A DNA stretch of 64,000 nt. Origin: Candidatus Aminicenantes bacterium. GTDB taxonomy: Bacteria; Acidobacteriota; Aminicenantia; Aminicenantales; Saccharicenantaceae. Under the pieces are notes generated by a model. It saw nothing but the letters and a program-made list of their open reading frames with translations. It was not told where the DNA came from and made no database searches. Shown piece by piece: positions 1 through 64,000 of this stretch (within the stretch, counting starts at the first letter, position 1; every line of letters begins with the position of its first letter). The stretch lies in contig CAWART010000020.1 in NCBI GenBank assembly GCA_963784525.1, positions 23,844 to 87,843 of the forward strand, written 5' to 3'. The position numbers and the translations under genes were made by a program.

Positions 1-534
1 CTGGCCGACGGCCGTGGACTGGCCGTAGCCGAGGCCGGTCACCTGCTGGATGGCCTCGTAGGTCAGCGTCCCGGAACGGGAGATGATGCCGATCGAGCCG
101 GGCCTGCAGATATGCCCCGGCATGATGCCGATCTTGCACTTGCCGGGCGAGATGATGCCGGGGGTGTTGGGTCCGATGAGGGCCGCGGGATGGTTCTTGA
201 GGAAGGCCTTGACCTTGATCATATCGAAGGTCGGGATGCCTTCGGTGATGCAGACGACGACGCCGATCCCCGAGTCGGCCGCTTCCATGACCGCGTCGGC
301 GGCGCCGAAGGGGGGGACGAAGATGGCCGAGGCATTCGCGCCTTCGGCGGCGACGGCCTCGGCGACCGTGTCGAAAACAGGCACTCCGAGATGCTTCGTG
401 CCGCCCTTGCCGGGGGTGACGCCGGCCACGATCTTCGTGCCGTATTCCAGCATGCGCTCCGTGTGGAACGTGCCTTCCGCCCCGGTGATCCCCTGGACCG
501 CGACCCGCGTGCGTTCGTTGACGAGGATGCTCAT
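1..534 (-). CDS. sucD: succinate--CoA ligase subunit alpha; 3' end runs off the window
   Basis: Minus-strand translation from the ATG at 534..532 reads [57 protein letters not shown]...[13 protein letters not shown]...[20 protein letters not shown], the canonical SucD pattern. It is missing from the ORF track only because no stop lies inside the window. It starts 1 nt after the sucC stop. Confidence 0.93.
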
Positions 535-535
535 C

Positions 536-1702
536 TCAGTGCGCTCCCTTGACCAGTTCGACGACCTTCGCCGCGGCCGTCCTCATGTCCGGGGCGAACG
601 TGAACGACAGCCCGGACTCCTCCAGGATCCTGCGGCCCAGGTCGACGTTGGTCCCTTCGAGCCGGACGACGACGGGGACCTTGAGCCCGATCTCACGCGC
701 GGCCTTGACGATGCCGCTCGCGACCATGTCGCAGCGGACGATGCCGCCGAAGATGTTGACCAGGGCCGCCTTGACGTCCCGGTCCGAGACGAGGATCTTG
801 AAGGCGTTGGTCACGGCTTTCTCCGAGACGCCGCCGCCGACGTCCAGGAAATTGGCCGGCGCGCCCCCCGCGTACTTGATGATATCCATGGTGGCCATGG
901 CCAACCCGGCGCCGTTGACCATGCAGCCGACGTCGCCGTCGAGCTTGATATAATTGAGGCTCGACTTCGACGCCTCGACCTCGAGGGCCGACTCCTCGTC
1001 GAGATCCCGCATCGCCGCGATGTCGGCGTGGCGGGGGAGGGCGTTGTCGTCGAAGTTCATCTTGGCGTCCAGGGCCAGGACACCCCCGTCTCCGGTAACG
1101 ACGAGCGGATTGATCTCCGCGAGCGAGGCGTCGGACGCCTCGAAGGCCCGGTAAAGGGCGAGCAGGAAACGGGCGGCCTGCTTGTGGGTCTCGCCGGCGA
1201 GGCCCAGCTTGAAGGCGAGGCGCTTCGCCTGGAAGACGGCGAGCCCGATGGCCGGATCGACATATTCCTTGAAGATGAGCTCGGGCCTCTCGGCCGCGAC
1301 CTTCTCGATCTCGACGCCGCCTTCCGTCGAGGCCATGACCACGGCCGTTTCGCGGGCCCGGTCGATGACGATCCCGATGTAGAGCTCGCGGCGGATGTCC
1401 AGGGCCTCCTCGACGAGGATCCTGCGGACGACCTTTCCTTCGGGGCCCGTCTGGTGCGTGATGAGGGTCATCCCCAGCATCCGGCCGGCGATCTCCGCGG
1501 CCTCCTTCGGGTCCGCCGCGACCTTCACGCCGCCGCCCTTGCCCCGGCCGCCGGCGTGGATCTGGGCCTTGACGACGACGCGGGGCCCGATGCGCCCGGC
1601 GATCTCCCGGGCCTTTTCGGGCGTATCGGCGACCTCTCCCCTGGGGACGGGAACTCCGTAGCGGGCGAGGATCCCCTTGGCCTGGAACTCATGGATCTTC
1701 AT
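536..1702 (-). CDS. sucC: succinate--CoA ligase subunit beta
   Basis: Track ORF 536..1783. The conserved N-terminus [22 protein letters not shown] begins at the internal ATG 1702..1700. [11 protein letters not shown] and [10 protein letters not shown] motifs are present. ATGA overlap with the upstream gene. Confidence 0.95.
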
Positions 1703-2265
1703 GGCATCACCTCGGTCCTCCGGAATCGCCGCTTTCCTTCTTCGTAGAGATCGCCGCCGTAGATGTCGTCGATGACGATGCACGGCAGGTCCCGGACCGT
1801 CATCCTGCGGAGCGCTTCCGGTCCCAGCTCGGGCCAGGCGACGACCTCTGCGCTTTCGATGCGTCCCGCGATAAGGGCTCCGGCGCCGCCGACGGCGGCG
1901 AGATAGACGGCTCCCTGTTCGAGCATCGCCTTACGGACCCCGGGGCCCCGTTGGCCCTTGCCGATGGTCGCATTGAGGCCGAGGGCGAGGAGCGCCGGCG
2001 TGTAGGCGTCCATGCGATAGCTCGAGGTCGGGCCGGCCGAGCCTGCGGCCCGGCCGGGGCGGGCCGGGGTGGGCCCGACATAGTAGATGATCTCGTCCTT
2101 CAGGTCGACGGGGAGAGGCCGGCCTTCCCGGATGAGCTCGGTAAGCCTCCGATGCGCCTCGTCCCTGGCCGCGAGCAGGGTGCCGGTGATGAGGACCTTA
2201 TCGCCGGCCCTGAGGAGGGCGACGGCGTCGTCCGTGAGCGGAGTGAGGATCCTGTGTTCGGCCAA
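1699..2265 (-). CDS. class I (Fe-S type) fumarate hydratase / tartrate dehydratase, beta subunit only
   Basis: 188-aa ORF with [17 protein letters not shown]...[12 protein letters not shown]...GPTSSYRMD...IGKGQRGP...[13 protein letters not shown], the C-terminal-domain (beta) pattern of two-subunit Fe-S hydrolyases. The TCA context favours fumarase. Confidence 0.8.
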
Positions 2266-2308
2266 GGCCCCGGTATCTCATACTTTCGTGAAATGCGTCG
2301 TTACGAGC

Positions 2309-3241
2309 CTATATTTTACACTCCTGGACGGTCTTTGTCACCGAAGCGACGGTCTTCTGGAGCAGGGCGTTCTCGTCGGCGGTCAGCTTGATCTCGTAGA
2401 TCTTCTCGATGCCCTTGGCCCCGATCATCGCCGGCACACCGAGGAAGAGGCCCTTGATGCCGTACTCGCCTTCGCAGAGGGCCGCGCAGGGGAGGACGCG
2501 CCTCTTGTCCTTGAGATAGGACTCGGCCATGACGATGGCGCTCCAGGCGGGGCTGAAGAACGCCGAGCCCTTGCCGAAGAGCTTGACGATCTCGGTGCCC
2601 GCCTCGCGGGTCCGGGTGACGAGCCGGCCGATCTGCTCGGGCGTGGCGACCTCTTCGAGAGGCACGCCGCCGACCGTTGTCAGGCGGGGCAGGGGGACCA
2701 TGTCCGGTCCATGGCCGCCCAGGACCGTCCCGGCGACGTCCGCGACGGACACGCCGAGCTCCATGGCGATGAAGGCCCTCCAGCGGGCGGTGTCCAGGGT
2801 CCCGGCCATGCCGACGACCTGGCTCTTGGGGAAGCCGGTGATCTTGTGGAACACGTAGACCATGGCGTCCAGGGGATTGGTGACGATGATACAGAAGGCC
2901 TTGGGGGCGTATTGCTTGACGCCCTCGGCCACGGCGGTGATGATCTTGATGTTGACGGCGAGGAGGTCCTCCCGGGTCATGCCCGCTTCGCGCGGCTTGC
3001 CGGCGGTGACGATGACGACGTCGGCGCCTTCGATGTCCTTGTAGTCCGACGTGCCGGTGACGGCGGCGTCGTAGTTGCCGTGGGGGGCCATCTCCATCAG
3101 ATCGAGGGCTTTGCCCTTGCAGACGTTCTCGAACGGGGGGATGTCCAGGATGACGACGTCCCCGAGCTCCTTCTGGGCGGCGAGCATGGCCAGGATCTGG
3201 CCGATCTGTCCGCCTCCGACGAGGGCGATCTTCTTTCTCAT
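2309..3241 (-). CDS. mdh: malate dehydrogenase (LDH-like family)
   Basis: 310-aa ORF. MRKKIALVGGGQIGQILA Rossmann N-terminus, VIVTAGKPREAGMTREDLL, IIVTNPLDAM, GGHGPDMVPL. Confidence 0.93.
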   Translation of the reverse strand: MRKKIALVGGGQIGQILAMLAAQKELGDVVILDIPPFENVCKGKALDLMEMAPHGNYDAAVTGTSDYKDIEGADVVIVTAGKPREAGMTREDLLAVNIKIITAVAEGVKQYAPKAFCIIVTNPLDAMVYVFHKITGFPKSQVVGMAGTLDTARWRAFIAMELGVSVADVAGTVLGGHGPDMVPLPRLTTVGGVPLEEVATPEQIGRLVTRTREAGTEIVKLFGKGSAFFSPAWSAIVMAESYLKDKRRVLPCAALCEGEYGIKGLFLGVPAMIGAKGIEKIYEIKLTADENALLQKTVASVTKTVQECKI

Positions 3242-3284
3242 ATTCGTTTCTCCTTCCTGAAGTGCCTGGTGTGCCGGTGACGCC

Positions 3285-4484
3285 TCAGCCCTTGACGTAC
3301 CCTTCCCAGGTCTCTTTGAGCTTGGGGCTGACGATCCAATCCATGAGGTAGTTCGTGAAATCCGCGCCCGTGGCCCCGGTCGGCCGGCCGGTAATGACGA
3401 GCTTCTTCTCGTACTGGCCGGTGATGTCGAGGGCCATCTCGAGCTTCCGGGCCTCCTCGGGGTGCCCGATATGGGCGATGAGCATGGCCGCCGCTCGGAT
3501 CATGCTGCAGGGGTCGGCGTACTGGGCGCGGCCTTCGGTGACCATCCGGGGCGCCGAGCCGTGGATGGCCTCGAACATGGCGTACTGCTTGCCGATGTTG
3601 GCGCTTCCGGCCGTGCCCACGCCCCCTTGGAATTCGGCGGCCTCGTCGGTCAGGATATCGCCGTAGAGGTTGGGCAGGACCATGACCTGGAAGTCCCGGC
3701 GCCGCTTCTCGTCGACGAGCTTGGCCGTCATGATGTCGATGTACCAGTCGTCGGCCTGGATGCCGGGATATTCCTTGGCGATGCGGTAGAAGTTATCGAG
3801 GAACCGCCCGTCCGTCGTCTTGACGACGTTGGCCTTGGTGATACAGGTGATCCGGGTCCGGCCGTTGGCCTTGGCGTGCTCGAAGGCCAACCGGCAGATG
3901 CGGTCGGAACCGGGCCCCGTGATGAGCTTGAAATCGATGGAGATATCGGCGTCGACGTCGATGCCATAGGGGCCGAGGGCATAGAGGTCCTCGGTGTTCT
4001 CCCGGAAGAAGATCCAGTCGATGCCCTGCTTGGGGATACGGACGGGGCGGACGTTGGCGAACAGGTCGAGCTCCTTCCGGACGGCCACGTTGCAGCTCTC
4101 GATGTTCGGCCAGGGATCGCCCTTCCGCGGCGTCGTCGTCGGGCCCTTGAGCGTGACATGATACTTCTTGATCTCGGCCAGGACGTCGTCCGGGACGGCC
4201 TTCATGTGGGCGACCCGGTTCTCGATGGTCAGGCCCTCGATGTCGCGGATCTCGACGAGGCCCGCCTTGACCTGGTCCTTCAGCATGAATTCGAGGATCC
4301 GCTTGGATTCGGCGGCGATGAACGGCCCGATGCCGTCACCGGCGAGGATCCCGATGCGGATCGGCTTGAGCTTCTTGTAGTCGGTCCAGTCCGGCATGGT
4401 CTTGACCTGTTCCATGCGTTTCATCTGGATCTCGAGGAGCTTGCCGAAGTGCGCTTTCGCCCGTTCGATGGCGACATTATCCAT
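3285..4484 (-). CDS. icd: isocitrate dehydrogenase (isocitrate/isopropylmalate dehydrogenase family) with an N-terminal extension
   Basis: 399-aa ORF. GILAGDGIGP, LKGPTTTP, FRENTEDLY, NLYGDILTDEAA and EAIHGSAP motifs. Sits in a TCA operon. Confidence 0.85.
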   Translation of the reverse strand: MDNVAIERAKAHFGKLLEIQMKRMEQVKTMPDWTDYKKLKPIRIGILAGDGIGPFIAAESKRILEFMLKDQVKAGLVEIRDIEGLTIENRVAHMKAVPDDVLAEIKKYHVTLKGPTTTPRKGDPWPNIESCNVAVRKELDLFANVRPVRIPKQGIDWIFFRENTEDLYALGPYGIDVDADISIDFKLITGPGSDRICRLAFEHAKANGRTRITCITKANVVKTTDGRFLDNFYRIAKEYPGIQADDWYIDIMTAKLVDEKRRRDFQVMVLPNLYGDILTDEAAEFQGGVGTAGSANIGKQYAMFEAIHGSAPRMVTEGRAQYADPCSMIRAAAMLIAHIGHPEEARKLEMALDITGQYEKKLVITGRPTGATGADFTNYLMDWIVSPKLKETWEGYVKG

Positions 4485-4587
4485 TCCATATCCTCCCTCT
4501 GTTGAAATTGACCGAACGCGGAAACGGGATATTACTATGAAAAAGGGGCGGAATGCAACTTCGCGGGCCCGGGGGATAAAATAGGTT

Positions 4588-4616
4588 TTGACAAAAGGAA
4601 ACGAAAAACCTATACA
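4588..4616 (+). promoter_or_regulatory. sigma70-type promoter candidate for acnB
   Basis: TTGACA (4588..4593), 17-nt spacer, TATACA (4611..4616), inside an AT-rich island in the icd/acnB divergent intergenic region. Confidence 0.5.
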
Positions 4617-4670
4617 AGGGGATGCGTCCGCGAAGCGGGCGCGAGCAAGATGAACATGGGGAGGACGACG

Positions 4671-7214
4671 ATGCTCGAGGCCTACGATTCTCAGGCGAAG
4701 GAACGCGCGAAACTCGGCATCCCGCCGCTCCCTTTGAGCGCCGCGGAGACGGCGGAGGTCTGCGCGGCCCTCGAGTCCGCTGCGGGCGCGGACGGGGAGG
4801 CTCTCGTCGCCCTTCTCCGGGACAGGGTATCCCCGGGCGTCGATCCGGCGGCCAGGGTCAAGGCGGAATGGCTGGCGCGCGTCGCCCGGGGCGAGGTCGC
4901 CGCCCGGCCCATCCCCAGGAAGGACGCGGTCTTCCTGCTCGGGACGATGCTGGGGGGCTACAACGTCGCGCCGCTCGTCGCCCTGCTCGAGGACCGGGAA
5001 CTCGGCACCTCCGCGGCCGACGCCCTGAAGCGGACCATTCTCGTCTATGGCGCTTTCGATGCCGTCCTCGGGCTTTTAAAGCGCCAGCCGAACGCCCGGG
5101 CGGTCCTCGACTCGTGGGCCGCCGGCGAATGGTTTCTGTCCCGGCCGGCGTTCCCCGATGTCCTGACGTTCAAGGTCTTCAAGGTGGACGGCGAGATCAA
5201 CACGGACGATTTTTCTCCGGCCAAGCACGCCTCCACGCGTCCCGACATTCCCCTGCATGCCATGGCCATGGGGGAGACGCGTTTCCCCGGCGGACTCGCG
5301 GTCCTTCGCGAGTTCCGGGCGCAGGGCCACCGGGTCGCCTTCGCGGGCGACGTCGTCGGGACGGGCTCCTCTCGGAAATCGGCCTGCAATTCCGTGATGT
5401 GGCATATCGGCGAGGACATTCCGTTCGTCCCGAACAAACGCAGGGGCGGCGTCGTCCTGGGCGGACTCATCGCCCCCATCTTCTTCAACACGACCGAGGA
5501 TTCGGGGGGCCTGCCCATCCAGAGGGTGGACCTGGCGAACGTGCGGACAGGCGACAGCATCGTCCTCGACCTGCGGGCCGGCGAGATGCGCTCCGCGTCG
5601 GGCGACCGGCTCTCGAAGATCGAACTCTCCCCGGAGACGATCCGGGACGAATACAGGGCGGGCGGCCGGTTGAACCTCATCATCGGCCGGCAGTTGACCG
5701 ACAGGGCCCGGAAGGCGCTCGGGTTGGGCGCATCGGATATTTTTGCCCGGGTCGAAAGCCCGGCGCCGAAGCCCGGCCAAGGCTATTCGCAGGCCCAGAA
5801 GATCGTCGGCAAGGCGTGCGGCGTGCCCGGCGTTCTACCCGGCACCTCCTGCGAGCCGCGGATGACGACGGTCGGCTCCCAGGACACGACGGGGCCGATG
5901 ACGGCCGACGAGCTCAAAGAGCTGGCCTGCCTGGAATTCCAGGCCGACCTCTTCATGCAATCCTTCTGCCACACCGCGGCCTATCCGAAAGCGGCGGACG
6001 TCCGCATGCACAAGAGCCTTCCCGCCTTCATGATCGAACGCAAAGGCGTCGCCCTCAAGCCGGGGGACGGCGTCATCCATTCCTGGCTGAACCGCCTGCT
6101 CCTGCCGGATACGTGCGGCACGGGCGGGGATTCGCACACCCGGTTCCCCATCGGGCTGAGCTTCCCGGCGGGCTCGGGCCTGGTGGCCTTCGCCGGCGCC
6201 CTGGGGTTCATGCCCCTGGACATGCCCGAATCGGTCCTGGTCCGGTTCTCGGGAAAGCTCCGTCCGGGCGTGACGCTCCGCGACGCGGTCAACGCCGTCC
6301 CGTTGGCCGCCATCCGAAAGGGCCTGCTGACGGTCGCGAAAAAGGGCAAGAAGAACGTGTTCAACGGCCGTATCCTCGAGATGGAAGGATTGGAGGGACT
6401 GACCGTCGAGCAGGCCTACGAGCTGACCGACGCGTCCGCGGAACGGAGCGCGGCCGGAAGCGTCATCGCCCTCGAGCCGGCCAGGGTCGCCGCCTACCTG
6501 CGGAGCAACATCGCCCTGATGGGCCGGATGATCGCGGAGGGCTATCGCGACGCCGAGACGCTCGAAGTTCGCATCCGGGCCTGCGAAGCGTGGCTGAAGG
6601 ATCCCGTCCTCCTGAAAAGGGATGCCGGGGCCGGGTACGCCGCGGTCCTCGAGGTCGATCTGGACGCGATCACGGAGCCCGTCCTGGCCTGCCCGAACGA
6701 CCCGGACGACGTCAAGCCGCTGTCGGAGGTCTCCGGAGAACGCATCGACGAGGTCTTCATCGGCTCGTGCATGACGAACATCGGCCACTTCCGCGCAGCG
6801 GCCCGGGTCTTCGACAAGGCCGGCCCGCTGGGCCCCAGGGTCTGGATGACCCCGCCGACGAAGATGGACGCCGCCCAGCTGATGCGGGAAGGGCTCTATT
6901 CCATATATTCCCAGGCCGGAGCGCGGATGGAGATCCCCGGCTGCTCGCTCTGCATGGGGAACCAGGCCCGGGTCCGGCCCGGGGCGACCATCATATCGAC
7001 CTCCACCCGGAACTTCGACGACCGGATGGGGGACGGGGCCCGGGTCTTCCTGGGATCGGCCGAGCTGGCGGCGGTCGCGGCGCTCAAGGGCCGGCTTCCC
7101 TCGACGGACGAGTATTTCGCGGTCATCAAGGAACGGGTCCTGCCTTTCGCCGCCGACATCTACCGCTATCTCGAGTTCGATAAGATCAAGGACTTCTCCC
7201 TGGGATACCCGTGA
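4671..7214 (+). CDS. acnB: aconitate hydratase B (bifunctional aconitase 2 / 2-methylisocitrate dehydratase type)
   Basis: Track ORF 4650..7214. MLEAYDSQAKERAKLGIPPLPL matches the AcnB N-terminus (MLEEY... in E. coli, from memory). GGAGG lies 6 nt before the ATG at 4671. Aconitase Cys motifs are present: IGSCMTN and PGCSLCMGNQ. Confidence 0.93.
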   Translation: MLEAYDSQAKERAKLGIPPLPLSAAETAEVCAALESAAGADGEALVALLRDRVSPGVDPAARVKAEWLARVARGEVAARPIPRKDAVFLLGTMLGGYNVAPLVALLEDRELGTSAADALKRTILVYGAFDAVLGLLKRQPNARAVLDSWAAGEWFLSRPAFPDVLTFKVFKVDGEINTDDFSPAKHASTRPDIPLHAMAMGETRFPGGLAVLREFRAQGHRVAFAGDVVGTGSSRKSACNSVMWHIGEDIPFVPNKRRGGVVLGGLIAPIFFNTTEDSGGLPIQRVDLANVRTGDSIVLDLRAGEMRSASGDRLSKIELSPETIRDEYRAGGRLNLIIGRQLTDRARKALGLGASDIFARVESPAPKPGQGYSQAQKIVGKACGVPGVLPGTSCEPRMTTVGSQDTTGPMTADELKELACLEFQADLFMQSFCHTAAYPKAADVRMHKSLPAFMIERKGVALKPGDGVIHSWLNRLLLPDTCGTGGDSHTRFPIGLSFPAGSGLVAFAGALGFMPLDMPESVLVRFSGKLRPGVTLRDAVNAVPLAAIRKGLLTVAKKGKKNVFNGRILEMEGLEGLTVEQAYELTDASAERSAAGSVIALEPARVAAYLRSNIALMGRMIAEGYRDAETLEVRIRACEAWLKDPVLLKRDAGAGYAAVLEVDLDAITEPVLACPNDPDDVKPLSEVSGERIDEVFIGSCMTNIGHFRAAARVFDKAGPLGPRVWMTPPTKMDAAQLMREGLYSIYSQAGARMEIPGCSLCMGNQARVRPGATIISTSTRNFDDRMGDGARVFLGSAELAAVAALKGRLPSTDEYFAVIKERVLPFAADIYRYLEFDKIKDFSLGYP

Positions 7215-7266
7215 GACGGGACGGAAGGCCCGCTCCCGAAGACGGTCATAGAAAGAAGGAGGCTCC

Positions 7267-8028
7267 ATGCTCGATATGACAGGACGGAAGGTCCTCATCA
7301 CCGGAGGCTCGCGCGGCATCGGCCGGGCGACGGCCCTGCTGTTCGCCCGGGCCGGGGCGGACGTGGCCATCAGCTATCAGAGGAACGCGGCCGCGGCCGC
7401 GGAGGTCCGGGCCGGGGTGGAGAAGCTCGGAAGGAAATGCCTCGTCTTCCGCGCCGAGCTCGCCTCGAAAAAGGACGCGGACGCCATGGCGGCCGGCATC
7501 CTCGAGGCCTGGGGCTCGATCGACACCCTCGTCAACAACGGAGGCGTCTGGACCTATCTCGAGATGGGGGCCATGGACGAAGCCGTCTATCGGGAGCTCA
7601 TGGGCGCGAACCTCGACGGCGTCTTCTACGTCACGAACGCCGTCGTCCCCGCCATGAAGGCCCGGGGGAGGGGCTGGATCGTCAACGTCGCCTCGACGGC
7701 CGCCGTCCGGGGCGAAGCGCTCCATTCCCATTACGCGGCCAGCAAGGGGGCGCTGGTCTCGATGACGAAATCCCTCGCCGTCGAGCTCGCCCCGCACGGC
7801 ATCCGCGTGAATTGCGTGGCTCCGGGCTGGGTGGACACGGACATGTGCACGGGCGTCTTCGGCGAGCCGGGATACAGGGAAAAGGTCCGGCAGACCATCC
7901 CCCTCAAGAGGATCCCGCCCCCGGAGGATATCGCCGGGCCCATCCTCTTCATGGCCTCGGAGATGGCCGTCCACATCACCGGGGAAACGCTCAACGTCAA
8001 CGGCGGGTCGGTCCTTTGCGGCGGGTGA
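7267..8028 (+). CDS. SDR family oxidoreductase (3-oxoacyl-ACP reductase-like)
   Basis: 253-aa ORF. TGGSRGIGRA cofactor motif, NNGG, YAASKGAL catalytic motif. AAGGAGG RBS upstream. Confidence 0.88.
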   Translation: MLDMTGRKVLITGGSRGIGRATALLFARAGADVAISYQRNAAAAAEVRAGVEKLGRKCLVFRAELASKKDADAMAAGILEAWGSIDTLVNNGGVWTYLEMGAMDEAVYRELMGANLDGVFYVTNAVVPAMKARGRGWIVNVASTAAVRGEALHSHYAASKGALVSMTKSLAVELAPHGIRVNCVAPGWVDTDMCTGVFGEPGYREKVRQTIPLKRIPPPEDIAGPILFMASEMAVHITGETLNVNGGSVLCGG

Positions 8029-8134
8029 GGGGCTTGCCAAGAGCGGCCGTTTCTGTTATCGTTCTGGTCAACTTGCCTTCGGTGAAGGCATCGGAAAATA
8101 CGTGGCGGTGGAGGTCTGCGCGCCCAAAAAGGGC

Positions 8135-8162
8135 TTGACACGGATTTTTGCCCTGTGATAAT
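8135..8162 (+). promoter_or_regulatory. sigma70-type promoter (extended -10) for the M23 peptidase gene
   Basis: TTGACA (8135..8140), 16-nt spacer, TGT-GATAAT (-10 at 8157..8162), then an AGGGAG RBS and the ATG at 8177. Confidence 0.55.
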
Positions 8163-8176
8163 CAAAGGGAGATTCA

Positions 8177-9073
8177 ATGGCTAAAAAGTTCTTCTCGGTC
8201 ATCATCGTTCCGCACACGAAGACGAGCACGCGGACCCTGACGTTCTCGAAAAAGGCCATGAAGCTCCTCTTGGGGGGGGCCGGCCTCGCCGTTCTCGTTC
8301 TCGGGCTCTTCCTGGCGGATTATTTCTCGATGACCTTCATCCGCACCAAGTACCGGAGCCTTGTCCGGGAGAACTCGGAGCAGAAGGAACGGATCGCCGA
8401 GACCGAGAGCACCATCAAGCGCCTCGAATCCACCGTCGCGAACTACGAGGATTACGCCCGGAAGCTCAATATCCTGATGGGCTTCAAATCGGCCGACGTC
8501 ATCCCGGGCGAGCCCGGCATCGGCGGGGGCGATCCCGGCGACGGCGGCGAGCCCCAGGCGGCCATCCCCCCGGGCCTGACCCTGGATTCTATGCAGAGCC
8601 TGGCCCTCAAGGCCGAAAACGTGGAGAAGAACCTGGGCTCTCTGGTCAACGTTCTCGAAAGCCAGGCGGCCCGCCTGGCGTCGACGCCGACCATTTGGCC
8701 GACCCAGGGATGGGTCTCCTCGCCCTTCGGCTACAGGATCGATCCGTTCACGGGCAGGCGGACCTTTCACCGGGGCATCGACATCGCGACGAATTTCGGC
8801 AACCCCGTGGCCGCGGCGGCCGACGGGACCGTGACCGAGGCCCGGTATGACAAGTTCTACGGCAGGACGGTGATCATCAGCCACGGGAACGGCGTGGCCA
8901 CCCAATACTGTCACCTCGAGAAATACACCGTCGCGCCGGGTCAGAAGATCCATCGCGGCGACGTCCTCGGCTACGTCGGAAAGACCGGAAAGGCCCTGGG
9001 CCCCCACCTCCATTACGAGGTCCACATCAACGACACGGCCGTCAACCCCTACAACTACATCCTCGAAGAATAA
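8177..9073 (+). CDS. M23 family metallopeptidase (LytM/EnvC-like, membrane-anchored with a coiled coil)
   Basis: 298-aa ORF. N-terminal TM helix. HRGIDIA...G.PV.AAADG and GPHLHYEV motifs of peptidase M23. Confidence 0.9.
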   Translation: MAKKFFSVIIVPHTKTSTRTLTFSKKAMKLLLGGAGLAVLVLGLFLADYFSMTFIRTKYRSLVRENSEQKERIAETESTIKRLESTVANYEDYARKLNILMGFKSADVIPGEPGIGGGDPGDGGEPQAAIPPGLTLDSMQSLALKAENVEKNLGSLVNVLESQAARLASTPTIWPTQGWVSSPFGYRIDPFTGRRTFHRGIDIATNFGNPVAAAADGTVTEARYDKFYGRTVIISHGNGVATQYCHLEKYTVAPGQKIHRGDVLGYVGKTGKALGPHLHYEVHINDTAVNPYNYILEE

Positions 9074-9193
9074 TCGCGCCGTTCGTCCCGTCCGCTTTCT
9101 TCCAAGGTTAGGCATCGCCTTCGAAGGACTCAGGGACGTCCTTCCGACAAGATGACCGGTTCGTTGTGAGAAACGAGAACGGACGAATAGCGC

Positions 9194-10132
9194 TTAGGCG
9201 GGACCAAAGATGTCGCCGGGACAGATATGACCGCCGAGGACGAAGGCGTGAGCGTCCATCTCGGGCTTGCCCTCGGGACGCAGGCGCTCGATGCGAAAGA
9301 GGGAGCCGTTGCCGCAGGCGACGGTGACGCCGGCTTTGTCAGCGGAGACGACCGTTCCCGGGCCGTGCGCTTCAATGCGTTCGATAAGGGGGAGGCCCTT
9401 GAGAAGTTGGATACGGACGCCGCTCACGAACGAATAGGCGATGGGCCAGGGGTCGAAGGCGCGCACCTTCCGGTCGACCGCTCCCGCGTCCGAGGTCCAA
9501 TCGACGAGGCCGTCCTCCTTGCGGAGTTTCGGGGCCAGGGTCGCTTTCGCGTGATCCTGGGGGACACGCCGCGACGCGTCGATCGTCGCGAGCGTCCTCT
9601 CCATCAGCCCGGCGCCGATCTCGGCCAGCCGCCCTTCGAGCTCGCGGGCGGACTCCCGGGGTCCGATGTCGGTGGCTTCCATGGCCAGGACGTCCCCTTC
9701 GTCCATGCGCTCGTTGAGCTCGAAGATGGTGACACCGGTCCTTGTCTCCCCCCGGAGGATGGCCCAGGCAACGGGCGAGGCGCCCCGGTACCGGGGCAGG
9801 AGCGAAAAATGGACGTTCAAAGAGCGGTGGCGGGGGAGGCCGATGACCGGGACGGGCATGATCTGTCCGTAGGCGGCGACGACATTGACATCGGGCCGGG
9901 CGGCCGCGAGCGTTTCCAGAAAGGCTTCGTCCTTCCGGACGCGGACAGGCTGGACGACGGGCAGGCCCTTTTCCGCGGCGAACCGTTTCACCGGACACGG
10001 CGTCAGCTTTCGGCCGCGGCCGGCGGGCCGGTCCGGCTGGGTGACGACGAGCTCGACGGAATGTCCCGCCGCGAGGAGGCGCCGGAGGGTCGGGAGGGCC
10101 GCTTCAGGGCTTCCGAAGAAGGCGATCCTCAT
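9194..10132 (-). CDS. fmt: methionyl-tRNA formyltransferase
   Basis: The conserved start MRIAFFGSPEAALPTL is at the internal ATG 10132..10130 of track ORF 9194..10369. HFSLLPRYRGASP motif. ATGA overlap with def. Confidence 0.93.
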   Translation of the reverse strand: MRIAFFGSPEAALPTLRRLLAAGHSVELVVTQPDRPAGRGRKLTPCPVKRFAAEKGLPVVQPVRVRKDEAFLETLAAARPDVNVVAAYGQIMPVPVIGLPRHRSLNVHFSLLPRYRGASPVAWAILRGETRTGVTIFELNERMDEGDVLAMEATDIGPRESARELEGRLAEIGAGLMERTLATIDASRRVPQDHAKATLAPKLRKEDGLVDWTSDAGAVDRKVRAFDPWPIAYSFVSGVRIQLLKGLPLIERIEAHGPGTVVSADKAGVTVACGNGSLFRIERLRPEGKPEMDAHAFVLGGHICPGDIFGPA

Positions 10133-10644
10133 GGGCGGGCGTTCGCTTCCTGCTGCTTCCGGATCTTCTTTTTCAACAGAGCGCGCTTGAGCGGGGACAG
10201 GCGTTCGATGAAGAGCTTCCCGTCGAGGTGGTCGATCTCGTGGCAGAGGGCTCTTGCCAGCATGTCCTCGCCTTCGACGGACGTCTCCCGCCCCTCGAGG
10301 TCCAGGCCCTTGACCAGGACCTTGTAGGGCCGGGCGACCTTTTCGGTGATGTCCGGGACCGAAAGGCACCCTTCTTCGCAGACGACCTGGCCCTCCCGGG
10401 CGACGATCTCGGGGTTGAGGAGGATGATCAGGTCGCCGGGGTTCTCGCCGATCGAGAGGTCGACGACGATGAGGCGCCTGCTGACGTCGACCTGGGGCGC
10501 GGCCAGACCGACGCCCGGGGCGGCGTGCAGGGTTTCCACCATGTCGCCGGCCAGGCGGACGAGGGGCTCGTCGATCGCCGTCACGGGATCGGCCTTCCGG
10601 GCCAGCGTCGGGTGGCCGATCTTGAGGATCTCTAGGATAGCCAT
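10129..10644 (-). CDS. def: peptide deformylase
   Basis: 171-aa ORF. GVGLAAPQV, EGCLSVP and HEIDHLDG motifs. Confidence 0.95.
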   Translation of the reverse strand: MAILEILKIGHPTLARKADPVTAIDEPLVRLAGDMVETLHAAPGVGLAAPQVDVSRRLIVVDLSIGENPGDLIILLNPEIVAREGQVVCEEGCLSVPDITEKVARPYKVLVKGLDLEGRETSVEGEDMLARALCHEIDHLDGKLFIERLSPLKRALLKKKIRKQQEANARP

Positions 10645-10697
10645 GGGATACGCACCTGCGGTCCCATTTTAGACGAAGCCCGGAGCGAGTTCAAGAG

Positions 10698-10724
10698 AGG
10701 TCGGGGGTTCGCGACCCCCGACCT
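10698..10724 (-). terminator. GC-rich hairpin downstream of the OPT transporter gene (possible terminator, no U-tract on the minus strand)
   Basis: AGGTCGGGGGT / TCGCG / ACCCCCGACCT, a perfect 11-bp stem with a 5-nt loop, 12 nt after the OPT stop. Confidence 0.4.
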
Positions 10725-10735
10725 CCGGCTTTTCT

Positions 10736-12761
10736 TCAGATGACGGCCGACGGCGGCGGCGGCTCGTCGGGCGCGCCGGCGTTCTTGAGCGGCACGGCGA
10801 CGAGGTAGAAGCCGATCAGTATGAGCACTGCGATCCCGAGGAGATAGCTCGGGTTGGCGAAGATCGTGGGAATGTCGAACGCGATGACCTTCTGGAAGAA
10901 CAGGAATTTCCAGAGCGCCCGCAGGAGACCGGTCAGGGCCTCTCCGGCGATGAGCCCCGCGGCGAGGAGGATGCCGATGTTCTCCGTCCGCGCCTTCTGG
11001 GCCGCGTTGAGCTTCCGTTTCTCGCTGTACCGGGTGACGATCCCCTTGATGACCCCGCCCATGAAGATGGCGAACGTCGTCTCGAGGGGCAGATACATGC
11101 CGACGGCGACGAGCATGGGCGAGCTGACCTTGACCAGAATAAGGGCGAAGCCCATCAGCATGCCGACGATGACCAGGGGCCAGGCCATCTCGCCGCCGAC
11201 GATGCCCTTGGCCAGGGCCGCCATGAGGCCGGCCTGGGGCGCGGGCAGGTCCTTGCCCCCCAGCTTGAAGGCCCCGATGAGGACCATCAGCGGGAAGTAG
11301 AGGACCATCGAGGCGATGAGGACGCCGAAGATGTTGCCTATCTGCATTTTCCAGGGAGTGCCGCCGAGCAGGTGCCCGACCTTGAGGTCCTGGAGCATCT
11401 CGCCGGCCACGGCCGAGGAGACGCAAACGACCGCGGCGACACCGAGGACGGCCGCGACCCCGCTCGGTCCGGTGGCCCCGATGACCACCATGAGCAGGGC
11501 GGCGATGATGAGCGTCGAAAGGGTCAGCCCGGATATGGGATTGTTCGAGGATCCGATGGTCCCGACCAGGTTGCCGGAGACCGCGGCGAAGAAGAAGCCG
11601 GCCACGGCCATGACGCCCGCGGCGAGGAGCGCCGGCGGGAAGGTCCCGGTGAACATCCGGTAGACGAAGACCATCATGACGAATACCGCCAGGAGGCCGC
11701 CCAGGACGACCTTGATATTGAGGTCCTTCTCGAGCCGGGAGCTGACCTCGGCCTGACCGGCGGCCTTCTTGACGTCGCCCAGGGACCGCTTGATCCCGGC
11801 GGCGAGGTTCTTCCGCATCTTATAGAGGGTGTAGCCGGCGCCGACGAGCATGCCGCCGACGGCGATCGGCCGGATGATGAACTTCCAGACGTTGGTGACC
11901 ATGTCCGGCCAGGCGACCGCGGCCATGTCCGCGCCCGGCCCGTAGAACCGCTCGATGAGCTGGGGGCCGAGGAAGTACATGAGCAGGGGGGCGAAGAGCC
12001 CCCAGGCGAGGACGCCGCCCGCGAAGTTGAGCGATGCGAGGCGCGGGCCGATGATGTAGCCGACGCCCAGGTAGGCGGGGTAGATGCCGGGGCCGGCGAC
12101 GGCCACGGTCCCGCCGACATCGAGCTTCGGAGACGCGGGGTCGGCCCCCAGATCGGACGAAGCTCGCGCCCATCTTCCCGACCTTCAGGATGAACTCCTT
12201 GCTGGCCGCGAAGAGCTGGACCACGCCGAGCGCGTAGAGCAGGGATCCGAGCCCCATGGCCTGGAAGAGGTGCTTGGCGCCCGCGCTGCCCTTCTGCCCG
12301 GCCTTGTGGATCTCGGCCGCCGCGACGGATTCGGGGAAGGGGAGGTCGGGGTCGGTGACCATGACCCGGCGCAGGAAGGTGACGAACAGGATCCCGAGCA
12401 GGCCGCCCACGAACATCAGGAGCGTCGATTTGATGTAGGCGTCGAACGTGTTGAAGTTCGTCCAGGCGCCGACCATCAGGAAGGCCGGGATGGTGAAGAT
12501 GGCCCCGGCCGCGACGGACTCGCCGATCGAGCCCACCGTCCGGGCGATGTTCTCCTCGAGGATGGAGCCCTTCATCAGGCGAAGGACGGCCATGCCGATG
12601 ACGGCGGCCGGGTAGGTCGCCGCGATGGTCATGCCGGCTCTCAGGCCGAGGTAGGCGTTCGCCGCCCCCAGGATGACGGTCATGATGACGCCGAGAATGA
12701 CCGCCCGCAGGGTGAACTCCCGCATCTCGGTCTTCTCGGGGACATAGGGTTGATGGCTCAT
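10736..12761 (-). CDS. OPT family oligopeptide transporter, interrupted by an apparent frameshift near 12107..12170
   Basis: The N-terminal part is in track ORF 11820..12827 (start MSHQPYVPEKTEMREFT at 12761, preceded by AAGGAG). The C-terminal part is in ORF 10736..12106 (LGVGYIIGPRLA...). Together they form one polytopic OPT protein. Confidence 0.85.
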
Positions 12762-12889
12762 CAAGCGCTCCTTGGCGATGGATTTTCCTAAGCCCCATGT
12801 ATACGGGAATTCCGGGCGGAAAGTCAAGTCCGGAAGCGTGGCCGCGGGGCCTCGGGCGGGCCCCCGGCCCCCGCTTTCGACGAAGCCTG

Positions 12890-12918
12890 TTGCTCGAATC
12901 GATAAATTGTGCTAAATA
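12890..12918 (+). promoter_or_regulatory. sigma70-type promoter candidate for the mreB operon
   Basis: TTGCTC (12890..12895), 17-nt spacer ending in TGTGC, TAAATA (12913..12918). AT-rich island upstream of mreB. Confidence 0.4.
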
Positions 12919-12940
12919 TGGCCTTTGTGAAAAGAAGGAC

Positions 12941-13978
12941 ATGCCGATGAGCATTACGAGCTGGATGAAAAGAAGGTTTTTCTGCGACCTGGCCATCGAC
13001 CTCGGGACGGCCAATACCCTGGTCTTCCTGAAGGGCAAGGGGATCATCGTCCAGGAGCCGTCCATCGTCGTCATCAACAAGGCGACAGGCAAGGTGGAGG
13101 CCGTGGGCGCCCGGGCCAAGGAGATGCTGGGAAAGACCCCCAACACCGTCATCGCCATCAAGCCGATGCGCGACGGCGTCATCGCCGATTTCGAGATCGC
13201 CGAGAAGATGCTCGATTTCTTCATCCGGCGGGCGATGAACAACCGGGGCTTCCTCCTCCGACCGAGGATCGTCATCGGCATCCCGACCGGGATCACCCAG
13301 GTCGAGCGCCGGGCGGTCAAGGACGTCGCCATGAGGGCCAAGGCCTCCGAGGTCTACCTCATCGAACAGCCCATGTCGGCCGCGATCGGAGCCGGGCTGC
13401 CCATCTCGGAGCCCACGGGGAACATGGTCGTGGACATCGGCGGCGGCACGACGGACATCGCCGTCATCTCCCTCGACGGCATCGTCTTCAACCACTCCAT
13501 CCGCACGGCCGGCAACGAGATGGACGAATCGATCATCCATTACCTGAAGAAGAAGTACAATCTCCTGATCGGCGAGCGGACGGCCGAGCTGGTGAAGATC
13601 CAGATCGGGTCGGCCTACCCGCTCGACGAGCCCCTGACGATGGAGATCAAGGGGCGCGACCTGCGCGAGGGCATCCCGAAGACCATCGTCGTGGACGACC
13701 AGGAGATCCGCGAGTCGATCGAGGAGGTCGTCGCGGCCATCATCAACGCCATCCGGATCGCGCTCGAGCGGACGCCGCCCGAGCTCTCGGCCGATATCAT
13801 CGACCGGGGCATCATCCTGACGGGCGGGGGCGCCCTGCTCAAGAACCTGGACAAGCGCATCCGGGAGGAGACCCAGCTCCCCGTCTTCATCACGGACGAC
13901 CCGCTGACCAGTGTCGTCCTCGGGGCGGGCAAGATGCTGGACGATCTCGAACTCCTGAAGAAGATCTCTCTCATTTAG
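12941..13978 (+). CDS. mreB: rod shape-determining protein MreB
   Basis: DLAIDLGTANTLVF, VVDIGGGTTDIAV and ILTGGGALL actin-fold motifs. The ATG at 12941 is preceded by GAAGGA. The upstream part of track ORF 12797..13978 is not conserved. Confidence 0.95.
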   Translation: MPMSITSWMKRRFFCDLAIDLGTANTLVFLKGKGIIVQEPSIVVINKATGKVEAVGARAKEMLGKTPNTVIAIKPMRDGVIADFEIAEKMLDFFIRRAMNNRGFLLRPRIVIGIPTGITQVERRAVKDVAMRAKASEVYLIEQPMSAAIGAGLPISEPTGNMVVDIGGGTTDIAVISLDGIVFNHSIRTAGNEMDESIIHYLKKKYNLLIGERTAELVKIQIGSAYPLDEPLTMEIKGRDLREGIPKTIVVDDQEIRESIEEVVAAIINAIRIALERTPPELSADIIDRGIILTGGGALLKNLDKRIREETQLPVFITDDPLTSVVLGAGKMLDDLELLKKISLI

Positions 13979-13998
13979 ACCGGGATCCGAAGAGGTCC

Positions 13999-14835
13999 AT
14001 GCCGCCGTTCTGGAAGGACAGGAAGAACGTCATCGTCCTCGGCGCCCTGGTCTTTGCCCACCTCGTCCTCATCTCCGTCCAGGTCCCGCTGGGGGCGGAA
14101 CGGACGCTCTTCGACCGGACGGTCTTCGGCGTCTTCGCCCCTCTCCAGCGGGCGGCGGCGGGCGTCGCGGCGGCCGTCTCGGGCTCCTGGAACGGGTATT
14201 TCCATCTCCGCGGGGTCCGGTCCGAGAACCAGGACCTCCTCAAGGAGCTCTTCTTCGCCCGGCAGGAGAACCTCTTTCTCCGGGAGCGCCTCCGCTTCCT
14301 CCAAGGCGAGGCGAAGATCCGGGAGAACATGGCCGTTCTCCAAAAGACCTTCGTGGCGGCCCGGGTCGTCGGCATGGACGCGAGCGACCCCTTCAAGTCC
14401 CTGGTCATCAACCGGGGCGCGGCGGACGGGGTCCGGGCGAACATGGCCGTCTGCGACCGGAACGGCAATCTCGTCGGGAGGGTCGTGGAGCCCGTCGTCT
14501 TCCGCGAGGCGAAGGTCCAGCTCATCACGGACGCCGAGGCCGGCGTGAGCGTCGTCTCCGGGACGGACCGGATCGTCGGGGTCCTGGGCGGCGACGCCGG
14601 CGGCGGATGCCGGCTCCGCTACGTGATGAGCACGACCCCGGGCGGACAGGAGGGAGAGGATCTCTTCACGACCGGATTCGACAAGCTCTTCCCCCCGGGG
14701 ATCAGGGTCGGCCGGATCACGGCCATCCTCACGGACGCCTCTCTGTTCAAGACGATCAGGGTCGCCCCGTTTTTCCGCTTCAACGACCTCGACCAGGTCG
14801 CGGTGATCACCGAGCGGTTCGAGGAGCTTTTCTGA
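13999..14835 (+). CDS. mreC: rod shape-determining protein MreC
   Basis: 278-aa ORF. N-terminal TM helix, coiled-coil ENQDLLKELFFARQENLFLRERL, and the C-terminal MreC beta-domain (VINRGAADGVRANMAV...GFDKLFPPGIRVG). Confidence 0.9.
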   Translation: MPPFWKDRKNVIVLGALVFAHLVLISVQVPLGAERTLFDRTVFGVFAPLQRAAAGVAAAVSGSWNGYFHLRGVRSENQDLLKELFFARQENLFLRERLRFLQGEAKIRENMAVLQKTFVAARVVGMDASDPFKSLVINRGAADGVRANMAVCDRNGNLVGRVVEPVVFREAKVQLITDAEAGVSVVSGTDRIVGVLGGDAGGGCRLRYVMSTTPGGQEGEDLFTTGFDKLFPPGIRVGRITAILTDASLFKTIRVAPFFRFNDLDQVAVITERFEELF

Positions 14836-14836
14836 G

Positions 14837-15329
14837 ATGCGCGGGATGCCTGAGGGACATCCTGGAAGCCGCGGCCGCCGTCCTGGCGGCGTTCGTCCTC
14901 TACAGCCTCGCGGGCCGGGCCCATCCCTCCTTCGTGCTCGTCTTCAACGCCTTCTCCCTCGTCGTCATCCTGTTCTCCGTCTGGAAGGGCGAGGTCTTCG
15001 GGGCCGTGCTCGGAACGGCCTGCGGGCTCCTCCAGGATTCCTTCTCGCTCGGCGTTTTCGGCGTCGCCGGGCTGTCCAAAACGCTCATGGGCTTCGCGGC
15101 GGGATTCGTCTCGAGGAAACTGCAGATCGGCCCTTCGTTCCGCAACTTCGTCTTCATCTTCGTCTGTTCGGCCGGCGAGCTGGCGGTCTGGACCTTCCTG
15201 TACGCCCTCGTCTTCTCCCGGAAGATGGCGTCCGGGAACGCGCTGATCCTCTTCCAGCCCCTGGTGACGGCCGCGCTCGGGAGCGCGCTTCTGGCGCTCG
15301 CCCGGAGGCTCAAGTCGCCCAAGGCGTAG
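14837..15329 (+). CDS. mreD: rod shape-determining protein MreD (start uncertain; possible +1 indel at 14854..14856)
   Basis: Hydrophobic reading frame ...ILEAAAAVLAAFVLYSLAG...GLLQDSFS...LFQPLVTAALGSALLAL, positioned between mreC and mrdA. This frame has no canonical start near mreC. An ATG at 14837 lies in the adjacent frame. Confidence 0.7.
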
Positions 15330-15335
15330 GGTTCG

Positions 15336-17136
15336 ATGTTCAAGAAGGACAGGATCTACGAGGACCTTTCGCTCATCCTCCGGCGGGTCCGGATCGCGTT
15401 CATCGTCGTGGCCGGCCTGTTCGCACTGCTCCTCGCCTACTACTGGAAGGTCCAGGTCCTCGAACACCCGAAGTACTGGCGGATGTCCGAGGCCAACCGG
15501 CTCAGGGAGAGGACGCTCCCGGCCCCCCGCGGAGTCATCACGGACCGGACCGGCCAGATCATCCTCGCCGACAACACGGCCGGCTTCAGGGTCTCGATCA
15601 TCCGGGAGAACATCAGCGATCTCGGAAAGACCTGCCGGGAGGTCGCCCGCCTGCTGGAGATCGCCGAAGCCGACCTCAGGGCCCGGATCGACAAGTACCG
15701 GGACACGCCCGCCTTCGAGCCCGTCGTCGTCAAGGACCAGCTGACCACCGAAGAGGTCGCCCGGATCGAGGCCCGGCAAGTCGGACTTCCCCGAACTTGA
15801 AGTGGGGATCGAGCCCAGGCGGGCGTATCCGTTCGGGTCGTCGACGGCCCACGTCCTGGGATATCTCCAGGAGATCTCCCCCGAGGAGCTCCGGTCCGAG
15901 GCGGGCCGAGGCCGGCGGATAGGGGATATGGTGGGGAAAACGGGCATCGAACGGCAGTACGAGGAGGTCCTGAGCGGGGAGGACGGCCGCCTGCTCGAGG
16001 TCGTCGACAGCTTCGGCAGGAGCCGCGGGGAAATGACCCGGGAAGAGCCGAGGCGGGGCCGGAGCGTGCGGCTGACCCTGGATTACGACCTCCAGCGGAT
16101 GGCCGAGGAGGTCCTCGAAGGCAAGGAAGGCGGCATCGTCGTCCTGGACCCGAAGAACGGGGACATCCTTGCCCTGGCCAGCTATCCGAATTTCGATCCG
16201 GTCCGATTCATCAACCGATTCACCCCCGAGGAGTGGATGAGCCTGGTCGGCGACCCGAGCTTCCCTCTCGAGAACAGGGCGATCCGCGGCCTGTACTCGC
16301 CGGGCTCCATCTTCAAGATCGTCATGGCCCTGGCCGGCCTCGACGCGGGCTACGTGAATGAGGAGACCTCCTATTTCTGCAACGGGGCCAAGGAGATCTA
16401 CGGGGCGGTCCGCTCGTGCTGGTTCAAGCCCGGGCACGGCTCGATGAACCTGGTCAACGCCATCAAGAACTCGTGCAACATCTATTTCTATACGCTGGGG
16501 CAGAGGATGGGCATCGTGCCCATCGCCTCCTATGCGCGATTGCTGGGGTTCGGGCGGAAGACGGGCATCGACATCCCGGGCGAGAAGGAGGGCCTCGTTC
16601 CCGACCCGGATTGGAAGAAGAGAACGACCGGCGCCGTCTGGTACCGCGGCGAAACCATTTCGGTCGCTATCGGCCAGGGACCGCTTCTCGTCACCCCGCT
16701 CCAGATCGCGGAGATGACGGCCTGCGTCGCGAACAGGGGAGTTCCGGTGGTCCCCCGGCTCGCGGCGGCCGAGGGCGTCCCGGGGGTCACGGAAGACCGG
16801 GTCGCCGTGAAGAGGAGCGCCTTCGAATCGGTCATCAGGGGGATGTGGATGTCGGTCAACGCCGGGGGGACGGGCCACGGCGCGCGAGTCGAGGGGTTCG
16901 ACGTCTGCGGGAAGACCGGATCCACCGAGTTGATCAGCAAGGAGACGGCCGAGAAACTGGCCCGGCGGGGACAGAAGGTCCCCAAGACCCACTCCTGGTT
17001 CTCGGGCTTTGCCCCGATGTCGGACCCGAAGGTCGTGGTCACGGTCCTCGTCGAGTTCGGCGGGGGAGGCGGGGCCGCCGCCGCGCCCCTGGCCGGCCGG
17101 CTGTTCGACCTTTACAGGAAGAAATATGATCGATAG
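15336..17136 (+). CDS. mrdA: penicillin-binding protein 2 (elongasome transpeptidase), split by an apparent +1 indel at 15789..15792
   Basis: Track ORFs 15336..15800 (TM helix plus dimerisation domain) and 15802..17136 (SPGSIFK active-site SxxK, KNSCN, KTGST). Removing one C from the CCCC run gives the continuous sequence ...ARQVGLPELEVGIEPRRAYPFG... Confidence 0.9.
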
Positions 17137-18217
17137 GCGCGTCTTCCGGGACATCGACTGGGTCCTCATCGGGCTTGCGCTCCTCAACGCCGTCATCGGC
17201 GTCGTCTTCATCTACAGCTCTTCGCATTTTCTGCCGGGGAACTATCACGTGAGGCAGGCCGTTTTTATCCTGTTCAGCCTGGCCGTCCTTTTCGTCGTCC
17301 TCGCGGTCGATTATAAGGTCCTGATGACCTATTCGCCTTATTTGTACCTGGCATCGCTGGCCGTCCTCGTCGGCATGCTCTTCTTTGCCAGGCTTGTGGC
17401 CCACACCAAGAGCTGGATCACGCTCCCGTACTTCCAGATCCAGCCGTCGGAGGTTGCCAAACTCGCGGTCATCCTCCTCCTGGCCCGCCTGTTCTCGGAA
17501 TACAAGAAGACCACGCTCGCGTCGCGCACGGCGTCGCTGGCCGTCCTCCTCGTCATCATTCCGGTCCTCCTCGTCGCCGCCCAGCCCGATCTCGGGACGG
17601 CCATGACCTTCCTCCCGATCCTTCTCGCGGCGTTCTTCCTGGCCGGCCTGAAGAAAAAGACCGTCGCCATCCTTCTCGTCGCCTCCGTCGCCGCGGGGAT
17701 CGTCGGCTGGAACTTCGGGCTCCGGGACTATCAGAAGCGGCGGCTGACCACGATGTTCAATCCCGGCCAGGACCCCCAGGGCGCCGGTTACCATATTCTC
17801 CAGTCCAAGATCGCCATCGGCTCGGGCGGCCTGACCGGCAAGGGATTCGGCAAGGGATCGCAGAGCCAGCTCCGGTTCCTCCCGGCCCGCCATACCGATT
17901 TCATCTTTTCGGTGATCGGGGAGGAGGCCGGGTTCCTCGGCGTCTTTCTCGTCCTTCTCGCCTATTTTCTGATGCTGGCCCGCATGTTCGCTTCGGCGGC
18001 CTACGCCAGGGACAGGGCGGGGGTTTACATCGTTTTTATGGCCACGATCCTCATCGCGTTCCAATTCTTCATAAACGTCATGATGATCATCGGGCTTTTC
18101 CCGGTGACCGGAGTGCCGCTTCCCCTGCTGAGCTACGGCGGCTCATCGTTGTTGTCGAATTTCATCGCCATCGGCCTGGTCGTCAACGTCCGGATGCGAC
18201 GGTTCGCGAATATTTAA
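17126..18217 (+). CDS. rodA: rod shape-determining protein RodA (SEDS family)
   Basis: The conserved start MIDRRVFRDIDWVLIGLALL is at ATG 17126 inside track ORF 17009..18217. Polytopic, with SEDS motifs (HTDFIFSVIGEE, GVPLPLLSYGGSS). Confidence 0.93.
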   Translation: MIDRRVFRDIDWVLIGLALLNAVIGVVFIYSSSHFLPGNYHVRQAVFILFSLAVLFVVLAVDYKVLMTYSPYLYLASLAVLVGMLFFARLVAHTKSWITLPYFQIQPSEVAKLAVILLLARLFSEYKKTTLASRTASLAVLLVIIPVLLVAAQPDLGTAMTFLPILLAAFFLAGLKKKTVAILLVASVAAGIVGWNFGLRDYQKRRLTTMFNPGQDPQGAGYHILQSKIAIGSGGLTGKGFGKGSQSQLRFLPARHTDFIFSVIGEEAGFLGVFLVLLAYFLMLARMFASAAYARDRAGVYIVFMATILIAFQFFINVMMIIGLFPVTGVPLPLLSYGGSSLLSNFIAIGLVVNVRMRRFANI

Positions 18218-18327
18218 AAAAAGCCCGACATGCGAGAATGGCGGGACGAGAGGGACGATCGAAGCTCTAAGATTAGGGGCGGGATAAGCGGGAATACCGG
18301 ACCGCCGATCTCGAAGAGGAGGCGCGC

Positions 18328-19551
18328 ATGAGCCATGGGACACAGGACGGTCGGGTCTACGGATACCGGTGGGTCGTGCTGGGCGTGTTCGTCTTTGTCG
18401 CCTCCATGACCCAGATCCTCTGGATCTCGTTCGCCCCCATCACCGGCGCCGCGGCGAAGCACTACGGGACGTCCGACATGAACATCGGCCTCCTGTCCAT
18501 GGTCTTCATGGTCGTCTATATCCTGATCGTCCTGCCCTCGGCCTGGGTGATCGACACCTGGGGGTTCAAGGCCGCCGTCGGCATCGGATCCGTTCTTTCG
18601 GCCGTCTTTGCCCTGACCCGGGGGATCTTCGCCTCGGACTTCACCCTGGTCCTCGCCTCTCAGACCGGCATCGCCCTCGGCCAGCCGTTCGTCATAGGCG
18701 CCATCACCAAGGTGGCGGCGCGCTGGTTCCCGCCCGGGGAACGGGCCACGGCTTCCGGACTGGGGACCCTGGCCCTCTATCTCGGTCCGCTGGCCGCAAT
18801 GCTGCTCAGCCCATACCTGTTCCTCCGCATCGGCATGCAGCGCATGCTTCTCCTCTACGGCGCGGGGATGGCCGTGGCCGCGGTCCTGTTCCTGGCCTTG
18901 GCCAGGGAGAAGCCGCCCACCCCGGCCGGGCCGGACGAGCGCACGCTGATGTTCGACGGCCTCAAGTCCATGCTGCGCCGGCGCGACTTCCTCATTCTCC
19001 TCGCCATGTTCTTCGTGGGACTGGGCATGTTCAACGGGGTCGCGACGTGGATCGAGGACATCGTCCGGCCCCGCGGATTCACGATCTCGCAGGCCGGACT
19101 TCTCGGCGGCCTGATGCTCGTCGGCGGCATCATCGGAGCCGTCGTCATCCCCATTTTCTCCGACAGATCGAGGCGCCGGAAGCCGTTCCTTCTCGCCGCC
19201 CTGATCGGGCTCATTCCGGGCCTGCTGGGCATGGGTTTCGCTCCCGGCCTCGGATGGCTCCTGCTCTCGGGCTTCAGTTTCGGCTTCTTCCTGCTGAGCG
19301 CCGGGCCCATCGGGTTCCAGTACGCGGCGGAGATCACCCACCCCGCACCGGAGGGGACCTCGAACAGCCTGCTGTTGGTCATGGGCCAGATCTCGGGGAT
19401 CATCTTCATCTTCGCCATGAACGCCGGCCGATCCGCGGCGAACGGGGCGATGACGGCTTCGATCGTCGGCCTCGCCGTCCTCGCGGCGGGGGCGGCCGTC
19501 CTCGCGGCCTTCCTCCCCGAATCGCCCATTTATGGACCCGGCCGGCGCTGA
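18328..19551 (+). CDS. MFS transporter
   Basis: 407-aa ORF with about 12 hydrophobic segments and an MFS-like loop (WFPPGERATASG). GAGGAGG RBS. Confidence 0.85.
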   Translation: MSHGTQDGRVYGYRWVVLGVFVFVASMTQILWISFAPITGAAAKHYGTSDMNIGLLSMVFMVVYILIVLPSAWVIDTWGFKAAVGIGSVLSAVFALTRGIFASDFTLVLASQTGIALGQPFVIGAITKVAARWFPPGERATASGLGTLALYLGPLAAMLLSPYLFLRIGMQRMLLLYGAGMAVAAVLFLALAREKPPTPAGPDERTLMFDGLKSMLRRRDFLILLAMFFVGLGMFNGVATWIEDIVRPRGFTISQAGLLGGLMLVGGIIGAVVIPIFSDRSRRRKPFLLAALIGLIPGLLGMGFAPGLGWLLLSGFSFGFFLLSAGPIGFQYAAEITHPAPEGTSNSLLLVMGQISGIIFIFAMNAGRSAANGAMTASIVGLAVLAAGAAVLAAFLPESPIYGPGRR

Positions 19552-19664
19552 GCCCGGTCCGCTGGCCCTTCGCGGTTCTTGATTATGGAGCCTTGAATAG
19601 CGCTCTTGTCCCGCCATGCCCGCATGGCTCGCATGTCCAGCCCTTTTCTTGTATCATAGGCCGC

Positions 19665-22193
19665 ATGACCGGACAGCACGGAACGATCGACCCCCGCCTG
19701 GAGCGCGTCCTCCGGACCGTCGAAAAGCCCGGGAGGTACGTCGGCGGGGAATGGAATCAGATACGCAAGGACCCCCGCAAGGTCAAGGTCCGGGTCGCGC
19801 TCGTCTTCCCGGACGCCTACGAGATCGGAATGTCCTACCTGGGCCAGAAGATCCTCTATCACGTCCTGAACGCCCGCCCGGACGTCCTGGCGGAAAGGGT
19901 CTTCGCCCCCTGGCCCGATTTCGAACAGGGCCTCCGGGGCGCCGGGATCCCCCTGTATTCCCTGGAGAACCGGATCCCGCTCCGGGACTTCGACATCATC
20001 GGTTTCTCCCTGCTCTACGAGCTCAACTACTCCAACGTCCTGACGGTCCTCGACCTCGGCGGCATCCCCGCGCGCGCCGCCGACCGGGAGGGGAGCGCGC
20101 CCTTCGTCATCGCCGGCGGACCCGCCGTCTTCAATCCTGAGCCGATAGCCGAGGCCTTCGACCTCATGCTGGCCGGTGACGGGGAGGAGGCCTTCCTCGA
20201 GATCGTGGACAAGGTCGTCGCCATGAAGGAGGCGGGCGCGCCGAGAAGCACGTTGCTCCGGGAGCTCGCCGGGCTCCGCGGCGCATACGTCCCGTCCCTT
20301 TACGATGCCGCTTCGGTGAAGGGGTCCCCTCTGCTCGTTCCGGAGCCCCGGGGCGATGCTCCCGCCAGGGTCCAAAAGCGCATCCTCGAAACGTTCCGCG
20401 ATTCGGAGTTCCCCGACGCCATCGTCGTCCCGAGCCTGAGGGCGGTGTTCGACCGCGTGGCCGTCGAAGCGGCGCGCGGCTGTCCCCAGAACTGCCGCTT
20501 CTGCCAGGCGACGAGCCTGTATTTTCCCTACCGGGTCAAAGACCCCGACCGCCTCGTCCGGACCATGGGATCGAGCCTCGGGAAGACCGGATACGAGGAC
20601 GCTTCCCTGACGGCCCTATCCATCTCGGACTATCCCGGCCTCGAGGGGACGGTCCGGGTCCTGATGGGCGGGTTCGAGAAGCGGAAGATCTCCCTTTCCC
20701 TGTCGTCCCTGAGGCCCCGAGGCCTCTCGCCGGAGATCGTCGAGAACATCGTCAAGGTCCGCAAGACCGGGTTCACCCTGGTCCCCGAAGCCGGGACCGA
20801 GCGCCTGAGGCGGGTGATCAACAAGAAGCTGGACGACCGGGAGATCCACGACGCCCTGGCCTACGCTTTCGCCAAGGGTTGGAAGCTCGTCAAGCTCTAT
20901 TTCATGGTCGGGCTTCCGACCGAGACCGACGAAGACCTGGCCGGGATCGTGGCGCTCGTCCGGGATATCATCGGGACGGGGCAGAAGATCCTCGGGGCGC
21001 CCCCGCGCATCAACCTCAGCGTGTCCTCGTTCATCCCGAAACCCCACACGGCGTTCCAGTGGGCGGCGATGGACGACGGGGATACTCTCGCCGCCAAACA
21101 GGAGTACCTCCGCACGGAGCTGAGGAGATCGAGGTCCGTGGAGTTCAAGAGACACCCGGTCGACGTCTCCCTCCTCGAAGCGGCCTTCTCCAGGGGCGAT
21201 CGCAGGCTCAACGCCGTCCTGCGGGCGGCCTGGGCGGCCGGGGCGCGTTTCGACAGCTGGGGCGACCGGTTCCAGCCGGACCTCTGGGCCGAGGCCTTCT
21301 CGCGCGAGGGCGTCGATCCCGGGATCTATAGGGGAGCTCTCGACACGGGAGCCCGGCTTCCCTGGGACCACATGGAGACCGGCATCCGAAAAGCGCATCT
21401 CGTCCGGGAATATGAGCGGGCGCTCGCGGGCGTCCCCTCGCCGTCCTGCGGGGAAACGGCCTGTGGCCCGTGCGCGGCCTGCGATGTCCCCCGGCTCAAG
21501 CTGCCTTCCGAACCGTCAGGCGCGGGCCCGAGCATCACGCTCCGGGAGCCTCCCGTCCGGGACGCTCCGAGCCCCGGCGTGGAGCGCTATCGTGTCCTGT
21601 ATTCCAAGCGGGGAAACGCCCGCTTCCTTTCCCACATCGACCTCATCCACGTCCTGGAGCGGGCGTTCCGCAGGGCCGGGATCGAGGTCGCCAAATCCCA
21701 GGGGTTCCACCCCAAGATGCTGATGACCTACGGACCCGCCTTGGCCTTGGGCATGGAAGGCCTGGCCGAGCCGCTGGAGTTCCGGGCGCCGTTCCTGTAC
21801 GAGCCGGCGGCGCTCGCGAAGCGCATGAACCGGGCCCTCCCTCCCGGCCTCCGCGTCACGGCGGCCGAGAAGCTCGGCCCCGAGGCTCCGGCGCTGAGCC
21901 GGATCCTGAAAGGGGCCGTTTACGCGCTCGACCTCCGGGACCCGGAGATAGGGGAGGCCCTGGCGAAGGACGGGAAGCGGCCGACGCTCCCAGCCCTGCG
22001 GGCCATCGTCGCGGCGGCCGGGACCCGCACGCCCGCGGGCGTCGGCATCTCCGCGGATTGGAAGAAGAAGCGGCTTTATATCACGATACCGTTCGTCGAG
22101 GGGAAGAATTCCCGGCCCCAGGATGTCGCCGGCGACATGTTCGGCGTCAAGGGGGCGGTCTACGCTCTGACGCGGGAGAGGTTCCTCTCCTGA
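19665..22193 (+). CDS. radical SAM protein with an N-terminal B12-binding-like domain, fused to a DUF2344-type C-terminal domain (TIGR03960/TIGR03936-like architecture, from memory)
   Basis: The real start MTGQHGTIDPRLERVLRTVEKPGRYVGGEWN is at ATG 19665. CPQNCRFC cluster motif. C-terminal YSKRGNARFLSHIDLIHVLERAFRRAG. The upstream 1.3 kb of track ORF 18369..22193 is an out-of-frame overlap of the MFS gene. Confidence 0.85.
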   Translation: MTGQHGTIDPRLERVLRTVEKPGRYVGGEWNQIRKDPRKVKVRVALVFPDAYEIGMSYLGQKILYHVLNARPDVLAERVFAPWPDFEQGLRGAGIPLYSLENRIPLRDFDIIGFSLLYELNYSNVLTVLDLGGIPARAADREGSAPFVIAGGPAVFNPEPIAEAFDLMLAGDGEEAFLEIVDKVVAMKEAGAPRSTLLRELAGLRGAYVPSLYDAASVKGSPLLVPEPRGDAPARVQKRILETFRDSEFPDAIVVPSLRAVFDRVAVEAARGCPQNCRFCQATSLYFPYRVKDPDRLVRTMGSSLGKTGYEDASLTALSISDYPGLEGTVRVLMGGFEKRKISLSLSSLRPRGLSPEIVENIVKVRKTGFTLVPEAGTERLRRVINKKLDDREIHDALAYAFAKGWKLVKLYFMVGLPTETDEDLAGIVALVRDIIGTGQKILGAPPRINLSVSSFIPKPHTAFQWAAMDDGDTLAAKQEYLRTELRRSRSVEFKRHPVDVSLLEAAFSRGDRRLNAVLRAAWAAGARFDSWGDRFQPDLWAEAFSREGVDPGIYRGALDTGARLPWDHMETGIRKAHLVREYERALAGVPSPSCGETACGPCAACDVPRLKLPSEPSGAGPSITLREPPVRDAPSPGVERYRVLYSKRGNARFLSHIDLIHVLERAFRRAGIEVAKSQGFHPKMLMTYGPALALGMEGLAEPLEFRAPFLYEPAALAKRMNRALPPGLRVTAAEKLGPEAPALSRILKGAVYALDLRDPEIGEALAKDGKRPTLPALRAIVAAAGTRTPAGVGISADWKKKRLYITIPFVEGKNSRPQDVAGDMFGVKGAVYALTRERFLS

Positions 22194-22218
22194 TCTCCAC
22201 CGACTTGAAGGAGGACCG

Positions 22219-23439
22219 ATGATCGATTTCAGCCTGACCGAGGAACAGCAGGCCCTGAAGGAAATGGCCCACGAGTTCGCCGAGAAGGAAATGCGGCCCG
22301 CGGCCGCCCGTTATGACCGGGGAGAGGAGTTTCCCGCGGAGATCATGAAGAAAGCCTTCGACGCGGGCTTCCTGACGAGCACCGTCCCGGCCGAATACGG
22401 CGGCGGCGGCCTCGGCGACCTGGATACCGTGATCCTCAGCGAGGAGCTGGCCTGGGGGTGCGCGGGAATGTACACATCGATGATGGCGAACTCGCTCGCC
22501 CTGACCCCCATCATCCTCTCCGGGACCGAGGAGCAGAAAAAGCGCTTCCTTGTCCCTGTGACCCGGACGATGACCTTCGCCTCCTACTGCCTGACCGAGC
22601 GGGAGGCGGGTTCGGACACGACGGCCATCCGGACGACGGCCCGGAAGAGCGGCTCGGACTATGTCATCAACGGCTCGAAGTGCTTCATCACGAACGCCGG
22701 CGTCGCGGGCCTGTTCCTGGTCTTCGCCAACGCCGCTCCGGAGAAGGGCCCGCGGGGGATCAGCGCGTTCGTCGTCCCCCGGGACACGCCGGGGATCTCC
22801 ATCGGCAAAGTGGAGGACAAGATGGGCCATCGGGCGTCGAACACGGCGGAGATCTTCTTCGAGGACGTCCGGGTCCCGGCCGTGAACATGCTGGGCCGGG
22901 AAGGGCACGGCTTTCTCGCGGCCATGAGAACGTTCGACCGGACGCGGCCCGCGGTCGGGGCGGCGGGGGTCGGCGTGGCCAGGGCGGCCCTGGAATACGC
23001 CGTTGCCTACGCCAAGACGCGGGTCCAGTTCGGGAAGCCCATCGCGGCCTTCCAGCACACGGCGTTCACGATCGCCCAGATGGCCACCGAGGTCGAAGCG
23101 GCGCGCCTCCTCGTCCGTCACGCCGCCTGGCTTATCGAGAACGGGAAACCGTCGGGCAAGGAATCGGCCATGGCCAAGTGCTTCGCCTCGGACGTCGCGA
23201 TGAAGGTCTCGCTCGAAGCGCTCCAGATCTACGGGGGTTACGGCTACATGAAGGATTATCCGATCGAGAAGCTCGTCCGCGACGCCAAGCTCCTTCAGAT
23301 CTACGAGGGGACCAACGAGATCCAGCGTCTCGTCATCTCGCGCGAGGTCATCGGGCCCTTGGATCGAAGTACAGGCTTCGTCAGGGCGTGCATTGCCGCC
23401 TTTCATTTTCGAAGCGAGTCCCGGAATGTGAGGCCGTGA
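22219..23439 (+). CDS. acyl-CoA dehydrogenase
   Basis: 406-aa ORF. FASYCLTEREAGSD, GSKCFITNAG and QIYGGYGYMKDYPIEKLVRDAKLLQIYEGTNEIQRLVI. Confidence 0.93.
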   Translation: MIDFSLTEEQQALKEMAHEFAEKEMRPAAARYDRGEEFPAEIMKKAFDAGFLTSTVPAEYGGGGLGDLDTVILSEELAWGCAGMYTSMMANSLALTPIILSGTEEQKKRFLVPVTRTMTFASYCLTEREAGSDTTAIRTTARKSGSDYVINGSKCFITNAGVAGLFLVFANAAPEKGPRGISAFVVPRDTPGISIGKVEDKMGHRASNTAEIFFEDVRVPAVNMLGREGHGFLAAMRTFDRTRPAVGAAGVGVARAALEYAVAYAKTRVQFGKPIAAFQHTAFTIAQMATEVEAARLLVRHAAWLIENGKPSGKESAMAKCFASDVAMKVSLEALQIYGGYGYMKDYPIEKLVRDAKLLQIYEGTNEIQRLVISREVIGPLDRSTGFVRACIAAFHFRSESRNVRP

Positions 23440-23925
23440 TTACTGTCTTGCTGATGATGCGGTCCGACGAAGAGTCGTTATCCTCGACGGTTCTTGAGCG
23501 GGGAGTCTCGACGATGCGGCCCTTTTCTCGACGCCATCTCGACCGAAGACGATGAACGTCGGGACCTTGACGATGTCCCTGCCCTGGAGGTAGGGCGGGC
23601 GCTTCGCCTTGTCCTCGGGAACGGCGGTATATGTCGCCCGGACGAGAGGATTGTCGACCAATTCGAGGACCTTCAGGAACTCGCTGATGTGGGCTTTGCT
23701 GTCGTCACACCAGGTGCCCAGGACGACCTCGACGAGGACCTCGCGGGAGACGGCCTTCAGCCGTTCGACGGCTTCGGGAGAGGGGGCGTAGGCCGCCGCG
23801 ACGGCCTGCCAATCCGGGAACTTCCGGAAGAGCTCCTCAGGCGTCAAGGGTCCCGCGCTCTCCTGCTGTCCGTTCAGGGCGCCGAGCAGGATAAGACATG
23901 CGAACGGGACCGGAAAGATCTTCAT
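23440..23925 (-). CDS. secreted thioredoxin-fold protein with a monothiol WCDDS motif
   Basis: 161-aa ORF. Signal peptide MKIFPVPFACLILLGALNG, then VVLGTWCDDSKAH and VPTFIVF, typical of thioredoxin-like proteins. The C-terminal tail may be affected by an indel near 23500 (an alternative frame reads EKGRIVETP). Confidence 0.65.
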   Translation of the reverse strand: MKIFPVPFACLILLGALNGQQESAGPLTPEELFRKFPDWQAVAAAYAPSPEAVERLKAVSREVLVEVVLGTWCDDSKAHISEFLKVLELVDNPLVRATYTAVPEDKAKRPPYLQGRDIVKVPTFIVFGRDGVEKRAASSRLPAQEPSRITTLRRTASSARQ

Positions 23926-23959
23926 GCGTCTCCGATTCGCGGGATCGGAGGATCGAGGG

Positions 23960-24346
23960 CTATTCCTCGATGTATTCGGGGATGAGGCCCAGGACGTCGA
24001 TCCCGGCGCCCTTGGCGATGTCCATGACCTCCATCACCTTGCTGAACGGGAGCTTGGCTTCGGCCCGGACGAAGATGGTCTTGTCCTGGCGGGTCGAGTA
24101 GATGCGCCGAAGCTCTTCGAGGAGCATCCTCAGCTCGATGGGGTCCTTGTTGATCAGGATGGTGTCGTTCTTCTGAACGGTCAGGACAACGAGGCCCGAA
24201 GGCTGTCCGCCGGAGGCATCCGCCTGGGTTTCGGGGAGCTTGACGTCGATACCTTTCTGGACGAGGGGGGTGATGACCATGAAGATGATCAGCAGGACCA
24301 GCAGGACATCGCACAACGGGACGACATTGGGTTCGGCTTTAGACAT
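23960..24346 (-). CDS. exbD: biopolymer transport protein ExbD/TolR
   Basis: 128-aa ORF. VVPLCDVLLVLLIIFMVITP TM signature and the periplasmic ExbD domain. Strong AAGGAGG RBS. Confidence 0.9.
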   Translation of the reverse strand: MSKAEPNVVPLCDVLLVLLIIFMVITPLVQKGIDVKLPETQADASGGQPSGLVVLTVQKNDTILINKDPIELRMLLEELRRIYSTRQDKTIFVRAEAKLPFSKVMEVMDIAKGAGIDVLGLIPEYIEE

Positions 24347-24365
24347 TCGTGCCTCCTTATATCTA

Positions 24366-24381
24366 CTCCGGAGGTCCGGAG
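24366..24381. promoter_or_regulatory. inverted repeat CTCCGGA-GG-TCCGGAG between the exbD -10 box and RBS (possible operator)
   Basis: Perfect 7-bp arms with a 2-nt spacer. The loop is too tight for an RNA hairpin, so a protein-binding palindrome is more likely. Confidence 0.25.
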
Positions 24382-24387
24382 ACAGAC

Positions 24388-24417
24388 ATTTTATGCCATG
24401 GAGGCCGTTTTTGTCAA
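24388..24417 (-). promoter_or_regulatory. sigma70-type promoter for exbD
   Basis: On the minus strand: TTGACA (24417..24412), 18-nt spacer, TAAAAT (24393..24388). Confidence 0.55.
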
Positions 24418-24439
24418 TGGCTTTTTCCCGGGGGCATTT

Positions 24440-24469
24440 TTGACTTCGTTCCGGCCGTTATGCTATAAG
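24440..24469 (+). promoter_or_regulatory. sigma70-type promoter for cstA
   Basis: TTGACT (24440..24445), 18-nt spacer, TATAAG (24464..24469), then GAGGAGG and the ATG at 24496. Confidence 0.5.
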
Positions 24470-24495
24470 AGCCCCTCGGTTCCGAGGAGGCCTCG

Positions 24496-26244
24496 ATGAA
24501 CGTATTGCTCCTGCTCGCGATATCGGCCGCCGGCTTCGCCCTCGCCGGGCGCTTTTACTCGACGAGGATCGCCCGGAGGCTCGGCGAGGATCCCGCGCAT
24601 CCGACCCCGGCGGTCACGCGCAACGACGGCCGCGACTATGTCCCCACGAAGACCTATGTCGTCTTCGCCCATCATTTCTCCGCCATCGCCGGCGCGGGCC
24701 CCATCCTCGGCCCGACCATGGCCCTCCTCTACGGGTTCGTCCCGGCCTGGCTCTGGGTCGTCCTGGGGGGCATCTTCATCGGCGCGGTCCACGACTACAC
24801 GACCCTGTTCATCAGCATGCGCGAGGGCGGGAAGTCCATGGCCGAGGTGGCCCGGAAGACCCTGGGCGCCCGCGGCTTCAACCTCTTCATCGCCTTCACC
24901 ATCATCATGATCGTCCTCGTGACGTCGTCGTTCCTGAGCGCCACGTCGATCTCCCTGACCTCCCTCTGGCCCCTGGCCAAGATCGGGGTCCGGGAAGGGG
25001 AGACCTTTCTCAAGACCGTCGTCCGGGACGGGGTGGTCATGGGCCGCATCGGGGGCATCGCGTCGATGTCCGTCATCGTCATAACCCTGTGCTCGCCCTT
25101 CCTCGGCTGGCTCATCGCCAAGAAGGGCCTCAAGACGCTCCCGTCCTACCTCGTGGCCACGGCCATCTGCGCGGTCTCGATCCTTCTCGGCATCGCCTAT
25201 CCCGTCGCCCTGACGCCGACGCTCTGGATGGTCATCATCTCCGTCTATGTGCTCTTAGCGGCCGGGGCCCCCGTCTGGTTCATCCTCCAGCCGCGGGATT
25301 TCATCAACGTTCAGATCCTGTACGGCGGGATCGTCCTCATGGTCCTTTCGCTGTTCGGCACGGGCTTCGGCGGCCTCCGGGTCACCGCGCCCGCCATCAA
25401 CCTTCAGGAAGGCGTCCAGCATCTGGGCCTGATCTGGCCGATGATGTTCTGCATCGTCGCCTGCGGCGCCATCTCGGGATTCCATTGCCTTGTGGCCGGC
25501 GGGACGACCGGCAAACAGCTCGCCCGCGAGACGGACGCCCGGCGGGTCGGCTACAACGCGATGCTTCTCGAATCCCTTCTGGCCGTCTGCGTCCTGCTGG
25601 CCATCGGCGGCGCCATGAGCTTCGCCGATTACAAGGCCATCGTCTGGCCCGTCGATCCGGCGGTGCGGTCCAATCCCATCCTCGGATTCTCGCTCGCGGC
25701 CGGACAGCTCTTTCACAAAGGGCTCGGCATCCCGGTCGCCCTGGGGACGGTCTTCGGGATCCTCCTGGTCGAAGGGTTCGTCATCACGACGCTCGACGCG
25801 GCCGTCCGCCTCAACCGCTACCTCCTCGAGGAGCTCTGGGCGATCCTCTTCCGGAAGGTCCCCCGGCTCTTCCGGCACTACTGGTTCAATTCCGGGATCT
25901 CCGTCCTGTTGATGTGGGTCCTGGCCTATTCCAACGCCTTCAGCGCCCTTTGGCCCATCTTCGGCACCGCCAACCAGCTATTGGCCGCCTTGAGCCTCCT
26001 GGCCGTCTCGGCCTGGCTGCTCCTCAGGAAGAAGAAGGCGACCTTCACGCTCGTGCCCGCGGTCTTCATGTTCCTGACGACGCTGGCCTCTCTCGGCATC
26101 CTGATGGCGGGATACGTGCGGCAGGGGAACTTCGTCCTGATCGCGGCGGACCTGCTGTTGTTCCTGTTGTCCATGGGCGTCCTGGCTCTTTTCGCCAAGA
26201 CGTTCCTCGGCGGAAAGCGGGAAACGCGAGACGCGCAAGTCTAG
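24496..26244 (+). CDS. cstA: carbon starvation protein A (CstA family peptide/pyruvate transporter)
   Basis: 582-aa polytopic ORF. VVFAHHFSAIAGAGPILGP and GAVHDYTTLFISMREGGKS are CstA hallmarks. Confidence 0.92.
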   Translation: MNVLLLLAISAAGFALAGRFYSTRIARRLGEDPAHPTPAVTRNDGRDYVPTKTYVVFAHHFSAIAGAGPILGPTMALLYGFVPAWLWVVLGGIFIGAVHDYTTLFISMREGGKSMAEVARKTLGARGFNLFIAFTIIMIVLVTSSFLSATSISLTSLWPLAKIGVREGETFLKTVVRDGVVMGRIGGIASMSVIVITLCSPFLGWLIAKKGLKTLPSYLVATAICAVSILLGIAYPVALTPTLWMVIISVYVLLAAGAPVWFILQPRDFINVQILYGGIVLMVLSLFGTGFGGLRVTAPAINLQEGVQHLGLIWPMMFCIVACGAISGFHCLVAGGTTGKQLARETDARRVGYNAMLLESLLAVCVLLAIGGAMSFADYKAIVWPVDPAVRSNPILGFSLAAGQLFHKGLGIPVALGTVFGILLVEGFVITTLDAAVRLNRYLLEELWAILFRKVPRLFRHYWFNSGISVLLMWVLAYSNAFSALWPIFGTANQLLAALSLLAVSAWLLLRKKKATFTLVPAVFMFLTTLASLGILMAGYVRQGNFVLIAADLLLFLLSMGVLALFAKTFLGGKRETRDAQV

Positions 26245-26327
26245 GGAGACGCGATGAAGACCAAGCCGTCGATACGGAAGGTGTCTTAACGAGCCGCTTG
26301 TCTTGCGTGTCCCGCTCGTCTCGCTCT

Positions 26328-27372
26328 TCAGATGATCAGCTTTTCGACGGTCTCGTCCCATCTCATCCGGGACCCGAACGCGAAGGCGGCCCCGCCCAAT
26401 CGCTCGGCGAGCGCCCTGTCCGCGGCGAGTTCGTCGATCCTGAGGGCGATCTCGCGGGGATCGGGGGCCACGACGAAGCCCGTCTCGCGGTCCCGGACGA
26501 GCTCGGTCGGGCCGCCGCTGTCGTGCGCCGTGATGACGGCCTTGCCGGACGCGAAGGCTTCGGGCGTGACAAGACCATAGTCCTCCCGGAGGGGGCAAAA
26601 GAACACGGCGAGACTGCCGGCGTAGCCGGATAGGACCTCCTCCTCGCCGACCGCGCCCAGCAGGGTGATCCGCTCTTCGAGTCCCCGCGCCTTGATCAGG
26701 GCCCGAAGGGGCTCGAGCTCCGGGCCCTTCCCCGGCGATCCGCGCCTTGATGCCGCGGTCCCGGACATGAACGAAGGCTTCGACAAGGAGGTCCAGCCTC
26801 TTCAGCCTGTTGAGACGGGATACGGAAAAGATGTAATCGCCCGGGCGCTCCCGGCGATACGCCCGTTGCGGGGCGGGGGGGTGGAGGATCTCGGAGGGGA
26901 TGTTCCCCCAGGTCCTGAGGCGGTCCCGGATCGTGGCCGATTGGGCGAAGACCTTGGTCACGTTGTGCTTGAGGAGGTGGGTGTCCACGGCCCGGATGAG
27001 GCCTCTGCGGACCGTCTCCTTGATCCGTCCCTTGATCCCGAGAGGGGCGCGAAGGTCGCCCCATAGGTCGTAATATTCGCGCATCCGATGGTTGAGCCAG
27101 CAGACGTGCCGGGGGTGCTTGACGGCATAGCTGGGGAAACGGAAGGAGATGACCCCGTCTATCGGCCGGCCCAGGCCGTCCATGCCGACATCGGTGAAGC
27201 GGTTGGCGAGATAGGCCCGGAACTGGCGTCCGAACCGGTTCTGCGGGGTCAGGACGAGATCGGCCTCGTGGCCGCATTCCCTGAGGGCGCGGACGGTCGC
27301 CCTGGCGATGATCATGTGCCCGCCCTCGACGAACGGAACGTCGGAGGTGACGACCAGGAGCCGTTTGGCCAT
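26328..27372 (-). CDS. glycosyltransferase (GT-B, Glycos_transf_1 type), split by an apparent +1 indel near 26721..26727
   Basis: N-terminal part in track ORF 25978..27372 up to ...IKARIAGEGP. C-terminal part in ORF 26328..26786 (ELEPLRALIKARGLEERITLLG...EDYGLVTPEAFASGKAVITAHDSGGPTELV). The downstream portion of the 464-aa ORF is Arg/Gly-rich out-of-frame sequence. Confidence 0.85.
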
Positions 27373-27390
27373 GGAACGACCTCCCGCAGG

Positions 27391-27786
27391 CTATTTCAGC
27401 GTGTCCAGGGCTTTTTTGTTGTTGCTCGTGTTGAAGACGAGGAGCGTCCGGCCCTCTCCGACCGAGCTCCCGTAGGAGTACCGGATGTCGATGACGGCAT
27501 TCCCAAGAAGGGCGCCGACCTCGGCCCCGGCCCCGATCCGGTCGCTGAATTCGAGCGTTACGACCTTGTTCGCCTTGACCTTGTAGCCGAGCGTCCGCAG
27601 GGCCTTTTCGGCCTTCTTGTTATCGGCCGTGACAAGGAGAAAATGCCCTTCTCCGCCCTCGGACGAGACGCAAAAGGCCCTCAGGTTCATCCCCGCGTTG
27701 GCGAGGGTTCCCAGGACGCGGCCGAAGATGCCGGGCTCGTTCGGCGTGGTCACGTGGAGTTCGGTGTCTTCCTTGACGATGTTCAC
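27391..27786 (-). CDS. ACT domain-containing protein (tandem ACT)
   Basis: GTG start at 27786, preceded by AAGGAGAG. ELHVTTPNEPGIFGRVLGTLANAGMNLRAF... and a second half LEFSDRIGAGAEVGALLGNAVIDI. Confidence 0.75.
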   Translation of the reverse strand: MNIVKEDTELHVTTPNEPGIFGRVLGTLANAGMNLRAFCVSSEGGEGHFLLVTADNKKAEKALRTLGYKVKANKVVTLEFSDRIGAGAEVGALLGNAVIDIRYSYGSSVGEGRTLLVFNTSNNKKALDTLK

Positions 27787-27855
27787 GGGTTTCTCTCCTT
27801 GATCCGAAAGGCGATTATAACAGATTTGGACGATAAAACACAAAAGCCGCGCGGC

Positions 27856-27883
27856 TTGCCGATCGGCGGCGGACGGATATAAT
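27856..27883 (+). promoter_or_regulatory. sigma70-type promoter for the GATase1 gene
   Basis: TTGCCG (27856..27861), 16-nt spacer, TATAAT (27878..27883), then GGAGGAAGGAG and the ATG at 27908. Confidence 0.5.
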
Positions 27884-27907
27884 GGGGGAGGAAGGAGATG
27901 CCGACAG

Positions 27908-28585
27908 ATGCCGCGGATCGCCATCATCGATAACGCCATCGACCCGGAGGTCTATCGCCCCGTCCTGCATTGGAGCCGCTGGCTGCCGGGAGACTGGGCT
28001 TCGTTCGAGGCCCGCAGCGGCCGCCTGCCGTCCCTGGGCGACGGGTTCAGCCATCTCATCCTGACGGGGTCGGAGGCCTCCATCCTGGAAAGGCCGCCCT
28101 GGGCGGAGGCGGAGGTCACCCTGGTCCGCGACGCGCTGGCCCGGGGTCTTTCGATCCTGGGGAGTTGCTACGGCCATCAACTGCTCGCCCTGGCCATCGG
28201 GGGCGCCGGCTGTGTGCGGAGATGCCGGGAGCCCGAGATCGGCTGGCTCCCCATCGAGATCCGGGAGAACGATCCTCTCCTCGGACCGGCCCGGACGGCG
28301 CACGCGTTCACCCTTCATTTCGACGAGGTCGTCGACCCGGACGGCCTATTCACCGTGCTGGCCGGGACGCCGGTCTGCCCCATTCACGCTTTCCGCTACG
28401 GCGCGAGGCCCGTATGGGGCGTGCAGGCCCACCCCGAGATCGATCCGAAGGACGGACGGGAGCTTCTCGAAGCCGAGCTCGAGCGCGGCTACGCGGGCGG
28501 TCCGTCGATCGAGCGGGCCCTGCGCACCGACCCCCGCGACGACGGACTCATCCGATCGGTCGTCGCGGCGTTCCTCCGACCATGA
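27908..28585 (+). CDS. type 1 glutamine amidotransferase-like protein
   Basis: 225-aa ORF. ILGSCYGHQLLA nucleophile elbow and GVQAHPE His/Glu motif. Confidence 0.85.
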   Translation: MPRIAIIDNAIDPEVYRPVLHWSRWLPGDWASFEARSGRLPSLGDGFSHLILTGSEASILERPPWAEAEVTLVRDALARGLSILGSCYGHQLLALAIGGAGCVRRCREPEIGWLPIEIRENDPLLGPARTAHAFTLHFDEVVDPDGLFTVLAGTPVCPIHAFRYGARPVWGVQAHPEIDPKDGRELLEAELERGYAGGPSIERALRTDPRDDGLIRSVVAAFLRP

Positions 28586-28681
28586 GCGCCGAACCTTTAC
28601 CCCTTGACAAACCAGGCCGAAAGGACTTATTTATATCATATCAGCCCGGGGAACGGGTTCATAAAAAATGAGGAGGAACGG

Positions 28682-30154
28682 ATGAAAAACAAAAGAATTG
28701 TCCCGATTCTTGTCGTCTTCGCGCTTATCGCCTTTGCGGTCAGCTCGTATGCCGAGGTCACCAAGCTCAAGACCATCGGCCGCTACACGTTCGCCCGGGT
28801 CAAGGGAAAGATCCCCACCCAGGAGGTCATGAAACAGGTATGCGACCGGTACGCCGCTGACATCAAGCTCGGTTTCGACATGGCGGGTTACGGGGACCTC
28901 TATCTGCCGTTCCTCGACGAGATGAAGGCCGGACCGTGGAAGGAGACGACCCTCGCCGTCGGCGACCACGTGATGTGGATGCTCTTCCGGAACCAGGGCA
29001 AGGTCAAGGTGACCAAGGAGATCGAGTGGGCGGGCAAGGCCCCCCTCGAGGTCTTCGCCTTCGACGTCACCAGGGATTACAAGATCTATCATTTCATCAT
29101 CCCCAAGCCCTGCGGCAATATCGCCCTGAGGAACATCGAGGACGCGCCGCCGCCGCTCGCCGTCTGCAGCCTGGTCATCACGCCCGAGAAGGCCAATCTC
29201 AACGATCCCATCACCATCGATATGAGCGGGACCCAGAACGCCAAGAGCATGGTCGTCGAGGTGTTCGACGCCCAGGGGAACAAGATCGCGACCCAGAACC
29301 TGACGCCGGATTCCCCGAAGTGGCAGACCAAGTTCGACAAGCCCGGTGAATATGTCTTCAAGGCGAGCGCCCTGAATCTCCGGGATATCCTATCGGACAA
29401 TCCCTGCCAGGCCAAGACCTACATCAATTTCCCGCCCGTCTGCAAGCTCTGGACGTCCTGCCTGCCCTGTGAGGACTATGTGGGCCGGCCGATAACGTTC
29501 GACGCTTCCGGCTCCACGGACCCGGACGGACAGATCGTCAAGGCCGTCTTCGAGATCACGGACGCCACGGGCGCCGTCATCGATACCTTCACCAAGACCG
29601 AAGCGCCTCTGCTGTGGGAGAAGATCTTCCAGAAGGCCGGCGTCTACGCCATCAGCACCACCGTCTTTGACAACGCCGGCGCGGTCTCGCCCGCCTCCGA
29701 CGCCTGCCGCCTCTCCTTCGAGGTGACGCAGAAGAGGCTCTTCTGGATGTTCGAGGCCGGCCCCCTGCTCGCCCGCGGCACCTACACGGCCTACGGCTTC
29801 CTCAGGGGCGGCATGTTCTACTGGCTCACGCCCGGCCGGCTGAGCCTGGTGGCCTCCGCCGGAGGCGCCTTCCCGACGCAGGGTGATCCCTGGAAGTTCA
29901 TGTTCATTGCGAACCTCCTGGCCAACGTCCACGCCGGCCCCGCCTTCTTCGGCGCCGGGCTCGGCTACAGCTCCAAGGAACAGATCACCCGGAAATCCGG
30001 CATGGATTGGGTGACGAACATCGGCGTCGACGTCTTCAACAAGTGGACGAGCCAGGGCTCGATCTTCTTCGAGTTCCGGGGCCCGCTCGGCGGCAGCGAC
30101 CGTTCGTTCGACAAGCATCACAAATTCGCCCTGGGCTTCCGGTATATGTTCTAA
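28682..30154 (+). CDS. secreted protein with Ig-like/PKD modules and a C-terminal beta-barrel-like domain (putative outer-membrane protein)
   Basis: ATG at 28682 after GAGGAGG. Signal peptide MKNKRIVPILVVFALIAFAVSSYA. PKD hallmark ITFDASGSTDPDG. The C-terminus alternates hydrophobic residues and ends in ...ALGFRYMF (terminal Phe). A strong terminator follows. Confidence 0.75.
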   Translation: MKNKRIVPILVVFALIAFAVSSYAEVTKLKTIGRYTFARVKGKIPTQEVMKQVCDRYAADIKLGFDMAGYGDLYLPFLDEMKAGPWKETTLAVGDHVMWMLFRNQGKVKVTKEIEWAGKAPLEVFAFDVTRDYKIYHFIIPKPCGNIALRNIEDAPPPLAVCSLVITPEKANLNDPITIDMSGTQNAKSMVVEVFDAQGNKIATQNLTPDSPKWQTKFDKPGEYVFKASALNLRDILSDNPCQAKTYINFPPVCKLWTSCLPCEDYVGRPITFDASGSTDPDGQIVKAVFEITDATGAVIDTFTKTEAPLLWEKIFQKAGVYAISTTVFDNAGAVSPASDACRLSFEVTQKRLFWMFEAGPLLARGTYTAYGFLRGGMFYWLTPGRLSLVASAGGAFPTQGDPWKFMFIANLLANVHAGPAFFGAGLGYSSKEQITRKSGMDWVTNIGVDVFNKWTSQGSIFFEFRGPLGGSDRSFDKHHKFALGFRYMF

Positions 30155-30176
30155 GCCCAAGATACGTCTGAACTAC

Positions 30177-30210
30177 GGGCCGGAGGCTCGCGCCTCCGGC
30201 CCTTTTTTTT
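30177..30210 (+). terminator. rho-independent terminator, potentially bidirectional between convergent genes
   Basis: GGGCCGGAGGC-TCGC-GCCTCCGGCCC (11-bp stem) followed by TTTTTTTT at 30203..30210. Confidence 0.8.
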
Positions 30211-30290
30211 GATCGGAGGGACGCGGCGGACCGCGCCGGAAGAAGGACGGAGGGATGCCCCTGAGACCCGAGCCGGCGATCCGGTCGGAG

Positions 30291-30748
30291 CTAGGCCAGG
30301 AGGCGGGCCAGCAGGTCCTGGGGAAGGGAGACGACGGAGCCGCTCGCGTCGACGACGACGTGGACCGTCCGGCCGGAGGCGGCCTCGTGCCGGCCGCCGT
30401 CGCCGCGGATCTCATAGGCGAAGACGAACTTCCTCGGCGAGGCCGTTTCGAGGACCGTCCGGACGATGAAGACCTCGTCGTAACGGAGAGGCTTGCGATA
30501 GCGGCACGAGGATCGGCGACGACGAGATAGAAGCCCCGGGCCTCGATCTCGGCGTAGGGGAGCCCCTTCCGCCGGCAGAACTCGGTCCGGGCGATCTCGA
30601 ACCACTCGAAATGGTTCTTGTTGTGGGCGATCCCCATCCTGTCGACCTCGGAATACCGGACGCGTCCCTCGACGTCGACGGCGGCGGAAGGGAAGGGCGG
30701 GAACGAAGGGCTATTCGGAGAGCTTGCCGAGCTTGGCGAGTTCGTCAT
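30291..30748 (-). CDS. acyl-CoA thioesterase (4HBT/YbgC-like), with an apparent frameshift near 30513..30517; start uncertain
   Basis: N-terminal half in track ORF 30173..30748 (VRYSEVDRMGIAHNKNHFEWFEIARTEFCRRKGLPYAEIEARGFYLVVA). C-terminal half in ORF 30291..30605 (SSCRYRKPLRYDEVFIVRTVLE...FVFAYEI...). Confidence 0.75.
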
Positions 30749-31001
30749 TGTAGTACTTGCGGTAGAGGATCTCCCACTCCCGGCTGCCCTCTTCGATGGC
30801 CTTCTTCTGGGAGTGGATCTTGTCGACGGCCTTCTTGTCGAGGGCCTCGTAGAGCTTCATCTCCTCCTCGATGGACTTGATGATGATGAGGCGGATCTCG
30901 TTCGGGTCGTCGAGGAACTCGACCTGTTCGTTGCCGTAAGGGCGGTGAGGATCTGCCGGGCCAGGATAGGTGATCTTCTCCCGCGACAGCTTGTTGCTCA
31001 C
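30711..31001 (-). CDS. DUF507-like small protein (paralog 2), containing a compensated double indel
   Basis: 96-aa ORF ending ...GSREWEILYRKYYNDELAKLGKLSE. Family name is from memory. See the finding at 30925..30975. Confidence 0.7.
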   Translation of the reverse strand: MSNKLSREKITYPGPADPHRPYGNEQVEFLDDPNEIRLIIIKSIEEEMKLYEALDKKAVDKIHSQKKAIEEGSREWEILYRKYYNDELAKLGKLSE

Positions 31002-31276
31002 AGGACGATGTTCCTTTCCCTGGCCAGCTTCGTCTTGATCATCCGGAACATCGTCTGGTACTCGATGTTCTCCCGGCGGATCTTTTCCATGTGCTTGCCC
31101 AGGATCTCCCTGACCTCCTGGTCCAGCTTGTCCTCCTTCATGAACTCGTCCATGATCAGGTTGGTCATCTCTTCGAGGAGCCGGTTGCGGTCCTCGACGA
31201 TGATCTTGCCCTCCTTGGACAGATTACGGAGGATGAGGAAGGCCAGGTGTTCGATCTGGTTCTTGTTAAGCCTCAT
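30998..31276 (-). CDS. DUF507-like small protein (paralog 1)
   Basis: 92-aa ORF MRLNKNQIEHLAFLILRNL...; 4-nt overlap with paralog 2. Charged helical composition. Family name is from memory. Confidence 0.7.
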   Translation of the reverse strand: MRLNKNQIEHLAFLILRNLSKEGKIIVEDRNRLLEEMTNLIMDEFMKEDKLDQEVREILGKHMEKIRRENIEYQTMFRMIKTKLARERNIVL

Positions 31277-31374
31277 GTCCTAGATAAGATACATTAGCCC
31301 GCCCCAAAATTCAAGGACGGACCGTCAATTAGTTTGACCGGGGGCCTGGCGGCACGGGATCACCGCGGGGGGGC

Positions 31375-32311
31375 TCACTCCGAAAGGACGAGGAATGGCG
31401 AGAGGCCTTCGCCCTCCCGGGAGGGGCGGGCCAACGCCAGAAGCCTTCCGTCGTCCCCGAAAAGCCGGACGACAGGGCCCTCAGCCGGGGACGCGGGTGT
31501 CTCCCGGGACGGGGGCACCGTCCTGTCCGGGGGCGGAGGACGTGCTCGGGCAGGATCCTATTGCCGTGCCGGACGCGCGCGATCCCTTCCGGCCGGAGGG
31601 TCCGCGACGGAAACTCGGGGAGCAGGCCCTCCATCGGGACGAGGAACCGGTCAGGCGGGCCGGACCGGGCCAGGGCCTCGATATCGTCCAGGCGTGCGCG
31701 CGACGGACAGGTCGAAAGGGCCGCTCGCGGTCCTGCGGAGCGAAGCGAGGTGGGCGCCGCAGCCGAAACCGGCACCGAGGTCATGGGCCAGCGAGCGGAC
31801 GTAGGTTCCCGCCGAGCATTCCACCTCGAATTCCGCGAGGGGCGGGGCCCAAGACACCAGTGAGAACCGGCGCACCGTGACCTCCCGCGGCTCGATCCGG
31901 ACCTCTCGGTTCTGCCCGGGCCAGCTTGTAGAAGGGCTGGCCGTCCTGTTTGAGGGCGGAGTAGGCGGGAGGGATCTGCCGGATCCGCCCTTCGAGCCGG
32001 CGCATCGCCTCCCGGAGGGCGTCCTCGGCGGGCAGGTCCGTCGACTCCGGCGCGGTCGGCCGGCCCGCGGCGTCATAGGTGTCCGTCGCGAATCCGAAGC
32101 GGATGGTTCCGGCGTAGGCCTTATCGTGCCCGGAAAGGAAGGGAAAGAGCCGGGCGGCCCGGCCGACGGCGACCAGGAGCATGCCCGAGGCCTCGGGGTC
32201 GAGCGTCCCGCAGTGGCCGGTCTTGACGCCGCCGAGGATCCGGCGGAGCCGGGCCACGACGTCGTGGGACGTGGGGCCTCGCGGCTTGTCGACGACGATG
32301 AGTCCGTCCAA
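31375..32311 (-). CDS. truB: tRNA pseudouridine(55) synthase TruB, spread over successive reading frames by three apparent indels
   Basis: TTG start at 32311. LIVVDKPRGPTSHDVV...GHCGTLDPEASGMLLVAVG (catalytic Asp motif) in ORF 31781..32311. EVRIEPREVTV...VECSAGTYVRSLAHDLG in the 31651..33054 frame. LDDIEALARSG...RVRHGNRIL in ORF 31329..31784. PUA-like end VVRLFGDDGRLLALARP...LVLSE, with TGA at 31377..31375, in a further shifted segment. Confidence 0.85.
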
Positions 32312-32332
32312 GGGGAGCCTTGCCGGAGGGGA

Positions 32333-33322
32333 TCAGGAGGGCCGGTCTCCGGCCGGGTCCGAGCTCGGAGCAGATCCTCGACGGTCCGGGGGATCTCCAC
32401 GATCAGCCGTTCGTAGGGACCGTAGGCCGTGAATCCGGAGGCATGGACGTGGCCGCCGCCGCCGAAATGCTCGGCGACCATGGCCGCGTTGGCCTTGCCC
32501 TTGGACCGGAGGCTGACCCGGAACACGTCCCGGTCCATCTCCTTGAAGAACAGGACCATCTCCACGCCCTTGATGGAACGGGCGAGGGTCGTGATGTCCT
32601 CGGTGTCGATCTCCTTGAGGTTGAGGTCGGAGAGGTTCTTCCGGAACATGGTGATGGACGCGATGTTGCCCCGCGCGTTCATCCGGAGGGTCGAGAGGAC
32701 ATGGCCCAGCAGGATGATCTTCTCCGGCGGGTTGTTGGCGTAGAGCCTCTCGGAGACGCGGATCGGGCTGGCGCCGAGCTCGGCGAGCTTATGGCAGGTT
32801 TCGAAGGCCCGGGCCGTCGTGTTCGAGAACTGGAAGGAGCCCGTGTCCGAAACGATGGCGCAATAGAGGTTCTCGGCGATCTCCGGGGCCCATGGGCGCC
32901 CCGAGCCTTTCCCCGAGCTCGAAGACCATCTCGCCGACGGCGGAGGCCTGGGGATTGATCCAGTTGATGTCGGCGTAGGTAAAATTGGAATAATGGTGGT
33001 CGATGTTGATCTTGTAGCAGTCCCCCAGGTTCTCCTGGCCCGAGCGGGAGACATCGGCGCATTCGAGCAGGATGACGCCGTCGTATCCCGCCGGGTCGAT
33101 CTGGCCGATCCGGATGCGGCGGGCGTCCGGGAAGTGGCAGAACGGGAAGGGCGTGGGGTCCCGGTTGACGACGTCCATCTCCTTGCCGAGCCGCTCGCCC
33201 ATCATGGCCAGGGCGAGGCTCGTGCAGACGGAGTCGCCGTCCGGCCGCAGGTGCGAGGTGATCGCGATGCGGCGGCACTCTCCGATCCTGCGGACGATGC
33301 GGGCGACGGGGTCAGTCTTCAT
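32333..33322 (-). CDS. nrnA: DHH/DHHA1 phosphoesterase NrnA-like (oligoribonuclease/pAp phosphatase), with an apparent frameshift at 32899..32902; 3' end uncertain
   Basis: ITSHLRPDGDSVCTSLAL and INIDHH (DHH motif) in ORF 32789..33322. IAENLYCAIVSDTGSFQFSNTT...GGGGHVHASGF (DHHA1) in the 31651..33054 frame. Confidence 0.8.
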
Positions 33323-33663
33323 GTTTCCTGGCCTTCTCGATCAGCCGGTCCAGGTGTTCCTCGTACTCGGGGGCCGGGTCCGGCAAAAAAATGAGCTCGG
33401 GATTATACTTCAAATTCACGCGGGAGGCAAGGAACCTGCGGATCGGGCCCTTCATCCTCTCGAGCCTGGCGAACGTCTCTTCCGGCCCTTCGCCGCCGAA
33501 GACGCTCAGAAAGACGCGGGCCGTCTTCAGGTCGGGGGTCATTTCGACCCGGGTCACGCGTGATGAGCCCGGAACCGGGCCCCTGGACCTCCTCGATGAG
33601 GAAGCGGCCGAGCTCCTCCATGATCCGGTGGGCCACGCGCTTGGTCCGGCGGTCTTCGGTCAT
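33312..33663 (-). CDS. rbfA: ribosome-binding factor A, with an apparent frameshift near 33556..33562
   Basis: MTEDRRTKRVAHRIMEELGRFLIEEV (ORF 33403..33663) continues as VTRVEMTPDLKTARVFLSVFG...IRRFLASRVNLKYNPELIF (ORF 33312..33557). Confidence 0.88.
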
Positions 33664-33687
33664 TTCATCTCCGTTCGTCCGGCCGTT

Positions 33688-33969
33688 TCAATAATACTCG
33701 ATCCGGTGCTCGACGACCGTCCCCCCGACGGTCTCCTCGGCCTCGCGGAGGACCCGCGCGAGAAGGTCCTCGACCACCGCCTGGCTGCTGTTGACCGCGG
33801 CGACGGCGATCCGGGCCCTCTGCCACTTGTCCTGGAATTCGACCTCGGCCAGGGAGACGTTGAGACGGCTCCGGACGCGGTCCTTGAACCCCTTGAGCGC
33901 CTGCCTCTTGTCCTTCAGCGAGCGCGCGTAGGGGAAGAAGACCTCCAGCGTCAGGACGCCGACGACCAT
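33688..33969 (-). CDS. DUF503 family protein (YlxP-like)
   Basis: 93-aa ORF MVVGVLTLEVFFPYARSLKDKRQALKGFKDRVRSRLNVSLAEV. It sits in the conserved position between infB and rbfA. Confidence 0.85.
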   Translation of the reverse strand: MVVGVLTLEVFFPYARSLKDKRQALKGFKDRVRSRLNVSLAEVEFQDKWQRARIAVAAVNSSQAVVEDLLARVLREAEETVGGTVVEHRIEYY

Positions 33970-33974
33970 GGGGC

Positions 33975-36073
33975 TTACCCGGCCTTGACCTTCTCCTTGA
34001 TGAAGGCCTCGAGAAGGTCCCCCGGCTGGACGTCATGGAACCGGTCGAGGGCGATGCCGCACTCGTAGTCCTTCTTGACCTCGTTGACGTTCTCCTTGAC
34101 GTGCTTCAGGGAGGAGATGCGCCCCTGGTGGATGACCGTCCGGTTCCTCATGACGCGGATCTCGGCGTTCCGGGCGATCTTGCCGTCGGTCACGTAACAG
34201 CCCGCGATGGTCCCGATCTTGGGGATCTGGAACGTGCGCCGGACCTCGGCCCGGCCCTGGTAGGTCTCCTTGATGACGGGATCGAGCATCCCGATCATGG
34301 CCTTCTTGATGTCCTCGGTGAGCTCGTAGATGATCTTGTAGGTCCGGATCTCGACGTTCTCCTTCTTGGCGATGTCGATGATCTTCGGAGCGGGCTTGAT
34401 GTTGTAGCCGATGACGATGGCGTCGGAGGCCGAGGCCAGGACGATGTCGGCCTCGGTGATGGCGCCGGTCGCGGTGTGAACGAGATTGATCTTCACCTTA
34501 TCGGAGCTCAGGGAGGGGAGGAGTCCGGCCAGGACCTCGACGCTGCCCTGGACGTCGGCCTTGAGGACGAGCGACAGCTCCTTGACCTGGCCTTCTTCCG
34601 CCCTCTTGAAGAGCTCGTCGAGCGTGACGCGCTCCGCCTTGACGGGCTCGTCCTTGTGGACCTTGGACAGGCGGTATTGGGCGACGAGCCTGGCGGTCTC
34701 CTGGCTTTCCACGACCTGGAACGGGCTCCCGGCCGACGGGACCTCGGAGAAGCCGAGGACCTCGACGGGGACCGAAGGGCCCGCGCTCTTGATGGGTTTC
34801 CCGGCCTCGTCGAACAGGGCCCGGACCTTCCCGGCCGAGGTTCCGGAGATGAAGGATTCGCCGTGGGACAGGGTCCCGAACTGGACGATGACCGTGGCCA
34901 TGGGGCCCTTCTGGCCGTCCATGCGGGCTTCCAGGATGACCCCCTGAGCCGGGACGCGGGGATTGGCCTTGAGCTCGGCGACGTCGGCCGTGAGGACGAT
35001 CATCTCGAGGAGGTCGTCGATGTTCTCGCCGGTCTTGGCCGAGATCTCGACGCTGACGATCTTGCCGCCCCACGTCTCGACGAGGAGGCCTTCTTTGGAC
35101 AGCTGCTGCTTGACCCGCTCGGCGTTGGCCTCGGGCCTGTCCATCTTGTTGATGGCCACGATGATCGGGACCCCGGCGGCCTTGGCGTGGTCGATGGCCT
35201 CCCGGGTCTGGGGCATCACCCCGTCGTCGGCGGCGACGACCAGGACGACGATGTCGGTGAGGCGGGCCCCGCGGGCCCGGAGCTGGGTGAAGGCCTCGTG
35301 GCCCGGCGTGTCGATGAACGTGATCGACCGGTTCTTGTGGAGGACGCGGTAGGCCCCGATATGCTGGGTGATGCCGCCCGATTCCTTGTCCACGAGGCGC
35401 GAGCGGCGGATGTTGTCGAGGAGCGTCGTCTTGCCGTGGTCGACATGGCCCATGATCGTCACGACGGGGGGCCTCGGGAGGAGGTCGTCCGGCCGGCTAT
35501 CGGCCCGGAGCTTCGCTTCCTGTTCGACCGTGAGGAATTCCACGTCGGCGCCCAGGGCGCGGGCGAGAGGCTCGGTGTGGGCGACGTCCACGAGATCGTT
35601 GGCCGTGAGGACCAAACCGCGTTCTCCGAGCTTGTCGAGGAGGTCCTTGAGCTTCATCTTCATCCGCTCGGCGACGTCCTTGATGAGCAGGCCTTCCCGG
35701 AGGACAAGCTTCGGCCGGGCCTTGGGGGGGCCGGCGGCTCGGCGGGCTTGACGACCTTCTTGGGAACTTCCGGCACCGGCTTGGCTGCAGGCGCCGCTGG
35801 CCTGGGGGCCGACGCCACGGGCCTGGCGGCGGGTGCTGCGGGCCTGGCGGCCGGTGTTGCGGCGGGCGCGGCGGGCCTGGGGGCCGGGGGTGCCGGGGGT
35901 GCCGCTGGCCTGGGGGCGGGCGAAGCCGGCCTTGCGGCAGGGGTCGCGGGCCTCGACGCCGGCGGCGCGGGCTTGGGCGCGGGGGACGCGGGTCTGGCGG
36001 CGGGCGCCGACGGCTTGGAGGTCGTCGCGGGTTTGGCTGCCGTTACGGGCTTTTTGGATGGGATGTTGTTCAT
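33975..36073 (-). CDS. infB: translation initiation factor IF-2, with an apparent 1-nt deletion in the G7 run at 35724..35730
   Basis: The start MNNIPSKKPV at 36073 forms an ATGA overlap with the nusA stop. The Pro/Ala-rich N-terminus is in ORF 35660..36073. The G domain (VTIMGHVDHGKTTLLD, DTPGHEAF, NKMD) and C-terminal domains are in the 33975..36869 frame. Confidence 0.92.
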
Positions 36074-37104
36074 GATGGTGTTTCTTCTTGGATGGAGATT
36101 TTCCAGCCGACCAGCCGGGAGGCCAGCTTGACGTTGATCCCTTTCTTGCCGATGGCCAGGGATAGCTGATCCCGGGGGACGACGGCCTGGAGGGCCTTTT
36201 CGTTATTGTCCAATACCAAGATATCGTCGACCCTGGCCGGGCTGAGGGCGGCTTTGGCGTAGGACGCCGGGTTCGCGGACCATTCGATGATGTCGATCTT
36301 TTCCCCGGAGAGCTCCTTCGAGATGGCGAGGATGCGGTTGCCCCGGACGCCGATGCAGGCGCCGATGGGGTCGATGTCCCGCTCCCGGGTCTCGACGGCG
36401 ACCTTGGCCCGTTCCCCGGGCTGGCGGACGACGTCGCGGATGGAGATCGTCCCGTTGGCGATCTCCGGGATCTCGTGCTCGAGGAGCTTGGCCAGGAACC
36501 TGGGGTTGGCCCTCGAGACGACGATCTGCAGGCCCTTGAACCCTTTCTGGACCTGGATGATGACCGCCTTGACGTTGTCTCCCCTCCGAAACTCCTCGTT
36601 GGGGAGCTTCTCCCGCTCGGGGAAGATGACGTCGGTCCCGTTGACCTCGAGGATGATGGTGCCGTTCTCGAAGCGCCGGGCGATGCCCGTGACGATCTCC
36701 CCGATCCGCGGCGCGAACTGGCCGTAGATCTTCTCCTGCTCGGCGTCCCGGACCTTCTGGAAGATGACCTGCTTGGCGGCCTGGGCCGCGATGCGGCCGA
36801 GGGTATCGGCCGGCAGGTCGATCTCGACCTCGTCGCCGGGGCCCGCTCCGCGCCGGACCTCGCTGGCATCCTCGACGGAGATCTCGCGGGCGGGATCGCC
36901 GACCTGGAGCACGACCTTCTTGGGGACGTAGACCCGGAGATCCCCCTTCTCGGGCCGGAACAGGACCCGGATATCCTCGCCGTGGACGAAATGGCCGGAG
37001 GAGGCGACGCGCAGGGATTCCTCTATGGCCTGGATGATGATGCGAGGCTCGACGCCGCGCTCCTTGCTGAGCTGGAGGATCGTGTTCCAGACGTTGACTT
37101 TCAT
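36070..37104 (-). CDS. nusA: transcription termination/antitermination factor NusA (short form without the AR domains)
   Basis: 344-aa ORF with an S1 domain and two KH domains (IDPIGACIGVRGNRI, LAIGKKGINVKLAS). Confidence 0.95.
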   Translation of the reverse strand: MKVNVWNTILQLSKERGVEPRIIIQAIEESLRVASSGHFVHGEDIRVLFRPEKGDLRVYVPKKVVLQVGDPAREISVEDASEVRRGAGPGDEVEIDLPADTLGRIAAQAAKQVIFQKVRDAEQEKIYGQFAPRIGEIVTGIARRFENGTIILEVNGTDVIFPEREKLPNEEFRRGDNVKAVIIQVQKGFKGLQIVVSRANPRFLAKLLEHEIPEIANGTISIRDVVRQPGERAKVAVETRERDIDPIGACIGVRGNRILAISKELSGEKIDIIEWSANPASYAKAALSPARVDDILVLDNNEKALQAVVPRDQLSLAIGKKGINVKLASRLVGWKISIQEETPS

Positions 37105-37145
37105 GGTATCGGTCTTGATTCCACGAGGAACCGGAAAGACAGAGA

Positions 37146-37174
37146 ATTATACCCAAATCCGGGGGGAATAGCAA
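37146..37174 (-). promoter_or_regulatory. sigma70-type promoter for nusA-infB
   Basis: On the minus strand: TTGCTA (37174..37169), 17-nt spacer, TATAAT (37151..37146), in the 80-nt miaB-nusA gap. Confidence 0.55.
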
Positions 37175-37184
37175 CGCAACGGGA

Positions 37185-38517
37185 TCAGCGGGCCGATCCC
37201 GCGATCTCCCCGATGAGGCTGTAGGGCCCGCAGTCCGTCACGAGGACGTCGATGAAGCGTCCCCGGACGTCTTCGGGAGCGGCGAAATTGACGACCTGGA
37301 AGCCCTCGGTCCGGCCGGTGAAACGACCCTCGCCCTTCCGGCTGTCGCCCGTCCCGAGGACGCGGACGGTCGTCCCGACGACGGCCCGGTTCCGTTCGAG
37401 CTGGAGCCGCTTCTGGAGTTCCTGGAGGACGGCGAGCCTCCGGCTCTTGATCTCGGCGGGAACGTCATCGGGGAGCTTCGCCGCGGCCGTCATCGGCCGC
37501 GGGGAATAGAGGAACGAGAAGATGTTCGCGTAGCGGACCTCTTCGAGGGCGGAGAGGGTCGCTTCGAAATCCGCCTCGGTCTCTCCGGGGAAACCGACGA
37601 TGACGTCGGTGCTCAGGCTGATGTCCGGCATGAGGGCCTTGAGCATCCCGATCTTCTCCATGTATCCGGAGCGCGTGTACCCCCGGTTCATCCTCTCGAG
37701 GACCGCCGAAGATCCCGACTGGAGCGGGAGATGGATCTGGCGGCAGACCGTCGGCCGGTCGGCCATGACCCGGGCGAGCTCCGGGGAGAGGTCCCTGGGA
37801 TGAGAGGTGAGGAACCGCACCCAGGCGATGCCCTCGATACGGCTGACCCGGTCGAGGAGCGCCGGGAATCCCTCGCCTGTCCCGGGGTCGCGGTAGGAGT
37901 TCACGTTCTGCCCGAGGAGCTGGACCTCCCGGAATCCCTTTGCGGCGGTGTCCGCGACCTCGGCCATGACCTGATCCCTCGGCCGGCATTTCTCCCGGCC
38001 CCTGGCGAAGGGAACGACGCAATAGGCGCAGAAATTGTCACAGCCTTCCATGATGGGGACATACGCGCTCGATGGATCCTCCCTGAGGGTCGCGTCCGGG
38101 CCGAACTCGTGCCAGGTCCGGCTCCGGCCCGTGGCGACCCGCCCGCCGCGCGTCCGTTCCCTGAGGAGGGCGGGGATCTCATGATAGCGGTCGGGGCCGA
38201 TGACGAGGTCGACCCGGGGCTTCCCCCTGAGGAGTTCCCCGCGACGGAGCTGGGCCGAACATCCGGCGATGGCGACGAAGACGTCGCGCTCTTTCTGCAT
38301 GGCCGTGAGGCGGCCCAGGAAGGAGTCGGCCTTGGCCTCGGACTTTCCGCGCACGGCGCAGGTGTTGACGATGACGATATCGCTGTCTTCGAGGGACGTC
38401 GCCTTGACGGCTCCCGCCCCGGCGAGGAGCCCGGCGAGGTGCTCGGAATCGTTTTCGTTCATCTGACAACCGAACGTCCGGATGAAGAAACGGAGATCCT
38501 CCGAGATCGCTGGTCAT
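37185..38517 (-). CDS. miaB: tRNA-i6A37 methylthiotransferase MiaB, with an apparent +1 indel right after the start codon
   Basis: Radical SAM motif CDNFCAYC, TRAM domain at the C-terminus. The conserved N-terminal motif RFFIRTFGCQMNENDSE extends upstream of the track ORF start (38462). The ATG at 38517 is one frame off. Confidence 0.88.
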
Positions 38518-38590
38518 GTGTCGCCGTCGGTGTCCTTTCCGCGAACCCCTATCATACACGAACCTCGGGATCCGGGGAACGCGACCGGTC

Positions 38591-39025
38591 CTAGAGGATG
38601 TCTTCCAGGATATCGACGGCCGATGCGATGAGCAGGGGACAAAGGGTTTCGTGCAGTTTCCCGTCGTCGGCGATCTTCCGTCCCTCGACCGTCCCCATGT
38701 CGCAGCCGAGGAGGTCCCGGCACGGCAGGGCCCCGTGCCGCGACCGGAAGCGCCGGAAGAGCTCCCCGACCAGGGCGTAGGTCCTCTCTTTGGCCGCTGC
38801 GTCCTCGGGCCGGGTCCGGCCGTGCTTCAAGCCGATGATCATGATGGCGCCCGTCACGGCGCCGCATGTCTCGCCGAGGCGGGCCATGCCTCCGCCGAAG
38901 CCCTGCGCGATCCGGAGCGCCGTTTCGATCGGCAGTCCATGCTCTTCGGCGAAGACCGCCGCGACCGCCTGGGAACAGCTGAATCCTTCCTTGAAGAGCC
39001 CGAGGGCCCGTTCTTTCCTGTTCAT
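38591..39025 (-). CDS. C_GCAxxG_C_C family redox-active protein
   Basis: 144-aa ORF. FSCSQAV, ETCGAVTGA, LPCRDLLGC and LCPLL match the family's Cys pattern. Confidence 0.85.
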   Translation of the reverse strand: MNRKERALGLFKEGFSCSQAVAAVFAEEHGLPIETALRIAQGFGGGMARLGETCGAVTGAIMIIGLKHGRTRPEDAAAKERTYALVGELFRRFRSRHGALPCRDLLGCDMGTVEGRKIADDGKLHETLCPLLIASAVDILEDIL

Positions 39026-39044
39026 CTTCGCCTCCGATGCCGGT

Positions 39045-40751
39045 TCATTCCGAAGCCTTTCCGGGCCCCTTCGCCCTCTCCCGCGCGGGGAAATCGGTGA
39101 TCATCTCCCGGGCGCTTTGCAGGGAGGCCTCGGTGATCCGCGTCCCGGAGATGAGGCGCGCGATCTCCTCGACCCGCTCCTCCGGCCCCAGCTCCCGGAC
39201 GGTCGTGAAGGTCCGCGACCGTTCGACCGACTTCGCGACGCGGAAATGATGCGCGGCGGACGCGGCGATCCGGGGAAGGTGGGTGATGCAGAGGACCTGA
39301 TGCCGGCGGGCGAGGGACCTGAGCTTCTCGGCGACGGCCTCGGCCGTGCGTCCGCCGATCCCGGCGTCGATCTCGTCGAAGACCAGGGTCTTGGCGCCCT
39401 CGGTCCCCTTGCCCAGGGACCTCAGGGCCAGCATCACCCGGGACAGTTCTCCTCCGGACGCGATCCTGCGCAGGGGGCGAAGCTCCTCCCCGGGATTGGG
39501 CGAGATGAGGAATTCCACGTCGTCGATCCCCTCGTCGCGTATGGAGGACGGCTCGGACAGGGAAGCCGGAGTCGTTCGGACCTCCACTTTGAACGCGGCC
39601 TTTTTCATGCCCAGGAGGGAGATCTCCTTCTCGACGAGCTTCTCGAGCTCGGGCGCGCGGGCGGTCCGGAGGGCCGAGAGGCGGCGGGCGCTGTCGACGT
39701 AAGCCTTGTACCTTTCGGCGACCTCCCGGTCGAGGCCTTCGAGCCGCTCGCGGCCCGAAACGAGCTCTTTCTCCTCGGCCCGGACCGCTTCGAGGTGGGC
39801 CAGGATCTCCGGGATCCCCTGCCCGTATTTCCGCTTGAGCTTGTCGATGACGTCGAGGCGTTCCTCGACGGCCTCCAGGGATTCCGGGCCGCCCGGATTC
39901 CCGTCCTTGAACCTCATCAGGCCCCGGGCGAGCTCGTCAAGGAAGATGGCGAATTCCTCGACGGTCCGCAGGGACGCCGGAACGGAAGGCTCGTAGGGCG
40001 CCAAATCCTTCAGCACGGCCTTGAGGCGGGAGAGGAGGGGCAGGAGCGATTCCTCGCCGGCATAGCTCAGCTCGATCGCCTGCTCGACGAGGGCGGCGAT
40101 CTTGCCGGCGTTCTTCAGGACCTCCCTCGTCTGGGAGAGCTCTTCGTCTTCCCCGGGCCTGAGTCCGGCCGCTTCGATCTCGCGGACCTGGAAGCCGAGG
40201 AGATCGAGCCTTTGGGCGCGGTCCCGGCTTCGGGCCTCGAGGTCCTGCTTCTGGCGCAGGGCGGACCTCAACTCCCGGGCCGCGTCAGCGACGGCGTCCC
40301 GGAGGGTCTGGGCGTCGAGGAAGGCGTCGAGATATCCGCGATGGCTCTCGACATGCAGGAGGAAGACATGATCGTTCTGACCATAGATGTCGGCGACGCC
40401 CGCTCCCGCGTCCTTCAGTGCGCGGGCCGGGACGAGGACCCCGTTGACGTAGGCTTTCCCCGTCCCCTGAGCGGGGATCTGCCTCTGGACCAGGATCCCG
40501 TCGCCTTCGTCGGAAGCCGAGAGAGGGAGGGACCCCCGCGGCGCTTCGAAGAGGGCTTCGACGGAGGCTTCAGAGGCGCCCGTCCGAACGAAATCCGGGG
40601 AACCCTTCTCGCCGAGCAGGAGGCGGATGGCGTCGATGAGGATCGATTTTCCGGCTCCGGTCTCGCCGGTCAGGACGGAGAAGCCGTCGGCGAGCTCGAG
40701 GGTCAGATCTTCGATGGTGGCGAGGTTCCGAACCCGCAAGAACTTGATCAT
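39045..40751 (-). CDS. recN: DNA repair protein RecN
   Basis: 568-aa ORF. LTGETGAGKSILIDA Walker A, long coiled coil, ASGGELSRVMLAL signature, LVFDEIDAGIGG Walker B. Confidence 0.95.
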   Translation of the reverse strand: MIKFLRVRNLATIEDLTLELADGFSVLTGETGAGKSILIDAIRLLLGEKGSPDFVRTGASEASVEALFEAPRGSLPLSASDEGDGILVQRQIPAQGTGKAYVNGVLVPARALKDAGAGVADIYGQNDHVFLLHVESHRGYLDAFLDAQTLRDAVADAARELRSALRQKQDLEARSRDRAQRLDLLGFQVREIEAAGLRPGEDEELSQTREVLKNAGKIAALVEQAIELSYAGEESLLPLLSRLKAVLKDLAPYEPSVPASLRTVEEFAIFLDELARGLMRFKDGNPGGPESLEAVEERLDVIDKLKRKYGQGIPEILAHLEAVRAEEKELVSGRERLEGLDREVAERYKAYVDSARRLSALRTARAPELEKLVEKEISLLGMKKAAFKVEVRTTPASLSEPSSIRDEGIDDVEFLISPNPGEELRPLRRIASGGELSRVMLALRSLGKGTEGAKTLVFDEIDAGIGGRTAEAVAEKLRSLARRHQVLCITHLPRIAASAAHHFRVAKSVERSRTFTTVRELGPEERVEEIARLISGTRITEASLQSAREMITDFPARERAKGPGKASE

Positions 40752-40762
40752 GCCGTTTCGCG

Positions 40763-42145
40763 TTATTTCGTAGGCTTCAGCTCGTAGGGGGCCAGGGCCC
40801 GTTCGGCGTTGATCCGGCCGTAGCCGAGCTCGTCATCCCGGCCCGGGAACGCGGTCGCGTTCACGTCGTCGGCGGAATACCTGATGATGTTCATGATCTC
40901 CCCGGCCGTGAGCCAGGGCTTGAGGCTCTTGAGGAGCGCCGCCAGCCCGGCGACGTGGGGTGTGGCCATCGAGGTGCCGCCGGCGTAGACGTACGGGGCG
41001 AACCCGTCCGGAGTGTCCCAGGTCGGGTAAAGGCTCAGGACGTCCACGCCCGGGGCGGCCACGTCGATCTCCGGGCCCAGATTGGAAAAGGAGGCCCGGT
41101 TGTCGGCGTAATCCGTGGCCGCGACGGCCAGGCAGTACTGATCGTAGGCCGCCGGATAAAGGACGGGCCCGGCCTCGTTTCCGGCCGCGGCCACTATGAC
41201 CACGTTATTGTCATAGGCATACTTGAGGGCCGCCAGGAGATCGTCGTCGCGCTCCTCCCCCCCGAGGCTGAGGTTGATGACCCGGGCGCCCTGGTCGACG
41301 GCCCAGTAGAGGGCCAGGATCAGGGCCCCGTAATCGCCCTCGCCCGAGGCGGAGATGATCTTGCCCGGCAGGACGGTGCAGTTCCAGCCGACCCCGGCGA
41401 TCCCGAGCTCATTATTGGTTTCGGCCGCGGCGATCCCGGCGACGTGGGTTCCGTGCCAATGGTCGTCGCTCGCGTCGTTGTCCCCGTTGATGAAATCCTT
41501 TCCCCGGGAGACGAGCTTGTTCCTGATATCGGGGTGATCCAGGTCGACGCCGGTATCCAGGACGGCGATGATGACGCCGGAATCGCCCTTGGTCTGGTCC
41601 CAGGCCCCGGTCGCATTGATGTCGGCCCCGGCCGTGCCCTGAGGCTGGTCGGGAAGGTCGTCGAGGACCTGGCCCGAATTGGAAAGGGCGTACTGGTTGC
41701 TGAAGTACCTGTCGTTGGGCCTGACGGAGATCCGGGTGACGGGATCGGGCCGCGCGTTCGAAACGTCCGGATTGCGGTTCAGCGCCGAGATGAGCTCCGG
41801 TGCGGATACGCCCTTCGGGACCGCGACCACATGGAATCCGGCCCGCGGGACGGACGCGATCGTTTCCGCCCCGTACGCTTTGAGGGTCGGCCCGACGCTC
41901 CGGGCGGAAAAGCCGGGGCGGAACGTAACGAGCACTCTGTCCTCCGCGAACCGGCTCCCGTCCCGGGAGGGGAGCGTCGCCCGCCCAAGGGTGCGGATCC
42001 TCGGGGACCCGGTCCGGCCGGGCCTCATGTCCCGGGGATGGTCGCCGCCGGAACCGAACGCCTCGAGGCCGGCCAGGACGAGCGCGGCGCAGGCCAGGGC
42101 CAGCGCCGGGGCCGCGAGGGCGGCTTTTCTATGGGAATGGCTCAT
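40763..42145 (-). CDS. secreted S8 family serine peptidase (subtilisin-like)
   Basis: 460-aa ORF with a signal peptide and the catalytic triad contexts VLDTGVDLDHPD, HGTHVAGIAAA and GTSMATPHVAGLAALL. Confidence 0.92.
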   Translation of the reverse strand: MSHSHRKAALAAPALALACAALVLAGLEAFGSGGDHPRDMRPGRTGSPRIRTLGRATLPSRDGSRFAEDRVLVTFRPGFSARSVGPTLKAYGAETIASVPRAGFHVVAVPKGVSAPELISALNRNPDVSNARPDPVTRISVRPNDRYFSNQYALSNSGQVLDDLPDQPQGTAGADINATGAWDQTKGDSGVIIAVLDTGVDLDHPDIRNKLVSRGKDFINGDNDASDDHWHGTHVAGIAAAETNNELGIAGVGWNCTVLPGKIISASGEGDYGALILALYWAVDQGARVINLSLGGEERDDDLLAALKYAYDNNVVIVAAAGNEAGPVLYPAAYDQYCLAVAATDYADNRASFSNLGPEIDVAAPGVDVLSLYPTWDTPDGFAPYVYAGGTSMATPHVAGLAALLKSLKPWLTAGEIMNIIRYSADDVNATAFPGRDDELGYGRINAERALAPYELKPTK

Positions 42146-42163
42146 GGATATCTCCTCACGTCG

Positions 42164-42943
42164 CTAGAAGCCGTAGAGAAGCCTGACGTTGGCGCCGATA
42201 TCGGTCCTTCCCTTGGAGGGAATGACGCCGGCTTCACCGTCGACGACGAACCCGCGTCCGAGGTCGAAGGCCGCGCCCAGGGCGATCCGCAGAAGGCCCT
42301 TCTGGGCGAACTTCCGGCCCTGCTCCCCGCCGAGCTCGCCGAGGGTTTCCGTCATCCGGAAATCTCCCCGGAGCCAGTTCAGCGACACGCCGAGGTAGGG
42401 CGTGAAGCCCCCTGCAGCCTTGTAGCTCAGGGTCGGCCCGATCTCGAACTCGGACCATTTCGGCCGGCCCGTGGCGTCGCCCTCCACGGCGAATCCCTCG
42501 ATGGGCCAGCTTTTCGAGGACCCCGAATAAAAGACGAAGCTCGCGCGCGCTCCCGTCTCAAAGTTCCCGTAGGTAAAAATGTTTTTTCGGACCGCGCCGC
42601 CGAAAGCGAACCCCTTCATGGCGGCCGCCCGGTACTCGAGCGAGATCGGGAGCGTCCGGAAGGCCGCCCCGTCGGGATCGCAGAAGCCCATCCCCGCGAA
42701 GAGGCTCAGGCCGAGCCCGCGGGAGAAGCTCACGTCCGCGGCGAGTCCGAGGAGCCGGGTCTTGAGCCTGGATTCGTCGGGCCCCTTGTCCCAGCGCACG
42801 CTCCTCTCGGCGAACCCGCCCCGGAGGCCGAACTTCAGGGTCGCATCGCCCAAGGCGCCGGTCCCCGGGGTCCGGGCCGACGCGCTCCCGGCCAGGGCCG
42901 CGCCGACGGCCAGCGCGACGCAGATCTTTGCAGCTCTTTTCAT
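42164..42943 (-). CDS. outer-membrane beta-barrel protein (unknown family)
   Basis: MKRAAKICVALAVGAALAGSASA signal peptide, alternating beta-strand pattern, C-terminal ...NVRLLYGF. Confidence 0.7.
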   Translation of the reverse strand: MKRAAKICVALAVGAALAGSASARTPGTGALGDATLKFGLRGGFAERSVRWDKGPDESRLKTRLLGLAADVSFSRGLGLSLFAGMGFCDPDGAAFRTLPISLEYRAAAMKGFAFGGAVRKNIFTYGNFETGARASFVFYSGSSKSWPIEGFAVEGDATGRPKWSEFEIGPTLSYKAAGGFTPYLGVSLNWLRGDFRMTETLGELGGEQGRKFAQKGLLRIALGAAFDLGRGFVVDGEAGVIPSKGRTDIGANVRLLYGF

Positions 42944-42962
42944 CGGGCCCTCCAAGGGAACG

Positions 42963-43784
42963 TCACTTCTTGACCTGGGCCAGGGCTTCGATCTCCTTGA
43001 GCCGCTCCTGGGCCTTCTTCACGAATTCGCTTTTCGGGTGATCCGTGATGAGCTTGGTGAAATAGGGAGCGCTCTGGTCGGCCTTGTTCCACAGGAAATA
43101 GGAATCCCCGAGATAGAAATAGACGGCGTCCATATTCGAAAATCCGGGATAGTTCGTGACGATCTCTCCCAGCCGGCTCGTCGCGGCCTTGTAGGCCTTG
43201 ACCCGGTGATAATGCTTGCCGATGGTCAGGGTGTGCTCGGCCAGCCGCTCCTCGCAATCCTTGATCCTGTCCTGCGCGGTCCGGGCCTGGTCGCTTGCCG
43301 GATACGCCGTGACGACCTTCTTGAACTCGGCCAGGGCCTGGACGGTCTTTGTCTGGTCGCGCCCGGGCTTCAGGGCCTTGCCGAAGAACGTCATTCCGAT
43401 CTGGTACTGGCAATACGCCGCCGAAGGGCTGTAAGGATAGAGGTTGATGAATTCCCTGTATTCGGCCGCGGCCAGGATCATGTTGCCTTCGTCTCCCTTC
43501 CGGAAGTAGGCGTCGGCGATGAGGAGCTTGGCCCGCTGGGCGTAGAAGCTCTTGGGGAAGGAATCGATGACCTGTCTGAGGTAGAGGAGGGCCTTCTCGG
43601 TGTCCTTCTTGACCTCCGCCTCGCCGAGCTTGAACAGGGCCTCGTCGGATGAGGCGACGTCGGGGGAGACCTCGACCTTTTTCCCCCTGCAGGCGGGCAG
43701 AACGAGGATGAGCGTGATGCCCAGGGCGATCGCGAAGCGCGTCGTTCGTGATAGGAATGTCATGGTGACGTTCTCTCCGTTCAT
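42963..43784 (-). CDS. bamD: outer membrane protein assembly factor BamD (TPR lipoprotein)
   Basis: The ATG at 43784 forms an ATGA overlap with the upstream stop (alternative ATG at 43763). ...LILVLPAC lipobox-like signal. TPR-like repeats (ADAYFRKGD..., YPYSPSAAYCQYQIG..., YPASDQARTAQDRI...). Confidence 0.85.
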   Translation of the reverse strand: MNGENVTMTFLSRTTRFAIALGITLILVLPACRGKKVEVSPDVASSDEALFKLGEAEVKKDTEKALLYLRQVIDSFPKSFYAQRAKLLIADAYFRKGDEGNMILAAAEYREFINLYPYSPSAAYCQYQIGMTFFGKALKPGRDQTKTVQALAEFKKVVTAYPASDQARTAQDRIKDCEERLAEHTLTIGKHYHRVKAYKAATSRLGEIVTNYPGFSNMDAVYFYLGDSYFLWNKADQSAPYFTKLITDHPKSEFVKKAQERLKEIEALAQVKK

Positions 43785-44725
43785 GAAGAATAGATCTCGC
43801 GGACCCAGAGCCACTCCTGCCGGAGCCCGTCCTCGAGCTCCGTCCTCGGAGAGTAATCCAGGTCCCTTCGCGCCTTCGCGATGTCGGCCCAGGTGTCGGG
43901 GACGTCCCCTTTCTGCCGGTCGGCCCACCGGACCCGCGCCGTGGCCCCGCTGACGGCTTCCATGACGCCGATGACCTCGGCCAGCGGCCTGCGGTGACCG
44001 CCTCCGATATTGTACGTCTCCCCGGGCCGGCCCGCCTCGAGCGCCGCCAGGTTGGCCCGGACGATGTCGGCGACGAACGTGAAGTCCCGCGTCTGGCGTC
44101 CGTCACCGAATACGGTGAGCTCCCGGTCCTCGGCCAGGGCCTTGAAGAACTTGTGGAAGGCCATGTCGGGGCGTTGCGAGGGTCCGTAAACGGTGAAGAA
44201 CCGGAGGGAGACCGCGGGCACGCCGAAATTCTTGAAGTACAGGAAGCACAACTGTTCGGCGGCGAGCTTGGACACGCCGTACGGGGACAGGGGCTGGACG
44301 GGGTTCGTCTCGGCCATGGGAAGGACCGGCGTGAGTCCGTAGACCGAGGACGAGGACGCGTAGACGAACTTCTTGAGCCCGAGGTCCCGGGAGGCTTCGA
44401 GCAGTTTCTGCGTGACCTGGATGTTGTTCCGGGTGTAGACGTCGAAACTCCGCCCCCAGCTGGCCCTGACCCCGGCCTGCGCCGCGAGGTGAAAGACCGC
44501 ATCGGCCCCCGCGAGGACGGGGGCGAGATCCATGGCGTCCAGATCCGCCTCGAGGAGCTCGAATCCCGGCTCCCCGCGCAGGGAAGCGGCATTCCGCTCC
44601 TTGATCCACCGCGGGTAATAATCCGTGAACGCGTCGATACCGGTGACGAAGTGCCCCCGGGCGAGGAGCTCCCGGCAGAGGTTCGATCCGATGAACCCCG
44701 CCGCGCCGGTGACGACGATCTTCAT
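43781..44725 (-). CDS. NAD-dependent epimerase/dehydratase (UDP-sugar 4-epimerase-like)
   Basis: The conserved start MKIVVTGAAGFIGSNL is at ATG 44725 inside track ORF 43781..45148. YGVSKLAAE catalytic YxxxK. Confidence 0.9.
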   Translation of the reverse strand: MKIVVTGAAGFIGSNLCRELLARGHFVTGIDAFTDYYPRWIKERNAASLRGEPGFELLEADLDAMDLAPVLAGADAVFHLAAQAGVRASWGRSFDVYTRNNIQVTQKLLEASRDLGLKKFVYASSSSVYGLTPVLPMAETNPVQPLSPYGVSKLAAEQLCFLYFKNFGVPAVSLRFFTVYGPSQRPDMAFHKFFKALAEDRELTVFGDGRQTRDFTFVADIVRANLAALEAGRPGETYNIGGGHRRPLAEVIGVMEAVSGATARVRWADRQKGDVPDTWADIAKARRDLDYSPRTELEDGLRQEWLWVREIYSS

Positions 44726-45399
44726 GGCCGCCGCGCCCCGCCGCGCGCTTCGGCCGTGTCCTTCATCCGGCGGATCACCGCGGCCGGGTCGGGGGCCGCG
44801 TAGATCGCCGAGCCGGCGACGAGGACGTCCGCGCCGTCGGCGACGAGGTCCTCGAAGTTCCCGAGGTTGACACCTCCGTCGACCTCGATGAGGACGTCGA
44901 GGCCCCGCTCCCGGATCCGCGTTCCGAGCGCCTTGATCTTTTTCCGGGCGGAGGGGATGAACCGTTGCCCCCCCCAACCGGGATTGACGGACATCAGAAG
45001 GACGAAATCCAGGTCCGGGAGGATCTCCTCGAGAAGGGAGATGGGGGTGGCGGGATTGAGGGCGAGGCCGGCCTTGCGCCCGAGCTCCCGGACGAGAGAG
45101 ACATCCTTGTGGAGGTGGGCGGAGGCCTCCAGATGGAAGGAGATCCAATCGGCCCCGGCCTCGCTGAAGGCCGGGATGAACGCCCGCGGGTCATCGATCA
45201 TGAGGTGGACGTCGAGCGGCAGGCGGGTCATCTTCCTCAGGGACGCCACGAGCTGGGGGCCGAGCGTCAGGTTGGGGACGAAATGGCCGTCCATGACGTC
45301 GATATGGACGAGGTCGGCCCCGGCCTTTTCGGCCAGCGCGACGGCCTCGCCGAGGCGGGCGAAATCGGCCGAGAGGATCGAGGGGGCGATGAGGGCCAT
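44722..45399 (-). CDS. rpe: ribulose-phosphate 3-epimerase
   Basis: 225-aa ORF. APSILSADF, HIDVMDGHFVPN, MSVNPGWGGQ and VDGG. Confidence 0.95.
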   Translation of the reverse strand: MALIAPSILSADFARLGEAVALAEKAGADLVHIDVMDGHFVPNLTLGPQLVASLRKMTRLPLDVHLMIDDPRAFIPAFSEAGADWISFHLEASAHLHKDVSLVRELGRKAGLALNPATPISLLEEILPDLDFVLLMSVNPGWGGQRFIPSARKKIKALGTRIRERGLDVLIEVDGGVNLGNFEDLVADGADVLVAGSAIYAAPDPAAVIRRMKDTAEARGGARRP

Positions 45400-46115
45400 C
45401 AGCGGCTGACCTCCAGCGTGACGAGATTCCTTTTCTGGATGCGATATCCGTTCGGAGGGGATTGCCTGATGATGACGCCCTTGCCGAGCCCGGGGTAGTA
45501 GCTGTACCGGATATCGCCGATCTTGAACTCGAGCTCGCCCAGGCGGGCGATGGCGGCATCCGCGTCCCGGCCGATCAGGTCCGGCATGACGTAACGGGCC
45601 TCCCGGTCCCCCTGGCTGACGAGGAGACCGACGGCCGAATTTCGCGCGGCCGGCTCCCCGGCCTGGGGATGCTGGGCCAGGATCTTGCCGGCCGCGGCCC
45701 GCGGCGTGTGGATCTGGGTGATCCTTCCCTTGAAGAGAGCCGAATCCCTCAGGAGGGGCATGACCGATTCGAGGCTCCGGCCTTCCAGGGCGGGGACGGC
45801 GACCTTCCGGCTTCCCGAGCTGGTCACGACGCCGACGACCTTCGTCACCCGGATCCTGGAGCCGGGGGCCGGGTCCTGGCGCACGATCCGTCCCGTTTCC
45901 CAGGCGTCGTTCGATTCGGTCCCGCGTCGGGCCAGGCCGAGGTCCTTCTTTTCGAGGATGGCCTTGGCCTCGGGGAGGGTCTTTCCCGCAAGGTCCGGGA
46001 CGGACACGGTCTCGCCCTTCAGGATGATCTGGGAAAAGACGACGGCGCTCAGGAAGAACAGGTTGGCGAAGACCAGGGCGTAAATCGGAATATCAATCAG
46101 GCTCTTCTTGGACAT
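45399..46115 (-). CDS. membrane-anchored protein with three PASTA domains and no kinase or transpeptidase domain
   Basis: 238-aa ORF. N-terminal TM helix, then three repeats starting VPDLAGKTLPEAK, VPALEGRSLESV and MPDLIGRDADAA. Confidence 0.85.
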   Translation of the reverse strand: MSKKSLIDIPIYALVFANLFFLSAVVFSQIILKGETVSVPDLAGKTLPEAKAILEKKDLGLARRGTESNDAWETGRIVRQDPAPGSRIRVTKVVGVVTSSGSRKVAVPALEGRSLESVMPLLRDSALFKGRITQIHTPRAAAGKILAQHPQAGEPAARNSAVGLLVSQGDREARYVMPDLIGRDADAAIARLGELEFKIGDIRYSYYPGLGKGVIIRQSPPNGYRIQKRNLVTLEVSR

Positions 46116-46301
46116 GCGACGGTTTCAAGGGATCCGGATACCGGAATATCTATACCATAGAACCATAACCAAGTAAACCGGCTGAACGTTGCCGGAACGG
46201 GCCCCGTCGCCGGCGCCCCCCCCGGCCCGGCTTCCCCGGACATTCGCCCTTTTCCCGCGGAGCCGGCTGGGTTATAATGCGTGCTTCATGGGAGAACGAA
46301 C

Positions 46302-47336
46302 ATGACACAATTTTCGGATTTTCGAAGCGACACCGTAACGCGCCCGACCGACAAGATGCGGAGGGCCATGGCCGAGGCGGTGGTCGGGGACGATGTCCTC
46401 GGCGACGATCCGACCGTGCAGAGGCTCGAGGCGCTGGCGGCCGAGACCATGGGCAAGGAGGCCGCGCTCTTCTGTCCGTCCGGGACGATGGCGAACTCCA
46501 TCGCCGTGAAGATGTGGACAGGCGCTCTCGAAGAGGTCATCGTCGAGGAGCGCTCCCACATCTACAACATGGAATCCACGCACATGACCTTCATCTCGGG
46601 CGTCACGCCGCGCCCCGTCCGCTCGAACCGCGGCGTCATGGACCCGGAAGACGTCCGGGCGGCCGTCCGCAAGCCCAACGTCCACACGCCGCGGACCTCC
46701 CTCATCTGCCTCGAGAACACGCATAACAACTGGAGCGGATCGGTCCTGCCCCTCGAGAATTTCGAGGCGATCAGGAAGGTGGCGGACGCCAACGGCCTCA
46801 AGGTCCATCTGGACGGGGCCCGGATCTTCAACGCGAGCCACGCCTCGGGGGTCCCGGTCAAAGCCTACGCCGGCCAGGTCGACTCGCTGATGTTCTGCCT
46901 GTCGAAGGGCCTTTCGGCCCCGGCCGGCTCGTTGCTCGTGGCGGACAGGGAGCACATCGAATACGGCCGGCGGATCCGCAAGGCGCTCGGAGGCGGGATG
47001 CGCCAGGTCGGCGTCCTGGCGGCCCCGGGGCTCATCGCCCTGACCGAGATGCCGCCGCAGCTCAAGGAGGACAACGCGAGGGCGGGACGGCTGGCCCGGG
47101 CCATCCAGGGCCTGCCGGGCATCGTCATCGACCCCGCGCTCGTCCGCACGAACATCGTCTTCTTCGACTTCAAGCATCCCAAGCTGACCATCGCCGGTCT
47201 TTTGGCCGGGCTGAAGGAGAGGGGCGTTCTTGCCCTGTCCCTTCCCGGAGGCGTCCGGTTCGTCACGCACAAGGACGTCGGCGACGCGGACGTCGAACGG
47301 GCCGTCGCGGCGTTCCGCGAGATCCTCGGAGGCTGA
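46302..47336 (+). CDS. ltaE: low-specificity L-threonine aldolase
   Basis: The start MTQFSDFRSDTVTRPT is at ATG 46302 (GGAGAA upstream, TATAAT at 46273..46278). GDDVLGDDPTV, SGTMAN and the PLP-Lys context FCLSKGLSAP. Confidence 0.9.
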   Translation: MTQFSDFRSDTVTRPTDKMRRAMAEAVVGDDVLGDDPTVQRLEALAAETMGKEAALFCPSGTMANSIAVKMWTGALEEVIVEERSHIYNMESTHMTFISGVTPRPVRSNRGVMDPEDVRAAVRKPNVHTPRTSLICLENTHNNWSGSVLPLENFEAIRKVADANGLKVHLDGARIFNASHASGVPVKAYAGQVDSLMFCLSKGLSAPAGSLLVADREHIEYGRRIRKALGGGMRQVGVLAAPGLIALTEMPPQLKEDNARAGRLARAIQGLPGIVIDPALVRTNIVFFDFKHPKLTIAGLLAGLKERGVLALSLPGGVRFVTHKDVGDADVERAVAAFREILGG

Positions 47337-47376
47337 TCGCAGTCCGAGCAGACCTTTCAAGCAAAGGGGGGAGCCT

Positions 47377-48156
47377 ATGGGCCGTCATTGGATGGGAAGG
47401 ACATTCGCGGCGTTCGCCGTCGTGGGGGCCATGTCGGGCCTCCTTCGGGCGCAGGAGAGCGCCCGGCCTTCGGACGAGCAGGTGAGGGAGCGGCTCTCCT
47501 ATATAGAAAGGGCCCTGAGCTCCGCCCGCCCGGCAGCCCGGACCTGGTGGTACGGGTGGCTCTCTGCGTACTCCGCGGGGACCGTCGCCCAATGGAGCCT
47601 CGCGGGCGCCCATTGGAACGACACCAAACCCGAGGACGGTTCTCCCGTCGCCCGGCGGGTCCGGGACCGGGGCTTCGCCGAGGATATGCTCGTGGGGGGC
47701 GCGACGACGGCCCTGGGACTCGGCGCCATGCTCGTCGATCCCTTCGTTCCTGCGTACGGCGGGAAGGCCCTAAAGCGCCTGCCGGATACGACGCCGGATG
47801 AGCGCCGGGTGAAGTTGCTCCGGGCCGAAGAGGTTCTCCGGCGGTGCGCCGCCCGGGAAAAGCGAGGGCGCGGTCTGACGACGCACCTCCTGAACCTCGG
47901 GGCGAATGCTGCGGCGGGGATCGTGACGGCGGCGGCCTTCCACAGGCCCTGGACCGACGGGCTCGTGACCTTCGCCGCGGGCGAGGCCGTTTCCCTCCTC
48001 AATATCTTCACCCAGCCGCGCCGTGCCGTCCGCGACCTGGAGGGATACGAGGCCCTGGTCCGGGGGGGCGGCGGCCCCGTGCCGTCCGCGCCGCCGGGGC
48101 GGGACCTCTACTTCAGCCTCTCTCCGCGGGGGATCAGCCTGGGCGTTCGTTTTTAG
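47377..48156 (+). CDS. hypothetical secreted/membrane protein
   Basis: ATG at 47377 after GGGGGGAG. Signal-like MGRHWMGRTFAAFAVVGAMSGLLRA. I recognise no family. The 3' end overlaps the convergent Fe-S gene by 23 nt. Confidence 0.55.
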   Translation: MGRHWMGRTFAAFAVVGAMSGLLRAQESARPSDEQVRERLSYIERALSSARPAARTWWYGWLSAYSAGTVAQWSLAGAHWNDTKPEDGSPVARRVRDRGFAEDMLVGGATTALGLGAMLVDPFVPAYGGKALKRLPDTTPDERRVKLLRAEEVLRRCAAREKRGRGLTTHLLNLGANAAAGIVTAAAFHRPWTDGLVTFAAGEAVSLLNIFTQPRRAVRDLEGYEALVRGGGGPVPSAPPGRDLYFSLSPRGISLGVRF

Positions 48157-50171
48157 CGAGGCTCTCGGCGACGATCTGGGCGATGTCCTTGACCTGGACA
48201 TCGCCGCGGTCCTTGTCCTTGAGCCCGTCCTTGAGCATGGACAGGCAGAACGGGCACGCGGCCACGGCGAGAGCCGCCCCGGAGGCGATGACCTCCTCGG
48301 TCCTCATGTGATTGATCCGCGTGCCGAGCGATTCCTCCGTCCACATGAGCCCGCCCCCCGCACCGCAGCAGAAGCTGTGCTCGCGGGAGTTCGACATTTC
48401 CTTCGGGCGGGCGCCGAGCGTCCGGGAGAGCAGTTCCCGCGGAGGCTCGAGGACATGGTTGTGGCGCCCCAAATAGCAGGGATCATGGAACGTGAAGAGG
48501 GGGCCGCCCGGGGCCCGAGGCTCGGGCTTGAGCGCGCCGCCCTCGACCAGCCGGGCGATGAGCTCGACGTGGGAGACGACCTCGATCGACGCGAGCGCGG
48601 CCTTTTCGTCGTCGTCGGCGCCGGGCATCCTGCCCGCAAGTCCCGGATAATCGTTCTTGAACGTGTTGTAGCCGTGCGGGCAAATGGTCACGATCTTCCG
48701 GACCCGGTGCTTCCGGAAGGTCTCCAGGTTTTCCAGGGCAAGGGTCTGGAATAAGTATTCGTTCCCCAGCCGGCGCGCCGAATCGCCGCAGCACTTCTCT
48801 TCGGTTCCGAGGACGGCGAACTCCGTCCCCGCGGCCTTGAGGAGCGCCGCAGTCGCCCGGGCGATCTTCTTCCCTTCGTCGTCGAACGAGCCCATGCAGC
48901 CGACCCAGAACAGGTATTCGGCGCCGGGCTTGTCCTTGAGCAGCGGCACGTCCAGCCCTTCCGCCCAATCGCCCCGCTTCGCGTGCCCGATGCCCCACGG
49001 ATTGGAGTTGGTCTCGATGTTCCGGAAGAAGGGCGTCAGCTCCGGCGGGAACTTGCTCTCCATGAGGACCCGGGCCTGCCGGAGCCCGACGATCTTCGGG
49101 ATGTGCTCGATCTCCACCGGACAGACGTGCATGCAGGCCCCGCACGTCGTGCAGGTCCAGGCCTCGCCCTCGGTGACGGTTCCCGGGACCAGGGGCTCCA
49201 GGCTGTCCGGCTGTCCGGAGACGAGGGCCGCGTCATTCCGGAGAAGGTGCTTTTCCAGGTTGACCATGATCATCTTCGGCGACAGCGGCTTGCCGGTCGC
49301 GAACGCCGGGCACGCGTCCTGGCACCGCCCGCACTCCATGCAGGCGAACGCGTCCAGGTTGTCCTTCCACGACAGGTCCGTCGCCCGTCCGAGTCCGAAG
49401 GTCTCCGAATTCTCGAGGTCGAGCGGGGCGAGCGCGCCGCTGGGCGCGTTGCGCCGGAAGAAGAGGTTGATCGGCCCGGTGAACATGTGAAGGTACTTGG
49501 AGTGCGGCACGTAAGCGATGAATCCGTAGACGAGGAGGATGTGCAGCCACCAGGAAAAATGGTAATGAGCGCCGGGCGCCGCGGCCCCGGCACCGATCCG
49601 GAAAAGGGGCGCGAGGGCCGGGCCGAGGAACGAGAGCCGGGCCGTCTCCGGATGGAAGGCCACGGCCGACGCTTCGAAATAGAGGTAGCTCACCGTGACC
49701 AGGACGATGAACCCGTAGATCACGGCGGAGTCTCCCGGCGTGGTCGCATAGGCCTTGGGCCGCACGATGAACCGCCGGACGGCGAAGAAGAGGACGCCGA
49801 CGAGGACCAGGATCGCGGCCGCGTCCACGAGGAACGAGACGGCGAGGCCGAGCCGGCCTCTCCCGAACAGATAGGATCCCGTCGAAGAATCCCTCGAGCG
49901 TGTGGTTGACGGTCATGACGTCGAAGGTGAGCGCCCCGTAGAAGATGAGAACGTGCATGAATCCTGTGAACAGGCGTTCGTTCTTCAGGGTGCAGCGCTG
50001 GAGGAGGACCTTGGACAGGGCCCGCACGGCCCTCTTCAGGATCTCGTCGAAGCGGAGCTCCGGCCTTCCGGCGCGGACGATCCGGAAGCGGCGGGCGAGG
50101 GGCGTGAGGAACGCCCAGGCCGTGGCCAGGACGACGAGCCCGAAAACGATCTTTTCCAGGGTCGGCAGCAT
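48134..50171 (-). CDS. membrane-anchored Fe-S oxidoreductase (HdrD/DsrK/GlpC-like: N-terminal polytopic domain, two 4Fe-4S ferredoxin motifs, two CCG domains), with an apparent frameshift near 49875..49890
   Basis: CMECGRCQDACP, CTTCGACMHVCP, EEKCCGDS and FCCGAGG in ORF 48134..49828. The N-terminal TM region MLPTLEKIVFGLVVLATAWAF... in ORF 49233..50171 joins as ...EGFFDG-YLFGRGRLGLAVSFLVDAAAILVLVG. Confidence 0.85.
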
Positions 50172-50184
50172 CGGACCTCCTCGA

Positions 50185-51003
50185 TCAGAACGGGACGGCG
50201 ATCCCCCAGACGAGCTTGTGGAAGCTTTGTTTCGCGCCGAGGGCGGTCGTTTCGAGGTCTGCCCAGAGGCTCCCGCCGAGGGAGAGTTCGAGCCAGGGGA
50301 CGACCTTCAGGCGGACGATCAGCTCTCCGGAGAAGGCCTGGCCCCGGGAGAAGGCGACGGCCGTTTGCATGCACGTCTGAAGATGGACGCTCAGGCCTTC
50401 ATCGGACCAGAGGCTCGCCCGAAGCCCGTATTCCTGGCGGAGGCGTTCGCCGGAAAGGTCCAGGCCGGCCCGCTGGTTGGAATGGTGGAAGAACCAGGTG
50501 AAGGGCTCGATATAGAAATGCCGCCCCTCGTAAGGAATGCCGATCCCGACGTAGTTGCGGTTCGTGTAATAGGGCTTCCCCCGCAGGACGCTCTGATGTT
50601 CGGAATCGTGGTCGCTGTCGTGACCGATGATGACGACGAGGTTCCGGAGCAGGGCCTGGCGGAGATGGAAGTGCCAGTCGAACTTCGTCCTTTGCGTGCC
50701 GTCGTCGTGGGTGACCAGCTGGGCCATCAGGGTCGTCGTCGGCGTGATGGGGAAATAATCCTGGAATCCCATGTTCCAGCGGTCGGTCGGGCCGCTGAGG
50801 TCGTTGTAGCTCGGGAACGTGGACGGGGCGAGGTAGTGGAAAAAGATGTCCCCGTGGAGGACGACCTTTCGGGAGACCGAAAGGGAGTTCCCGTTGAGCC
50901 CCGGGCGGTGGATGAAGATTTCGGTGGCCCGGGCGCTCCCGGCCGCGAGGGCCGCGAGGGCGGCCCAGAGCCCGATCCGCGCGACGGAGGACCTAGAAAT
51001 CAT
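50185..51003 (-). CDS. hypothetical outer-membrane beta-barrel protein
   Basis: 272-aa ORF. Signal peptide ...AALAALAAGSARA, His/Asp-rich segment GHDSDHDSEH, C-terminal ...LVWGIAVPF. 11-nt overlap with the upstream receptor gene. Confidence 0.6.
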   Translation of the reverse strand: MISRSSVARIGLWAALAALAAGSARATEIFIHRPGLNGNSLSVSRKVVLHGDIFFHYLAPSTFPSYNDLSGPTDRWNMGFQDYFPITPTTTLMAQLVTHDDGTQRTKFDWHFHLRQALLRNLVVIIGHDSDHDSEHQSVLRGKPYYTNRNYVGIGIPYEGRHFYIEPFTWFFHHSNQRAGLDLSGERLRQEYGLRASLWSDEGLSVHLQTCMQTAVAFSRGQAFSGELIVRLKVVPWLELSLGGSLWADLETTALGAKQSFHKLVWGIAVPF

Positions 51004-53746
51004 AGGACAACCCCAATCGGAAGGTCCTGGGCGACTGGATCTCCGTGGCGTAGCGCAGGGGGAACTCCGGCCGGGTGCGCGCGTCCTCTCCGGTCGCCAG
51101 GTGCTGGTTGAAGATGTTGTACCCGTCCAGGATGAGCCGGAGGATCCCGGGGCCCGCCGCGAACTCTTTCTGGACCCGGACGTCGTTGGTCATGTTGAAC
51201 TCGTAGCGGGAGACGCCTCGCGGATGGGCCATGACGAGGAACGGGCCCTGGCGGAAGCCGGTGACGGCGATCTCCCGGGCGAAAGGCTGGCCGTCGTAAT
51301 ATTTCAGGATATATCCGAGCCGGAAGCCCAGCGGGAGACGCAGGGCGAATCCGATACGGCCCGTATAGGCGCGATCGAACCGGAGCCGTCCCCGGGCGTT
51401 GACCAGCGTGTTCGGGTCGTCGTAGAGGGAGCCGACGACGCCGTCGTCGTTCTCGCGCGCCGTATTCCCCGGGCTCGTCGTGCCGACGCACTGCATGGCC
51501 GTGAGGGAGACGAAAAAGCCGAATCGGGACGACGTCCGTTTCGTCAGGACGAGATCCAGGCCTTCGTATCGGGAGTACCGTTCGTCCCCGCCGGGGTTCG
51601 TGAGGAGGGCGAAGTCCTGCCCCAGGGTCGCCGCGTCCTGCTCGAACAGCGTGAACGTCAGGTCGTCGTAGTTCCCGGGGACGCGGTCGTCGCCGATGTC
51701 CGTGATCGTGCGTGGCGAATAGGAGGCGAACGGGACGCCCGTGTTCAGGGTTTCGACAAGGTCCCGGGTCCTGCGAATGAATCCGGTCAGGCCGATGGTG
51801 AGATCCCTTTGGGTTCGATGCATGAGCCCGATCGAAAGCTCGTCGGTCCGGGGCCTCCTGATCTCCGGATCGATCGCGGCGTACAGCGGGCCCTCGCGGC
51901 GCACGAGGGCTCCGGCCTCGCCCGCCTCGAATGACCCGTCGCCGTTCCCATCGGTCCAGGCGTAGACAAGCCCGCCCGGAGCGTCCGGATTACCATAGGC
52001 CAGCCAGGAGAGGGGGAGACCGTGGTAGTAACGGCCGGCAAATATCCTGAGCGAGGTCTGCCCCGAACGGTTCAAGGGAAGCACGAAGCCGAGTCTCGGC
52101 GCGACATGGAGCCAGTCGATGGCCGATGCTCCCGCGCCGGCCCGAGCCCGGGTGTAAGAGGCATGGGCACCGAGCGAGACGGAGACGAGGTTCGGAAAGG
52201 TCAGGGTCTCCTGGATGAACGCCGCGCCCTCGAGGGACGTCTCGCGGTGTTGGGCCGGAGCGCTGAATCTGACGACCTCGTAGGGGACGCCGTTCAAGTA
52301 ACGCAGGAGGATATCCCCGGCGACGTCCGGTCGCGTGCTCGCGGATGCCCGACGGACCTCCGCGCCGTATTCGAACCGGTGGCTCGCCCGGCCGGTCATG
52401 ACCGCGAGGTCCCCGCGGATGAAGGCCGTCAGGAGCTCCCGGCGGCCGTTCCCGGCGGCGGATGACGGTCCGGAGATGCCGCCCGTCAGGTCTATCCCGG
52501 CCTGCCCGACGGCGCCTTCCTGGAGCCGGGAAGCGAGGTCCGCCCGGTTGAATCCGGCCCCGGCCGCTAGGACATGCCCCGGCGCGAGCCGGAACGCGCC
52601 CTCGACCTGCAGGATATTGGCCGTGTTCTTCCGGTCGAGGGTCGAGAGGAACGGCACCCGGCGCCCCGCGCCGGCCGCGGAATTCTTCGCGATCTGTCCG
52701 GTCCACAGGAACGACCAGGAGCTTCGCCCGGCCTCGTATCTCAGCCCCAGAAGTCCCGTGGTCACGTCCCCCCGGTCGTCCTCCGCGAACTCGGCCGGGT
52801 CCCGGACGATCCTGAGCGTCGAAAAGGACGTGATGAAGAAGAGCTTCCCGGGGACGACCGGCCCCGAAAGATCGAAATGGACGTTCTGAGAGCTCTTGAG
52901 CGTATCGGCTTCGAAGATGCCCTCTTTTTCGAGAGCGGGCGTGATGTTCGAGCCGACGAGCCTCCGGTCTCCGGTGAATACGGAGAACGAGCCTTCGAAC
53001 GAGTCCCCGCCCCCCTTCGTGACGAGATCGAGGGTCCCGCCCGGGGAGAGAATCCCGCCGGGTGGCCGGCGTTCTCGAGCCGGACCGTCCGGAAGCTGAA
53101 CAGGTCGGGGACGTAGAAGGGAAGGCCTCCGTCGTAGGGGTCCGTGACGCTCATCCCGTTGAGCCGGTACTCGTTCTGGGTCCACGACGTCCCGCCCCGG
53201 GCGCTGAAGAGGGCCGGAAGGTCCGACCTCATTCCGCCGACGTCGATACGGTCGGTCGTCGCCGACATATCCTGATTCTCGATGAGGGACCAGATCGACC
53301 CGCCCGAGGGGAGGAGCCTCATCTGGTCCGTATCGATCGTCGTCGCCGAGGCCGGTGATCCGGGATCGCGGGACAAGGAGACGATGACGAGCTCTTTCCG
53401 GGCGCCCGAAGAAAGAAGCGTCAGCCTGACCAGGACCGTCTCGAACGCCCCGACGTCGACGGGGCCCGCGGAGAGCGGACCTTCGCCGTCCCGCCGGCAG
53501 GAGATCATGGTAACGGCCCTGGGAAAGCCCGGCGATACCGAAGGCGCCGCGAGCGTTCGTCAGGGCCTCCGCGGTCCGAACGCCGTCCGGGGTCGAGAGG
53601 GTCATCCGGACGCCGGCGACGCCGCTCCCCTCCGGTCCGTGAACGGTTCCCCGGAGCGCGGCGAGGTTTCGGGCATCGGCGTCCCCGACCAGGGCGAGGC
53701 CCGACATCAGGAGAAGGGCGATTCCGAAGCGATCGAATTTCATCAT
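50993..53746 (-). CDS. TonB-dependent receptor-like outer-membrane protein with an N-terminal carboxypeptidase-regulatory-like domain (Oar-like); the interior carries a compensated frameshift pair
   Basis: Signal peptide MMKFDRFGIALLLMSGLALVG. LRGTVHGPEGSGVAGVRMTL...NARGAFGIAGLSQGRY (CarboxypepD_reg pattern). Plug-like segment in the alternative frame (ORF 52762..53508). Large barrel ending ...FRLGLSYDF. Confidence 0.8.
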   Translation of the reverse strand: MMKFDRFGIALLLMSGLALVGDADARNLAALRGTVHGPEGSGVAGVRMTLSTPDGVRTAEALTNARGAFGIAGLSQGRYHDLLPAGRRRSALRGPRRRRGVRDGPGQADASFFGRPERARHRLLVPRSRITGLGDDDRYGPDEAPPLGRVDLVPHRESGYVGDDRPYRRRRNEVGPSGPLQRPGRDVVDPERVPAQRDERHGPLRRRPSLLRPRPVQLPDGPARERRPPGGILSPGGTLDLVTKGGGDSFEGSFSVFTGDRRLVGSNITPALEKEGIFEADTLKSSQNVHFDLSGPVVPGKLFFITSFSTLRIVRDPAEFAEDDRGDVTTGLLGLRYEAGRSSWSFLWTGQIAKNSAAGAGRRVPFLSTLDRKNTANILQVEGAFRLAPGHVLAAGAGFNRADLASRLQEGAVGQAGIDLTGGISGPSSAAGNGRRELLTAFIRGDLAVMTGRASHRFEYGAEVRRASASTRPDVAGDILLRYLNGVPYEVVRFSAPAQHRETSLEGAAFIQETLTFPNLVSVSLGAHASYTRARAGAGASAIDWLHVAPRLGFVLPLNRSGQTSLRIFAGRYYHGLPLSWLAYGNPDAPGGLVYAWTDGNGDGSFEAGEAGALVRREGPLYAAIDPEIRRPRTDELSIGLMHRTQRDLTIGLTGFIRRTRDLVETLNTGVPFASYSPRTITDIGDDRVPGNYDDLTFTLFEQDAATLGQDFALLTNPGGDERYSRYEGLDLVLTKRTSSRFGFFVSLTAMQCVGTTSPGNTARENDDGVVGSLYDDPNTLVNARGRLRFDRAYTGRIGFALRLPLGFRLGYILKYYDGQPFAREIAVTGFRQGPFLVMAHPRGVSRYEFNMTNDVRVQKEFAAGPGILRLILDGYNIFNQHLATGEDARTRPEFPLRYATEIQSPRTFRLGLSYDF

Positions 53747-53815
53747 AAAGCTCACAATTCTTACTTGTTTGCTCCGGGGATGTCAAGGCCGCCGGGGGCC
53801 TCTCCGGCGCGCGGC

Positions 53816-53844
53816 TTAACATGCCGTTCCGGATGCGCTATAAT
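53816..53844 (+). promoter_or_regulatory. sigma70-type promoter for lpdA
   Basis: TTAACA (53816..53821), 17-nt spacer, TATAAT (53839..53844). AAGGAAGGA RBS before the ATG at 53888. Confidence 0.55.
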
Positions 53845-53887
53845 CCATCGGTCATCATCGAACCGACAGGAAACAAAGGAAGGACCG

Positions 53888-55283
53888 ATGGATAATAAAA
53901 AGGATATCGCGATCATCGGAGGCGGGCCGGGCGGCTATATGGCCGCCCTGCGGGCCGCTCAGCTGGGCAGGAAGGTCGTCCTGTTCGAAGAGGACAGGAT
54001 CGGCGGGACGTGCATGAATTACGGCTGTATCCCGACCAAGTACCTCCTCCATCAGACCAAGATCCTGAAAGAGGTCCGGGAAACGAGGACCGTCACCGGG
54101 GGCGGGCGTCGGCCTCGATTGGCCGGCCGTCCAGTCAGGACGCCAGTCGGTCGTGGACCGCCTTGTCCGCGGCATCGAATTCCTCCTGCAGAAGGGCGGG
54201 GTCGGAGATCGTCAAGGGGCGCGCCCGGCTCGAAGACGCCGGACGGATCGCCGTCGAAACGGCGGACGGGCCGAAAGCGTATCTATGCCGCCGCCGTCAT
54301 CCTCGCCACGGGAAGCCGGGCCGCGTCACTGCCCTTCCTGGCGCCGAACGGAGCGGAGGTCGTCACCAGCACCGAGGCGCTCGCGTTTCCGGAGGTCCCC
54401 AAGAGCCTCCTCGTCATCGGGGCCGGGGCCATCGGGCTCGAGATGGGGTCCATCTACCGGCGGCTGGGGACGGACGTCACCGTCCTGGAGATCCTGCCGG
54501 GCATCACCCCCGGGAGCGACAAGGAAACGGCCGCCCGGCTCGAGCGGACCCTGAAAAAGCAGGGCCTCAAGATCCTGACGCAGATGGGCATCGCGACGGC
54601 GGAGGTCGCGCCGGGGAAGGTGACCCTCAAGGGGACAGGGCTGAAGACCAACGCCCCGTTCGAATACACGGCCGACCGCGTGCTTCTGGCGGCCGGCCGC
54701 CGGCCCAATTCCGCCGGCCTTGCGCCGGACGGGCATGCTGACGCTCGGCCGGGGCGGCTTCGTCACGGTCAACGAGCGGCTCGAAACCGGGACTCCCGGC
54801 GTTTATGCCATCGGCGACCTCATCGGGGGCAAGCTCCTGGCCCACAAGGCTTATCATGACGCCATCGTCGCCGTGGAGAACGCCTGCGGCATGAATAGGA
54901 CCGTCGATTATCGGGCCCTCCCCATGGCCGTGTTCACCGACCCGGAGTTCGCCTCCGTCGGGCTGACCCAGGAAGAGGCGGACGCGAAGGGGATCAAGGT
55001 CCGGTCCGGCGTCTTCCCGCTCCAGGCCAGCGGCCGCGCGTTGACCATGGACAGCCTCGACGGCCTGGTCAAGGTCCTGGCCGACGAGAAGGACCGTATC
55101 ATCGGCGCCCACATCGTCGCCCCCGGCGCGAGCGAAATGATCCATGAGCTGGCGCTGGCCGTCTCCCGGGAGGCCACGCTCGGCGAGATCGGAGGGCTTA
55201 TCCATATCCACCCCACGCTCTCCGAGACCATCGGGGAGGCGGCCCTCAAGGCGAAGAACGAAGCGCTCCACATCCTGAATTGA
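53888..55283 (+). CDS. lpdA: dihydrolipoyl dehydrogenase, disrupted by four apparent +1 indels
   Basis: DIAIIGGGPGGYMAALRAAQLG...GGTCMNYGCIPTK (redox disulfide), ILATGS, LLVIGAGAIGLEMG, GVYAIGD, and the C-terminal HIHPTLSE dimerisation motif. The pieces lie in track ORFs 53282..54859, 54153..54554, 54010..54741 and 54720..55283. Confidence 0.9.
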
Positions 55284-55306
55284 CACACCCTTCCGCCGGG
55301 CATAAA

Positions 55307-57436
55307 ATGGCCGCACCTATCATGAGCGGCGAGGGTTTCGTTTACGGGAAGGGCTTCCACGGCGAGGAGCGCGACGGTCTCCGCCGCTTCCGCTGGATGT
55401 CCGACGCCGCCGAACTGGCGATCCCCGCGGGTTCCATCGCGCGGGCCCGCTATCTGACCATCCCGATCTTCACCGAGGTCCGGGACTTCGGCCAGGTCCT
55501 GACCATCCGGCGCGGCGGCCGCGTCCTCGCCGAATTCGCGCTCGTCGATCAGTGGAACGATTATGACATCCCGCTGGCTCCGGAGGGCGGCGCGGAGGCG
55601 GGGGATCCGGCCGGATCCGCCGTGATCCTGACGCTCTCGTTGAACAAGCTTTTCCCCCCCGAGCATTATCCGGGAGACACGCGCCGGCTCGGGGCCCGGA
55701 TCGGCCCTCCCGAGCTCCGCGACGAGACGTGGGTTCCCCGGATCCTTCCGATCTTCCAATACGGGAAAGGGTTCTACGACGAGGAGAGGCAGGGACTTTC
55801 CTCGTTCCACTGGATGTCCGCATCGGCCGAGCTGTTGGCCCGGGCGGGGGCCGTCGCACGGGCCCGCTACCTGTCGCTCCCGGTCTTCACGGAGATCCCG
55901 GACCTCGGCCAGGTCCTGACCGTCCGGCGCGGCGATCGGATACTCGCCGAATTCGCGCTCCTCGATCAATGGAACGAGTATGACATCCCCCTGGTCCCGG
56001 AGGGCGGCAAGGATGACGGGATCGCGGCCGGAGACATCGTGACCCTGACGCTCTCGTTGAACAAACAGGTTCCCCGGGAGTGCTATCCGGACGATCCGCG
56101 TCCGCTCGGCGTCCGGATCGGCCCGCCCGAGCTCCACAGCGACGAGGGGCTCCATCGGGCCCTCATGGTCTCTCCCCAGAAGTCCGGAGCCTTCGCTTTC
56201 GGGCCGGGGTTCCACAAGGAAGAGGTCGACGAGTTCTCCCGCTTCCGCTGGATGTCCGACGCGGCCGAACTGACGATCGCGGCGGATGAGGCCTCCCGGA
56301 ACCGTTTCCTGACCATCCCCCTCCTCTCGGAATTCAAGAACTTCAGCCAGGTCCTGACGGTTCGCCGGGGCGGCCGGCTTCTCGCCGAGTTCGCGCTCCT
56401 CGATCAATGGAATTATTACGACGTGCCTCTCGCCCCCGAGGACGGCCCGGAGGACGGGGCTCCGGCCGATGCCGCCGTGACACTGACGCTCTCCCTGAAC
56501 AAGCCCGTCCCCCGGAAATATTTTCCCGACGACCCGCGCCGGCTCGGCGTCCGGGTCGGTCCGCTCGAGCTCCATGACGACGCGGAGCTCCACCGGAACC
56601 TCCTGGACTTCCACCGGAACGCCGTGCTGAACTACCGGGAGATGACGTCGGGCAGGGCGGAGCTCGCGTCCTACCCCCTCAACCTGGGCATCGACATCCA
56701 CGGCAAATGCAACATCAGCCCGCACTGCGTCTATTGTCTCTGGGACAGCATGAAGGTCCTCGAAGGGGCCAACGTGGATGTCCCGGTCGACGCCCGGACG
56801 CTCAAGGGCTACGGCCCGTTCTTCACCTCGGCCCGGACGCTCGTCAACTGTTCGTTCGGCGAGCCCCTGCTCCACCCGAAGTTCACGGAGCTCATGGAAT
56901 TCTGCGCGCGGAACAAGAAGATCGTCGAGCTCGCGACCAACGGCCAGGCGTTCACCGAGAGAACGATCCGGGCCCTGGTCGGCAGGTCCGTCTACCTTTA
57001 CATCTCTCTCGACGCCGCCTCGAAGGCGACCTACGCCAAGATCCGAAACGATCGTTGGGACGAGATCATCCCCGGGCTCCGCCGGCTCGGGGAGGAACGG
57101 CGGAAGGCGGGGAACCTGCCGCGGATCTTCATGGTCTTCATCCCGATGCGGGTCAATCGGGACGACCTCGAGGAATATTTCAAGCTCTGCGTCATCGTCG
57201 GCGCCGACGCCCTCGTCCTCAGGCCGATGCTCTTCCTGACCGAGCCGAACATCGTCGAGGAAAGGGGAGGGCACGTTTTCGATTATGAGAAGGAAATGCT
57301 CAACCGGCGGGAGGTCGAGGAGGTCATCCGCAAGGCCGGGGAATTCTCGAAGCTCTATGGAGTCCCCGTGGCCAGCCAGTTCGACTTCGGGCTGATGAAG
57401 GAACCCCGCGTCGGGAGAAAGGAAGACGCTTCATGA
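55307..57436 (+). CDS. radical SAM enzyme with three N-terminal tandem modules of unknown function
   Basis: Track ORF 55280..57436 (first ATG in frame at 55307). Residues about 19-432 form three homologous modules. The core has GKCNISPHCVYC, SFGEPLLHP, ELATNGQ and YISLDAAS, typical of SPASM-type radical SAM cores. Confidence 0.85.
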   Translation: MAAPIMSGEGFVYGKGFHGEERDGLRRFRWMSDAAELAIPAGSIARARYLTIPIFTEVRDFGQVLTIRRGGRVLAEFALVDQWNDYDIPLAPEGGAEAGDPAGSAVILTLSLNKLFPPEHYPGDTRRLGARIGPPELRDETWVPRILPIFQYGKGFYDEERQGLSSFHWMSASAELLARAGAVARARYLSLPVFTEIPDLGQVLTVRRGDRILAEFALLDQWNEYDIPLVPEGGKDDGIAAGDIVTLTLSLNKQVPRECYPDDPRPLGVRIGPPELHSDEGLHRALMVSPQKSGAFAFGPGFHKEEVDEFSRFRWMSDAAELTIAADEASRNRFLTIPLLSEFKNFSQVLTVRRGGRLLAEFALLDQWNYYDVPLAPEDGPEDGAPADAAVTLTLSLNKPVPRKYFPDDPRRLGVRVGPLELHDDAELHRNLLDFHRNAVLNYREMTSGRAELASYPLNLGIDIHGKCNISPHCVYCLWDSMKVLEGANVDVPVDARTLKGYGPFFTSARTLVNCSFGEPLLHPKFTELMEFCARNKKIVELATNGQAFTERTIRALVGRSVYLYISLDAASKATYAKIRNDRWDEIIPGLRRLGEERRKAGNLPRIFMVFIPMRVNRDDLEEYFKLCVIVGADALVLRPMLFLTEPNIVEERGGHVFDYEKEMLNRREVEEVIRKAGEFSKLYGVPVASQFDFGLMKEPRVGRKEDAS
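55334..56572 (+). repeat. intragenic tandem triplication (modules at about 55334..55717, 55751..56134 and 56189..56572)
   Basis: Offsets of 417 nt and 438 nt. Modules 1 and 2 share identical runs such as GGCCAGGTCCTGACC, CTCGCCGAATTCGCGCTC and CTGACGCTCTCGTTGAACAA. At the protein level each has FRW/FHW-MS, RYL.IP, QVLT.RRG, LAEFAL.DQWN.YD.PL, LTLSLNK and D.R.LG.R.GP. Confidence 0.9.
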
Positions 57437-57849
57437 ACGCGCCCGCCGACCCGCGCGCGCCCGCCGGTGACCCCGAAGACCTGGGCGGGGGGAACCGGCC
57501 GCTCTGCCGCGAACCGTGGATGAGCTTCTACATCCTGAGGCGCGGCGTCATGCCGTGCTGTTACGGCTTTCCGGTGGACGAGTTCGTCACCGATTACGCC
57601 CGCGTCTGGAATTCCCCGAAGCTCCAGGAGATCAGGAGATATCTGGCCAAAGGGAAGCTCAGCCCCTATTGTCTCCAGTGCCTGAGCTGTCCCATCGTCC
57701 AGAGGGAGCTGGCAAAGAAGAACGGCGCGTCCGGGGATCCCGACGCCCCCGTCGTCGCCCCCCCGCGGCGGCCGTTGGTCCTGCGCCTCATCAACCGGGC
57801 TCTCTTCGGACTCCCGTCAAAGACTCCTGAAGGCCTTCAAGCGCCGCTG
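57433..57849 (+). CDS. small Cys-rich SPASM/twitch-like protein, either a separate coupled ORF or the detached C-terminus of the radical SAM enzyme; 3' end uncertain
   Basis: The ATG at 57433 forms an ATGA overlap with the upstream stop. PLCREPWMSFYILRRGVMPCCYG...VWNSPKLQEIRRYL...SPYCLQCLSCP matches the auxiliary-cluster domain pattern. The track ORF runs on to 58503, antisense through the convergent gene, which I do not believe. Alternative-frame stops lie at 57830 and 57849. Confidence 0.55.
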
Positions 57850-57915
57850 ACGACCGGTCCCGGAAGGCCTCATCCTTTTGGGAAGCGGGCGGCGGATCTG
57901 TGTCCTCCGAGGCCC

Positions 57916-59547
57916 TCACCTGGCGACATAACCGAGCGACTTGAGCATCTCCCCGGCCTTGTCGTCGAGAGCGACATCCTTTTTGGTCCTGAGGATCTCC
58001 CGGACAAAGACATCCAGGCGGGCCTTGAGGGCGAGCGCCTCTGCGGAGAGACCGTCCTCGAATGTCACGGCCGACCTCTCGTCGGGGTCCTCGTCGTGAT
58101 CGAAGTATTCATAGCGGCCGGTTGCCGGGCACAGGACGAGATGTTTCGAGCGTTCGAGGATCCCGAACCTGTCCTGGACGGCTTCGGGCCTGTATGTTTC
58201 CTGGAGGACGGCCGTATCCGTGCCGGGCGCGAGATCCAGGAGGTTTCGCCCCCGGAACGAAGCCGGCGCTTTGAGTCCGCCGAGCCCGGCAAGGGTGGGT
58301 GCGACGTCGAGAAGGGTCACGGGCTCCGCCCTTCGGAGCCCCTTCGCCCGGGCCTTCGGGAGGCGGACGATGAGCGGGACCTTCATGTAGACCGGGTTGA
58401 GAAAGTGGACGTGGCCGATGTGAGGGTCGCCGAACGCGGTAAGGTACTCTCCGAGCCCCTCGCCGTGGTCGCCCACGGCCAGGATCGCCGTCCTGTCGTA
58501 TAGCCCGAGCTTCCGGAGCTCGTCGAAAAGCCTCCCGAGCTCGCCGTCCATGAATTCGACCTCCCGCCGGTAACCGTCCCGGGCGGCCTCGACGGGGACG
58601 ATCAGTTTTCCCCGGAGGACCAGCGTGACGGAGCGAGGCGCGTCCGGGCAGGAGATCTCGATCTCCGAGCGGCCCTTGAGGAAGGTCACCCCGTCGTTCC
58701 GGCGGAAGACCGAATCTTCCGGGAACCGTACGGAGACGGCGTTCGCGCCCGCGGGCTGGAGGGCGAGCGTGTCCATCCGGGCGGCGAATCGGCCGGCCTC
58801 GACAGGATAGGGGTTGGCGATCTCGAGGACGAGCCTGTTCACGCCCTTGTCGAGGTCAAGACGCGTCGCGATCGTCGCCCCCCTCTCGAGCGCGAAGGCT
58901 CCCAGGGACCTCCCGTTGAGGCCGACCTTCAGATCGTCCGGCGCGCCCGGCGGGGCATAGGGATCATGGGGATCGGAATAGTGGACCCAGAGGAAGAACT
59001 TCTTTGACCTGTTGGCCTCGAGCCACGGAAAGACCCTGGCGTTGAGCTCGTCGGCGGAGAGATACCAGCGGTCGGCGGGGAAAGCGTCCTCGTAGGTCTC
59101 GAAACCCCCGTCGAGCCCGAATTCGGAGGTCAGGACGCCGAGGCTGACGAACGCCGCGGTCGCGAAGCCCTTCCGCTTGAACAGCTCGGCGATGGCCGGA
59201 CGGGCCCCGGTCCTCCGGACGGCCTGGCCGTTGTTGTAGTTCTCGAGCGCGTGGGGCGCGTCGGAAAAGAACATCGAGGCGTGGGAGGGGAGCGTGATGG
59301 GGATGAGGGTGTTCGCGTTCTCGAAGAGCGTCCCCTCCGCGGCGAGCCCGTCGAGGACGGGGGTCAGGGCGTTTCCCGGGCGATAGGCGCCGACGAAATC
59401 CGAACGGGTCGTATCCAGGGTGATGAGGACGACGTTGGAGGGGGCGGAGCGATCCCGGCAGGCGGAGGCGGAAACGAAGAGGACCGCGCCGGCCAGGGCG
59501 AGGGCCCTCCGGCGGGAGGAACTTCGGGGGAGTCTGGGTCGGGACAT
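57916..59547 (-). CDS. sulfatase-like hydrolase/transferase (alkaline phosphatase superfamily) with a Thr-type nucleophile motif and a large internal insertion
   Basis: Start MSRPRLPRSSSRRRALALAGAVLFVSASAC (ATG 59547; an upstream alternative is at 59601). VVLITLDTTRSD metal site, TLPSHASMFF in place of C/SxPxR, HYSDPHDPY, AVGDHGEGLGE. About 130 aa are inserted between HDPY and YRREVEFMD. Confidence 0.85.
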   Translation of the reverse strand: MSRPRLPRSSSRRRALALAGAVLFVSASACRDRSAPSNVVLITLDTTRSDFVGAYRPGNALTPVLDGLAAEGTLFENANTLIPITLPSHASMFFSDAPHALENYNNGQAVRRTGARPAIAELFKRKGFATAAFVSLGVLTSEFGLDGGFETYEDAFPADRWYLSADELNARVFPWLEANRSKKFFLWVHYSDPHDPYAPPGAPDDLKVGLNGRSLGAFALERGATIATRLDLDKGVNRLVLEIANPYPVEAGRFAARMDTLALQPAGANAVSVRFPEDSVFRRNDGVTFLKGRSEIEISCPDAPRSVTLVLRGKLIVPVEAARDGYRREVEFMDGELGRLFDELRKLGLYDRTAILAVGDHGEGLGEYLTAFGDPHIGHVHFLNPVYMKVPLIVRLPKARAKGLRRAEPVTLLDVAPTLAGLGGLKAPASFRGRNLLDLAPGTDTAVLQETYRPEAVQDRFGILERSKHLVLCPATGRYEYFDHDEDPDERSAVTFEDGLSAEALALKARLDVFVREILRTKKDVALDDKAGEMLKSLGYVAR

Positions 59548-59655
59548 CGTTGCGGCCGTTTCGCGCGAGCGTATTATGGAGAATGCGTCGGGGATTGTCA
59601 AAACGATTGCATTGCCTCCCGGTATTGACTACAATTTTCCCGCCCGAGAGATATC

Positions 59656-60003
59656 ATGATAGAGCTTGCCCTGACCTTCGCCGTCTTCGGAGCCCTGGGG
59701 GCCGCCATGCTGTTCATGAATCGGCTCCTCGGGCCCCGCAAGCGCGGGCCGGCCAAGGACCTTCCGTTCGAATGCGGCAGTCCTTACCTCCAGAAAGGCA
59801 TCCCTCCGGTCCCCGTTCCCTTCGCGCTCGCGGCCCTGACGTTCCTCCTTTTCGACGTCGAGGTCGTTTTCTTTTTCCCCTGGGCCCTCGTGCTGAGGGA
59901 TGCCGGCGCGCGGGGCGTCCTCGCGTTCCTCGCGTTCCTGGCGGTCCTGGTCCCGGGATTCCTTTACGCCTGGAAGAAGGGCGCCTTCGACTGGGGACGA
60001 TGA
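59656..60003 (+). CDS. nuoA: NADH-quinone oxidoreductase subunit A
   Basis: 115-aa ORF with three TM helices. FECG and LFDVEVVFFFPWA motifs. Confidence 0.93.
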   Translation: MIELALTFAVFGALGAAMLFMNRLLGPRKRGPAKDLPFECGSPYLQKGIPPVPVPFALAALTFLLFDVEVVFFFPWALVLRDAGARGVLAFLAFLAVLVPGFLYAWKKGAFDWGR

Positions 60004-60473
60004 GCGGCGATTTTCTGACGACGAGGCTCGATAGCGCCCTCGGCTGGGCGCGCAAGTTCTCCCTGTTCCATTATCCGTTCATCACCGCCTGCTGCGGGAT
60101 GGAGTACATGTCCACGGCCTGCGCCCATTTCGACCTGGACCGCTTCGGGGCCGGACTGACACGGTTCTCGCCACGCCAGGCCGATCTCCTGATGGTCGTC
60201 GGGACCATCTCGATGAAGCTGGCCCCGGTCCTCCGGACGGTCCATGAGCAGATGACGGAGCCGAAATGGGTCGTCGCCTTCGGAACGTGCACCGTAAGCG
60301 GCGGCATCTACGACAATTACGCGGTCGCCCAGGGCATAGACACCATCATTCCCGTGGATATTTACATTCCGGGCTGTCCGCCCCGGCCCGAGACCGTCCT
60401 GGACGGCCTGATCAAACTGCAGGAGGCGATCCGGCAGGGAAAACAGGAGTGGAGATGGGGCCGCAAGGTCTGA
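60000..60473 (+). CDS. nuoB: NADH-quinone oxidoreductase subunit B
   Basis: The ATG at 60000 forms an ATGA overlap with the nuoA stop. ACCGMEYM, GTCTVSGG and IPGCPPRPE N2-cluster motifs. The upstream part of track ORF 59550..60473 is out-of-frame nuoA. Confidence 0.93.
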   Translation: MSGDFLTTRLDSALGWARKFSLFHYPFITACCGMEYMSTACAHFDLDRFGAGLTRFSPRQADLLMVVGTISMKLAPVLRTVHEQMTEPKWVVAFGTCTVSGGIYDNYAVAQGIDTIIPVDIYIPGCPPRPETVLDGLIKLQEAIRQGKQEWRWGRKV

Positions 60474-60940
60474 TCGAGGCGATCGAAGCGGGGTTCCCCG
60501 GCGAAACGACGGAGGCGTCCTTCGACCGGGATGACGTCGCCCTGACGGTCGGCAGGGGGGGCCTGGTCCGCCTCGCGCGGTTCCTCATGGCCCCGCCGCG
60601 ATCCTACAGAATGCTTCTCGACCTGACCTGCGTCGACCTTCGAGCGTCCGGCGGCGGATTCGATATGATCTATCATCTGAACTGCCTCGCCCCGCCGCGC
60701 CGGGTCCGGCTCCGGGTCCGGCTCGAGGCGGCCGATCCGTCCGTCGACTCCCTGACGGGGCTCTGGAAGAACGCCGACTGGCTCGAGCGCGAGGTCTTCG
60801 ACATGTTCGGCGTCGTCTTCAATGGGCATCCGAACATGAAGCGCATCCTTATGTACGAGGGCTTCGAAGGATTCCCCCTGCGCAAGGATTATCCTCTGCG
60901 CCGGCGCCAGCCGCGGACGGACAAGGGGGGCGGGCCATGA
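60455..60940 (+). CDS. nuoC: NADH-quinone oxidoreductase subunit C
   Basis: ATG at 60455. WKNADWLEREVFDMFGVVFNGHPNMKRILM and PLRKDYPL. Confidence 0.9.
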   Translation: MGPQGLIEAIEAGFPGETTEASFDRDDVALTVGRGGLVRLARFLMAPPRSYRMLLDLTCVDLRASGGGFDMIYHLNCLAPPRRVRLRVRLEAADPSVDSLTGLWKNADWLEREVFDMFGVVFNGHPNMKRILMYEGFEGFPLRKDYPLRRRQPRTDKGGGP

Positions 60941-62261
60941 CGCTCGATACGAGCCCCGGACGGGGGACCATGCTCATCAACCTGGGCCCGTCCCACCCGT
61001 CCATGCACGGCACGATCCGCATCATGGCCGAGCTCGACGGCGAGCGCGTCCGCTCCTCCGAGGTGGAGATCGGCTACCTCCACCGGGGCTTCGAGAAGAC
61101 CTGCGAACACCGGACCTGGTTCAACCTCCTGCCGTACACCGACCGGTTGAACTACGTCTCTCCGCTGATCAACAACACGGGCTACGCGCTGGCCGTGGAA
61201 AAACTGCTGGGGGTCGAGGCCCCGGAGCGCGCCCAGTATATCCGAGTCCTGATGAACGAGCTGTCCCGCATCTCGGACCACTTGACCTGCCTCGCCGCCA
61301 TGGGCATGGAGTGCGGCGCCTTCACCGTCTTCCTCTATATGATGAAGGCCAGGGAATACATCTGGGATGTCATCGAGTTCACGACCGGGGCGCGGATGAC
61401 GACCTCCTACATCCGGATCGGCGGGGTGCGCGCCGAGCTCCATCCCGACTACCGGACGGCCCTCGACAAGGCCGTTCTGGAGACCCGGCGGGTCCTCAAG
61501 GACGTGCACGGCCTCCTCGACGGGAACAGGATCTTCCTGGGCCGGACACGGGGGATCGGGGTCATGGGGGCCGAAGAGGCGATCGCCTACGGTTGGACCG
61601 GCCCGTGCCTTCGTTCGACCGGCGTATCTTACGACGTCCGGAAGGCCCGGCCCTACCTCGTCTATGATCGGATGGATTTCGATGTTCCGCTGGGCGAGCA
61701 CGGCGACAACTTCGACCGGTACCTTGTCCGCATGCGGGAGATCGACCAAAGCCTGAGGATCGTCGCGCAGGCCGCCGCGGCCCTGCCGCCCCGGGGCCCG
61801 GTCGCGTCGACGGGCCCGGACGCCGTCGAACCGGCCGAGGCCATCCGCGAATCCCGGCGCCGCAGGGTCGAGGCCCCGGTCCGGCTTTCACCCAACCTCG
61901 AGGGAAGCGAGAGGGACGTCGCCGACGGGATACGGGCGTCGGACCCGCGCTGTGCCCTCCCGCTCAAGGAGGACGCCTACACGAGCATGGAGGGGCTCAT
62001 CTCCCACTTCCTGTTCTTCATGGACGGGCGCGGCATCCGCCCCCCCGCCGGAGAGGTCTATTCCTCCGTCGAAGGCGGGAACGGCGAGCTCGGCTTCTAC
62101 ATCGTTTCCGACGGCACGGACAAGCCCTTCCGCCTGCACCTGAGGGCGCCCTGCTTCCATATCGTCGCGGCCCTCGAGCGTCTCATCCAGGGCCGCTTCG
62201 TGGCCGACATCATTCCCACGTTCGGATCGTTCAACATGATCGGGGGGAGCTCGACCGATGA
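60937..62261 (+). CDS. nuoD: NADH-quinone oxidoreductase subunit D, with a lineage-atypical insertion of about 43 aa and an apparent 1-nt deletion just before the stop
   Basis: The ATG at 60937 forms an ATGA overlap with nuoC. My own translation reads MLINLGPSHPSMHGTIRI...EIGYLHRGFEK...TDRLNYVSP...GELGFYIVSDG...RAPCFH. It is not in the ORF track because the shifted frame stays open to the window end. The expected end GGELDR-TGA is at 62259..62261. Confidence 0.9.
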
Positions 62262-62782
62262 GCATGCCCCTCGGCGCCGGGGTCCGCGAAGAGATCGACG
62301 CGATCGCGGCCCGATATCCCCGCAGGGAGGCGGCCCTTCTTCCCGTCCTCCATCTCCTCCAGGGCGTCTCCGGCGCCATCACTCCCGTCGAAGAGGCGCA
62401 GGCCTCCGAAGCCCTCGGCGTCGACCCGATCCGTGTCCGCGAAGCCGTCACGTTCTATACGATGCTCCGGGCCCGGCGGGCCGGAACGCACGTCATCCGG
62501 GTGTGCGTCAACCTGAGTTGTACGATGGCGGGCTCGGCATCCGTCCTGGCGCGGCTCCGGGAGGCCCTGGGGATCGGCCCCGGCGAAACGACGTCGGACG
62601 GGACGTTCACTCTTGTCACGGCGGAATGCCTGGGGAATTGCGACCGGGCGCCGTGCCTGCAGATCGACGGCGAGGACCACGGCCCCGTCGACGCCGACGC
62701 GATCGCGGGCCTGTTGGCCGGCCTGAAGCTCAAAGAGGATTTCGGGACGGGGACCCTTCCCGGCGAAAGGGGGAAAGCGTGA
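62258..62782 (+). CDS. nuoE: NADH-quinone oxidoreductase subunit E
   Basis: 174-aa ORF. VCVNLSC...ECLGNCDRAPC 2Fe-2S motif. Confidence 0.93.
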   Translation: MSMPLGAGVREEIDAIAARYPRREAALLPVLHLLQGVSGAITPVEEAQASEALGVDPIRVREAVTFYTMLRARRAGTHVIRVCVNLSCTMAGSASVLARLREALGIGPGETTSDGTFTLVTAECLGNCDRAPCLQIDGEDHGPVDADAIAGLLAGLKLKEDFGTGTLPGERGKA

Positions 62783-64000
62783 CGAGCGCCTCCCTCCGGC
62801 CCCTCATGGACGCCGCCGGGAACCTCTATCATCTGGAGGCCTATCGCGGACGCGGGGGATACGAATCGGCCCGCAAGGCGCTCGAGAGGACGCCTTCCGA
62901 CGTCCTGTCCGAGGTCCGGAAAGCCGAGCTCCGCGGGCGCGGGGGCGCCGGATTCCCGGCCGGGATCAAATGGGGGTTCGTCAGGCACGACGCCGGACGG
63001 CCGGTCTATCTGTGCGTCAATGCCGACGAGGGAGAGCCGGGGACCTTCAAGGACCGCTGGCTGATGACCCATCATCCCCATCTCCTCATCGAAGGGATCA
63101 TCATCACCGCCCACGCCGTCGGGGCCCACGCGGCCTTCATTTATATCCGAGGGGAATACGAGGGCGCTGCCCGCCGCCTGGAGGAGGCCGTGTCCGAGGC
63201 CCGGGAAGCGGGCTTCCTCGGGGAACGGGTCTTCGGGAAGAGCTTCGGACTCGAGGTCGTGGTGCATAGGGGCGCCGGAGCCTATATCTGCGGCGAGGAA
63301 ACGGCCCTCCTGGAATCGCTCGAGGGCCGGCGTGGCGAGCCGAGGCTCAAGCCTCCTTTCCCCGCGTCCGTCGGCCTGTTCGGGGACCCCACGGTCATCA
63401 ACAATGTGGAAACGCTCTGCAACATTCCGCGGATCATCGGGGGTGGGGGAGAGGCGTTTGCGGCGGCGGGCAGGCCCGGGGACGGCGGGACGCGTCTCTT
63501 CGGGGTCAGCGGGGCGGTCCGTCGTCCGGGGCTTTACGAGCTCCGTGTCGGGACTCCGATCCGGGAGCTCCTCTTCTCCCATGCCGGGGGGCCCCCGGAG
63601 GGGACGACCATCAAGGGGGTCATCCCCGGGGGGCTGTCCTCCCCGATCCTCGGACCCGACGAGTTCGACCTTCCCCTGGAGTGTTCCATCCTCGCCGGGG
63701 CCGGGACCATGATCGGCTCGGGCGCCGTCATCGCCATCGGCGCGAACACGTCCATGCTGGATGTGCTCGGCGTCATGACCCGGTTCTACGACCATGAATC
63801 GTGCGGCCAGTGCACGCCCTGCCGGATCGGGACGTCCTGGATGCACAAGACCGCGGTCCGCCTGGCCGCCGGGGGCGGCGGAGCCGGGGACCTCGACGAG
63901 ATCGTCCGGGTCGCGTCGGCCATCAAGGGAAAGACCTTCTGTCCCCTGGGTGACGCCGCGGCGCTTCCCGTCCTCGCCCTGATCGGAAAGTTCCGGGGCG
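62779..64000 (+). CDS. nuoF: NADH-quinone oxidoreductase subunit F; 3' end runs off the window
   Basis: The GTG at 62779 forms a GTGA overlap with the nuoE stop. My own translation reads GRGGAGFPAGIKWGF, NADEGEPGTFKDR, GAGAYICGEETALLESLEG and ESCGQCTPCR (FMN, NADH and N3 cluster motifs). Confidence 0.92.
   Translation, partial: MTSASLRPLMDAAGNLYHLEAYRGRGGYESARKALERTPSDVLSEVRKAELRGRGGAGFPAGIKWGFVRHDAGRPVYLCVNADEGEPGTFKDRWLMTHHPHLLIEGIIITAHAVGAHAAFIYIRGEYEGAARRLEEAVSEAREAGFLGERVFGKSFGLEVVVHRGAGAYICGEETALLESLEGRRGEPRLKPPFPASVGLFGDPTVINNVETLCNIPRIIGGGGEAFAAAGRPGDGGTRLFGVSGAVRRPGLYELRVGTPIRELLFSHAGGPPEGTTIKGVIPGGLSSPILGPDEFDLPLECSILAGAGTMIGSGAVIAIGANTSMLDVLGVMTRFYDHESCGQCTPCRIGTSWMHKTAVRLAAGGGGAGDLDEIVRVASAIKGKTFCPLGDAAALPVLALIGKFRG

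Follow-up and report, generated by a model that had tools for sequence, protein, structure and literature searches.

What would a radical SAM (rSAM) enzyme do with an array of repeated, unnamed modules that makes up more than half of its length? This question is raised by a gene at positions 55307..57436 (+ strand) of the stretch of DNA analysed here (hereafter the window), 64,000 nucleotides of a contig from a Candidatus Aminicenantes bacterium. The open reading frame is intact and encodes, from its ATG, a protein of 709 aa in which three CBM-like modules precede an rSAM core. Its start codon is ambiguous between ATG 55307, which corresponds to a conserved 'MAA..M' in the homologs P0002-P0006, ATG 55322, the called start of P0001, and TTG 55280, the mechanical start of the ORF, while the position of the C-terminal end is common to all homologous large subunits. 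A promoter scan placed a σ70-like site at 55280-55308, overlapping the first ATG, and a terminator scan gave no enrichment of terminator-like sites over shuffled sequence. The gene and the small Cys-rich ORF that follows it are flanked by housekeeping genes (lpdA and the nuo operon), and a six-frame scan of the window returned no extra copy of the module, the core or the small ORF. We tentatively read this pair, with a confidence slightly below even, as a two-subunit glycan-directed rSAM enzyme composed of a CBM-like array, a core and a twitch-like partner, which would probably modify a sugar polymer of the cell envelope by radical chemistry.

The array consists of three type A modules of about 136 aa each, located at 55322..55729 (E=2e-47), 55739..56146 (E=9e-45) and 56177..56584 (E ~1e-45), the last of which adjoins the core; these values come from a family module HMM whose underlying alignments also contain the three modules of the window. 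When the protein was compared with itself, the offsets of 139, 146 and 285 aa stood out with ungapped scores of 457, 420 and 435, the background not exceeding 31, and the modules cover 58% of the chain, in agreement with a first-pass annotation of this DNA that had described three head-to-tail copies at offsets of 139 and 146 aa occupying roughly 60 percent of the protein. The sequence signature proposed there also agrees with the family consensus, G.GW/F..EE......FRWM ... SQVLTV ... LNK..P...P.D.R.LG. A recent duplication of copies 1 and 2, suggested in the same annotation, did not hold up: modules 1 and 2 form the closest pair (63% identity in amino acids and 74% in nucleotides; sisters with bootstrap 0.84), but the copies retain only 57-63% amino-acid and 69-74% nucleotide identity, and the duplication is old. 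Module 3 groups instead with module 2 of P0005 (74% identity, bootstrap 0.98), and is the ancestral copy, orthologous to the lone module of one-module relatives. The suspected variation in copy number was borne out, since relatives carry 1 to 5 modules in arrays of the types A, AA, AAA, BA, BAA, BABA and BBBBA. The changes in number result from lineage-specific duplications, and such repeated expansions fit selection for avidity toward a repetitive ligand.

The module itself had been placed in no named domain family, and we came to the same result: no Pfam model matches it even at E<=10, NCBIfam does not recognise it, and its profile finds no meaningful match among PDB sequences (best E 0.83). 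Structure prediction was more informative. AF2 models module 3 as a β-jelly-roll with pLDDT 93 and pTM 0.86, and a Foldseek search with this model returned CBM6, CBM51, CBM11, the N-terminal domain of CE2 and the sugar-binding domain of Fbs1 at ranks 8-46, behind iota-toxin Ib pore chains at the top ranks; the CBM-type matches have a probability of ~1.0 at TM 0.44-0.57 and 7-14% identity. The likeness of the modelled fold to CBMs is generic, and the jelly-roll is also used for protein binding. An exhaustive profile search at E<=1e-3 found the module in 4,415 protein clusters from bacteria and archaea, mostly as tandem arrays. Among 108 representative hosts other than rSAM proteins, PMT_2 is present in 15 and GT22 in 2, and further hosts include GT1/GT2/GT4, methyltransferases (including the FkbM type), sulfotransferases, SGNH, BcsB and CE2_N. 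Weak Pfam matches to CE2_N were seen in two module-bearing proteins, another is named 'ArnT family glycosyltransferase', and 34 of the best 150 module matches are proteins with at least six TM segments and a C-terminal array. Judged by their domain annotation, the other hosts of the module are overwhelmingly glycan enzymes, and the AF2 model, the Foldseek matches and the host proteins together give one of the defining features of the CBM functional class, a β-sandwich/jelly-roll carried on carbohydrate-active enzymes. An accessory β-sandwich of polysaccharide-modifying transferases, to which the first-pass annotation had likened the pattern, is supported by both the fold and the hosts. The arrays of the GT-C proteins are probably periplasmic and the rSAM enzyme must be cytoplasmic, therefore the ligands of the two need not be identical.

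Like CBM6, CBM51, CBM11, CE2-N and Fbs1, the module is a β-jelly-roll found in tandem arrays on glycan-active enzymes. Unlike CBMs, it has no sequence similarity to them and no Pfam or CAZy-type family, bears its own signature (GW..E......FRW ... D.R.LG), and sits here on a cytoplasmic Fe-S enzyme, whereas the CBM comparators are found on secreted hydrolases.

The rSAM core lies at 56591..57427 (family core HMM E=1e-151), where a linker helix, 'FHRNAxLNxREM', is followed by a partial barrel. PF04055 (Radical_SAM) matches aa 468-627 (nt 56708-57187) with 38.7 bits, above the cut-off of 29.5, which places the protein in the superfamily. The cluster-binding motif CNISPHCVYC (56708..56737, + strand) is a non-canonical Cx5Cx2C formed by Cys468, Cys474 and Cys477, a 2-residue insertion relative to the Cx3Cx2C of viperin, and it is kept in 88 of the 94 family cores. 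Three cysteines for a SAM-binding [4Fe-4S] cluster are thus present in a variant spacing, and the cluster is predicted to be bound by them; variant spacing is accepted within the superfamily (PMC9477430). Ligand spacing of Cx5Cx2C also occurs in Megacluster-4-10 of RadicalSAM.org, a likeness of spacing alone, and the SPASM/twitch subgroup belongs there to Megacluster-1-1, not 4-10 (PMC9477430). The core had been annotated as a SPASM-type rSAM core within the C-terminal 260 aa; the rSAM part of this assignment stands, but Pfam and NCBIfam find PF04055 alone and no SPASM domain in the 709-aa ORF, and the SPASM-like part lies in the next ORF.

This next ORF encodes the small subunit, a putative twitch/partial-SPASM protein of 138 aa (57433..57850, + strand), and its ATG overlaps the stop of the large-subunit gene by 4 bp (ATGA), as is the case in 7 split loci. 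In the window as assembled, a single additional C at 57824 shifts the frame and lets the ORF continue to 58503. This insertion is probably an assembly error, and its removal yields exactly the 138-aa protein P0197. The small ORF passes PF13186 (SPASM) marginally, with 22.2 bits for a cut-off of 21.5, and reaches 27 of the 170 bits required for N_Twi_rSAM in NCBIfam; its profile retrieved from the PDB spurious PUF-repeat matches alone. Five cysteines (Cys25/42/43/80/86) are conserved at 99% or above and one more at 47%, and the pattern C25-x12-G-x4-C43 ... C80-x5-C86 matches the first half of the SPASM motif. A SPASM domain (PF13186 / TIGR04085) extends the C-terminus of its own core polypeptide and has 7-8 conserved cysteines and two auxiliary [4Fe-4S] clusters, and a twitch is a truncated SPASM-like unit with 3-4 conserved cysteines and one auxiliary cluster (PMC9477430). 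With five invariant cysteines the small subunit falls between these counts, and as a separate polypeptide with five such residues instead of 7-8 it lies outside the SPASM family proper. Stand-alone homologs of 122-153 aa form 231 clusters, named by NCBI, where a name is given, 'SPASM domain-containing protein'; the best 120 of these 231 are all stand-alone proteins of 100-153 aa. Of 43 representative clusters, 11 have this unit and the core in one chain. Among 76 related loci, the unit is fused in 32 and encoded directly downstream as a separate ORF in 42, the remaining 2 being cut by contig ends, and because of this fusion and adjacency the small Cys-rich ORF is no bystander but an obligatorily linked subunit of the enzyme.

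The locus had been put forward as a candidate novel system. It is no one-off: some 140 species-level genomes, almost all of them Acidobacteriota, carry the family. The genes that recur beside the rSAM pair include a discoidin-domain protein with 8-12 TM segments (10 loci), GT4 (4 loci), LpxK together with LpxL (3 loci) and GH38 (2 loci), and no glycan gene was found to be conserved there across all lineages. A distant relative, P0156 (25% identity), combines GT4, the module, a Cx5Cx2C core and SPASM in one chain, which links the rSAM enzyme directly to a glycan enzyme; its gene is surrounded by genes for membrane proteins of GT-C-like type and by GDSL-like and lectin-like genes. Literature searches on rSAM with CBM or SPASM, on Aminicenantes rSAM and on twitch with polysaccharide returned nothing on this family. 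The module maps to no well-characterised domain family, and its combination with an rSAM core has no characterised member.

The analyses show the anatomy of the rSAM pair, the obligatory linkage of its two ORFs, the fold class and domain company of the module and the changes in copy number; glycan binding, the substrate and the chemistry are what we infer. According to this proposal, the products of 55307-57436 and 57433-57850 would form the two subunits of one cytoplasmic rSAM enzyme, in which the partial-barrel core of the large subunit would hold the SAM-cleaving [4Fe-4S] cluster through Cx5Cx2C and the 138-aa small subunit would provide a twitch-like auxiliary Fe-S site. The module array would bind a repetitive or lipid-linked envelope glycan, with a higher avidity when more copies are present, and would thereby tether the core to it, and the core could then abstract an H atom from a sugar residue while the auxiliary cluster handles the electron. 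The outcome may be a reaction like those of BtrN and BlsE, namely an oxidation, an epimerisation or a decarboxylation.

One rival explanation is that the pair matures a protein or peptide, as SPASM/twitch enzymes of the anSME, tungsten-enzyme or RiPP type do, and that its jelly-rolls bind the protein substrate, as those of MAM domains and the receptor-binding domains of toxins do. It draws on the partner ORF matching Pfam SPASM and on the closest partial matches of the core in NCBIfam, which are maturases: TIGR04317 (2e-17), TIGR04311, ScmF and the mycofactocin maturase. These matches, however, span the first ~185 core residues, and their scores of at most 63 bits against cut-offs of 265-400 are all 5-10 times under the family thresholds; for TIGR04317, 63.4 bits were obtained against 380, over model positions 6-189 of 349. 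A SPASM auxiliary unit, as in the maturases anSME, TIGR04317, TIGR04311, ScmF and MftC, conserves 7-8 cysteines (PMC9477430), that of the rSAM pair 5, and no gene for a target protein or peptide accompanies the pair. Peptide-modifying SPASM enzymes are absent from the PDB profile matches of the core, and the glycan-enzyme company of the module also argues against a protein substrate. The RiPP version was rejected on its gene context: no precursor-like ORF, RRE domain, peptidase or transporter was found in the window or in the 76 related loci, in line with what the first-pass annotation had noted for precursor, peptidase and transporter, and the small subunit is the sole conserved protein partner. 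We regard a maturase as unlikely.

A second rival, to which we assign a similarly low probability, is an enzyme acting on a small molecule, a nucleotide-sugar or a cofactor, in which the array would localise, scaffold (for example within a membrane glycan-assembly complex) or oligomerise the protein. Here the PDB affinities are of the expected kind: the core profile matches the small-molecule twitch enzymes TYW1, BlsE, BtrN, viperin and MoaA, weakly and over part of their length (E ~1e-6). The housekeeping flanks and the single copy at each genome locus suggest a core metabolic role, and in the secondary structure of the model of P0051, a natural fusion, a helical linker sets the N-terminal modules apart from the core. 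In that AF2 model core and linker are poor (mean pLDDT 62, pTM 0.44). On the other side, a range of 1 to 5 copies among close relatives is hard to square with a pure scaffold, the module occupies on other hosts the usual place of substrate-binding CBMs, and no pathway genes are co-conserved. Among the closest known systems, BtrN (2-deoxy-scyllo-inosamine dehydrogenase, PDB 4M7T), BlsE (cytosylglucuronate decarboxylase, PDB 7VOB) and MoaA, also a twitch enzyme, rank high in the PDB profile search at E 6.5e-7 to 3e-5, with weak and partial matches; they combine a partial barrel with one C-terminal Cys-rich auxiliary-cluster unit, as is predicted for the rSAM pair, and use carbohydrate-type substrates, as we propose for it. 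They differ in having the canonical Cx3Cx2C, a covalent twitch and small-molecule substrates, and in carrying no CBM-like modules, whereas the rSAM pair has Cx5Cx2C, a separate five-Cys auxiliary polypeptide and 1-5 jelly-rolls before the core.

A role as anSME for the convergent sulfatase-like gene (PF00884; 57916-59601, - strand) is very improbable, even though an rSAM gene and a SPASM-like partner adjoin a PF00884 protein here and the adjacency is kept in 24 loci. The protein reads T-L-P-S-H at the site of the sulfatase motif (C/S)-x-P-x-R, and most of 31 sulfatase-like neighbour homologs have T-x-P-(S/A)-H, so that the Thr leaves no Cys or Ser for conversion. All 24 loci belong to the Aminicenantes-like set L007-L047, and the gene is missing from Vicinamibacteria/Thermoanaerobaculia loci that retain the rSAM pair; moreover, the two genes are convergent and not co-transcribed, and no NCBIfam anSME model matches at E<=0.01. 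On the Thr/His motif and the lineage-restricted synteny we reject the anSME assignment, and of the two genes first described as linked, the small ORF proved to be a subunit of the enzyme and the sulfatase-like gene adjoins it by lineage-specific synteny, offering no hint of an anSME-type function. We likewise rejected lpdA as a functional partner, since it encodes a genuine dihydrolipoyl dehydrogenase (its TIGR01350 score exceeds the cut-off) and is linked in Aminicenantes-like loci alone, and we treat its linkage as housekeeping synteny. Finally, a mis-assembled repeat or a decaying pseudogene whose split is a frameshift is effectively excluded, in spite of the indels of the window (the extra C at 57824 and frameshifts in the neighbouring lpdA and outer-membrane-protein genes), by the intact 709-aa ORF, collinear with the full-length homologs P0002 and P0003 from independent assemblies (70% identity, 100% coverage), by repeats too diverged (57-63%) to be collapsed or duplicated reads, by the stand-alone state of the best 120 of the 231 small-ORF clusters and by the shared end of the large-subunit homologs.

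To our knowledge, carbohydrate-acting rSAM enzymes have been described for small molecules (in aminoglycoside and nucleoside antibiotics) and not for polysaccharides, and we know of no rSAM enzyme with CBM-type targeting modules. The glycan-directed reading could accordingly be extended to a first rSAM family that is brought by a tunable CBM-like array to a polymeric or lipid-linked glycan, performing cytoplasmic C-H chemistry on assembled envelope polysaccharide with a core/twitch architecture of two polypeptides; we consider this wider claim doubtful. Whatever the substrate, the split and translationally coupled auxiliary-cluster subunit and the Cx5Cx2C motif make useful annotation corrections. 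Acidobacteriota are abundant but poorly cultured members of soil and sediment communities, little is known about the biology of their envelope and exopolysaccharides, and the rSAM family described here is a marker trait of the phylum. If the glycan-directed reading is true, the family would represent a new class of polysaccharide-tailoring chemistry, would assign a role to a jelly-roll module that is widespread but has no name (>4,400 clusters), and would offer in its 1-5 modules and its split and fused forms a natural series for the evolution of avidity and subunit architecture.

The radical SAM gene is an intact reading frame on the forward strand that ends at 57436 and encodes three modules followed by a radical SAM core. 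Mechanical ORF calling starts it at TTG 55280; counted from its first ATG (55307) the protein has 709 aa and begins "MAAPIM…", a start common to its closest homologs (P0002-P0006). Since the public gene call for the same sequence (P0001) instead uses ATG 55322, the start is uncertain by five codons. A σ70-like site near consensus (TTGACA-17-TAAAAT, 11/12; consensus match only) occupies the 23-nt spacer between lpdA and the radical SAM gene (55280-55308, forward strand). Its second hexamer overlaps ATG 55307, and the site, if functional, would require translation to start at ATG 55322.

In a self-comparison of the protein, ungapped BLOSUM62 segments scored 457, 420 and 435 for shifts of 139, 146 and 285 aa and at most 31 for any other shift, which lies well above chance expectation and confirms the tandem triplication described in the first-pass annotation. 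Together with module mapping it places module 1 at 55322-55729, module 2 at 55739-56146 and module 3, next to the core, at 56177-56584, all on the forward strand. The duplication had also been called recent, a view that has to be given up, as the copies are pairwise only 57-63% identical in residues and 69-74% in nucleotides, with the same codon used at 68-79% of the identical residues.

A homolog search returned 51 proteins with length clusters of about 418, 550, 705, 845 and 942 aa. The variation in module copy number that the first-pass annotation had proposed to look for is indeed found among them, an iterated module HMM counting from one to five copies (1 in 19 proteins, 2 in 13, 3 in 14, 4 in 3 and 5 in 2). 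The modules form two deep clades, type A always adjoining the core and type B lying distal, in the combinations A, AA, AAA (the window), BA, BAA, BABA and BBBBA. Relatives 75-83% identical to the window protein (BLAST local alignment) carry one or two modules; P0002 and P0003, which have three, share 70% and 69% identity with it. In a tree of 108 modules drawn from the 51 homologs, module 3 is the ortholog of the module that adjoins the core in relatives (74% identity to module 2 of P0005; bootstrap 0.98), modules 1 and 2 group as a pair (bootstrap 0.84), and these two reach no more than 54-65% identity with the modules of the nearest relatives. The extra copies therefore originated within the window lineage, separately from those of the relatives that have two or three modules.

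Among 185,579 species, each represented by a single genome, the family was present in 140 genomes, and the best 80 of these are, by record title, mostly Acidobacteriota (Aminicenantes, Thermoanaerobaculia, Vicinamibacteria and Holophagales). Some 18 of the nearest loci bear "uncultured Eubacteriales" MAG titles, probably through mislabelling, and a few have other labels. In one MAG assembly, GCA_040960625.1, the whole locus occurs twice in full synteny (L001 and L003), on separate large contigs, in the order Fe-S oxidoreductase, hypothetical, OMP, lpdA, radical SAM gene, small subunit, sulfatase-like gene and nuoA-G. One copy has a one-module enzyme (P0009) and the other a four-module enzyme (P0019, 45% identical to the window protein), and the bin is probably a mix of two Aminicenantes populations.

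The first-pass annotation had seen a SPASM-type radical SAM core in the C-terminal part. The radical SAM assignment stands, as Pfam finds Radical_SAM at aa 468-627 (38.7 bits, cut-off 29.5) and nothing else in the 709-aa ORF; the SPASM domain is absent from it, and the SPASM match falls in the next ORF (22.2 bits, cut-off 21.5). The cluster motif in the translation is CNISPHCVYC, that is Cx5Cx2C, a two-residue insertion relative to Cx3Cx2C in the viperin alignment. This spacing is carried by 88 of 94 family cores and is listed by RadicalSAM.org as a rare variant (PMC9477430). The window enzyme belongs to the radical SAM superfamily, lies outside every curated NCBIfam family and is not a canonical SPASM enzyme.

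That next ORF begins with an ATG overlapping the radical SAM stop codon (ATGA, 57433-57436, forward strand). As written it runs for an apparent 356 aa antisense through the sulfatase-like gene, whereas its homologs measure 122-153 aa. It is identical to the homolog P0197 through "…LPSK", after which P0197 terminates with "ILKAFKRR*", and removal of one C at 57824 gives P0197 exactly, with a stop at 57848-57850. Counting this extra C, conserved genes within about 7 kb (50993-55283 and 57824) lose their frame at four or more points, the others being two frameshifts in the gene of an outer-membrane β-barrel protein (near 53510-53529 and 52978-53062) and at least one in lpdA (near 54690-54733). 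As the radical SAM and sulfatase-like genes are intact beside them, these indels suggest assembly errors rather than pseudogenes, and they call for caution with ORF boundaries in the rest of the window.

The small protein, earlier regarded as a merely linked Cys-rich ORF, turns out to be part of the enzyme. Its family (231 clusters) is always stand-alone in Aminicenantes-type lineages, and the small domain is fused to the core C-terminus in 11 of 43 representative clusters. By genome locus it is fused in 32 of 76 and encoded directly downstream in 42, the remaining 2 ending at a contig edge; it is the sole conserved neighbour of the core across all lineages examined. We are therefore highly confident in the anatomy of the two ORFs and in their pairing as subunits of one enzyme. 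The small subunit has five invariant cysteines (C25, C42, C43, C80 and C86) and a sixth, C83, in 47% of sequences, and its C25-x12-G-x4-C43 matches the first half of the SPASM signature. Judged against the 3-4 cysteines of twitch and the 7-8 of SPASM domains (PMC9477430), it looks twitch-like, and most simply would hold one auxiliary cluster.

The module could not be assigned to a named domain from the sequence, and searches agree, with zero Pfam matches at E<=10 and no match in a PDB sequence search. Structure prediction and Foldseek, suggested at that stage, were more informative: an AF2 model from a 39-sequence alignment is confidently all-β (pLDDT 93, pTM 0.86), and against the PDB it retrieves jelly-rolls, namely CBM6, CBM51, CBM11, the N-terminal β-sandwich of CE2 esterase, the Fbs1 sugar-binding domain and MAM, with binary-toxin Ib pore chains in most top ranks. 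The predicted fold class, a β-jelly-roll, is clear, and the nearest solved structures are all distant (TM ~0.44-0.57, identity 7-14%). When the module profile was run exhaustively against 1.84 billion representatives, 4,415 proteins matched at E<=1e-3, of which 539 also reached <=1e-10; a single protein can carry as many as 10 copies. The best 150 comprise 43 of the window radical SAM family (modules N-terminal in 40), 34 with at least six TM segments and a C-terminal array, 54 other architectures and 19 short fragments. On the 108 non-radical SAM proteins Pfam finds PMT_2 (15), Glyco_transf_22 (2), GT1/GT4, GT2, several methyltransferases including FkbM-type, two sulfotransferases, two alkaline-phosphatase-type "Sulfatase" domains, SGNH/GDSL, BcsB and CE2_N; one module protein, from an archaeon, is named "ArnT family glycosyltransferase". 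These hosts and the jelly-roll fold bear out the suggestion, in the first-pass annotation, that a similar pattern occurs in accessory β-sandwich-like parts of transferases that modify polysaccharides.

Further glycan clues come from a fusion and from neighbouring genes. P0156 (985 aa), a distant relative (25% identity, E=7e-20 over module and core), is a Rosetta-stone fusion that joins a GT4 glycosyltransferase, a module, a Cx5Cx2C core and SPASM in a single chain. Its contig (L087, 33% GC) has genes for GT-C-like membrane proteins and for one GDSL-like and one lectin-like protein as well. A second, module-less radical SAM/SPASM protein and a fragment of another core of the same family (5355-6887 and 9124-9486, both reverse strand) lie there too, which suggests a glycan cluster of a low-GC organism with multiple radical SAM steps. 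Gene-neighbourhood analysis, likewise proposed earlier, found only the small unit to be universal, with glycan-related neighbours recurring in subsets of loci. At 10 loci, in several arrangements, the pair adjoins a protein of 8-12 TM segments that ends in an F5/8-type-C (discoidin) domain. It measures about 800 aa (e.g., L035:4651-7056, L052:3081-5600 and L016:5062-7512, all reverse strand, plus 7 loci), its membrane part is covered by no Pfam or NCBIfam model, and it is possibly an unrecognised GT-C-like glycosyltransferase. Other neighbours are GT4 (4 loci), GH38 α-mannosidase (2), LpxK with a lipid A acyltransferase (3) and a 288-aa protein that itself bears the module (4). At a Vicinamibacterales locus (L004:15517-17846, reverse strand) a CBASS-type defence pair, a DncV-like nucleotidyltransferase and a SAVED-domain gene, lies directly downstream of the radical SAM pair beside a phage-type integrase, and seems to be an unrelated mobile island.

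Some findings speak against a glycan role: the best NCBIfam partial matches of the core are maturases (TIGR04317, 2e-17), at 63 bits for a cut-off of 380, and the window flanks are housekeeping genes, the nuo operon and a dihydrolipoyl dehydrogenase that scores above the TIGR01350 cut-off. As a further clue to function, the core family profile matches, all weakly, TYW1 (5e-7), BlsE (6.5e-7), BtrN (3e-6), viperins and MoaA in the PDB, which are twitch-type or small-molecule enzymes; anSME, PqqE, CteB and SuiB are not among these matches. The window enzyme would work most like the twitch-type enzymes. Maturation of the sulfatase-like protein in the manner of anSME is very unlikely, because that protein has T-L-P-S-H at the site of (C/S)-x-P-x-R in an alignment to solved sulfatases, and thus no Cys or Ser for conversion.

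T-x-P-(S/A)-H recurs in most of the 31 sulfatase-like homologs next to the radical SAM pair. The gene (57916-59601, reverse strand) is convergent to the pair and kept in 24 loci, all in the Aminicenantes-like set (L007-L047), and is missing from the more distant loci L049-L086 and from some Aminicenantales loci. Its product is likely a Thr-nucleophile member of the alkaline-phosphatase superfamily acting on phospho- or sulfo-esters, with an N-terminus (…LFVSASAC…) that resembles a lipoprotein signal.

For the glycan reading, we propose a cytoplasmic two-subunit radical SAM enzyme in which the core would hold the Cx5Cx2C cluster and the translationally coupled, twitch-like subunit of 138 aa would supply the auxiliary cluster. 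The N-terminal CBM-like array may anchor the enzyme on an envelope glycan that is repetitive or lipid-linked, module copy number tuning avidity. The core would take an H atom from a sugar, which may be oxidised, epimerised or decarboxylated by analogy with BtrN and BlsE, the auxiliary cluster serving as electron conduit. We give glycan binding by the module roughly even chances, and sugar-directed chemistry by the core is the more tentative part.

Our literature search found no characterised counterpart that combines a variable CBM-like array with the rare Cys spacing and a split-off auxiliary subunit. Uncharacterised proteins make up most of the more than 700,000 members of the radical SAM superfamily (PMC9477430), so that a new architecture is by itself only moderately surprising. 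The interest of the family lies rather in a possible polymer-directed radical glycan chemistry, and in the naming of a widespread module.
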